DNA of 41,029 bases from a virus, in UHGV virus genome UHGV-0145872; one strand, written 5' to 3'. Made by a program: the position numbers and the translations under genes. The first letter of the stretch is position 1. Each line of letters begins with the position of its first letter. Below, one piece after another: positions 1-41,029 of this stretch. The notes below the pieces were generated by a model that saw nothing but the letters and a program-made list of their open reading frames with translations, ran no database searches and had not been told where the DNA came from.

Positions 1-951
1 ATGGCATCACTGTCGATTAATACGCTACGCCGAATGAGCATTTGTAAAAGTCAGGCCTGGAAAGATACCCAGCGAATACTGAAGCGTAGTGGACTTGTGT
101 ACAGAGGGGAACGGTCAGAATCGTTTGATCCTGAGAAACATTTTAATCGTTATACGGTGCGTTATCTGTACCTGCTTAACATAATTGCGCTTAAGATAAG
201 GTCGGTTAGTAAATTTTCCTGTTGGATCGAGGTGGGACAATGCCATCGTATGACTGGTAAACATTTATCTCTTAATGCCCCGCCTTTTATGCTGATTCCG
301 CGTAGTATCCGGAGAAAAGTGGATGGATTCAGACAGTCAAAAGGTGAAGCAACCCCAAAATCGGCTCAACCGTTCACGGGCAGTTTGTATGAGGTTTTGA
401 GCAAGGAGAGCGATTCAGCTAAGCTGGACGCATGGATTGCTGAACTGCCTCTGAACTTGCAGGAGGAGGGAAAGGAAATCTCAGTCATGGGATTTAGTCC
501 ACGGGCTGTGGCCCGACCTGTTCTTCGGTCAGCATCCCCGACGTTTGAACTGTTTTATCAGGAGTATCAATCCCTAAGATTAAAATCTGTTTTTAAATTT
601 GAACCAAGATTTGAACAACTTTTAACAAGACTGAGCTTTAGAAAACAATCAATTCTCAGAAAACAACAATACAGGGTTAAATCGCAATTACTGGAGAGAC
701 TGGGGAATGTGTTGTTTTTCACGTCGCTTTATAACCAGGGATGTTTAGAGGAGTTTATAAATGCACTTGTGGAAAAGGAGGACATTTATCTGAAAATGTC
801 CCCTGGGGAGGAAAAGGTGAAAGCACACCAGAAAATGGTTAACTACATTGAAGCGTTCTGCAACAAAATGACGGAAAAATACCTGATGCCCGCAGCAAGC
901 AGACACTACAAAAAGAAGAAAATCGCTAGGAGCGAAAGTGGTGAAAGTTAA
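1..951 (+). CDS. hypothetical protein (316 aa) in AT-rich left flank
   Basis: ORF starts with ATG at window position 1 and ends at 949-951; no motif I recognise; visibly AT-rich compared with the prophage body; convergent with and overlapping the next gene by 4 nt. Confidence 0.35.
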   Translation: MASLSINTLRRMSICKSQAWKDTQRILKRSGLVYRGERSESFDPEKHFNRYTVRYLYLLNIIALKIRSVSKFSCWIEVGQCHRMTGKHLSLNAPPFMLIPRSIRRKVDGFRQSKGEATPKSAQPFTGSLYEVLSKESDSAKLDAWIAELPLNLQEEGKEISVMGFSPRAVARPVLRSASPTFELFYQEYQSLRLKSVFKFEPRFEQLLTRLSFRKQSILRKQQYRVKSQLLERLGNVLFFTSLYNQGCLEEFINALVEKEDIYLKMSPGEEKVKAHQKMVNYIEAFCNKMTEKYLMPAASRHYKKKKIARSESGES

Positions 952-1736
952 TCCAGTCTACCGTACAGAATCAGTTGTTCCAGAATAGCCTGCTGTGTTG
1001 TTTTCCGCTCTCTGGTCAGTCTGTCCAGAGCGCTTTTTGCGGATGGCGATATCTTTACGTTGATTTGTACCCGTTTATCTTTTTTTCCATCGATAAACTG
1101 TTTTCTGAATGCATTGTGCATCTTGTCGAAAAATCTTTCTTTTGCAGCGAATCCTAGGTGAAATTCTTTTGGCGTCAGTAAACAGGGTGTGTCTGTGGGG
1201 AATAACATTTTTAGTAAAACTACAATGGCAATATATCTTTCGTTATCATTTACAGGATTAAACCAGGAAAGATATGTGGGTGAGATACGTGCATCAATAT
1301 ATTCCCATGCCCATTTCAGTTGTTCGGTATTCTTTTTAAGCCATTTGGCTTCGTTTCTCTTTTCGAGTCCCAGCCAGTTTTGATGCATTATTGAGATAAT
1401 CCGATCTGCTTCCCCATAAAGGATTAACGCATTAATCCATTTCCCTATAACATTCAGTCGTGTTTCATGACTTGAAGGAATAATTGTCATGGGGTTATCC
1501 TTCATAACGATCACCCCCTTCAAGGCAGAATTGAACTCAGATTCATTATTAAGTTTAAGTTTTTCGGGAACTGTATGAGACATAATTAACCAGAACCAGA
1601 ATGCTGCAATTTCATTTTTTCTGATCCATTCAGGTATGTGATTATCTGCCAGATTATTATCATTCAATAAATGCTCAGTTGTTTTATTTTTCCAGTCATA
1701 TCTATTCACGTTATAACCGCCTTTATATTGTTTCAT
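948..1736 (-). CDS. hypothetical protein with C-terminal ribbon-helix-helix-like segment
   Basis: Six-frame ORF 948..1823; internal ATG at 1736 is preceded by GAGG about 9 nt upstream, so the start is probably there (262 aa). C-terminal residues (RVQINVKISPSAKSALDRLTRERKTTQQAILEQLI) look like an RHH (beta-strand plus two helices) DNA-binding fold. Confidence 0.35.
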   Translation of the reverse strand: MKQYKGGYNVNRYDWKNKTTEHLLNDNNLADNHIPEWIRKNEIAAFWFWLIMSHTVPEKLKLNNESEFNSALKGVIVMKDNPMTIIPSSHETRLNVIGKWINALILYGEADRIISIMHQNWLGLEKRNEAKWLKKNTEQLKWAWEYIDARISPTYLSWFNPVNDNERYIAIVVLLKMLFPTDTPCLLTPKEFHLGFAAKERFFDKMHNAFRKQFIDGKKDKRVQINVKISPSAKSALDRLTRERKTTQQAILEQLILYGRLD

Positions 1737-2404
1737 CTGATTACGCCTCAATCGTTTTCTTTTCTGGTGATTTTCACCATCACATGTCAGTTGTATATGC
1801 AAGGGAATCAATAAAAATATCACCCTGCAAGCACTTCAAAGCTGATTATGGGGATATTCTAGAACTATTCACAAAACTATTCCAGACATATCAAGAACTA
1901 TTTCTTGATCTATTCATAATAAAATAAAACATGCTATCAACTACGGATCATATCCTCCTTAGGTGTGTCGTTGTACTGTTCGACTGTTCTTGTGGTCAGA
2001 TTAACAATCTGAAGAGTAAAAGCGACAGTAATCTGTCTGTTATAGTGGCGATAAAAACACTGACTGCGCATCCTGTATGTGAAATCCTGTCATGTAGAGC
2101 AGTAAGCAATGACAGACATGCATGTTATATGTGAAGGGGCCGGGAGACGACATAATCAGTATGGCTGTCATTCTGGTTGTAAAACGCGATCACTTTCCGG
2201 GGGTAAAAGATGATATGGAGGTTGACAAACGGTTTGCTTCGGATTGTCTTTTCTGGGGCCTGAAGTACGGGGGCAGAAAAATAATTCCAGAGTAAATCTG
2301 CTCTGTTTTTAGGACAGAAAACTCCATGCTGGCTGTAAAAGTGAAAAATTAACACCCAGTATGTATGGAAGTCTGAAGATGTTGAGAATGTCGGTATGAT
2401 ACTA

Positions 2405-2535
2405 TATACACGTATTTTACTAAGTATTTTTACTAAGCATTTCAGTAAGTGTTATACACGTATTTTCTACTAAGTGTTTTACCAGACATACACGTGTTTT
2501 CATAAACAGCCCTATAAGTGTTTTCATTAAGCATT
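2405..2535. repeat. cluster of degenerate direct repeats; candidate transposase end-binding sites / prophage left terminus
   Basis: TACACGT(A/G)TTTT at about 2408, 2455 and 2489; ACTAAG(T/C) at 2420, 2432, 2468; TAAGTGTTTT at 2471 and 2516; all within a non-coding AT-rich stretch. Confidence 0.45.
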
Positions 2536-3398
2536 GCTGTACACATTGCTTTGTCTGAAACACATCCAGTTTAGTAAATCTTTACGTTAGCTAAAATCAG
2601 TTTAAAGCTGCTGTAAAACCTTTTTGTTTAAGCAATCAATCTGCTATTCGATTTTACTGATGTTGCGTTTAACCTTTTCTGAGTTTTTGTGTTTTTAGTC
2701 GTTAACCTGAGACAAGTGTCTTTACGTAAAAACGCAAATCCGACTGAGATAACCTGGTGTGATTTACGGTGTGCTTGCGACGATTTTGTTAAATGGTTCT
2801 ATGGATGATTTTGTGACGATGAGATTGATGAGATGATTAACTGGCCCTGGTGTTTTTTCTCAGTGCAAGGTGATTATCTTTATCATAAGGCTCTTTTCAG
2901 AAAAAGCGTGATGATTGGTTCTGGTGTTTTGATTCAGATGAGATTTACGTTATCGATGGTTAATCGTTTTTATGGTGTGTTGAAAAGTAACGTTTTCAGG
3001 ATAAGAAAATCGATTCTGATATTGGTGAACTTTGTTCTTGTGGCAGAGTTATCTGTAAACAGGTTTTAAGTGCGCTATTCGGCTCTGTGATTGAGTTGTG
3101 TGGTTAAGCTGTAGGTTTTGGTGTTGTTGTTGATTTGCATTGCCAGGAAGCGTTCTGGTTGCGTTTCTGGTGTTTTGTTCGAATGTTCTGTGGATCCTTT
3201 TCCCTTCAGGCTTTTCTCGTCGTCCATGTCGTTTTTAAATCTATTCATGCTGTTGTTGCGTGTTTTGCTGCTGTGTGCAGGATTATCTTTTCGTTCCGGG
3301 ATGGTTTGTTCCGTTTCAATCACTCTTAATCAGAGAGTTGTAGCATTGCTCAATGCCGGATGCCGTAAAGTTTTACCGCGTTGATGAATGATGTGAAG

Positions 3399-3531
<133 letters not shown>

Positions 3532-3560
3532 CAGAACTCGCTCCAGCCTGATTGCAGATA

Positions 3561-3950
3561 TTACTCTTTTTTCTCCGTATCTACATCGGGTTCATCAGCA
3601 AATAGCTTGCCCTGCATCCGATCCAGTTCTTCTTTTCTTACCCGCTTAACCACGCTGTAGACCCACTGAAGCGAAACACCAAATTTGCGGGCCAGTTCAT
3701 GGTGGTTACGTCCGTTAAACTCCCTGAAGATTTCCCGGTCGCGCTGACTGACCTTCCATACCATGCCCATCGGGAAATAAACGTTTTGCCCGCCCCAGAC
3801 CTGCATCATGCGGTTCGCGACGGCCTGACCAATCTGGTCGGCAATTGCGGGCTCAATATCAATAATCTCGCGAACGGTCTCAGAGGTATGCTGTGCCAGT
3901 TCCACCAGGAGTTCCGGCCCTTTACTTCGAAACTGATTCAGGTCGCTCAT
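3561..3950 (-). CDS. mor: Mor/C-family transcriptional activator (129 aa)
   Basis: C-terminal region (GGQNVYFPMG...FREFNGRNHHELARKFGVSLQWVYSVVKRVRK) matches the conserved core of Mu Mor/C activators as I recall them; same length as Mu Mor; last gene of the early arm. Confidence 0.8.
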   Translation of the reverse strand: MSDLNQFRSKGPELLVELAQHTSETVREIIDIEPAIADQIGQAVANRMMQVWGGQNVYFPMGMVWKVSQRDREIFREFNGRNHHELARKFGVSLQWVYSVVKRVRKEELDRMQGKLFADEPDVDTEKKE

Positions 3951-4413
3951 GTTTTACTCCCGCAGCTCTGTGCTGCCACTTCTTCAGTTTCTCAATAACA
4001 CTGCTTGCCTGTTCAGTATTGAGCCAGCGCAGGGCGCTGATGCCCGTTTCCCGCTTGATCCACCGCGCTAATGCATTTTCTGAACGGTCACGAACAATGC
4101 CGGCAGCAGCCATTTCAAGCCATAGCGCACGGATTTTCCTGGACTGCGGATGGTTATCCAGCGGTAAACCGGAGCTGGCTTTTCCGGCAGGCTTAACGCG
4201 AAAGCCTTTCCTTTTCATGGATTCCAGCACGCAGTTTAGTTGTGTGGTATCCATTCCTTTGGTTGAGGCTTTACCGGTCAGCCCCTGTAACATCTGGCGG
4301 TAGGTGTCTTCATCCATACCCAGTTCATTACGGGCAATATGAATGAGCTGGATAAGACGTTGTTTAGTCATCATCGTTGCTCCTTTTACCTGCGCCACCG
4401 ATATAATCGACAT
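3922..4413 (-). CDS. gemA: GemA-like protein (Mu gp16 family, DUF1018)
   Basis: Position immediately upstream of mor as in Mu; sequence (KQRLIQLIHIARNELGMDEDTYRQML...) resembles the gp16/GemA family from memory; true start may be an internal Met (about 4374). Confidence 0.6.
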   Translation of the reverse strand: MSIISVAQVKGATMMTKQRLIQLIHIARNELGMDEDTYRQMLQGLTGKASTKGMDTTQLNCVLESMKRKGFRVKPAGKASSGLPLDNHPQSRKIRALWLEMAAAGIVRDRSENALARWIKRETGISALRWLNTEQASSVIEKLKKWQHRAAGVKHERPESVSK

Positions 4414-4579
4414 ATAAAGGAAGCGCCACAGGCCAGCACAGGAACATCACCGACCAGCTAATCCAGTAGCCGGCACCACTGTAACGTGAATAAAACCCTG
4501 AACGGCGGTGCAGTTCAGCAGTACACCAACCGGCAAAACAATACCAGAACAGGGCACATACAACAGATTCAGCCGTCAT
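4364..4579 (-). CDS. small membrane protein (about 71 aa, two predicted TM helices)
   Basis: Internal Met of ORF 4364..4735; hydrophobic segments VVCALFWYCFAGW and WISWSVMFLCWPVALPL; choice among overlapping frames is uncertain. Confidence 0.3.
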   Translation of the reverse strand: MTAESVVCALFWYCFAGWCTAELHRRSGFYSRYSGAGYWISWSVMFLCWPVALPLYVDYIGGAGKRSNDDD

Positions 4580-4799
4580 TCTGAATATCCCCCCAACTGA
4601 TATGAATATTACGGGCAGCAATGACAGGGTCGTTATTCCACCATGCACCTGACATGTATTTTTCAACCTGTTCGCGTCCGGCAATAACACCAATTGTGAT
4701 CCCCGGCCTGACGTTCTTAAAAAAGGCGCGGGCAAAAAGGTATCTGGCAGATATTCGGCAGGCTTTTAATTTCCGGCTGTTACCTGATAGCGTAATCAT
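4569..4799 (-). CDS. hypothetical small protein (76 aa)
   Basis: ORF fills the gap between the 239 aa gene and the gemA region on the coding strand of the early operon; no motif. Confidence 0.3.
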   Translation of the reverse strand: MITLSGNSRKLKACRISARYLFARAFFKNVRPGITIGVIAGREQVEKYMSGAWWNNDPVIAARNIHISWGDIQNDG

Positions 4800-5515
4800 C
4801 TGGCCTCCAGTTTCTGTTGTTCCTGCCCACTGACCGGGCGGTGCAGTCTGACGTTCTGCCCTTCACGAAACCCCGCATAGCGCGAGGCGTCGCCATTGCG
4901 GCTTCTTCCCGGTTTACGCGCCCTGGTGGTTTGCGTTTGCGGGTATTTATGTTCCAGCCACTGTTGCATCAGTTCACGCTCATCATCGGTCAGGGCAAAG
5001 GACTGTATTTCACTGATAACGGCCAGTACCCAGCCTTCAGCAAACTGGTTTCCACGGCTGGTACGGGTGGCGTTTTTTATTCTTTTGTTCTGTGCGCTGA
5101 TATACTGCTGACGCGCCTTTTTCAGTTGGCGGACCAGCACTTCCCAGGTGTACGCAGCCAGTGCCGCTCGTTCCCGGTTACCGTAGAACCCCACAGACGG
5201 ATGCGTGCCGGGGTGAATGATGGAGTTAACACCAAATGCCTCGCGGATGATGTTCATCAGGCCCAGCATGTAGCGCGGTGGACGGAGACTGCCTGTCGGC
5301 CAGTAATGACTGATGGTTTCATCAATATCACTCATAGCAATGTCGGAATGTGTGATGCCGTGAACATCCATCAGTTTACGGGCTCGGCGCAGTGCCAGAG
5401 CGGCCTCGTGCGGGTTGCCGGATGCGGCCAGCGCCAGCAACTTTTTCAGTTTCTCAATGTGTTTATTCTGGTCTGTCATTGTTCTGTATCTCCGGTATTT
5501 TTCTGCCGTTTCCAT
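4796..5515 (-). CDS. conserved phage protein, DUF2786-like N-terminus (239 aa)
   Basis: N-terminal KHIEKLKKLLALAASGNPHEAALALRRARKLM motif resembles the DUF2786 family common in prophage early regions (recalled); stop overlaps downstream gene start. Confidence 0.5.
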   Translation of the reverse strand: METAEKYRRYRTMTDQNKHIEKLKKLLALAASGNPHEAALALRRARKLMDVHGITHSDIAMSDIDETISHYWPTGSLRPPRYMLGLMNIIREAFGVNSIIHPGTHPSVGFYGNRERAALAAYTWEVLVRQLKKARQQYISAQNKRIKNATRTSRGNQFAEGWVLAVISEIQSFALTDDERELMQQWLEHKYPQTQTTRARKPGRSRNGDASRYAGFREGQNVRLHRPVSGQEQQKLEAR

Positions 5516-5691
5516 GCCCGGACAGCGTCGGACAGCTCTTTCAGGCTGTATGCTGCTTTAAGCTTTTCCCATAACCACTGTGTTGTTATGTGCATCAGCA
5601 GGGCAGCCAGGGCTGCCCCCGCACTGAGGCATGTCGCCAGGCCAGTAAGAATCAGTGTCCATGCGGTGATTTCCCTGAGTATGTCAGCCAT
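5476..5691 (-). CDS. small membrane protein (71 aa)
   Basis: Single hydrophobic helix WTLILTGLATCLSAGAALAALLM; in early operon orientation. Confidence 0.35.
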   Translation of the reverse strand: MADILREITAWTLILTGLATCLSAGAALAALLMHITTQWLWEKLKAAYSLKELSDAVRAWKRQKNTGDTEQ

Positions 5692-5705
5692 TGAATGCCT
5701 CCCGG

Positions 5706-6002
5706 TTACTCGTTCGTGTAAATCACGCCCAGTCGTGCAGCCAGACGTTCCAGTTTTTTCTGTTTGTGGAAGTCAATCAGCCGGTCCATCCCCTGAAGGC
5801 GCAATTGCTCTGTCATGATTTCCACGTCTGCCAGCTCTGCCGCGAGGTCACTTTCGCTGCCCTGTCCGTTCAGATTGCGGGCAGCACTGGCCGCCAGTTC
5901 AGCGGCCTCTTCTGTCAGTTTCAGGGCCTGTGCGTCCGGCCCGAAACGCTGCAGGGCCAGACGGTAGAGGGCGGTGCGGGTGAGTATGGTGTTCCGTGTC
6001 AT
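5706..6002 (-). CDS. hypothetical early protein (98 aa)
   Basis: ORF in early operon orientation, tightly packed with neighbours. Confidence 0.4.
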   Translation of the reverse strand: MTRNTILTRTALYRLALQRFGPDAQALKLTEEAAELAASAARNLNGQGSESDLAAELADVEIMTEQLRLQGMDRLIDFHKQKKLERLAARLGVIYTNE

Positions 6003-6011
6003 GCCGCGCCC

Positions 6012-6284
6012 TCAGTGCTTCCGGCTGACGGTGATGTGCAGGCCGCCTTCTGCAGTGGTTTCCATCCGGTACGGCACCTCATGCTCTGCCGTGTGGGTGA
6101 GTGTGTTCACCAGTACCTGCAGGGCAGCCGCCTTTCCGTTGGTCGCCACAATGGCCTGAGCGGTCATGCTGATTAGCGCCGTCAGGACGTGCTTCACATC
6201 GGTGAGGTCGCGGCATTCACACTCGTTGACATAGTGTTCAACAAGGGTTCGGGTGCGCTGTCGTGCTTCCTGTGGGGTAATCAT
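6012..6284 (-). CDS. hypothetical early protein (90 aa)
   Basis: ORF in early operon orientation; stop overlaps start of downstream gene. Confidence 0.4.
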   Translation of the reverse strand: MITPQEARQRTRTLVEHYVNECECRDLTDVKHVLTALISMTAQAIVATNGKAAALQVLVNTLTHTAEHEVPYRMETTAEGGLHITVSRKH

Positions 6285-6475
6285 TGCGAGTCCTCCCTGT
6301 CAGGGCGGGAGAATTCCATGACGGGCACGTCTGCCGAAAAATGCTGGCTGCAGTACGGGCAGACCAGGGTGACGCGTACCGCAGGGATGTGGTATTTACC
6401 GGACATCACGGCGATGGCGCTGTGAAAACGCAGGGCTGTTATATCCCTCTCGCACTGAATACATTTAAATATCAT
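6281..6475 (-). CDS. small Cys-rich protein, zinc-ribbon-like (64 aa)
   Basis: Two CxxC pairs (CIQC and CPYC) about 30 residues apart; GAGGAG RBS upstream of the ATG. Confidence 0.4.
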   Translation of the reverse strand: MIFKCIQCERDITALRFHSAIAVMSGKYHIPAVRVTLVCPYCSQHFSADVPVMEFSRPDREDSQ

Positions 6476-6572
6476 GATTTAATTCTCCTCTGTTTCCGGC
6501 GTGCAGAAGCCCGCGGCGCTGACGCCGGAATAAAAAAGAAAATGTTTTTATTAAATAATTAACGTGGTGTGT

Positions 6573-7103
6573 TTACTGCACATCCTGCTCAAAAGGAATT
6601 ATTGAAAAATCCTCAATGTCGCTTTTAATGGAAATACCGGGAATATTTTTCACGGCCTCTTTTTCATTCAGGATAGCGTCTTTATTTATTTCCTCTTTTA
6701 CACGAATAAAGCGCTCAAGCCCCAGACGTCTCAGTAATTCAATAACATTATCCGCCCCACGGATACTGACTGATGGCGGACGGTTTCGCCACTGCACCTC
6801 GCCGGTGGTGAGGTTAGCGAACTTCACCTTCCCGTTGCCGGTCAGTTCATCACGGTGTGCCTCACACCATGTCTGAATACCGGACTGCAGTTCGGCCATG
6901 CGTTTTTTCAGGCTCTCGGTGAGCGGGGCATAACGTGCGGTGATATCGCCAATGGCGTCATTCATTTCTGTTTCAGCCCTGACCAGTTCACGTTGTGCGT
7001 CACCGAGTAGTCTGATTCCCTCAATGACCTCTTCACGTGTCCCCGGCACCCAGAGTGCTGCTGCGGCCTTGATACGTTTTGCACCTTTTGTACTTTTTGC
7101 CAT
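6573..7103 (-). CDS. gam: Gam host-nuclease inhibitor (Mu Gam family)
   Basis: 176 aa; KRIKAAAALWVP...ETEMNDAIGDIT...WCEAHRDELT...PPSVSIRG...GLERFIR...EEINKDAIL...SIKSDIEDFSIIPFEQ aligns closely by eye to Mu Gam as I recall it. Confidence 0.85.
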   Translation of the reverse strand: MAKSTKGAKRIKAAAALWVPGTREEVIEGIRLLGDAQRELVRAETEMNDAIGDITARYAPLTESLKKRMAELQSGIQTWCEAHRDELTGNGKVKFANLTTGEVQWRNRPPSVSIRGADNVIELLRRLGLERFIRVKEEINKDAILNEKEAVKNIPGISIKSDIEDFSIIPFEQDVQ

Positions 7104-7130
7104 TTTTTATGATTTCTCCAGTTGTGCTGA

Positions 7131-7400
7131 TTACCACAAAGATTCCGGCCACACGACGCGACAGCCGTGCAGTTCGAAAACGCCCTGACGGAAATATCCC
7201 CTGTGGTCATGTCCGGTATACAGATAACAGGCCTTTCCCTGCTCAAGCATGCGCATGCAATGCGCACTCCGGGAAACGCGGATGACAGGTTTGTTACCCC
7301 TGATGGTGATGCTTTGTACATCCGTGTTCGTCGCCTTAAGCGCCATAATGGCTGACTGCACTTTGCTGATTTGCTGGTTGATACCTGTGGTGGATTTCAT
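7131..7400 (-). CDS. hypothetical early protein (89 aa)
   Basis: Exactly fills the gap between the B-like ATPase stop and gam; no motif. Confidence 0.4.
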   Translation of the reverse strand: MKSTTGINQQISKVQSAIMALKATNTDVQSITIRGNKPVIRVSRSAHCMRMLEQGKACYLYTGHDHRGYFRQGVFELHGCRVVWPESLW

Positions 7401-7402
7401 TA

Positions 7403-8596
7403 TTAAACCCCTTTGACAACGTCAGCGTTGACCTGTGGAACCCCGATTTCAGCGGCCAGATTCATGGCGGCTATTACCAGGTTACTGACGGCCAGCGGAT
7501 ACAGCAGGCTGACCATATTTTTACGATGACTTCCCGGATTGCTCAGGCGGGCACGTATGGCATCCACTGCGCTGGCGTCCATAATGTCCGTCAGTTGTTT
7601 ACCGGCCCGTTGCAGTTTGAACGTCAGAAACTCTTCAAGGTTATTGTCCAGAGGCAGAAGTTCGACCACCTCACAGCGCTGAACGACTTCACGGACTTCC
7701 ATATTGCGTTCAGACAGTTTTGTCGCCAGTTCCGGCTGGCCAATCAGCACGATGGACAGCAGTTTTTTGAAACCGGACTCCAGCTCAAAAAAGCGTTTGA
7801 GGTGTTTCAGTGTCGGAATGGGCAGACTGTGGGCCTCCTCAATCACCAGAACGTGGCTGAACCCCGCCTGGCTGCTGTCTTTCAGGACGCGATGCAGCTG
7901 GCGAAAGCGGGCGTCCTGACTGCGTCTGATGCTTTCCAGTGGTGCGATGGTACTGATAATGGCTTCGGCAATCGCTGCTGCCTTCAGGGTTTTCCCTTTC
8001 ACATCGTTGTCTTCCATAGCGATGATGTATGGCTCGATAACAATCACCGGCGCATTCTCGCGGTTGATACGTTCAGTCAGGTCACGGCGCAGCGTGGATT
8101 TACCCGCACCGGACTCACCGATGACGGCCATAAACCCACCATGACGGGCTGTCTGGTACAGCGCCTCACGCACGTAGCGAATGTCCGGAGTGGTGAACAC
8201 ATCATCAGAACCCTGCATGGCTTCGTCGGCGAACGGGTCACGGAAAAGACCAAACGCTTTTTTGGTTGCTGGAAATAACACCTGTTTTTTGAGTAACATA
8301 TTCTCTTCCTCACTGAGGCTCGTTTTATCTGTGGTACCCGCTGTACGGGGCGTGGCCGCGCCCTGTACAGCATCAAAACTCTTCGTTGTATCAATCCCCT
8401 GACTTTCCAGCCAGGACGCAAGACGCCGGCGCACTTCTCCGGGGCTGGTGCGGGGCCACGCGTTATGATTCACAATCTGGGCCAGCGTGGCCTCAGAAAC
8501 ATCGACAGCTCTCGCCACCACCGCCTGTGGAATACGGGCCTCTTTCAGTTGCTGCTTCAGTACCAGCATGTATCCCTCCTCAGTTGCCGTTAACAA
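7403..8596 (-). CDS. transposition-helper AAA+ ATPase (MuB/TniB/ExeA-like)
   Basis: Walker A GESGAGKST and Walker B-like VLVIEEAH; 397 aa; start overlaps the transposase stop (translational coupling). Confidence 0.8.
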   Translation of the reverse strand: MLTATEEGYMLVLKQQLKEARIPQAVVARAVDVSEATLAQIVNHNAWPRTSPGEVRRRLASWLESQGIDTTKSFDAVQGAATPRTAGTTDKTSLSEEENMLLKKQVLFPATKKAFGLFRDPFADEAMQGSDDVFTTPDIRYVREALYQTARHGGFMAVIGESGAGKSTLRRDLTERINRENAPVIVIEPYIIAMEDNDVKGKTLKAAAIAEAIISTIAPLESIRRSQDARFRQLHRVLKDSSQAGFSHVLVIEEAHSLPIPTLKHLKRFFELESGFKKLLSIVLIGQPELATKLSERNMEVREVVQRCEVVELLPLDNNLEEFLTFKLQRAGKQLTDIMDASAVDAIRARLSNPGSHRKNMVSLLYPLAVSNLVIAAMNLAAEIGVPQVNADVVKGV

Positions 8597-10349
8597 TGCT
8601 GATAACGCTGCTGCGGGCCGGCGTGGTCAGCGTGGCCATGACTTCATCCAGTGCGGCTTCCGGTACGCCGTCCGGATACTGTGCCGTTAACTGGCGGTAA
8701 TGTTCCGGCGTCCAGGTAAGGCCGTCGGCGCTGAACTTATCGCGCAGGGCTTTCGCGGCCTCCACATGAGTCATGGGACGTTGTTCAGTGCGCGGCCCGC
8801 GTACGTCAGAGGCCTGACCTCGCTTCGGCATATAGGCCGGAAGTGTGGCGTCATCAATATGTTTATATGGGTCAAGCCGCCCGCCGAACGGCAGCGCCTT
8901 CGCCTTGCGTGCGGCAGCTGCATCTGCGGCGTTGTCTGTACCGGTGACCAGCGCTTCGGTTTCTTTTGCCGCCATCTGCGCCGGGGTTTCCGGCAGGGCT
9001 TTGTAACTTTCGCCAAATACCGCCGCGCCTTCAGCAAAGCCAAACTCGTTCTTTCTGACTTCTTCGACCAGGAAGAACGTCTCGTGGCCGTCCTCACCGG
9101 TCAGAACCACCTGTGCCACATCGCTGCGCCACGGGTTACGGGTAATCATCAGTTTTTCACCGACCAGTACGCCCGGTACCGTTGATACGTCAAATTCAGT
9201 GCCCCGGAACGAGACACGAAGTTTTGGCGTGACTTTGCGGAGTTCTGGTGCCGCCACAGCCAGTTCACGACATACCTCAACGGAAGGCGCTTTTTTCAGC
9301 TGCTCAGCAGTAATCTTCAGCCAGATATCCGTGCGGGTTTTACCGTGGCGGCTGTGAACAGCCGTGGCGTTAAAGTGGCTGCGCCATTTCGCGGCCAGCG
9401 CATTGAGTTCTTCCAGACTGTGAACCGGCCGGAACTTCAGACCCGGCTCCAGCTTGCGTTCGATAATGTCCCGCGCCTTTTCCACCTGTCCGGTGGCGCG
9501 GGCGTTATGCGGCTTGTGCGCTATCAGGTCGATGCCCAGTGAGCGGCACATGTTTTTCGTCATACCCGCGGTGTTTGCCGAGCCGGGGTCGAGATAGAGT
9601 ATTTTTGGCACGCCGTGCAGCACGTCTGCGCCGCCACGCTCCTGCATGGCGTTGATAAGCACAGAACACAGGTTCTCACCTGATTCCGCGCCCGTCACAT
9701 ACTCAACGTAAATCCAGCCGCTGGCATGGTCGGTAATCTCGTAACTCCACACGCGGTCACTGGCGATACGGGCAAGGTTAGCGGGCTTGTTCTTGTAGAA
9801 CTTCGCGCTGTCCATCACCTGCAGCCCTTTATGTCCATTGCTCAGGTAGTAAAGCGTGCAGAGTGAGGCGTCAATCTGCCAGACATGATTGGGGTGCAGA
9901 CTGGCCACTTCGGTATGCGGTGCAGGAGCATCCAGTTGTTCCGGGTGCAGGCCATAGTTACGCAGAGCACGGCTGATGGCATCTTCAGACAACGGGAAAA
10001 ACTCACCGGTGGTTTCATCTGTTCTGCCTGCGGTGATAAAGCCGTTAGCCCGCAGGGTTTCCACTGCATCTGCGATGGAATAGAGGCGTTTACCGTTCTT
10101 GCGGGTGGCCTCACGCAGTGTGGCAGATATCAGCGCGGCTTCGTCGCGGGTCAGGGCGCTGCGTCCGGCATCAGCGCGTTTTTTGCGTTTATCAGTCACA
10201 GAGACCTCCTTCAGCCTGCGCAGCAGAGTGGCGCGGGACATGCCAAGTTCAGCACAGGCAGCGTCGTATATTGCACCGCGTTTACCATGCCCCGCGTCAC
10301 GTGCCGCGCGGGCGACATAAACCAGTCGTTCAGTCAGGGCAGCATTCAT
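8580..10349 (-). CDS. DDE transposase (integrase-core/rve type), phage transposase A analogue
   Basis: 589 aa; N-terminal HTH region, central catalytic core with candidate DDE residues (HVWQIDAS..., YLDPGSANTAG..., GQVEKARDIIE); immediately upstream of the B-like ATPase as in transposable phages. Confidence 0.8.
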   Translation of the reverse strand: MNAALTERLVYVARAARDAGHGKRGAIYDAACAELGMSRATLLRRLKEVSVTDKRKKRADAGRSALTRDEAALISATLREATRKNGKRLYSIADAVETLRANGFITAGRTDETTGEFFPLSEDAISRALRNYGLHPEQLDAPAPHTEVASLHPNHVWQIDASLCTLYYLSNGHKGLQVMDSAKFYKNKPANLARIASDRVWSYEITDHASGWIYVEYVTGAESGENLCSVLINAMQERGGADVLHGVPKILYLDPGSANTAGMTKNMCRSLGIDLIAHKPHNARATGQVEKARDIIERKLEPGLKFRPVHSLEELNALAAKWRSHFNATAVHSRHGKTRTDIWLKITAEQLKKAPSVEVCRELAVAAPELRKVTPKLRVSFRGTEFDVSTVPGVLVGEKLMITRNPWRSDVAQVVLTGEDGHETFFLVEEVRKNEFGFAEGAAVFGESYKALPETPAQMAAKETEALVTGTDNAADAAAARKAKALPFGGRLDPYKHIDDATLPAYMPKRGQASDVRGPRTEQRPMTHVEAAKALRDKFSADGLTWTPEHYRQLTAQYPDGVPEAALDEVMATLTTPARSSVISIVNGN

Positions 10350-10352
10350 TGG

Positions 10353-11267
10353 TTATGCCTCCAGCCCGTTAATCTGTGGCGTCGGCTCAGTCAGCCATGA
10401 AGGCGCGGCATTGCCTGTTGGCTCATCCGGCAGGTCAAATGTGGAGCGCAGGCTACGCGCTGTGCTTTCCAGTTGACAGACCAGGCCTGCCATGAAGTCT
10501 CTGGGGGTATCAATCATGTTTTCAGCACAATATGCGCACAGCGTCTCAAAAGCGCTGGACAGTCGAACGGCGATAGCAGATTCCGCCTCAACCGCTAATG
10601 CTGTCACTTCCGCCCGCAGCTTCTTAACCTCTTCATCAGGCTCAGGCGGCTGAATACGGGATTTCTTCTCCAGTCTGGTGGAGAGTGAGTCTATTTTTTC
10701 ATTTTTGTCAGCGAGTACGCGCTGTTGTGCTGCGTTGGTTTCGCGCGCTTCGCGCAGGGCCTGACGCAATTCACGTACTGACATGCGATCAACGTCGTCA
10801 AGCGTCAGGCCGGCAACTGTGCCGCCGTCGGCCAATTCATCAAGTTCTTCATTATCCAGAACCATCAGGTCGTACAGTTTGGCTTTCCCCAAAACGCTCA
10901 ACGTTGAGCGTTTTGTTGGCTCATCACCTTCTCCCAAAAACTTCATACTGGCTTGCATCATGCGGCGAGCAACTTGTGGTGCAAGTCCGAGTTCATTTTC
11001 TAAAATGTTTGTAAAATCACCGTGTGGCTCATTTTCTTTTAAGATGATCAGCCGCTTACCCGCTTCCAGCATAGATTCAGCACTCTGCGCCATATAAAAA
11101 CGTGCTTCGTGAACAATGCGATCACGTTCATAAGGCAGTCCATCACCAAACTGCTGCATAATTTCCATGCGATGCTGTGTCATAGCGTTCAAATTGACAT
11201 TGATGTTATCTGACAGCGGAACCTCAACATTCAGTTCAGTGTTAACGGGTGATTTGGTGCGTCCCAT
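10353..11267 (-). CDS. hypothetical early protein, acidic with coiled-coil segment (304 aa)
   Basis: ORF between the regulators and the transposase; RELRQALREARETNAAQQRVLADKNEKIDSLSTRLEKK looks coiled-coil; no family recognised. Confidence 0.45.
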   Translation of the reverse strand: MGRTKSPVNTELNVEVPLSDNINVNLNAMTQHRMEIMQQFGDGLPYERDRIVHEARFYMAQSAESMLEAGKRLIILKENEPHGDFTNILENELGLAPQVARRMMQASMKFLGEGDEPTKRSTLSVLGKAKLYDLMVLDNEELDELADGGTVAGLTLDDVDRMSVRELRQALREARETNAAQQRVLADKNEKIDSLSTRLEKKSRIQPPEPDEEVKKLRAEVTALAVEAESAIAVRLSSAFETLCAYCAENMIDTPRDFMAGLVCQLESTARSLRSTFDLPDEPTGNAAPSWLTEPTPQINGLEA

Positions 11268-11277
11268 TGATTACTCC

Positions 11278-11586
11278 TTACAAACGACTACCTGAAATAA
11301 CTCGTTGGTTGATTTCGTTAATACGATCCTGTGCACGCGCCATCTCGTGACTGTGAGCCATGGCGATCTGTAGTAACTGGATTCCCGGTGCGAAACGTCC
11401 GTTCTCTAATTTCATGGCCAGTCCCTCTTCAATAAGGGTATTAAGTGCTCGATTGATATTCGCTGGGGACTCCCCCAGGGCTGATGCCAGTTCACCGTTA
11501 GAAACACCGTTCAGAGCATGACCGCGTAGAGCTTTGAGTACACGTAGGATGCGGGTCCCAGAACTGGAAATATTTACTTTACTCAT
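11278..11586 (-). CDS. winged-helix HTH transcriptional regulator
   Basis: HTH-like segment VSNGELASALGESPANINRALNTLIEEGL; the longer frame 11278..11649 overlaps the upstream gene, so ATG at 11586 is preferred, but the start is uncertain. Confidence 0.45.
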   Translation of the reverse strand: MSKVNISSSGTRILRVLKALRGHALNGVSNGELASALGESPANINRALNTLIEEGLAMKLENGRFAPGIQLLQIAMAHSHEMARAQDRINEINQRVISGSRL

Positions 11587-11638
11587 GTCACATTTCCATT
11601 TTTGCAATATGTGATAACCTGTTGCATATGTGGAAAAT

Positions 11639-11827
11639 TTATGCCGCATTTGACGTGGGTTTTAATCCCAGTTTTACGGCAATTTCATGGGCTTTGCCGT
11701 AACGAGCTTTGGTCTGTCCATTGAGAACACGATAGACCTCATTGCGGCTGTAGCCGTGTTCTTCGGCCCAGCGGGTAAACGTGATACCACGCTGACGGAA
11801 GAGATTTTTAACTTGTTCGGAAGTCAT
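11639..11827 (-). CDS. small HTH DNA-binding protein, first gene of early operon (positional Ner/Cro analogue)
   Basis: 62 aa; ITFTRWAEEHGYSRNEVYRVLNGQ is HTH-like; divergent from the repressor; a sigma70-like promoter lies upstream. Confidence 0.55.
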   Translation of the reverse strand: MTSEQVKNLFRQRGITFTRWAEEHGYSRNEVYRVLNGQTKARYGKAHEIAVKLGLKPTSNAA

Positions 11828-11913
11828 TGTTGTCTCCTTTGTTGATGCAATGATGTTTGTTTTATATGTGATAGATTATGAGAACTATTATTCTCATTGT
11901 CAATGAGGTTTAT
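11828..11913. promoter_or_regulatory. divergent immunity promoter/operator region
   Basis: On the minus strand TTGACA (plus coordinates 11897-11902), a 17 nt spacer, then CATAAT (11871-11876) form a near-consensus promoter reading toward the early operon; a 15 bp palindrome CTCATTGtCAATGAG (11889-11903) overlaps its -35; a weaker plus-strand TTGATG/TATATG pair could drive the repressor. Confidence 0.5.
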
Positions 11914-12339
11914 GTGAATTTTGATTCTCTTTGCGCGTCGCGGTTCAAAGCTGAGCGTTCGCGGTTATCACTCAAGCAGGCTGAAGTAGCAGCCCTTTGT
12001 GGCGTTTCAAGAGAAATGTGGGGGAAATATGAACGAGGGGTTGCTGTTCCCGGAGGTGAGTTACTTGCAGCCTTTGCAAGAATTGGGGCCAATGTACAGT
12101 TCATTCTTACCGGGGAGTCATCAGGTATAACTTTATCACGTGATGAAATGGAGTTACTGCAGCACTACCGGCAGGCACCATTACAGGTCAAAGGTTCAGT
12201 TTTGTCGGCCTTGACTACTGGCTCCTCCAGAGAACGGGCGGAACAGGTTATTCATGGAGATGTTCTGGGGAATGTTATCAAAGGTAACGTAACCATAGGA
12301 ACAGGTGGAATAATGAACAAAAATACCAAGAGAAGATGA
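11878..12339 (+). CDS. XRE-family HTH repressor (prophage c/CI analogue)
   Basis: HTH segment LSLKQAEVAALCGVSREMWGKYERG; divergent from the early operon; alternative GTG start at 11914 has a GAGGT RBS; stop overlaps start of the next gene (ATGA). Confidence 0.65.
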   Translation: MRTIILIVNEVYVNFDSLCASRFKAERSRLSLKQAEVAALCGVSREMWGKYERGVAVPGGELLAAFARIGANVQFILTGESSGITLSRDEMELLQHYRQAPLQVKGSVLSALTTGSSRERAEQVIHGDVLGNVIKGNVTIGTGGIMNKNTKRR

Positions 12340-13322
12340 GTAAAGAGAAGCAAACAGTTAACGGGGATGTGGGTAACGTTGTCAGCGGTGATGTTACCAT
12401 TCATAACTATTCTGCTGACATACTTCCTTCGGCCCAGCAACCAATTTCGTTGCTGCAAAAACGCGATTTACACAGATTGATGGATGAATTGGTTGATCTG
12501 GGGGAAAGTAAGCGCGAGCTATGGATGACGATCCACACGAAACTTAATACCAAAACAGTTAATGAAATGACTGCGGCTGATTATCATGGTGCGGTTGAGA
12601 TCCTTCAGAGATATGCACAACAGATCCAGAATATGAAGGACTGTAATCTTCTGGTCAGCAAAATAATGGCGCTTACTGACCCTGGGTATCGTCTTGACCG
12701 TGACAGATACTGTCTGAAGCATTTCGGTACAACCCATCTTAAAGGCCTAGACAAAGAGCAGTTGCAGGCTGTGTTTGGTTATTTTGATGATCTGCTGAAT
12801 ATTCGTGATGAGAGTAAAACTCTATCACCTCCATCGGAAAGCGGTGCAAAATCAGTCGCAACTGTACCAACCAGAAGCCGGAAGCCTCATGTAGTAGTGT
12901 TGGGGGGAGTGTTAGTTCTTGTAGCAATATTTTTCGTGGGAATGATTGTGTTCGCTGGTAAATGGGGAAATGCCAAAGCAGTAGCTTCTACTGAAACCAG
13001 CGTTTTTAACATTAAAACCAACAATAAAATAATAGAAGATTCCATCCCCGCACTGCGCAGCATGTTTCCAGGGTTAAATAAGTACTCAGATGATTTCCAT
13101 TCGGTTTCAAGCTACAAGCAAAAAACGGGCTGGCATACCCTTAAATTTACTGTATCAGCAAAGGCATCCGTCCCCGAAAATTATAGTGTTAAGGGCAAGG
13201 TTTGTTACATTAACATAAGCCCTGATGGTAGTTATGCTCGGGTTTTGACTGCTCCATGTCGTTCACTGCTACTTGATCAGCAAAGCACTCCTGACAGTAA
13301 ATACCGTTTTATTCTTAAATAG
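12336..13322 (+). CDS. bitopic membrane protein co-transcribed with repressor (328 aa)
   Basis: Single TM helix (HVVVLGGVLVLVAIFFVGMIVFAG) separating an about 185 aa N-domain from an about 120 aa C-domain; start overlaps repressor stop; no family recognised. Confidence 0.5.
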   Translation: MSKEKQTVNGDVGNVVSGDVTIHNYSADILPSAQQPISLLQKRDLHRLMDELVDLGESKRELWMTIHTKLNTKTVNEMTAADYHGAVEILQRYAQQIQNMKDCNLLVSKIMALTDPGYRLDRDRYCLKHFGTTHLKGLDKEQLQAVFGYFDDLLNIRDESKTLSPPSESGAKSVATVPTRSRKPHVVVLGGVLVLVAIFFVGMIVFAGKWGNAKAVASTETSVFNIKTNNKIIEDSIPALRSMFPGLNKYSDDFHSVSSYKQKTGWHTLKFTVSAKASVPENYSVKGKVCYINISPDGSYARVLTAPCRSLLLDQQSTPDSKYRFILK

Positions 13323-13412
13323 AAAATAACAGCTGAATTACCATGGGATCAGAAAAAAGACAAAGGCGGCATCATGCTGCGTTCTGAAATTTTAATGTAA
13401 AAGGTGATGAAC

Positions 13413-13994
13413 ATGGCAGGGATTCAGGTTATCGCAGGAAGTTTTCCTAAAGGGTGGGCAAGCATGGGGTTCGGTACCATCGTGTTTGCCAAAAAACCAA
13501 AACAAGGCTTTCCTGAAAATATTGTATTAAATCTGAAAGAAGAGCTTTTATCGATTGAACTTGCGGATAGTGAAGAGGAAAGCCGTATAGGTAAGGCGGC
13601 AGGCGCAGGTTTGCTTGGTGGATTAATCTTTGGTGGTGCAGGGTTGGTCATTGGAGGTTTGCTTGGTGCGGCGGACAAGACGAAAAAAACTATCACTTTT
13701 AAGGCAATGTTTACGGGAAATAGGTTACTTCTGGCTAAAACAGATTCAAAAACTTTTGTAAAACTTCAGTCAATTGCTGCTGATAATGCCCATAACGCAT
13801 CTGTAATCAACATGAAGCAAACTAATAGGGGCGATGTTTCTTCTCGTAAACAACTAACAGAAAATCCACAGCAGCAAGACTTACCTGCGCCCGCTACAAC
13901 AGTAAAAATGACTGCCAAAGATAAGTTAGAATCGGCTCTTGGGCTGGGAATCATCGTTATAGCTGTTTGGGCAATAATACACTTCTTTTTTTAG
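13413..13994 (+). CDS. glycine-zipper membrane protein (about 193 aa)
   Basis: GKAAGAGLLGGLIFGGAGLVIGGLLGAA glycine-zipper segment plus C-terminal TM LGLGIIVIAVWAIIHFFF; AGGTGA RBS 5 nt before ATG 13413 (the six-frame ORF begins at GTG 13404). Confidence 0.5.
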   Translation: MAGIQVIAGSFPKGWASMGFGTIVFAKKPKQGFPENIVLNLKEELLSIELADSEEESRIGKAAGAGLLGGLIFGGAGLVIGGLLGAADKTKKTITFKAMFTGNRLLLAKTDSKTFVKLQSIAADNAHNASVINMKQTNRGDVSSRKQLTENPQQQDLPAPATTVKMTAKDKLESALGLGIIVIAVWAIIHFFF

Positions 13995-13995
13995 T

Positions 13996-14020
13996 GCAGC
14001 CCTTCAGGGCTGTTTCTGTT
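13996..14020 (+). terminator. candidate rho-independent terminator of the repressor operon
   Basis: GC-rich hairpin CAGCCCT..AGGGCTG followed by TTTCTGTT directly after the stop of the glycine-zipper gene. Confidence 0.4.
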
Positions 14021-14031
14021 CAGGAGGTATC

Positions 14032-14508
14032 TTAAGGATTATCCGGGGCGTTTTCCTGTTTGCCGTACTTCGGAGACGAACAACATTCTGTTGGCTGACC
14101 GGTGAGTTTACGTAACTCCTTCATGAGCAGCTCCTGATCGTAAACTGTCATCAGTGCCGCAATGGTGGCATGCAGTGCATCGGGCAGTATCCAGGGTTGC
14201 CGGCCCGTGGGGCATATAACATCCAGCAGCTCATTCGTCCGACAGATACGCTCCTCGCCGTATGACAACAGGCCCTGTCCCGTGTATTCCTCTAGCCTGA
14301 TCACTGTGCCACCCCGTGGCTTCTGCCAGGTCGTCAGATCTTCGCCATTCATACGGCGCTCATTCTCCACGTCAGCAGCATCGACAATGACGCTGTTTCC
14401 GAGTTCCTGTTTCACCATCTCTTCTATCCGCGCCAGTACGTAACTTTTACCGCTGCCCACAGGACCGGACACAGTGACAGTGATGACCGGATTCAGTGTG
14501 TGCGTCAT
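14032..14508 (-). CDS. small P-loop NTPase-like protein (158 aa), antisense to flanking operons
   Basis: Walker A GPVGSGKS near the N-terminus followed by a hydrophobic strand VIVDAAD; strong GAGGAG RBS 7 nt upstream of the ATG; convergent with the repressor operon and divergent from the late operon. Confidence 0.5.
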   Translation of the reverse strand: MTHTLNPVITVTVSGPVGSGKSYVLARIEEMVKQELGNSVIVDAADVENERRMNGEDLTTWQKPRGGTVIRLEEYTGQGLLSYGEERICRTNELLDVICPTGRQPWILPDALHATIAALMTVYDQELLMKELRKLTGQPTECCSSPKYGKQENAPDNP

Positions 14509-14638
14509 ATCGTATTCTCCTCTGTGAATAATTCATCGTTTATCCTGCACATCCCGTATCCCCGGCTCTCTTAACGCGCTTTAAAATCCTTTGCGCCCTG
14601 TATTTGTGATGCTGTCTCCACCAAACGAGGAGACACAC

Positions 14639-14989
14639 ATGAAAAACCTGAAAAAATTCATTCCCCCTGTTAAAAAACCTCGCCTCAGCGGCTGGCTGCT
14701 GACCTCAGTGCTGTTGCTGGGCACCATCGCTCTGGTCTCACCACAGCAGCTGCCTGTTGTGATCTACAAGCTGGCACTCATCACGCTGGCAGCAGTGCTG
14801 GGTTACTGGCTTGACCGTTCGCTCTTCCCCAAAGCCCGTCCCGGTCAGTACCTGAAACATGACGACAGGCTGATGGCTGAAGGGCGTTTCCCGGTACAGA
14901 CCGGCCTTCACCTGGTGTTTTCTGCTGCGTTAATCCGCCGTGCACTGATTGTTGCAGCGGTCTGCCTGGCTGTTGCGATGGGGCTTTAA
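14639..14989 (+). CDS. putative holin-like membrane protein (116 aa, 3 TM)
   Basis: Three hydrophobic helices; GAGGA RBS 7 nt before ATG 14639; lies immediately upstream of the endolysin. Confidence 0.45.
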   Translation: MKNLKKFIPPVKKPRLSGWLLTSVLLLGTIALVSPQQLPVVIYKLALITLAAVLGYWLDRSLFPKARPGQYLKHDDRLMAEGRFPVQTGLHLVFSAALIRRALIVAAVCLAVAMGL

Positions 14990-14991
14990 TC

Positions 14992-15732
14992 ATGAACTGG
15001 CCGCAGATCACCTGGATTGTATGCATGTCCCTGAAACTGGCTTTCGAAGCCTTTCGGGTCTTCATCAGAACCGAACGCCTGTCAGTCCGCGCCGGGACCT
15101 TTCTGGTTCATATGGCATGGGTATTCTTTGTCGCAATGTTGCTCTGGTGTGGCGGCTTTTTCAGCCAGGCATGCGCAGCACAACCTCCGCAGGCTGCGCT
15201 GCAGTATCGCGATGATGTGATCCGTAATGCCCGGCTTGAATGGGGACTGTCTGCGCCGGTGGCCGATTTCGCCGCGCAACTGCATCAGGAAAGCGGCTGG
15301 CGACCTGATGCGATCTCGCCGGCTGGCGCTCAGGGACTGGCGCAGTTCATGCCTGCCACTGCCGACTGGATAAGCCAGTTGATACCGATGCTGAGCAGTC
15401 GTGAGCCGTTTAATCCGGCATGGGCTATCCGGGCGCTGGTCAGCTATGACCGCTGGCTGTGGCAGCGTGTCAGCGCCGCCAGTGACTGCGAGCGTATGGC
15501 CATGACACTGTCGGGCTATAACGGTGGTCTGGGCTGGGTACAACGGGACAGGCGGCTTGCATCACAGAAAGGTCTGGACAGCACCCGCTGGTTCGGACAT
15601 GTCGCCACGGTGAATGCCGGACGCAATGCGGCCAGCTGGCGGGAGAACCGCCATTATCCGCAGCGCATCCTGCGCGAACTGGCACCGCGATATCTCACAT
15701 GGGGAGGCAGCAGTTGTGTGGCATCTGATTAA
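14992..15732 (+). CDS. endolysin, lytic transglycosylase (SLT domain), possibly with signal-anchor
   Basis: Catalytic-region motif LHQESGWRPDAISPAGAQGLAQFMPAT typical of SLT/goose-type transglycosylases; hydrophobic N-terminal segments; start uncertain. Confidence 0.7.
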   Translation: MNWPQITWIVCMSLKLAFEAFRVFIRTERLSVRAGTFLVHMAWVFFVAMLLWCGGFFSQACAAQPPQAALQYRDDVIRNARLEWGLSAPVADFAAQLHQESGWRPDAISPAGAQGLAQFMPATADWISQLIPMLSSREPFNPAWAIRALVSYDRWLWQRVSAASDCERMAMTLSGYNGGLGWVQRDRRLASQKGLDSTRWFGHVATVNAGRNAASWRENRHYPQRILRELAPRYLTWGGSSCVASD

Positions 15733-16366
15733 AAAGCTGCCGTGGCGCGGCATTCTGCTGGCCATTCTTATCAATGCCTTTCTGGTCGGCCTGTATGCCA
15801 TGGGATACAGAAGTGGTCATGACTCTGCAAAGCGTGACGGTGATACCGCGCTCAGTCAGTTGCAGTCAGCATTTGACGCGTACAAAACGGAGCAGGCAAC
15901 GCTTGAGAATGCTGCGCTGCGGGCCTGGGCCAGACGGTATCAGGAGCAGGTGGCCGCCGGGCAGCGGGCTGAAGCCGGTTATCTTGAGCAGATTGCTCAA
16001 CTGGAGAGCCGGAATAAACAACTACAGGGGCAAATTAACGATGTCACACAGCGCTGGATTGATGAAAAAGGTAAGAGCCATCCCATTGAGTGCGTGTTTA
16101 CTCGCGGTTTCGTGCGCCAGTACAACGCCGCACTCGGATATGACAACGCATCCGTCGACACCGGTCATTCAGACTCAGTTGCCGCCGCTGGCACCCGCTC
16201 TGGCACAGCGACCGGGCAACCTGAAACCACTGACACCCGGTTACGCGATTCGGGTGTCTCCCAGCGTGACGTTCTCGCCAACATCATCGACAACGCAGGA
16301 CAATGTCGTCGCTGGCGGAACCAGATAAACGCGTTACTGGATGAACGGGAAGGATTACAGAAATGA
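15716..16366 (+). CDS. i-spanin (Rz-like)
   Basis: GTG start with GGGAGG RBS 8 nt upstream; N-terminal TM (WRGILLAILINAFLVGLYAMGY) then long coiled-coil periplasmic domain; overlaps endolysin 3' end. Confidence 0.65.
   Translation: MWHLIKKLPWRGILLAILINAFLVGLYAMGYRSGHDSAKRDGDTALSQLQSAFDAYKTEQATLENAALRAWARRYQEQVAAGQRAEAGYLEQIAQLESRNKQLQGQINDVTQRWIDEKGKSHPIECVFTRGFVRQYNAALGYDNASVDTGHSDSVAAAGTRSGTATGQPETTDTRLRDSGVSQRDVLANIIDNAGQCRRWRNQINALLDEREGLQK
16062..16328 (+). CDS. o-spanin (Rz1-like lipoprotein) embedded in Rz in the +1 frame
   Basis: MKKVRAIPLSACLLAVSC lipoprotein signal with lipobox Cys, followed by a Pro/Thr/Ser-rich 70 aa body; entirely inside the Rz gene. Confidence 0.6.
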   Translation: MKKVRAIPLSACLLAVSCASTTPHSDMTTHPSTPVIQTQLPPLAPALAQRPGNLKPLTPGYAIRVSPSVTFSPTSSTTQDNVVAGGTR

Positions 16367-16689
16367 CACTGCAGGTTGAATTCTGGACGGTGGTGAGTTT
16401 TCTGCTCACCTTCATGGGGTTTGTGGGAGGGCTCGCCAAATGGTTGTTCAGTAAAACAGAAGAACGCCAGGCGGCACGATTCGCCTCCCTTGAACAGGCC
16501 CTGCAACAATCCGCCTCCAACTGGGGCGAGCTGGAAAAAGAATTTATGCGATTTAAAGCGGATTTACCGCTGAATTATGTCCGTCGAGAGGATTATATCC
16601 GTGGCCAGACAGTCATTGAGGCCAAACTGGACGCGCTTTATAACAAACTGGAAGTGGTACAGCAGTACCGCAATACCGGAGGTCAATAA
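16363..16689 (+). CDS. small membrane protein conserved in Mu-like late regions (108 aa)
   Basis: N-terminal TM (FWTVVSFLLTFMGFVGGLAKWLF) plus coiled-coil tail; position after spanins and before packaging genes. Confidence 0.5.
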   Translation: MTLQVEFWTVVSFLLTFMGFVGGLAKWLFSKTEERQAARFASLEQALQQSASNWGELEKEFMRFKADLPLNYVRREDYIRGQTVIEAKLDALYNKLEVVQQYRNTGGQ

Positions 16690-17000
16690 TGGTCGATATT
16701 ACCCGGGTACGCCGCGAATCCCTGCGCTGGAGTCTGCTGGTTGCCCTGAACAAGACCCGCCCTTACACCGCCAGCGAGACGCTGCTGCTGGATGTGTCCC
16801 GTGCCATCTACCCGGACACCACACCGCTGGAACTGCGCCGCGAACTGGATTATCTGGCTGACCGTAAAATGGTTGATCTGGAGAAAAAACCTTCTGGCGA
16901 CTGGTTTGCTGACCTGACCCGCCTCGGCGTAGACCTGGTGGAATACACCGTGGAATGTGGTCCGGGTATTGCCCGCCCGGAAAAGTACTGGAGTGAATAA
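16689..17000 (+). CDS. conserved phage protein (103 aa)
   Basis: Start overlaps the upstream stop; positional equivalent of the small gene preceding the terminase small subunit in Mu-like phages. Confidence 0.45.
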   Translation: MVDITRVRRESLRWSLLVALNKTRPYTASETLLLDVSRAIYPDTTPLELRRELDYLADRKMVDLEKKPSGDWFADLTRLGVDLVEYTVECGPGIARPEKYWSE

Positions 17001-17545
17001 TGGCCAGACGCAGCACAATAGAAAAGCTGCCGGAAGACGTGCGCCGCTGGCTTGAACGGGCGCTGACTGAATCCGGCTTCAGCGGGTATAACGAGCTGGA
17101 GTCCCTGCTGCGTGAGCGGGGGTACGTCATCAGCAAATCCGCTATCCATCGCTATGGACAGAAGATTGAGCGCCGCTATGGTGCTATCCGTGCGGCAACA
17201 GAAGCGGCCCGCATGCTGATCGAAGGCGCAGCAGACGATCAGGATGCGCGTTCGGAGGCTGTGATAGCCCTTATTCAGACCGAGCTGTTCGAGAGTATTG
17301 TCCAGTTGCAGGAGGCGGAAGAAGGCGAAGTCGATCCTAAAGAACGCGTGGCCCTGCTGTCGAAGGTGGCGAAGAATGTGGCTACGCTGTCCCGCGCGTC
17401 CGTCAACCTCAAAAAGTTCCAGTCTGAAGTACGGGCCAGAGCGCAGCAGGCAGCCAGCAACGCCGAGAAAATTGCCCGTAAGGGGGGACTGTCAAGCGAC
17501 GCAGTACAGGCGCTTCGTCGCGAGATTCTGGGGATTGCCACATGA
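17000..17545 (+). CDS. terminase small subunit-like protein (DUF3486 / Mu gp27 analogue)
   Basis: N-terminal HTH-like segment (EKLPEDVRRWLERALTESGFSGYNELESLLRERGYVISKSAIHRYGQ) and coiled-coil C-terminus; immediately upstream of the terminase large subunit. Confidence 0.6.
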   Translation: MARRSTIEKLPEDVRRWLERALTESGFSGYNELESLLRERGYVISKSAIHRYGQKIERRYGAIRAATEAARMLIEGAADDQDARSEAVIALIQTELFESIVQLQEAEEGEVDPKERVALLSKVAKNVATLSRASVNLKKFQSEVRARAQQAASNAEKIARKGGLSSDAVQALRREILGIAT

Positions 17546-19137
17546 CAAAATCATCCGGAGTGATTTTAAACGCCGCTGGCGGCGGCCCCGAAGGGATGAG
17601 TCCCATGGACGGGAGGAATAACCTTGCTCCCGTTTTGCCTGATACCTCGGCGCTGGATGCCCCTCCCGTTCTGTTGCCTTACCAGCAGCGCTGGGTGGCA
17701 GACACCTCTCCGCTTAAGGTGATAGAAAAGAGCCGTCGTACCGGTATTACATGGGCTGAGGCATCCGATAACGTACTGACCGCCGCCTCTTCTGCGCCAG
17801 CAGGCGGGATGAATGTGTATTACATCGCTTATAACCAGGACATGACCGTCGAATACATTCAGGCGTGTGCGATGTGGGCACGGGCATTCAACTATGCGGC
17901 CAGTGAAATTGAAGAAGGATTCTGGGAAGAGGACGACGACGACAAACACATCAAGACTTACACCATCAAATTTCCTGACTCCGGCTTTCGTATTGTTGCG
18001 CTCTCCAGCCGCCCGTCTAACCTGCGTGGCCGTCAGGGTATTATTGTTATCGACGAAGCGGCGTTCCATGAGCAACTGGACGAACTGCTGAAAGCGGCGC
18101 TGGCGATGCTTATCTGGGGGGGAAAGGTACGCGTTATCTCCACCCATGACGGTGACGACAATCCGTTCAATACGCTTATCGGGGATATCCGTGCCGGACG
18201 TCAGGGAGGCAGCATACATCGCATCACTTTCCGGGAAGCCGTATCTGAGGGGCTGTTCCGGCGCGTCTGTCTGCGCACCGGGAAGGAATGGTCGGAGGCA
18301 TCCGAGCAAGCCTGGATGGCATCGGTGTACAAATTCTACGGTGCCGGCGCATCCGAAGAGCTTGACTGTATTCCGGCCAACGGTGGCGGTGCCTGGCTGT
18401 CCCGTGCCCTGATAGAGTCCCGCATGTCCGCTGATACGCCGGTATTGCGTCTGACCTGCAAGGAAGGTTATGAACTGCTGTCTGATGAGGTTCGCTTCCG
18501 CGAGACGCAGGACTGGCTTGATGAGTATCTGAAACCCTTGCTGGAGGCACTCCCCACTGATGCCCGCTCTTTCCTGGGGCGCGACTTTGGCCGTAGCGGT
18601 GATTTGTCGGTGGACTATCCCCTGCTGCAGGAGAAGAACCTGGTACGACGCGTGCCATTCGTACTGGAGCTGCGTAACGTGCCGTTCAGACAGCAGGAGC
18701 AAATCACCTGGTATCTGATGGATGGCCTGCCCGGTCTGCTGGGTGCAGCGTTTGATGCCCGTGGTAATGGTGCCTATCTGGCTGAATACGCCATGCAGCG
18801 CTACGGCTCCAGCCGGGTTCAGCAGGTGATGCCAACCGAAGGCTGGTACCGGGAGCATATGCCTCCGGTCAAAGCTGCACTGGAAGACGGTAACCTGGTG
18901 GACTTACCAAAGGATGAAGACACACTGGATGACCTGCGGGCCGTTCAGGTGGTGAACGGTGTCCCCCGCGTACCGGAGCAACGCTCAAAAGCAAAGGCTG
19001 ACGGTGGTAAACGCCACGGGGATTCAGCCATCGCACTGGCGCTGGCGTATTTCGCCAGCCGTGAAATTAACAAAGGGCCGGTGAAGGCAAGCTCACGCCG
19101 TCGTCGTCAGGCGGCCCGTATGCTGGAGGGATTCTGA
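17542..19137 (+). CDS. terminase large subunit (Mu gp28-like)
   Basis: 531 aa; ATPase-type motifs (GIIVIDEAAFH Walker B-like) followed by a nuclease-like C-terminal domain; gene order. Confidence 0.8.
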   Translation: MTKSSGVILNAAGGGPEGMSPMDGRNNLAPVLPDTSALDAPPVLLPYQQRWVADTSPLKVIEKSRRTGITWAEASDNVLTAASSAPAGGMNVYYIAYNQDMTVEYIQACAMWARAFNYAASEIEEGFWEEDDDDKHIKTYTIKFPDSGFRIVALSSRPSNLRGRQGIIVIDEAAFHEQLDELLKAALAMLIWGGKVRVISTHDGDDNPFNTLIGDIRAGRQGGSIHRITFREAVSEGLFRRVCLRTGKEWSEASEQAWMASVYKFYGAGASEELDCIPANGGGAWLSRALIESRMSADTPVLRLTCKEGYELLSDEVRFRETQDWLDEYLKPLLEALPTDARSFLGRDFGRSGDLSVDYPLLQEKNLVRRVPFVLELRNVPFRQQEQITWYLMDGLPGLLGAAFDARGNGAYLAEYAMQRYGSSRVQQVMPTEGWYREHMPPVKAALEDGNLVDLPKDEDTLDDLRAVQVVNGVPRVPEQRSKAKADGGKRHGDSAIALALAYFASREINKGPVKASSRRRRQAARMLEGF

Positions 19138-20633
19138 TGGCGAGGGGTATCTGGGTTTCACCCGATGAATTTGTTGCTTTTTCTGAGCCTCAGAAATCAC
19201 TGACCGCGCAGATTGCCTCCCGCAGCCGCGCGATCGACTTTTACGGACTGGGCATGTATCTGCCCAATCCTGATCCCATTCTCAAGGCTCAGGGACGGGA
19301 TATCCGTATCTACCGCGAACTGCGCACCGACCCGCTGGTCGGGGGCTGTATCCGCAGACGTAAAGCAGCGCTCAAATCGCTGGAGCGTGGACTGGAGCGT
19401 GGTCACGCCTCTGCCCGGGTCTTCCGTTTCATCCGCGACATGCTCGACGATCTGGATCTGTCCCGCATCATCGGTGAAATGAGCGATGCCGTGCTCTACG
19501 GGTATCAGCCCTGTGAAATCATGTGGGGCCGTTCGGTCAGGTCGTGGGCGGTGACGGATATTGTCGGCAAACCGCCTGAGTGGTTTCAGTTTGATACGGA
19601 CAACTGCCTGCGCTTCCGGGCGCGTGATGCGGGTGTGGAGGGTGAGCTGCTGTCACCGTCAAAATTCGTGGTGCCGGCACAGGATGCCTCGTATGACAAT
19701 CCTTACGGTTTCCCGGACCTGTCCATGTGCTTCTGGCCGGTCGCCTTCAAGAAAGGCGGGATGAAATTCTGGCTCCGCTTTGCCGAAAAGTTTGGCTCCC
19801 CGTGGGTGATCGGTAAGCACCCGAGGGGCGCAAATGATGCAGAGATTGAAAAACTGCTGGACTCCATGGAGCAGATGGTGGAGGACGCGGTGGCCGCCAT
19901 CCCCGATGACAGCAGTATTGAGCTCAGGGCAGCGGATGGCAAGGCAGACAGCAGCGAGGTATTTCGCGAGCTGATCACACTGTCACGCAGTGAGATCTCC
20001 ATTGCATTACTCGGTCAGAATCAGACCACGGAAGCGAACAGTAACAAGGCCTCTGCACAGGCCGGGCTGGAGGTAACGGCTGATATCCGCGATGCGGATG
20101 CGGACATCATTCAGGCGGCAGTGAATCAGGTCATCAGAACGGTGGTCACCCTGAACTTCGGCGATGTGCCGTGTCCGGTCTGGGCCATGTGGGAACAGGA
20201 GGCCATTGATGACACCCGTGCCACCCGCGACGAAAAACTCACCCGGGCGGGTCTGCGTCTGACCCCGCAGTACTTCAAGCGTGAGTACCAACTGCAGGAC
20301 GGCGATATTGACGAGACACCACCGTCGGAACGCCAGAATAACATGCTGCCGCTGTCATTTGCCGAGGCGATTGATGCTGATATTCAGGCTCAGCAGCAGC
20401 TTGACGACGCGCTGGACATTCTGATGAACGGAGGCGCGTTAAATGGCACGCTGGAACCCGTCCTGGCACCTCTGTTCAGGCGGGTCGAAAATGGGGTTAA
20501 CCCGTCTGAGCTGCTGGGCGAACTGGCGGAGCTCTACCCTCAGATGAACACGGACGATCTGCAGGAGCGGCTGGCCCGCATTCTCTTTGTGACAAATATC
20601 TGGGGGCGTCTGCATGAGCGTGACAACGGCTGA
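19137..20633 (+). CDS. portal protein (Mu gp29 / DUF935-like)
   Basis: 498 aa; immediately after the terminase large subunit, before the F-like gene. Confidence 0.75.
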   Translation: MARGIWVSPDEFVAFSEPQKSLTAQIASRSRAIDFYGLGMYLPNPDPILKAQGRDIRIYRELRTDPLVGGCIRRRKAALKSLERGLERGHASARVFRFIRDMLDDLDLSRIIGEMSDAVLYGYQPCEIMWGRSVRSWAVTDIVGKPPEWFQFDTDNCLRFRARDAGVEGELLSPSKFVVPAQDASYDNPYGFPDLSMCFWPVAFKKGGMKFWLRFAEKFGSPWVIGKHPRGANDAEIEKLLDSMEQMVEDAVAAIPDDSSIELRAADGKADSSEVFRELITLSRSEISIALLGQNQTTEANSNKASAQAGLEVTADIRDADADIIQAAVNQVIRTVVTLNFGDVPCPVWAMWEQEAIDDTRATRDEKLTRAGLRLTPQYFKREYQLQDGDIDETPPSERQNNMLPLSFAEAIDADIQAQQQLDDALDILMNGGALNGTLEPVLAPLFRRVENGVNPSELLGELAELYPQMNTDDLQERLARILFVTNIWGRLHERDNG

Positions 20634-21435
20634 ACTGGCGTACTGCATGACGCTTCCCCCGAAGCGGGCAATCAACTACCTGAAGTCCAAAGGGTATCAG
20701 ATTACCTGGGACTGGGAAGAAATGTGGCAGGAGGCCCATGCCCGCGCCTTTACCGTTGCTAAAGTGACCCGCCTGGATATCCTGGAAGATATTCGCGGGG
20801 CACTGCAGCAGGCTGTCGATGAAGGAAAAACCGATCGCTGGTTCCGGCAGGAGCTGGAGCCGGTGCTGAAGCGTAAGGGATGGTGGGGACCACGTGACAC
20901 GACTGACCCGGTAACGGGTGAGCCGGTCACCATTCAGCAGGGCAGTCCGTGGCGGCTCGATACCATCTTTCGCACCAATATGTCCGTACTCTACAGCGCC
21001 GGTCGTTGGGCGGAACAGATGGAAAACGTCGACGACAGGCCGTACTGGATGTATACCGGCATCAACGACAGCCATACCCGCAGGAGCCATCTGGCGCTGC
21101 ATGGTCTGGTGCTGCGCTGGGATGACCCGTTCTGGCAGGCATTTTACCCGCCGAACGGCTGGCGCTGCCGCTGTAGTGTGATTGCCCTGAGTGCGGCGGA
21201 TGTACGTGCCCGTGGCCTGAAGGTTATCAGCTCCGGCTCTGCCATGGGCCAGGAACTGAAACTGGTCTCAGAGAAAACCGGCGAAATGCGGAACGTGGCC
21301 ACCTTTAATACCGGCACCACGAAGGTGACCACCGACGTCGGCTGGTCTTATGCACCGGGGGCAGCATACCGTCCCGACCTGGCCCGCTATCAGGGTACGC
21401 TTCAGCCACTGGCACAACAGGAACTGAGAGGATAA
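20614..21435 (+). CDS. head morphogenesis protein (Mu F-like)
   Basis: 273 aa; position after portal; sequence resembles the Mu F minor head protein family (recalled). Confidence 0.7.
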   Translation: MSVTTAELAYCMTLPPKRAINYLKSKGYQITWDWEEMWQEAHARAFTVAKVTRLDILEDIRGALQQAVDEGKTDRWFRQELEPVLKRKGWWGPRDTTDPVTGEPVTIQQGSPWRLDTIFRTNMSVLYSAGRWAEQMENVDDRPYWMYTGINDSHTRRSHLALHGLVLRWDDPFWQAFYPPNGWRCRCSVIALSAADVRARGLKVISSGSAMGQELKLVSEKTGEMRNVATFNTGTTKVTTDVGWSYAPGAAYRPDLARYQGTLQPLAQQELRG

Positions 21436-21437
21436 CA

Positions 21438-21896
21438 ATGGCTTCCGATAACCTGGTCAGTATCACCATTAACGATAAATCCCTGCGCCGGAGCCTCCGT
21501 GCGCTGGATCTTGCTGCCACAGACCTGGAGCCCGCGATGCGCAAAATCGCCGGAACCCTGCTGGCGGAAACACAGTTTAACTTTCTTGATGAGGGGCGTC
21601 CGGGGTGGATGCCCTCGCTGGCAGCGGAAGAACGTGACGGGCAGACACTGCAGGATACCGGGCGTCTGATGGGGTCAGTATCAACCGACCATGACGACCG
21701 GCAGGCTGTTGTGGGGACCAACGTTGTTTACGGTGCCATTCACCAGTTCGGGGGTAAAACGGGGCGTAATGAGTCTGTTGAACTTCCGGCCCGCCCGTTC
21801 CTGCCGGTGACGGGGGATGGAGAACTACAGCCTGAAGTGGTAATCCCCATCCTCGATACCATTGTCCGCCATCTTGAATCAGCGGCCCGTCGCTGA
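21438..21896 (+). CDS. virion morphogenesis protein (Mu G-like)
   Basis: 152 aa; position between the F-like gene and the I-like protease/scaffold gene. Confidence 0.55.
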   Translation: MASDNLVSITINDKSLRRSLRALDLAATDLEPAMRKIAGTLLAETQFNFLDEGRPGWMPSLAAEERDGQTLQDTGRLMGSVSTDHDDRQAVVGTNVVYGAIHQFGGKTGRNESVELPARPFLPVTGDGELQPEVVIPILDTIVRHLESAARR

Positions 21897-22110
21897 GTTT
21901 TCTCTCTTCAGGCGGGTGATTTATCATTGCCAGAGAATGAGGGGCTGTATTACCTTTATAAAGGCTTTACAGCCTCTGTTTTATAACCGCCTCCGGTTCA
22001 CCGCATTGCTTTCCCTGTCCTTCTCCCCTGATGTTTTCTAAAGCAGATTAAAATCGCCGGGCCTGCATTTCTCACAAACTGTCTCCGACAACATAACGCG
22101 GGACAGCAAA

Positions 22111-23226
22111 ATGTCAGCCATTCACATTTTTAAAGCCGGTACTCATACCGATATGCACGGCAAAAAACTGCCGTTCACGCCAGACGATCTTGCCGCCTGC
22201 GTGAAAGCCTATGACCCGTCCGTCCATGAAGCACCACTCGTGATTGGTCATCCCAGAACGGAAGACCCGGCGTGGGGCTGGGTGAAAGCCCTGTCGCTCA
22301 GCGGCGTCGATCTGATGGCAGAGCCTGCCCAGCTGGACCCGCAGTTTGCTGAGATGGTCACCGACGGACGATTCAAAAAAGTGTCCGCCTCTTTCTACCT
22401 CCCGGATTCACCGTCCAATCCGAAGCCCGGCGTGCTCTACCTTCGCCATGTGGGCTTTCTCGGGGCACAGCCACCTTCCATCAAGGGGCTGAAACAGGTG
22501 TCCTTCAGTGAGCAGGAAGAAGGTGTGGTGGAGTTCGCCGACTGGCAGGCCATCACGAATGCCTCCCTGTGGGGAAAGCTGCGCGATTTTCTGATCGCCC
22601 GCTTCAGTCTGGACGAGGCAGAAAAAGTCCTGCCGGAATGGCAGCTCAACAGTCTGCGCGAAGAGGCGTACCGCGACACACTGTCGCAGGATGCAGCAGG
22701 TGCACAATTCAGTGAGACAGGCCCGGGGCCGTCTTCCGCAAGTAACGAGGAATCATCGATGACAAAAGAAGAGATTGAAACCCTTCAGGAGGAGAACCGC
22801 CGCCTGAAGCAGCAGGCTGCTGATCGCGATGCGCGTGATGCACAGGTCAGACAGGAGCAACTGCATAAGGACAATGTGGCCTTTGCAGAAAAACTGGTCG
22901 CAGAGGGCCGTCTGGCTCCCCGCGCCTCCTCCGTGGTGGTTGCCCTGCTGGATGCCGTCGCCGGTGGCGACAAGCCGGTGGAGTTTGCTGAGGGGGAAAG
23001 CCGCACACCGCTGGCCACCGCCTTTCGTTCATTGCTCTCCGACGGGGAGCCGGTGATGAATTTCGCCGAACAGGCCACAAAAGAGCGTGTCGGCGACACG
23101 GTGAAGGTGGATGTGGCAGAGTTTGCGGAAGCCGATCCTGAGCGTCTGGCCCTGCATCAGAAAGCAGTGGCCCTGTCCAAAAAAGAAGGCATCAGCTATG
23201 AGGCTGCTGTCGCACGCTGCCTGTAA
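22111..23226 (+). CDS. head protease/scaffold protein (Mu I-like)
   Basis: 371 aa; N-terminal domain plus acidic coiled-coil C-terminal half typical of scaffolds; immediately upstream of the major capsid gene. Confidence 0.7.
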   Translation: MSAIHIFKAGTHTDMHGKKLPFTPDDLAACVKAYDPSVHEAPLVIGHPRTEDPAWGWVKALSLSGVDLMAEPAQLDPQFAEMVTDGRFKKVSASFYLPDSPSNPKPGVLYLRHVGFLGAQPPSIKGLKQVSFSEQEEGVVEFADWQAITNASLWGKLRDFLIARFSLDEAEKVLPEWQLNSLREEAYRDTLSQDAAGAQFSETGPGPSSASNEESSMTKEEIETLQEENRRLKQQAADRDARDAQVRQEQLHKDNVAFAEKLVAEGRLAPRASSVVVALLDAVAGGDKPVEFAEGESRTPLATAFRSLLSDGEPVMNFAEQATKERVGDTVKVDVAEFAEADPERLALHQKAVALSKKEGISYEAAVARCL

Positions 23227-23240
23227 TTTAAGGAGAGAGC

Positions 23241-24194
23241 ATGTCTGATTACTTAAAAGGTAAACGTGTCGTTGATCCGGTACTGACCAGTATCGCCCGT
23301 GGCTATAAAAATGCCGCATTCATCGGCGAACGTATTTTCCCCGTCGTGCTGACGGACAAGGAAGGCGTGCGTGTACCGACCTTCGGGAAAACCGCCTTTG
23401 TGGAATATGACACCGAGCGTGCCGTCGGGGCGGACAGCAATGTTCTGGTCCGTGAAAAAACAGGCACGCTGGACCTGGTGCTGGGTGAACACGATCTGGC
23501 TGCGCCGGTGGACTATCGCGAGCAGGCGGAGTCCATGTTTAACGAAGAGAGCAAGGCCATCCGTCGCGCCACGAATGGCGTGAACCTGCGCCGTGAACTT
23601 ATCGCTGCCCGTCTGGCTCAGGATGAAAAGGTCTACCGTACCGGGCACGTCAAAAAACTGACAGCCAGTGATCGCTGGGCCGGTGGTAAGGGGGACCCCA
23701 TCGGGGTGATTGAAGCCGGTATGGAAGCGGTCCGTACGGCCACGGGGCTGCGTCCTAACCTGATGACCATGGGGGCCGGCGTGATGGCGCTGCTGAAGTT
23801 CCACCCGGCGATTCAGGCCGCCATCGGAGCCAACGAACGCAAGCGCATCACCACAGAAATCCTGCAGGACCTCTTTCAGATCGAAGAGATCGTCATCGGT
23901 GCCCCAGTCTCCCTGCCGTCCATGAAAGCGGCAATGGATAAGAACAGCGTGCCGGCGGATATCTGGGGAGACAATCTGATGCTGCACTATGTCGGCAAAC
24001 CGCAGCCGGGGGCGGACAGCGCGGACGAGAACGAGCCGTCCTTCGGCTACACCCTGCGTCGTAAGGGGATGCCTGTTGCCGACAAATACGACGGAGCCGG
24101 TGGCAAGGTGAAGTACTGCCGTTATACCGATATCTACAAAGTCGCCGTGGTTGGTGGCGATGCCGGGTATCTCATTACCGGTATCAGTAAATAA
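23241..24194 (+). CDS. major capsid protein (Mu T-like)
   Basis: 317 aa; strong GGAG RBS; position after protease/scaffold. Confidence 0.75.
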   Translation: MSDYLKGKRVVDPVLTSIARGYKNAAFIGERIFPVVLTDKEGVRVPTFGKTAFVEYDTERAVGADSNVLVREKTGTLDLVLGEHDLAAPVDYREQAESMFNEESKAIRRATNGVNLRRELIAARLAQDEKVYRTGHVKKLTASDRWAGGKGDPIGVIEAGMEAVRTATGLRPNLMTMGAGVMALLKFHPAIQAAIGANERKRITTEILQDLFQIEEIVIGAPVSLPSMKAAMDKNSVPADIWGDNLMLHYVGKPQPGADSADENEPSFGYTLRRKGMPVADKYDGAGGKVKYCRYTDIYKVAVVGGDAGYLITGISK

Positions 24195-24203
24195 GGAGGC
24201 GTT

Positions 24204-24542
24204 ATGGGAACCACTCAGCAGGTCATTCTGATCACAACCGTAACGGCAGGGGCAGCACTGGCACAGCAGCGTTTTGTCGGGGCAGATAATACCCCCTGTA
24301 AAGCCGGTGCCGCAGCGCTCGGGGTTGCCGAAGTGGATGCTGTTACCGGCGACAGCACGCCGGTGAGCGTTCTGGGCATTATTGCTGTCGAGGCCGGGGC
24401 CGCTGTCAGCCGTGGTGTGGCTGTTCAGTCAGATGCTCAGGCCAGAGCCGTGCCGCAGTCCGGCGACGGTAAATCCTGTGGTATTGCACTTGATGAAGCC
24501 GGGGGTGAAGGCGACGTCATTCGTATCCTGCGCGGGGTGTGA
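24204..24542 (+). CDS. small Gly/Ala/Val-rich head protein (DUF2190-like)
   Basis: 112 aa; low-complexity G/A/V-rich composition typical of small head-associated proteins after the capsid gene. Confidence 0.45.
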   Translation: MGTTQQVILITTVTAGAALAQQRFVGADNTPCKAGAAALGVAEVDAVTGDSTPVSVLGIIAVEAGAAVSRGVAVQSDAQARAVPQSGDGKSCGIALDEAGGEGDVIRILRGV

Positions 24543-24543
24543 C

Positions 24544-24990
24544 ATGTACTGCACCCTGGAGGATTTGCTTGCGCAGGTGCCGGAGCGGACGCTTATCGAA
24601 CTCACCAGTGAAGAGATGGACTTCGACTCGCCTGCAACAGTGAATACCCGTGTGGTGGACAGCTGTATCCGCTATGCCGACGAGCTGATTGATGCCCATC
24701 TGCGCGGACGCTATATCCTGCCACTGGCAGAGATACCGACTGTTCTGCGGGACATTGCCATCACGCTGGTCCGTTACCGGCTCTACGCCCGCCGCCCGGA
24801 AGGTGACCTCCCGGATACGGTGAAGGATGACCACAAAGAAGCGCTGCGGCAACTCAGGGAGTTACGTGATAACAGGCTCACGCTGGGGCTGCCGTCCACT
24901 CAGAAAGATGTGCCTGAGCCTGGCGAGTTTCGTGTACGCAGTCGCCCGGCCACTTTCGGCGGTCGTGACGGTTTACTGGAGAAATACTGA
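24544..24990 (+). CDS. head-tail joining protein (Mu gp36 / DUF1320-like)
   Basis: About 148 aa starting at ATG 24544; position and size. Confidence 0.5.
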   Translation: MYCTLEDLLAQVPERTLIELTSEEMDFDSPATVNTRVVDSCIRYADELIDAHLRGRYILPLAEIPTVLRDIAITLVRYRLYARRPEGDLPDTVKDDHKEALRQLRELRDNRLTLGLPSTQKDVPEPGEFRVRSRPATFGGRDGLLEKY

Positions 24991-25454
24991 TGAACGTTCT
25001 GCCCGTCCTTGATGCGGTGCTGGCCCGGTTACGCGAGAAGCTGCCGCAACTGCAGGTGGAGTACTTCCCGGAGAAACCGGCTGAATATCGCCTGAACCAT
25101 CCGGTTGGCGCGTTGCTGCTGAGCTATGCCGGTTCGCGCTTTGACAGGCCGGATGATACCGGTGCGGTGATCCAGTCTCAGACTATCCAGCTCTGCGTCA
25201 CGGTGGTCTTCCGCCAGCTCAACGGTAAAAAAGGGGCGATTAATGTCCTGGATGCTGTCCGCCGCATTCTCGGTGGCCACACCCCGCCCGGGTGCCGCTG
25301 CCGTATCTGGCTGACCCGCGAGGTGTTTATCGGTGAAGTCAGGGGGCTGTGGCAATACGCCCTCGACTTCGCGACTGAAAGCATCTTTATCGAAGACAGC
25401 GATTTACCGTCCGGCCCGCTGTTAACCGAAGTGAACTATGAGGAAAGCGAGTGA
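24990..25454 (+). CDS. head-tail joining protein (Mu gp37-like)
   Basis: 154 aa; translationally coupled to neighbours. Confidence 0.5.
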   Translation: MNVLPVLDAVLARLREKLPQLQVEYFPEKPAEYRLNHPVGALLLSYAGSRFDRPDDTGAVIQSQTIQLCVTVVFRQLNGKKGAINVLDAVRRILGGHTPPGCRCRIWLTREVFIGEVRGLWQYALDFATESIFIEDSDLPSGPLLTEVNYEESE

Positions 25455-25705
25455 TGAAAGAATACCGCTATTCCGGCCCGGCCAGCGGCGTCACGCTGTC
25501 GGACGGAACCGAAATCCTGCTCTGGCCGGGGAAGACGGTTTCCCTGCCGGAGGAGCATGACTACGTGAAGGTACTGGTGGCGCTGAAGCATCTGACGCCG
25601 GTACCAGAAGATACTAAACCCGCCGTCACACCGGCTGTGCAGTCACCAAAGCGCAGAAGCAGCAGTGACAGCGAAGTGAAAACGGAGGACGCCCATGGCA
25701 GCTAA
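25451..25705 (+). CDS. small conserved phage protein (84 aa)
   Basis: ORF translationally coupled between gp37-like gene and sheath gene. Confidence 0.4.
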   Translation: MMKEYRYSGPASGVTLSDGTEILLWPGKTVSLPEEHDYVKVLVALKHLTPVPEDTKPAVTPAVQSPKRRSSSDSEVKTEDAHGS

Positions 25706-27122
25706 CTATCTGCATGGTCCCGAAACCATTGAGGTGGAAAACGGAGCCCGCCCGGTTAAAACGGTGAAATCTGCCGTTATTGGCCTGATTGGTACCGCCC
25801 CGATGGGGGATGTCAATACGCTGGTACAGTGCCTGTCTGAGAAAGACGCAGCGGCATTTGGCAGCCAGTTCACCGGCTTTACCATTCCGCAGGCGCTGGA
25901 TGCGATTTATGACCATGGTGCAGGTACCGTTCTGGTCATTAACGTCCTCGACCCGGCGAAACATAAAACGGCGATCGAGGATGAGGTGGTTACCTTTGAC
26001 AAATCGACAGGGCAGGCCAGACTGGCGCATCCGGTTGTCGCTAATGTGGTGGTGAAAAACAGTGAAGGCAGCACCACCCACACGGCGAACACGGACTACC
26101 GTGTTGATGCGCAGGCGGGTGTGCTCACGAACCTGGGCAAGGCTATTGAGGCCGGTGGCAGCGTGAAGGTGAGCTATGAGTACGCGGACCCGTCGAAGGT
26201 GACTGCGGCGGACATCATCGGCGGGGTGAACAGCGCCGGAAACCGAACCGGCATGAAGCTGCTTAACGACAGCTTCAACCTGTACGGCTATTTCGCCAAA
26301 ATTCTGATTGCGCCGGTGTTCTGCACCCAGAAGAGTGTCGCAGTTGAGCTTATCGCCATGGCAGAGAAGCTGGGCGCGGTAACCTACATTGATGCGCCTG
26401 TCGGTACCACCTTTGCACAGGCTCTGGCAGGTCGTGGCCCGGAAGGCACCATCAACTTCAATACCAGCTCCGACCGCGTCCGTCTGTGCTATCCGCATGT
26501 GAAGGTATATGACCCGGTGACAAACACAGAGCGTCTGGAGCCGCTCAGCCAGCGTGCAGCAGGTCTGCGTGCCAGAGTCGATCTGGACAAGGGCTACTGG
26601 TGGTCATCCTCCAATCAGGAGATTCTGGGGATCACCGGCGTGGAGCGCCAGCTGTCCGCGATGATTGATGACCCGCAGAGTGAGGTGAACCTGCTTAACG
26701 AACAGGGGATCACCACGGTATTCAGCAGTTACGGCAGCGGCCTTCGTCTGTGGGGTAACCGGACGGCAGCATGGCCAACGGTCACCCATATGCGTAACTT
26801 TGAGAACGTTCGCCGCACCGGTGATGTGATCAACGAGTCCATTCGTTATTTCAGCCAGCAGTACATCGACATGCCGATTACTCAGGCGCTGATTGATGCA
26901 CTGACGGAGTCGGTCAACGCCTACGGTCGCAAAATGACTGGTGATGGTGCGGTACTGGGCTTCCGTTGCTGGTTTGATCCGGCCCGCAATCCGGAGACGG
27001 AGCTGGCCGCCGGGCACCTGTTGCTGAGCTACAAATATACGCCACCACCGCCGCTGGAGCGACTGACGTTTGAGACTGAGATCACCTCGGAATACCTGTT
27101 AACCCTGAAAGGGGGCAACTGA
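25695..27122 (+). CDS. contractile tail sheath protein (Mu L-like)
   Basis: 475 aa; followed directly by the tube gene; size typical of sheath proteins. Confidence 0.8.
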   Translation: MAANYLHGPETIEVENGARPVKTVKSAVIGLIGTAPMGDVNTLVQCLSEKDAAAFGSQFTGFTIPQALDAIYDHGAGTVLVINVLDPAKHKTAIEDEVVTFDKSTGQARLAHPVVANVVVKNSEGSTTHTANTDYRVDAQAGVLTNLGKAIEAGGSVKVSYEYADPSKVTAADIIGGVNSAGNRTGMKLLNDSFNLYGYFAKILIAPVFCTQKSVAVELIAMAEKLGAVTYIDAPVGTTFAQALAGRGPEGTINFNTSSDRVRLCYPHVKVYDPVTNTERLEPLSQRAAGLRARVDLDKGYWWSSSNQEILGITGVERQLSAMIDDPQSEVNLLNEQGITTVFSSYGSGLRLWGNRTAAWPTVTHMRNFENVRRTGDVINESIRYFSQQYIDMPITQALIDALTESVNAYGRKMTGDGAVLGFRCWFDPARNPETELAAGHLLLSYKYTPPPPLERLTFETEITSEYLLTLKGGN

Positions 27123-27643
27123 TGTCAAAGATTGAGATAAACCGCATCACGAATGCCAACATCTATCTGGATGGTACTAACCTGCTGGGACGGGCTGAGG
27201 AAGTCAAACTCCCCGATGTCTCCATGATTATGCAGGAACACAAGGCGCTGGGGATGGTGGGTAAGGTGGAACTCCCGGCTGGTTTTGACAAGCTGGAAGG
27301 CGAAATCAAATGGAACAGCTTTTACCGCGATGCGATGCTGTCTGCCGCGAACCCGTACAGGTCGCTGGCACTGCAGTGTCGTTCCAGCGTCCAGCGCTAC
27401 AGCTCGCAGGGGCTGATTGACGAAATCCCGCTGGTCACCTTCCTGACGATTATGTTCAAGAAGAACCCGCTGGGGACGTTCAAACAGCACGAGAACGCCG
27501 AGTTCTCCAGTAGCTTCACCTGCACGTATATCAGACAGGTACTGGATGGTGAAGAGCTGCTGCAACTGGACTATCTGGCCAACATCTTCCGGGTCGGCGG
27601 TGTTGATCAACTGACTGACTACCGTATCAATATCGGGGGCTGA
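27122..27643 (+). CDS. tail tube protein (Mu M-like)
   Basis: 173 aa; immediately after sheath. Confidence 0.7.
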   Translation: MSKIEINRITNANIYLDGTNLLGRAEEVKLPDVSMIMQEHKALGMVGKVELPAGFDKLEGEIKWNSFYRDAMLSAANPYRSLALQCRSSVQRYSSQGLIDEIPLVTFLTIMFKKNPLGTFKQHENAEFSSSFTCTYIRQVLDGEELLQLDYLANIFRVGGVDQLTDYRINIGG

Positions 27644-27645
27644 CG

Positions 27646-27927
27646 GTGAGTGTTGAACTGACGGATAAAGGAGGACGATGTGCGGCACTGGGCATGTCAA
27701 ATGGTACGTGGTTTACCCTCCTTGATATTCCGGGGGTGGAAACCCTTTTTAATACCCGTAAAACCAATGACCCGATTGACTGCACACGTTCAAAGGCCCG
27801 CAAACTGGCGGATTTGATTGAAGCATGGGAGCCTCCCGACCACTGGTTCTCCGGCATCGGCAAATCTGAGGGAAAGACGCTTCTCATCGCTTTCCTGCGT
27901 AACTGCAAGGGGTTTCGCACTTGCTGA
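27646..27927 (+). CDS. hypothetical protein (93 aa, GTG start)
   Basis: ORF between tube and chaperone; no good RBS/start; may not be real. Confidence 0.25.
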   Translation: MSVELTDKGGRCAALGMSNGTWFTLLDIPGVETLFNTRKTNDPIDCTRSKARKLADLIEAWEPPDHWFSGIGKSEGKTLLIAFLRNCKGFRTC

Positions 27928-28024
27928 CATCACAGGGGCTCCGGCCCCTTCTTCTTAATCTCCTTTAATATCCGTCACGCGCTTCTCCCGACATACTGCC
28001 CTGAACTTACACAGGAGCACAATC

Positions 28025-28360
28025 ATGTCACAGACCCCATCCGATACTTTTAAATTGTCTTATCCCTTCACCACTGCTGCAGGCACCAGAATTGAGCTGG
28101 TTGAACTGAAACGCCTGACGGTAAAAGACCTGAAGCAGGTGCGCAAAATCAGCAAAAACCCGGCAGACTGGGACGAACCGCTGATTGCCCGCAGTACTGG
28201 TCTTCTCCCGGAAGATCTCGACAATATGGATCTGGCTGATTACCTGCAGTTACAGAAACGATTTCAGCTCATCACGGGGATGGGTGAGAGCAACCAGGGC
28301 GCTGACGCAGGCGCAGGGGCTGCTGGCGAGATGGTTCCGGTTTCAGCCGGGGGAGATTGA
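28025..28360 (+). CDS. tail assembly chaperone (111 aa)
   Basis: Small acidic protein between tube and tape measure; overlapped by a second frame, the usual two-frame chaperone arrangement. Confidence 0.55.
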   Translation: MSQTPSDTFKLSYPFTTAAGTRIELVELKRLTVKDLKQVRKISKNPADWDEPLIARSTGLLPEDLDNMDLADYLQLQKRFQLITGMGESNQGADAGAGAAGEMVPVSAGGD

Positions 28361-28442
28361 TGCCCTCGATACTGACGATCTGGAGATGTGGCTGGAGCAG
28401 GCTGAAGAGCAAATCAAAAGCGAGTACGGCGACAAATCATAG
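28025..28442 (+). CDS. tail assembly chaperone, frameshift-extended form (putative +1 shift near 28349-28353)
   Basis: Frame 0 ORF (28185..28442) overlaps the 3' half of the chaperone and runs 82 nt past its stop; a GGGGG tract at 28349-28353 just before the stop would allow a +1 slip (GGG to GGG) joining ...SAG to EIDALDTDDLEMWLEQAEEQIKSEYGDKS. Confidence 0.35.
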
Positions 28443-28517
28443 TACAGACAGCCGCCAGTAGCGGCTGTTCTGCGTTATCCCCTCACGTCTTTTCACCTTC
28501 CCCGGAGGTTAACCACT

Positions 28518-31500
28518 ATGTCGGGACAGTTTTCAGTCGGCGTTGTTATCGGCGGGATGATTGGCAGCACATTCCGTTCTGCAATGAGCGGTACCCGCCG
28601 TGCGCTTGATTCCCTGAGCGATACCTCACGCCGCCTGCAGGAACGTCAGAACGCTTTAACCCGTGCAACAGAACGTTATGGTCAACTGGGTTCTTCCCGG
28701 ATGCAGCATCTCAACAGCGAGCTGCTGCGGGTAAGCCGCACCATGGAGCAAATTGAGCGCCAGCAGCGCCGTCTGTCAGCGGCATCCGCTACCAGTGATG
28801 CGCTGAAAGCTAACCGCATGGCGCTGTATGGTCAGGGGATTGAAGCGTATGGCATGGCACAGACTGTTTATCATACGGTTTCCCCTGCCGTTCAGCAGTC
28901 CATGTCTTTTCAGGACAAAATGATTGATATGTCGATCACCGCAAAATATGACAATAAAACGCGGGATGCACTTGCCGGACAGATAAAAGGCTGGGCGCTT
29001 AAATACAATCAGTATCAGGATGAGCTGCAGGAGGCGGTGGGTTCACTCATCAGCGACAATATTGATAATGTGTCAGATATCGGTTTTCTGATGCCGGATA
29101 TTGCCCGCGCGGCAACGGCAACACGCACGTCTGCTCAGGACTGGGCAAAAGTGGCCGCAGTCTGGCAAAACTCCCTGAAAGGTGCGGCCAGAGATTTTGG
29201 TGCCGTTCAGAATATTATGGCTTATGCCGGTGACCAGGGGTCATTTGAAATCCCGGATCAGGTCAAGTGGATGCAGTCCCTGGCCCCAATGATGGCGGGT
29301 CTTGCCAGTGGAAAAGAGGCTGTTGCTGAAATCGGGGCCAGTCTCCAGATAGCAAAAATCGGTGCAGGTTCCACCGACGAAGCAGCCAATAATTTTAAAA
29401 ACTTTCTTACCAAAATTTTTGCCCGCGATACTCAGAAACAGTTTGCTGATCTGGGTATTGATTTGCAGGGATCTATTGCGAGTTATAAAGCTGCGGGGAT
29501 CTCTCCGATTGAAGGGATGTTGAGTGTTATAGAACGTTACCTCAATGCCAAAAGCCCCGAAGCGCTGGCCGGCTTCAAATCAGCCATGAAAATAAAGAAT
29601 GATACGGCAAGAGATGAGGCACTTCAGGCTCTGGCGAAAAACTTTGGTCTGGGCGATATGTTCGCGGATATGCAGGTCATGGCATTTATCCGCCCGATGC
29701 TGGCCAACATGGACAGATATCGAGAGATCCGTGCCGGTGCTCTCAGGGCTGCGGATAACGATTTGCTTGCCAGTGCTTATGATCAGCGGCTGAAATCTCC
29801 CCTTGAAGCCACTAAAACACTTATGGTCAGCAGTCGCGATCTGGCAATTACGCTGGGCGATCAATTAGCTCCATCTTTTATTTCTCTGACTCAGGAACTG
29901 CTCCCACTCATTCAGGGGACAAAACACTGGGTAGCGACTCACCCGCAATTTGTCAGTGGGGCTTTTAAGCTCATCAGTGCGCTCCTTGCGATTAAGATAG
30001 CGACTATTGGTCTCAAACTGGGGCTGAATCTCCTTATTTCCCCCTTTGTGAACGTCTGGAAAACTACTGTTTTACTCCGGACCAACTGGCATCGACTGAC
30101 TACCGCACTCGGAGAAGGTGGCAAATTACGCTGGCTTGTCACTGGATTCAGCCGACTGACCAGCGGAGGACTGAAACTCAGCAAAGTTCTGGCGGGCAGC
30201 CTCGTTCGCGGTTTTATGAGCGCTGCACGTGCCGTTCTCTGGATTGGGCGAGCGCTGATGATGAATCCCATCGGTCTCGTTATCACCGCTGTCGCGACAG
30301 CAGCTTACCTTATCTACCGCAACTGGGGGGCTGTCAGTGGTTGGTTTAAACAGCGCTGGGCTGACATTCAGGAAGCCTTTAACGGCGGCATTGTGGGAAT
30401 TGGTAAGTTGCTGATTAACTGGTCGCCGGCAGGCCTGCTCTATAAAGCCTTTGCGGCTGCGCTGAAATATTTCGGCGTTGCTCTGCCGGCAAAGTTCACC
30501 GACTTCGGTGGCCATCTTATCGACGGTCTGATTAACGGTATCAAAAACAAATGGGGGTCGCTCAAATCCAGTGTAACCGGAATGGGTGACAGCATCAGTA
30601 GCTGGTTTAAACAGCGCTGGGCTGACATTCAGGAAGCCTTTAACGGCGGCATTGTGGGAATTGGTAAGTTGCTGATTAACTGGTCGCCGGCAGGCCTGCT
30701 CTATAAAGCCTTTGCGGCTGCGCTGAAATATTTCGGCGTTGCTCTGCCGGCAAAGTTCACCGACTTCGGTGGCCATCTTATCGACGGTCTGATTAACGGT
30801 ATCAAAAACAAATGGGGGTCGCTCAAATCCAGTGTAACCGGAATGGGTGACAGCATCAGTAGCTGGTTTAAACAGTGCTGGGCTGACATTCAGGAAGCCT
30901 TTAACGGCGGTATCGCGGGAACTGGTAAGCTGCTGATTAACTGGTCGCCGGCAGGTCTGCTCTATAAAGCCTTTGCAGCTGCGCTGAAATATCTTGGTGT
31001 TGATCTGCCGGCAAAGTTCACCGACTTCGGTGGCCATCTTGTCGACGGTCTGATTAACGGTATCAAAAACAAATGGGAGTCGCTCAAATCCAGTGTAACC
31101 GGAATGGGTGACAGCATCAGTGGCTGGTTCAGCGAAAAGCTGGGCATTCATTCGCCGAGCCGCGTGTTTATGGGCTTTGGTGACAATATCGCGCAGGGGG
31201 CCGCCATTGGCCTGCAGCGGACCACTCCGCTTGCAGCTCTGGCCGGGCAGCGAATGGCCAGTGAACTGCTCCCCAGAATGCCCGTGAGCATTCAGGGGCC
31301 AGAAATACGGGATAACACTTCAGGTGTTCGCTTCAGTATGCCGTTGCCCGATATCAATGGGTTTATGTCGTCTGCTAAAAATGCGATCGGAGCCGTAATC
31401 AATAGTTTGTCTTCCATGCCCGTTATTCCGCTCTCCACCCGGGCATCGATTTTACCAGGGCAACGTCTGGCAAATGAGATGACACCGGATGTTCCCCGTA

Positions 31501-31730
31501 TCCCCTCGCCTGAAATCCTGGCTGCCGGATATTCAGGCCGTGGTGCAGCTGCAACCGGCGGTGGAACGTCTGGTGGTATCCAGGTCAGCTTTAATCCTCA
31601 GTTTTTCCTCAATGGCAGGGAAACCACAGCGCCTGCAGGACTGACTGGTGCCCTGAATATGAGTCTGCATGAGCTGGAAAAAATGCTGGAGCGTCTGCTG
31701 GCTCAGAAACAACGTAAGGAGTACCGCTGA
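28518..31730 (+). CDS. tail tape measure protein (1070 aa)
   Basis: Large alpha-helical protein downstream of sheath, tube and chaperone; GGAGG RBS; contains an internal tandem repeat. Confidence 0.85.
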   Translation: MSGQFSVGVVIGGMIGSTFRSAMSGTRRALDSLSDTSRRLQERQNALTRATERYGQLGSSRMQHLNSELLRVSRTMEQIERQQRRLSAASATSDALKANRMALYGQGIEAYGMAQTVYHTVSPAVQQSMSFQDKMIDMSITAKYDNKTRDALAGQIKGWALKYNQYQDELQEAVGSLISDNIDNVSDIGFLMPDIARAATATRTSAQDWAKVAAVWQNSLKGAARDFGAVQNIMAYAGDQGSFEIPDQVKWMQSLAPMMAGLASGKEAVAEIGASLQIAKIGAGSTDEAANNFKNFLTKIFARDTQKQFADLGIDLQGSIASYKAAGISPIEGMLSVIERYLNAKSPEALAGFKSAMKIKNDTARDEALQALAKNFGLGDMFADMQVMAFIRPMLANMDRYREIRAGALRAADNDLLASAYDQRLKSPLEATKTLMVSSRDLAITLGDQLAPSFISLTQELLPLIQGTKHWVATHPQFVSGAFKLISALLAIKIATIGLKLGLNLLISPFVNVWKTTVLLRTNWHRLTTALGEGGKLRWLVTGFSRLTSGGLKLSKVLAGSLVRGFMSAARAVLWIGRALMMNPIGLVITAVATAAYLIYRNWGAVSGWFKQRWADIQEAFNGGIVGIGKLLINWSPAGLLYKAFAAALKYFGVALPAKFTDFGGHLIDGLINGIKNKWGSLKSSVTGMGDSISSWFKQRWADIQEAFNGGIVGIGKLLINWSPAGLLYKAFAAALKYFGVALPAKFTDFGGHLIDGLINGIKNKWGSLKSSVTGMGDSISSWFKQCWADIQEAFNGGIAGTGKLLINWSPAGLLYKAFAAALKYLGVDLPAKFTDFGGHLVDGLINGIKNKWESLKSSVTGMGDSISGWFSEKLGIHSPSRVFMGFGDNIAQGAAIGLQRTTPLAALAGQRMASELLPRMPVSIQGPEIRDNTSGVRFSMPLPDINGFMSSAKNAIGAVINSLSSMPVIPLSTRASILPGQRLANEMTPDVPRIPSPEILAAGYSGRGAAATGGGTSGGIQVSFNPQFFLNGRETTAPAGLTGALNMSLHELEKMLERLLAQKQRKEYR
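30342..31124 (+). repeat. 3 x 261 bp in-frame tandem repeat inside tape measure gene
   Basis: TGGTTTAAACAGCGCTGGGCTGACATTCAGG... unit starts at 30342, 30603 and 30864; copies 1 and 2 appear identical and copy 3 differs at a few positions; encodes three 87 aa repeats. Confidence 0.85.
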
Positions 31731-32614
31731 TGTTTGCCGTACTGGGTGATATTGAGTTTGAGCTGATTACCTACTGGGACGGCTTCGAGGCCACGTTCGG
31801 CGTCGATTATGCGGAGCATGCCCGCATCGGGGGTAAGCCTGGCCTGCAGTTCGTCGGCGACAGGCTGGACGAAATCCAGATAACTCTGGTTTTCCATCAG
31901 CATTATTGTGTACCCGATGTGGAGCTGGCGAGACTGCGAACAGCCATGAAAGCCCATCAGGCACTGGCGCTGGTCTTCGGCAACGGTGACTATCGCGGCT
32001 GGTTCGTGATTACCGATGTGACTGCAACCAGCGAGCAGACTGACAGTACCGGCAACGTGCTGGCTGTCAGTGCCACCGTGTCTCTCCGGGAATACACCGG
32101 TGACCCGAAAAATCCTCTGCAACCACCGGCAATACGCACGAAGCTCCCGGGTGTCGGGGCGGTCTCCGGTGCCATTCCTTCACCTTCCGGGGTGGCGCAG
32201 TTCATCCGCAACGGCGTCAACTATGCGAAACAGGCGCAGTCTGTACTCCAGACCACTATCAGCGCCGTTCGAGTGACACAGAAAATGAAGGATAACCCCG
32301 TTGTCGCACTGACCCGTGTGCCGGGGCTGATGAGCGGACTGGGTAATATCTCCGGGGCTCTGGGGAAAAGTGTTCCGGCGTTTAACGCACTCTCTGAATC
32401 CATGCCCGATGCCATCAGTCTGGCCAGAACAGCCAGCGAAGCAGCCACGTATGTACAGCAGGCACAGTCTGCGCTGAGTGGTGTGGACAAAAGAAATATT
32501 GCAGGTGCTCTGGATACCGTTTCCGGGCAGCTTAACGCCGTCGGAACAGCATTCAACCGCATGTCTCCGGGATTAAGTGCAATGGCCGCCAGAATACTGA
32601 CGAGGAGTGTGTGA
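31730..32614 (+). CDS. tail protein (positional analogue of Mu N / DNA circularisation protein)
   Basis: 294 aa; start overlaps the tape measure stop; position. Confidence 0.45.
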   Translation: MFAVLGDIEFELITYWDGFEATFGVDYAEHARIGGKPGLQFVGDRLDEIQITLVFHQHYCVPDVELARLRTAMKAHQALALVFGNGDYRGWFVITDVTATSEQTDSTGNVLAVSATVSLREYTGDPKNPLQPPAIRTKLPGVGAVSGAIPSPSGVAQFIRNGVNYAKQAQSVLQTTISAVRVTQKMKDNPVVALTRVPGLMSGLGNISGALGKSVPAFNALSESMPDAISLARTASEAATYVQQAQSALSGVDKRNIAGALDTVSGQLNAVGTAFNRMSPGLSAMAARILTRSV

Positions 32615-32826
32615 TGTTTCTTGAACATGTTACCCGTGACGGAGAGCGCTGGGATTCGCTGGCATGGCAGTACTACGGTGACCCGCTGGGCTATCCCCGG
32701 ATTATTGCCGCCAATCCGCACGTGGCCATCACGCCGGTGCTGCCCTCCGGGCTGTTGTTACTGATCCCGGTGATTGAGGCTGAAGAAGCCCGTACAGAAG
32801 AGGATATTGCCCCATGGCTGAGATAA
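32611..32826 (+). CDS. tail protein X-like (P2 gpX family, LysM-like)
   Basis: 71 aa; motif GERWDSLAWQYYGDPLGYPRIIAANPHV...LPSGLLLLIPV matches the gpX pattern (GDTLD...YYG...ANP...LP.G) as I recall it. Confidence 0.6.
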   Translation: MMFLEHVTRDGERWDSLAWQYYGDPLGYPRIIAANPHVAITPVLPSGLLLLIPVIEAEEARTEEDIAPWLR

Positions 32827-33986
32827 ACAGCACTGCGCAAGTCACATCAGCGTTAACCGGCGTCAGCGATGTGCTGACACCGGTGTTCACTCTGTGGTAT
32901 CTGCAGAAAAACATCACCTCTGATATCGCGCCTTATGTCACCCGTGTGACCTGGAGCGATAACATCAAAAATGAGTCCGATACCATTGAGGTGGAGCTGG
33001 ACGACACCGATGGCCGCTGGCTGGATAAGTGGTATCCGGGCAAGGGTGACACGCTGACGCTGAAAATGGGCTATCAGGACGAGAAGCTGCTGTCCTGCGG
33101 TACGTTCTCTATAGACGAGATCGAAGTGAGTTCGCCCGCTTCCGTTGTTTCTATCCGTGGGGTGGCCACCTCGGTTAACAGTGCCCTGCGGACTAAAACC
33201 AGTCGTGGTTTTGAGAACACCACGCTGGCAGCTGTTGCGGGGCGGATTGCCAGAAAGCACCGGCTGAAACTGGTGGGCAGCATTGAGTCCATCAGAATCG
33301 ACCGGGTGACCCAGTATGCTGAAACCGACGTGGGTTTTCTGCGCCGGCTGGCCAGCGAGTATGGTTATGCAGTGAAAGTGGTCAGTGACCAGCTGATTTT
33401 TTCTCATCTGGCCACACTGCGCAGTCAGGAGCCGGTCAGGCAGTTAAAACCGCAGGATGTGGCCCGCTTTTCCCTGCGTGACACCATCAACCGGGTCTAT
33501 AAATCTGCAAAGGTAAAACACCAGAAAAGCAGCAGTAAAAAACTGATCGTCTACGAAGCTGATGGTGGTACCCGTGAAAGCGACAAAAAGCTCAAAGGTG
33601 GTAAGGTTACCAGCGCTGACTCACTTAAAGTTAACAGCCGCGTCAGCGACCCGGACAGTGCCCGGATTAAAGCGGATTCAGCACTGGCCAGACATAACGA
33701 ATACCAGCAGAACGGCTCCCTGACGCTGACGGGAACACCTCAACTGACAGCAGGCAACAAAATTGAACTGGTGGGTTTTGGGCAGTTATCCGGGCCATGG
33801 CTCATAACCACTGCCCGCCATGCGTTTGACCGTAACAGCGGCTACACCACAGAGCTGGAAGTGGCACGGGGGCCGATCACACAGGGCAAGGCGAAGAAAG
33901 GTAAAAAAATCGGCAAAACCCGGATGCTGACCATCTATAAACCGGACGGCAGCACGTCCACAGTAATAAGAGAGAAGAAAAAATGA
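32814..33986 (+). CDS. baseplate hub / tail protein D-like (Mu P / P2 gpD family)
   Basis: 390 aa; position after gpX-like and before the spike gene. Confidence 0.65.
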   Translation: MAEINSTAQVTSALTGVSDVLTPVFTLWYLQKNITSDIAPYVTRVTWSDNIKNESDTIEVELDDTDGRWLDKWYPGKGDTLTLKMGYQDEKLLSCGTFSIDEIEVSSPASVVSIRGVATSVNSALRTKTSRGFENTTLAAVAGRIARKHRLKLVGSIESIRIDRVTQYAETDVGFLRRLASEYGYAVKVVSDQLIFSHLATLRSQEPVRQLKPQDVARFSLRDTINRVYKSAKVKHQKSSSKKLIVYEADGGTRESDKKLKGGKVTSADSLKVNSRVSDPDSARIKADSALARHNEYQQNGSLTLTGTPQLTAGNKIELVGFGQLSGPWLITTARHAFDRNSGYTTELEVARGPITQGKAKKGKKIGKTRMLTIYKPDGSTSTVIREKKK

Positions 33987-34579
33987 CTGGTGTCACTCGT
34001 CAGGTCGGTACGGTCAGTGCCGTTGATGCCGACAGGGTTCAGGCCCGCGTTCGTCTGCCTGAATGCGATAACCTGCGCACAAACTGGCTTAACGTGCTGC
34101 AGCGCAATACCCAGGATAACAAAGATTACTGGCTCCCTGACGTGGGGGAGCAGGTTGAGGTGCTGCTCGATGCCAACGGCGAGGATGGTGTTATTCTGGG
34201 CGCGGTGTATTCAGACGTCGATAAACCACCGTTCAGTGACAAAAATATCCGGGGAACCCGGTTTGCTGATGGTGCAGAGTACAGCTACAACCGGAAGACG
34301 CACACTCTGATCATCCGGGGCGGCATTGAGCATATTGTCATTGAGTGTGGTGCTGATGTGGTATTGAAAACACAGAAAGCCACGATTGACGCACCGGAAA
34401 CCGAACTTACCGGAGATCTGCGTGTCAGGGGTAAGCTGATTTACGAAGGAGGCATGGCGGGTTCTGGTGGTGAAGGTGTTACCGCGACCATCCATGGCAA
34501 TATCGAGATTAAAGGGAATGCCCATGCCACGGGCAGTATGTTGTCTGATGGCGAAAACTCCAGCCACCACTCCCACTGA
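33983..34579 (+). CDS. baseplate spike protein (P2 gpV / Mu gp45-like)
   Basis: 198 aa; N-terminal OB-fold-like segment (GTVSAVDADRVQARVRLPE...NWLNVLQ) typical of gpV-type spikes; gene order. Confidence 0.7.
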   Translation: MTGVTRQVGTVSAVDADRVQARVRLPECDNLRTNWLNVLQRNTQDNKDYWLPDVGEQVEVLLDANGEDGVILGAVYSDVDKPPFSDKNIRGTRFADGAEYSYNRKTHTLIIRGGIEHIVIECGADVVLKTQKATIDAPETELTGDLRVRGKLIYEGGMAGSGGEGVTATIHGNIEIKGNAHATGSMLSDGENSSHHSH

Positions 34580-34633
34580 GCTTTTTAAACGCCTTTAATA
34601 TCAGCGTTCCCGCACGGGGGCAATACTGCCCCC

Positions 34634-34981
34634 ATGAAAACAACCTCAGTATTCTGGCAACCGACCCTGCAGGCTCCCGGCGAAATTGTCCGGGGGCTGG
34701 ATGATATCCGGCAGGCGATTCAAATTATCCTGCGGACTCCCCGCGGCAGCGACCCGCATCGCCCGGAGTTCGGCAGCAATCTGCATCTTTATATCGACTG
34801 GCCTGTAGACCGGGCCATTCCGCATGTGGTGCGCGAATCCGTCGATGCCATCCGACGCTGGGAGCCCCGCTGCCAGCTTATGTCAGTTAAACCCGCCGTC
34901 GACGGCGAACATCTTACGCTCCGGGTGAGCTGGAAAGGCTCAGACGGACAGACCCGGACTCAGGAGTTGCTATGGCGCTGA
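34634..34981 (+). CDS. baseplate wedge protein (gpW / T4 gp25-like)
   Basis: 115 aa; motif GLDDIRQAIQIILRTPRGSDPHRPEFGSNL matches the gp25/gpW family pattern (recalled). Confidence 0.7.
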   Translation: MKTTSVFWQPTLQAPGEIVRGLDDIRQAIQIILRTPRGSDPHRPEFGSNLHLYIDWPVDRAIPHVVRESVDAIRRWEPRCQLMSVKPAVDGEHLTLRVSWKGSDGQTRTQELLWR

Positions 34982-36075
34982 CAGAACCCGATTTTATTGA
35001 ACGCGATGCCGACAAAATCACGGCAGAAATGATTGCGAAGTATGAAGCGGATACCGGCAAAACGCTGTACCCGGCACAGGCAGAACGTCTGCTGATTGAT
35101 CTGTGGGCCTATCGCGAAATGCTGGTCAGGGTTGCGGTACAGGAGGCAGCAAAGCAGAATCTGGTCGCCTTTTCACGAGAGCCGATGATTGATTACCTCG
35201 GAGAACTGGTTGGTGTATACCGCCTTGCCGCGCAGCCTGCCACCACCACACTTCAGTTCTCTGTGGATGAGGCACTGACCATTGATGTGCTGATCCCGGC
35301 AGGCACCCGCGTCAGCGCTTCCGACAGCGTTATTTTTGCCACCGATACAGATGTGGTACTGAAGGCCGGATTGCTGCTGGTCAATGTCACGTCCACCTGT
35401 ACCGAACCCGGTACCGCTGGTAACGGCTGGCAACCTGCGCAGGTCAGTCAGTTACTCGATGAGATTGATAACGTCGACCTGCTGGTGAGCAATCTGACGG
35501 CCAGTTCCGGCGGTTCAGAACAGGAAGACGATGACAGGCTCCGGGAGCGTATCAGGCTGGCCCCGGAGTCATTCACCAATGCCGGAAGCCGTGGCGCATA
35601 CCGCTTTCATGCCATGCAGGCCCATCCCAACATTGTCGATGTTGCTGTGCTTTCCCCGGTTCCCGGGACCGTAGATCTGTATCCGCTGCTCAGTACCGGT
35701 CTGCCGGACGGCGGTGTTCTCACGCTGGTAGAGAGTTTCTGCTCTGATGAGAAAGTCAGGCCACTCACTGATACAGTGCGGGCTAAAACACCAGTGAAGG
35801 TGGATTACACCATTGAAGCCAGGATTACGATCTATCGTGATCAGGATGCCAGGTCTGTAAAAGATGCCGCTAACAGCGCCATACAGAACTGGGTGGCATC
35901 ACGTGCCGCCACGCTGGGGCGTGATATTGTCCCCAGCCAGATTATCAGTGCATTGTCCGTTTCCGGGGTGTACCAGGTTGAACTGGTGACACCGGCACTG
36001 AGGGTGGTGGCAGAAAACGAATGGGCAAACTGTACGGCGATCACACTTAACATGAGTGGAGTGTCTGATGACTGA
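34972..36075 (+). CDS. baseplate J-like protein (Mu gp47 family)
   Basis: 367 aa; follows gpW-like gene with overlapping start. Confidence 0.7.
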   Translation: MALTEPDFIERDADKITAEMIAKYEADTGKTLYPAQAERLLIDLWAYREMLVRVAVQEAAKQNLVAFSREPMIDYLGELVGVYRLAAQPATTTLQFSVDEALTIDVLIPAGTRVSASDSVIFATDTDVVLKAGLLLVNVTSTCTEPGTAGNGWQPAQVSQLLDEIDNVDLLVSNLTASSGGSEQEDDDRLRERIRLAPESFTNAGSRGAYRFHAMQAHPNIVDVAVLSPVPGTVDLYPLLSTGLPDGGVLTLVESFCSDEKVRPLTDTVRAKTPVKVDYTIEARITIYRDQDARSVKDAANSAIQNWVASRAATLGRDIVPSQIISALSVSGVYQVELVTPALRVVAENEWANCTAITLNMSGVSDD

Positions 36076-36646
36076 GCCATTACAACTCCCGCCACCGCTT
36101 GAGGGTGATATCAGTCTCAGGACGCTGGGAAGACTGGCAGGGCGGCTGGATAACATCGACCTGAGCGTACTGATGGTCTTTCTCGTCGATATCGTCGACA
36201 GTTCTGCGCTGCCATGGCTGGGCGAGCAGTTCTCACTGTCTGGCGATGGCTGGGAGCTGGCGGAATCGGACGATGTTCGCCGCATGCTTATAAAAGCAGC
36301 CATCGAACTACACCGGTATAAAGGGACGCCGTGGTCAATCCGGGAAGTTATCCGCCGTTTTGGCTTTGGTGAAGTGGATCTGATTGAAGGCACAGGTCGT
36401 CTCAGTTACGACGGCAATCGCAGCTATAACGGACTGTTTGTTCATGGAGATGCAGCCGCCTGGGCGGTTTATCGCGTTATTCTGAAACAGCCCATTACTA
36501 ACGATCAGGCCGCGATGCTGCGTCAGACGCTCGCTGCATTTGCACCGGCCCGCTGCCATCTGGCCAGCCTGGAGTATCAGTCTGTGGCCATTCGCTATAA
36601 CAATACCGCCATCCATGATGGCAGTTATAACCACGGGAGCAGTTGA
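36056..36646 (+). CDS. tail protein I-like (P2 gpI / Mu gp48 family)
   Basis: About 190 aa; position between baseplate J and tail fibre; likely start at ATG about 36068. Confidence 0.55.
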   Translation: MECLMTEPLQLPPPLEGDISLRTLGRLAGRLDNIDLSVLMVFLVDIVDSSALPWLGEQFSLSGDGWELAESDDVRRMLIKAAIELHRYKGTPWSIREVIRRFGFGEVDLIEGTGRLSYDGNRSYNGLFVHGDAAAWAVYRVILKQPITNDQAAMLRQTLAAFAPARCHLASLEYQSVAIRYNNTAIHDGSYNHGSS

Positions 36647-38073
36647 TTATGGGAAACCTGAATGAAACAGAAAAGTGGGAAGAAAAAATCTATCAACTGG
36701 AGACATCAGATCCGGTTCTGGGTGGTGCTGACGGGATATCAAATCGAGCCCCCCGGCAACTGGCAAACAGGACGAAATGGCTGAAGAAAAAAACGGAGGA
36801 AGCCGCACAGTCACTGGCTGAACACGTACGTTCCCGTAACCACCCGGACGCGACACTGACAGCTAAGGGGTTCACCCAACTGAGCAGTGCCACCAACAGC
36901 ACCTCTGAAACGCTGGCCGCCACACCAAAAGCCGTCAAGGCTGCATACGACCTTGCAGCCGGCAAGGCACCCGTCAGTCACACTCACCCGTGGAGTCAGA
37001 TAACGGGAGTGCCTGCTGCCTCGCTGACGGCAAAAGGCACCGTACAACTGAGCAGCGCCACGGACAGTCAATCAGAAACTGAGGCTGCCACGCCGAAGGC
37101 TGTGAAAATCGCGTATGATCTGGCCCGGGGAAAATACACAGCCCAGGATGCAACAACGACCCGTAAAGGGATCGTACAACTGAGCAGTGCCACCAACAGC
37201 ACCTCTGAAACGCTGGCCGCCACACCAAAGGCCGTCAAGGCTGCATATGACCTGGCTGCCGGCAAGGCCCCCGTCAGCCACACTCACCCGTGGAGTCAGA
37301 TAACGGGAGTGCCTGCTGCCTCGCTGACGGCAAAAGGCACCATACAATTGAGCAGTGCCATCAACAGCACGTCTGAAATACTGGCCGCCACACCGAAAGC
37401 GGTCAAGGCTGCATACGATCTGGCAAACGGAAAACAACCGGCAGATGCCACGCTCACTGCTCTGGCAGGACTTGCCACTGCAGCAGATCGGTTGCCTTAT
37501 TTTACCGGAGCAGACCGCGCAGCGCTGGCAACCCTTACAGCTATTGGTCGCGCTATTATCGCTAAGGGCAGTATAAAAGATGTCCTCAATTACCTTGGTT
37601 TGGGGGAAGGCTCTGCATTGCCTGTTGGTGTGCCTGTTCCGTGGCCCACCGCCACACCGCCAGCAGGCTGGTTACAGTGCAACGGAGCTACGTTCACCAA
37701 AGAACAATATCCTGTTCTGGCCAGAGTCTACCCGACCCTCCGTCTTCCCGATTTACGCGGTGAGTTTATCCGTGGATGGGACGACGGGCGCAAGATTGAC
37801 GAGGGGCGTAAGTTGCTTTCATGGCAGAAAGGTACACTGGTCGGCGGTCATGACGATAACGATTCTTCGCTGGATATCTCGTACATGAGTAACGGAAATA
37901 ATATTGACTATGGCGGCGATAAGGTGTTTGCGGGGAATTACCGTAGCGATTATTTGTGGTACGCAATTCTGGGTGGAACAAACAGTCGCGCAAAAGCCGA
38001 ATTAAACGGAGCATTCTTTAACATAACCCGCCCCCGCAATATCGCGTTTAACTATATCGTGAGGGCGGCGTGA
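36643..38073 (+). CDS. tail fibre protein: constant shaft with repeats plus currently fused C-terminal collar-domain cassette 1
   Basis: 476 aa; repeated fibre motif (QLSSATNSTSETLAATPKAVKAAYDLA) three to four times; C-terminal about 150 aa beginning PVPWPTATPPAGWLQCNG...YP.L...LPDLRGEFIRGWDDGR resembles the phage tail-collar receptor-binding domain. Confidence 0.8.
   Translation: MIMGNLNETEKWEEKIYQLETSDPVLGGADGISNRAPRQLANRTKWLKKKTEEAAQSLAEHVRSRNHPDATLTAKGFTQLSSATNSTSETLAATPKAVKAAYDLAAGKAPVSHTHPWSQITGVPAASLTAKGTVQLSSATDSQSETEAATPKAVKIAYDLARGKYTAQDATTTRKGIVQLSSATNSTSETLAATPKAVKAAYDLAAGKAPVSHTHPWSQITGVPAASLTAKGTIQLSSAINSTSEILAATPKAVKAAYDLANGKQPADATLTALAGLATAADRLPYFTGADRAALATLTAIGRAIIAKGSIKDVLNYLGLGEGSALPVGVPVPWPTATPPAGWLQCNGATFTKEQYPVLARVYPTLRLPDLRGEFIRGWDDGRKIDEGRKLLSWQKGTLVGGHDDNDSSLDISYMSNGNNIDYGGDKVFAGNYRSDYLWYAILGGTNSRAKAELNGAFFNITRPRNIAFNYIVRAA
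36878..37350 (+). repeat. about 170 bp near-identical direct repeats (period 300 bp) within tail fibre shaft
   Basis: 36878-37050 and 37178-37350 differ at only a few positions; encode repeated fibre motifs. Confidence 0.7.
37583..37608 (-). other. candidate invertase crossover site A (12-2-12, inside tail fibre gene)
   Basis: Minus strand reads TTCCCCCAAACC-AA-GGTAATTGAGGA; left half matches the hix/gix/cix-like half-site pattern TTxxCxxAAACC; lies at the constant/variable junction of the fibre. Confidence 0.55.
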
Positions 38074-38079
38074 TACCGT

Positions 38080-38694
38080 TCAGCTGGCAAGTGCCAGTGG
38101 CGCTTCCGGCCAGCTGATTTCAGGTGCCGTGCTGATATCCAGTGCGTTCAGCTCGTCGATATAATCCAGCACGGCGTTCAGTTTTGCCGTTTCTTCTGGT
38201 GTCAGACTGCGACCAGCACGCAGTTTGAGGTTGATAAGATCGACGGACGCCATCGCCTGTTTCACCCGTTGCTGGCGTTGCTGTCTGGCAACCTCCAGTT
38301 CTGCGGCTCGCTGCCGTTCAGTATCGGTTACCCACGCCTCACCGTTCCAGGTATCCCATGGCGTGGCCGGCTGTTTTGTGGTGGTGTCCGCCGGGTAATC
38401 ACCCGGTTGGGTAATCAGAACGGGGTTACCGTTCTCCGTGCTGTATACCGTCTCGCCGCGGTGATCAGGCACATGCTCCCACCCGTTCAGCGTGGCAGTC
38501 CGGCAAACCACGTAACCCGAAATTGCCTCCGGCGGTGCATCGGCGCACGAATGTGCCGGAGTACCCACCCCAAGGGCGAGATACTCCACAGAGGATGAGG
38601 TGTATTCCCGGGTTTCCTCGTCATAGTGATATACAGTGATCTCGCCCGCTACAGTGGCGATACCGTTTTCATCCAGAACTGCAGTGTTACTCAT
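38080..38694 (-). CDS. tail fibre assembly protein (Tfa / Mu U family)
   Basis: 204 aa; C-terminal LNAVLDYIDELNALDISTAPEISWPEAP is the conserved Tfa-family tail; translationally coupled to cassette 2 on the minus strand. Confidence 0.75.
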   Translation of the reverse strand: MSNTAVLDENGIATVAGEITVYHYDEETREYTSSSVEYLALGVGTPAHSCADAPPEAISGYVVCRTATLNGWEHVPDHRGETVYSTENGNPVLITQPGDYPADTTTKQPATPWDTWNGEAWVTDTERQRAAELEVARQQRQQRVKQAMASVDLINLKLRAGRSLTPEETAKLNAVLDYIDELNALDISTAPEISWPEAPLALAS

Positions 38695-39227
38695 TAAACT
38701 GCCCTCACAATGTAATTAAGTGCAATGCTACGGGGTCTGACAGTGATACCCTTCGCATACCCGCTTCTGATAGAGGTCAGAATAGTAGCCTGCATACCAT
38801 TGTCTGACATTGCCACGACAGGATCGCTGAATGTTGTCCCGTCCGGCATTTTAAAGCTGCCCTCACGAAGGTCTGTAATGGAATCTTCATTGTTGAATCC
38901 CATGCCGACTATCCCCGAGGTTCCCGTAGTGTCCTGGTTATAATAATCCAGCATTGCTGTTCTTAACAGCGTTGCCCCTTGTGCGGACAGCAACTTACGT
39001 CCTGTATCAACTTTGCGCCCGTCGTCCCATCCACGGATAAACTCACCGCGTAAATCGGGAAGACGGAGGGTCGGGTAGACTCTGGCCAGAACAGGATATT
39101 GTTCTTTGGTGAACGTAGCTCCGTTGCACTGTAACCAGCCTGCTGGCGGTGTGGCGGTGGGCCACGGAACAGGCACACCAACGGGTAGCGCCGAGCCTTC
39201 TCCTAAACCAACGTTTTTATGCGGCCC
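38694..39227 (-). CDS. silent alternative tail-fibre C-terminal cassette 2 (collar domain, no start codon of its own)
   Basis: Begins ...NVGLGEGSALPVGVPVPWPTATPPAGWLQCNG..., near-identical to the junction in the expressed fibre, then diverges, then ends with the conserved ...NYIVRAV; frame open from crossover site B. Confidence 0.65.
   Translation of the reverse strand, partial: GPHKNVGLGEGSALPVGVPVPWPTATPPAGWLQCNGATFTKEQYPVLARVYPTLRLPDLRGEFIRGWDDGRKVDTGRKLLSAQGATLLRTAMLDYYNQDTTGTSGIVGMGFNNEDSITDLREGSFKMPDGTTFSDPVVAMSDNGMQATILTSIRSGYAKGITVRPRSIALNYIVRAV
39198..39223 (+). other. candidate invertase crossover site B
   Basis: TTCTCCTAAACC-AA-CGTTTTTATGCG; same 12-2-12 architecture and conserved left half-site; opposite orientation to site A. 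Confidence 0.55.
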
Positions 39228-39732
39228 TTACGATGTAATTAAACGCAACATTGCGGGGGCGCATTGATATCCATGCCCCGGTAAAATTATCCTCCGCTGT
39301 CCTTTGAATACCCGTTATAGAGTTATCTGCTGATGCAGGAACATAATCGCTATTATTTCCTGCTTTAGGATTAGCTGGGTTTCCAACGGTTATAACAGAA
39401 TCAGCAGTAGCAAAAGCGATACCTACTTTGACATTAGTATTCAGATCGTAACCGTAATAATCCTGCAAAGCTGTACGAATAAATGTTGCAGCCTGACCAC
39501 TTAGCAATGAACGCCCCGTATCAACTTTGCGCCCGTCGTCCCATCCACGGATAAACTCACCGCGCAAATCGGGAAGACGGAGGGTCGGGTAGACTCTGGC
39601 CAGAACAGGATATTGTTCTTTTGTAAAGGCGCGCCCGTCGCACTTTAACCAGCCTGCTGGCGGTGTGGCGGTGGGCCATGGAACAGGCACACCAACAGGC
39701 AGTGCAGAGCCTTCCCCCAAACCAACGTTTAT
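39217..39732 (-). CDS. silent alternative tail-fibre C-terminal cassette 3 (collar domain)
   Basis: Begins EINVGLGEGSALPVGVPVPWPTATPPAGWLKCDG... and ends ...NVAFNYIVRAA; frame open from crossover site C; its stop lies inside site B. Confidence 0.65.
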   Translation of the reverse strand: MNVGLGEGSALPVGVPVPWPTATPPAGWLKCDGRAFTKEQYPVLARVYPTLRLPDLRGEFIRGWDDGRKVDTGRSLLSGQAATFIRTALQDYYGYDLNTNVKVGIAFATADSVITVGNPANPKAGNNSDYVPASADNSITGIQRTAEDNFTGAWISMRPRNVAFNYIVRAA

Positions 39733-39737
39733 CTCTC
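39712..39737 (+). other. candidate invertase crossover site C (adjacent to invertase gene)
   Basis: TTCCCCCAAACC-AA-CGTTTATCTCTC; left half identical to site A; about 55 bp upstream of the invertase start, as gix/cix sites sit next to gin/cin. Confidence 0.55.
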
Positions 39738-39791
39738 AAATCCTCCCCACATTATCTCAGTACTTTAACCACTCAAAAGGGAGTATTTTTA

Positions 39792-40261
39792 ATGCTGATT
39801 GGCTACATACGTGTGTCAACAAATGACCAAAACACAGATTTGCAACGCAATGCATTAATGTGCGCAGGATGTGAACAGATTTTTGAGGACAAAATGAGCG
39901 GAACCAAGTCGGAACGACCAGGCCTGAAACGCGCTTTAAAGTGCCTTAAAAGAGGGGATACATTGGTGGTCTGGAAGCTGGATCGGTTGGGTAGAAGAAT
40001 GAAACACCTCATTGCTCTCACAGAAGAGCTACGCGCAAAAGGTGTCAATTTTCGCAGTCTGACGGATTCAATCGATACCAGCACTCCGATGGGAAGGTTC
40101 TTTTTTCATATGATGGGTGCACTGGCAGAAATGGAGCGTGAACTGATAGTTGAGCGCACGCTGGCAGGACTGGCTGCTGCGCGAGCACAAGGAAGAGTTG
40201 GAGGACGTCGCCCGAAACTGACGAAGGAGCAGCATGAGCAGATCGCAAGATTGCTCCAGAA
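39792..40261 (+). pseudogene. Gin/Cin/Pin-family serine DNA invertase, 3' end truncated by IS26 insertion
   Basis: N-terminus MLIGYIRVSTNDQNTDLQRNALMCAGCEQIFEDK... is near-identical to Gin/Pin as recalled, with the catalytic Ser in RVSTNDQ; after about 157 codons (…RRPKLTKEQHEQIARLLQK) the frame runs into the IS26 inverted repeat and ends after 16 IS-derived residues; the C-terminal HTH domain is missing. Confidence 0.8.
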
Positions 40262-41029
40262 GGCACTGTTGCAAATAGTCGGTGGTGATAAACTTATCAT
40301 CCCCTTTTGCTGATGGAGCTGCACATGAACCCATTCAAAGGCCGGCATTTTCAGCGTGACATCATTCTGTGGGCCGTACGCTGGTACTGCAAATACGGCA
40401 TCAGTTACCGTGAGCTGCAGGAGATGCTGGCTGAACGCGGAGTGAATGTCGATCACTCCACGATTTACCGCTGGGTTCAGCGTTATGCGCCTGAAATGGA
40501 AAAACGGCTGCGCTGGTACTGGCGTAACCCTTCCGATCTTTGCCCGTGGCACATGGATGAAACCTACGTGAAGGTCAATGGCCGCTGGGCGTATCTGTAC
40601 CGGGCCGTCGACAGCCGGGGCCGCACTGTCGATTTTTATCTCTCCTCCCGTCGTAACAGCAAAGCTGCATACCGGTTTCTGGGTAAAATCCTCAACAACG
40701 TGAAGAAGTGGCAGATCCCGCGATTCATCAACACGGATAAAGCGCCCGCCTATGGTCGCGCGCTTGCTCTGCTCAAACGCGAAGGCCGGTGCCCGTCTGA
40801 CGTTGAACACCGACAGATTAAGTACCGGAACAACGTGATTGAATGCGATCATGGCAAACTGAAACGGATAATCGGCGCCACGCTGGGATTTAAATCCATG
40901 AAGACGGCTTACGCCACCATCAAAGGTATTGAGGTGATGCGTGCACTACGCAAAGGCCAGGCCTCAGCATTTTATTATGGTGATCCCCTGGGCGAAATGC
41001 GCCTGGTAAGCAGAGTTTTTGAAATGTAA
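40262..41029 (+). mobile_element. IS26 (IS6 family), partial: left inverted repeat and complete transposase gene; right end lies beyond the window
   Basis: 14 bp terminal inverted repeat GGCACTGTTGCAAA at 40262-40275, followed by the characteristic IS26 leader and the Tnp26 ORF; the 820 bp element would end at about 41081. Confidence 0.9.
40325..41029 (+). CDS. tnpA: IS26 transposase Tnp26 (234 aa)
   Basis: Protein MNPFKGRHFQRDIILWAVRWYCKYGISYRELQEMLAERGVNVDHSTIYRWVQRYAPEMEKRLRWYWR...GEMRLVSRVFEM matches IS26 transposase as I recall it; stop codon at the window end. Confidence 0.9.
   Translation: MNPFKGRHFQRDIILWAVRWYCKYGISYRELQEMLAERGVNVDHSTIYRWVQRYAPEMEKRLRWYWRNPSDLCPWHMDETYVKVNGRWAYLYRAVDSRGRTVDFYLSSRRNSKAAYRFLGKILNNVKKWQIPRFINTDKAPAYGRALALLKREGRCPSDVEHRQIKYRNNVIECDHGKLKRIIGATLGFKSMKTAYATIKGIEVMRALRKGQASAFYYGDPLGEMRLVSRVFEM

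Follow-up and report, generated by a model that had tools for sequence, protein, structure and literature searches.

An IS26 insertion in the gin-like invertase gene of a Mu-like Escherichia coli prophage with a three-site tail-fibre switch

Introduction

In a virus genome (UHGV-0145872), an invertase gene that adjoins an invertible tail-fibre segment runs into an insertion sequence part-way along its reading frame. The question raised by this locus is what the insertion has left of the invertase, and whether the phage is still able to exchange its fibre tip. The DNA that was analysed, a single stretch of 41,029 nucleotides, is called the window throughout. A preliminary description, made from the letters of the window, held that IS26 had truncated the invertase, that the C-terminal helix-turn-helix (HTH) domain was lost with it, and that the prophage should be locked with fibre cassette 1 in place unless another invertase in the cell acted in trans. 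The junction, the element, the DNA beyond the window and the arrangements of the switch in related prophages were analysed here against this description.

Results

The prophage and its host flank

The invertase gene belongs to an apparently complete Mu-like transposable prophage (window 3400-41029), which matched Escherichia phage PhiKM at 98% identity across 90% of the query. Pfam matches included an rve transposase (8580-10349), a MuB-like ATPase (AAA_22, 7403-8596) and Portal_Mu (19137-20633, E = 1.6e-89). The minus strand carried the transposase and MuB-like genes (7403-10349), and the plus strand the late genes. The ends of the prophage were of the TG...CA type, the left one (TGATTAGAC) at 3400, as set by comparison with the uninterrupted host locus, and the right one (GCGCATCA) as read in two contigs, L001 and L004; no inverted copy of the right end was matched within the window. 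Relatives were inserted at unrelated loci (ybaP, ssuB/pepN, near yahO, aroA and iha). The left host junction of the window (3395-3400, GATGTGAAGT followed by TGATTAGAC) was in an ExPEC island, approximately 1.5 kb from ireA. The island DNA beside the left end of the prophage (1824-3399, approximately 1.6 kb) contained no ORF of at least 90 aa and looks non-coding; for the equivalent stretch of strain HM670, RefSeq annotates just a 57-aa hypothetical protein.

Layout of the tail-fibre switch

The switch was composed of three crossover sites and three alternative fibre tips, with cassette 1 currently joined. The tail-fibre gene (36643..38073, plus strand) was listed as an intact ORF of 476 aa, made up of a constant part and the cassette 1 tip; the same gene on contig L006 matched Pfam Phage_fiber_2 and Collar. 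The two parts are joined at site A (37583..37608, plus strand; TCCTCAATTACC TT GGTTTGGGGGAA), which is inside the fibre gene at approximately codon 313, where a 229-nt inverted repeat has its outer edge. The sole tail-fibre assembly (chaperone) gene followed (38080..38694, minus strand, 204 aa; its identical counterpart in L005 and L006 matched Pfam Caudo_TAP, and RefSeq names it 'tail fiber assembly protein'). Beyond it were two silent alternative tips, cassette 2 (38694..39176, minus strand, 160 aa) and cassette 3 (39217..39720, minus strand, 167 aa), both with Pfam Collar matches, which were found joined to the constant part in the relatives L011 and L010, respectively. In L012, which is also inverted between sites A and C, the third tip was different.

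Site B (39198..39222, minus strand) read GCATAAAAACG TT GGTTTAGGAGAA on the minus strand. Site C (39712..39735, minus strand) read GAGATAAACG TT GGTTTGGGGGAA on the same strand, was approximately 70 bp upstream of the invertase ATG and aligned with gixR of Mu. All three sites were of the gix/hix type with a TT/AA centre, and each was at the outer edge of one of the inverted repeats (226-229 nt, 90-93% complementary) that connect the fibre gene with the two downstream cassettes. The assembly gene had the orientation of cassettes 2 and 3 and was convergent with cassette 1. It can never take the orientation of cassette 1, as sites B and C are direct repeats.

There is one assembly gene for three tips; as the segment now stands, and is possibly locked, this gene runs antisense to the fibre operon. 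The fibre shaft (36843-37434) contained approximately 300-bp (100-aa) tandem repeats in two copies, 83% identical. Fibre length was 476 aa here vs. 730 aa in strain CD306, and repeat content varies between otherwise near-identical prophages.

The invertase-IS26 junction

The invertase frame had been described as intact for about 157 codons and then entering the IS26 left inverted repeat at 40262, and this was borne out to the base. The ATG at 39792 was preceded by a good ribosome-binding site (AAAGGGAG), and the 470 nt of the invertase gene that remain (39792..40261, plus strand; codons 1-156 and two bases of codon 157) were 100% identical to the gene of strain CD306. In that strain the gene is intact at 573 bp and encodes a 190-aa 'recombinase family protein' (WP_000904922.1). 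The third base of codon 157 is supplied by IS26, which changes AAA (Lys) to AAG; exactly 157 invertase residues are therefore retained. The reading frame actually encoded was a fusion ORF of 173 aa (39792..40313, plus strand), in which the 157 invertase residues are followed by 16 from IS26 (ALLQIVGGDKLIIPFC) and a stop codon that ends at 40313.

The identification of the inserted element as IS26 was confirmed by its left inverted repeat (40262-40275, 14 bp, GGCACTGTTGCAAA) and by its body, as the 768 bases present (40262..41029, plus strand) matched a complete 820-bp copy at 768/768 positions. Records annotated as IS26 in GenBank and RefSeq were 100% or 99.9% identical, and the tnp26 frame was intact and open (40325-41029, 234 aa; RefSeq protein WP_001067855.1). 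The last 52 bp of the element, including the right repeat, are outside the window. The window opens on an ATG and closes with the stop codon of tnp26 (IS26 position 768), and therefore looks as if it was cut at gene boundaries and not at an assembly break.

The invertase side of the junction was common: window 39200-40261 was 100% identical to many E. coli chromosomes. When 39200-41029 was compared with 5426 complete E. coli genomes by megablast, many chromosomal matches were returned at 99.9-100% identity, all of which ended at window 40261 (query position 1062). The junction itself was absent from all 5426 genomes, the places that covered at least 80% being unrelated joins. It was also absent from the plasmid and phage collections (matches were IS26-only or invertase-only), the exact pattern of the left junction gave 0 matches in contigs of GTDB representative genomes, and that of the right junction gave 0 matches in JGI metagenome contigs. 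Since the junction was missing from the complete E. coli genomes, the GTDB representatives and the JGI metagenome contigs, the allele is rare. When the 173-aa fusion protein was looked up by exact sequence, 5 independent public contigs from separate samples were returned (clusters in Logan and ENA only, with no NCBI accession), and an identical junction on 5 independent contigs indicates that it is not an artefact.

DNA beyond the window and the origin of the junction

The sequence to the right of the window was read in contig L004 (Logan run ERR12510513, 7.3 kb), in which 1381 bases were 100% identical to the window and which spans the whole element. IS26 measured exactly 820 bp in L004, its 14-bp terminal repeats were perfect, and CTCCAGAA, which is the target sequence at 40254..40261 of the window, was present on either side. 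The 3' remnant of the invertase gene was directly downstream of IS26, and the prophage right end was intact. In silico excision of IS26 and one duplicate restored the 573-bp intact CD306 gene, base for base; the event was therefore a simple insertion, at least in the L004 sample. The IS26 right end, the 8-bp target duplication and the 3' remnant that the preliminary description had expected past the window were all found in this way, on a proxy contig; they were seen in L004 only, which is possibly another strain. That description had also considered that the C-terminal domain might be encoded downstream of an excised element, which is not the case in L004, where IS26 is still in place. The remnant matched Pfam HTH_7 positions 18-43, which correspond to HTH helices 2 and 3, and no in-frame ATG, GTG or TTG occurred in it before the last sense codon. 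Separate translation of the remnant was ruled out on this absence of a start and on its length, as 33 residues make no domain.

L004 was also the only contig to reach the right host junction (L004 1615-1630, GCGCATCA followed by GGTGTATTACG), which was in iha. Its right flank was ruled out as the continuation of the left flank of the window, iha being a different locus from the ireA island. Under a simple insertion with an intact prophage end, the genome of the window would be expected to continue after CTCCAGAA with AGGGTATGACAG (also given as AGGGTATGAC) through to GCGCGGCGCATCA. Past the prophage end, the same view predicts GAAGT (the 5-bp Mu-type duplication) and then CAATCCAAATC, which is ireA-island sequence.

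Two other origins of the junction were weighed against a simple insertion. IS26 in the genome of the window might be the edge of a larger IS26-bounded resistance region, or might mark a deletion or inversion, mediated by IS26, in which the 3' end of the invertase gene and the right end of the prophage were lost and which left a defective prophage. The window stops 52 bp before the right end of the element, IS26 often causes adjacent deletions (the EC0585 chromosome, L002, is an example), and the left host flank near ireA and the L004 right flank in iha are not contiguous. However, L004 has the same junction over its 1381 identical bases together with a clean insertion, the duplication and an intact prophage right end, and it is most economical to assume that a single junction arose once; we consider a larger rearrangement improbable. 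A still lower probability, close to negligible, was assigned to an assembly chimera at a collapsed IS26 repeat. IS26 is multicopy and a frequent point of assembly breaks, and contigs L005 and L006 stop approximately 55 bp into it, but the window shared its junction with 5 contigs from separate samples, and the matching right junction showed a perfect 8-bp duplication and a reconstituted gene. The artefact was rejected on the recurring junction and the duplication.

Domains retained and lost

Pfam Resolvase was matched at residues 3-135 (E = 5.5e-51), and the catalytic domain is complete; the Ser9 nucleophile was present, and the motif GYIRVSTNDQ aligned with Gin residues 1-10. When the intact invertase was compared with the Mu Gin structures 4m6f and 3uj3, residues 1-181 aligned (E = 2e-93). 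HTH_7 was found at 138-180 of the intact protein (48 bits), and the 52-residue DNA-binding domain of Hin (1hcr) aligned to residues 139-184. Pfam returned no HTH_7 match in the 173-aa fusion protein. The earlier claim that the C-terminal HTH is lost was correct for helices 2 and 3 but not for helix 1, which is retained.

Hin and Gin require their C-terminal domain for binding to hix or gix. With helices 2 and 3 gone, of which helix 3 is the recognition helix, the fusion protein should therefore no longer bind the crossover sites, and from what is known of Hin and Gin we infer that invertase activity is lost. The allele of the window is a disrupted member of the Gin/Hin/Cin/Pin family and effectively a pseudogene. 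Since the invertase is the last gene before the prophage right end, a polar effect is not expected. An intact second copy of the invertase nearby would have told against the preliminary description; tblastn found none within the 41-kb window, nor any other resolvase-family gene.

The mechanism proposed is as follows. A single active copy of IS26 would have entered the gin-like invertase gene of an E. coli Mu-like prophage at codon 157, and the protein then encoded would keep the whole serine-recombinase catalytic and dimerisation domain and lose helices 2 and 3 of the HTH. The prophage would be unable to invert its own three-site, three-cassette switch, and cassette 1 would stay on the fibre gene. 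Another state would be reachable through an invertase of the Pin/Gin/Cin family acting in trans, through RecA acting across the inverted repeats, or through loss of IS26; the RecA route between repeats of 226-229 nt would be slow and loss of IS26 very rare. Taken as a whole (knock-out by IS26, loss of binding, loss of the prophage's own inversion, cassette 1 left in place), this account is very probably correct.

State of the switch and inversion in trans

Relatives with an intact 190-aa invertase were found in all three arrangements, namely the state of the window (L001 and L013), inverted between A and B (L011) and inverted between A and C (L010 and L012), from which it follows that the switch operates when the gene is intact. 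The invertase was identical (WP_000904922.1) in four of these five relatives (L001, L011, L012 and L013), and L012 and L013 were the same aroA-site prophage in opposite states. In complete genomes, 211 of approximately 586 records of related prophages, roughly a third, were colinear with the state of the window. All contigs with the IS26 allele agreed with that state, over the whole segment in L005 and L006 and at site C in L004 and L007; they are a small and possibly clonal sample, and their shared state may reflect clonal descent. One state in all IS26-allele contigs and three states in the intact relatives fit a lock. Mu that is gin-negative is viable and stuck in one G orientation. That the switch is frozen with cassette 1 is a reasonable but conditional reading.

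It is conditional because the crossover sites match the e14 repeats at 15/16 positions and invertase homologues are widespread. The invertase gene could be dead and the switch not frozen, if a resident invertase of the Pin/Gin/Cin family, encoded by another prophage or a P1-like plasmid, binds sites A, B and C and inverts the segment in trans with the Fis-dependent enhancer. The core of sites A-C, TTGGTTT[G/A]GG[G/A]GAAGG, matched the e14 P-segment repeat (TTGGTTTGGGAGAAGG) at 15/16 positions; PinE inverts the P segment, as does PinQ, which acts in trans from a different prophage (PMC12529663), and Mu gin is complemented by e14 Pin (van de Putte 1984, as cited in PMC12529663). At least one DNA homologue of the invertase catalytic region was present in 3690/5426 complete E. 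coli genomes (68%), and 5 of the 6 listed genomes that carry the same invertase at ≥99.8% identity had 3-4 matching places. The enhancer may also have been spared, as IS26 is inserted 470 nt into the gene and leaves intact the first ~200 nt, the part that contains the enhancer in gin and hin. The 5' region of the gene had approximately 81% nucleotide identity to Mu gixR-gin, the location of the enhancer being presumed, and a scan for the Fis-site motif gave loose G-N13-C candidates alone. The Hin enhancer is ~100 bp from hixL and is also active at a distance (PMC3798978).

Against inversion in trans are the absence of a second invertase inside the 41-kb window and the single state of the IS26-allele contigs; as a speculation, the truncated protein, which retains the dimer interface, might also poison heterologous invertases. 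On balance, we regard it as possible that the switch is still being inverted in trans, although we do not favour it, and the caveat about trans-acting invertases in the preliminary description carries real weight on the sequence comparisons above. The favoured account remains that the prophage has lost its own means of inversion.

Discussion

The locus resembles the Gin/G segment of Mu (cf. Cin/C of P1 and Pin/P of e14), in that the invertase adjoins an invertible fibre segment at the right end, inversion exchanges the C-terminal fibre tip, and site C aligns with gixR. Unlike Mu, which has two sites and two S-U pairs, it has three sites, three tips and one chaperone gene; it also differs in that no com/mom is present downstream, the early (transposase) genes are on the strand opposite to the late genes, and the invertase gene is interrupted. 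In classical gin mutants of Mu, locked in G(+) or G(-), the fibre type is fixed and the phage is alive. Those are laboratory mutants, whereas the allele described here is natural and was caused by IS26. The Min system of p15B has more than two crossover sites, several fibre-tip arrangements and one Gin-family invertase. With six sites, many more arrangements and a P1-like plasmid as its carrier, it differs from the present switch. Min of p15B is named in PMC6906374.

Truncation of phage invertase genes by insertion sequences is already documented in P1-like plasmids, and the present case is a new instance of a known event. Insertion sequences, in pTZ20_1P IS26, truncate the tail-switch invertase gene cin in the P1-like phage-plasmids pTZ20_1P and pSvP1 (Venturini et al., 2019, PMC6906374), and the authors likewise infer that the host-range switch was lost (PMC6906374). 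The IS26 event in pTZ20_1P also deleted the C segment and tail genes, whereas here the insertion is clean, the substrate of the switch is intact and so, apparently, is the phage; the host element is a chromosomal Mu-like prophage and not a P1-like plasmid. In the literature, P1-like precedents were the only ones found for this IS26-invertase allele. Biologically, the finding is ordinary: one more knock-out by IS26, in a class of switch that is well understood and on which its effect can be predicted.

A natural gin-null allele may nevertheless serve as a marker for following one prophage lineage, and could be used to gauge cross-talk among Pin-family invertases and invertible fibre segments in E. 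coli genomes. An intact IS26 within an apparently complete transposable phage is also a possible phage route for IS26 and later cargo. The non-contiguous host flanks of the window and L004 may mean either that the IS26-marked phage has moved, by transposition or by a further lysogenisation, or that a rearrangement has occurred. It can be conjectured, although we think it rather unlikely, that the invertase-dead, IS26-carrying phage is still mobile and that repeated hits in invertase genes perhaps reflect selection for locked switches; the hits cited for such selection are the one described here and the IS26 insertions in pAVS0973-B and pTZ20_1P. If this were true, a transposable phage of fixed host range would ferry an active IS26 between chromosomal sites or strains, and the carried IS26 would be a landing pad for translocatable units with resistance genes.

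Two further loci with IS26 near a fibre switch were found. In the EC0585 chromosome (L002 5003-5822), IS26 has no target duplication (CATTGAAA / CCCGGGAA) and is flanked by two truncated genes, a DUF2612 baseplate gene and a fibre-assembly gene, beside pinE. The fibre gene appears to have been removed in a deletion mediated by IS26, which would have destroyed the substrate of the switch and not the invertase. In pAVS0973-B (NZ_CP124473.1, L003 5282-6682), an independent 820-bp IS26 with the duplication CACATCAA was inserted at approximately codon 97 of a related invertase gene. This element is a P1-like phage-plasmid that shares fibre cassettes and a chaperone gene with the Mu-like prophage at 100% identity. 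The chromosome of the strain that carries pAVS0973-B has an intact prophage invertase (H18), which is a natural set-up for inversion in trans.
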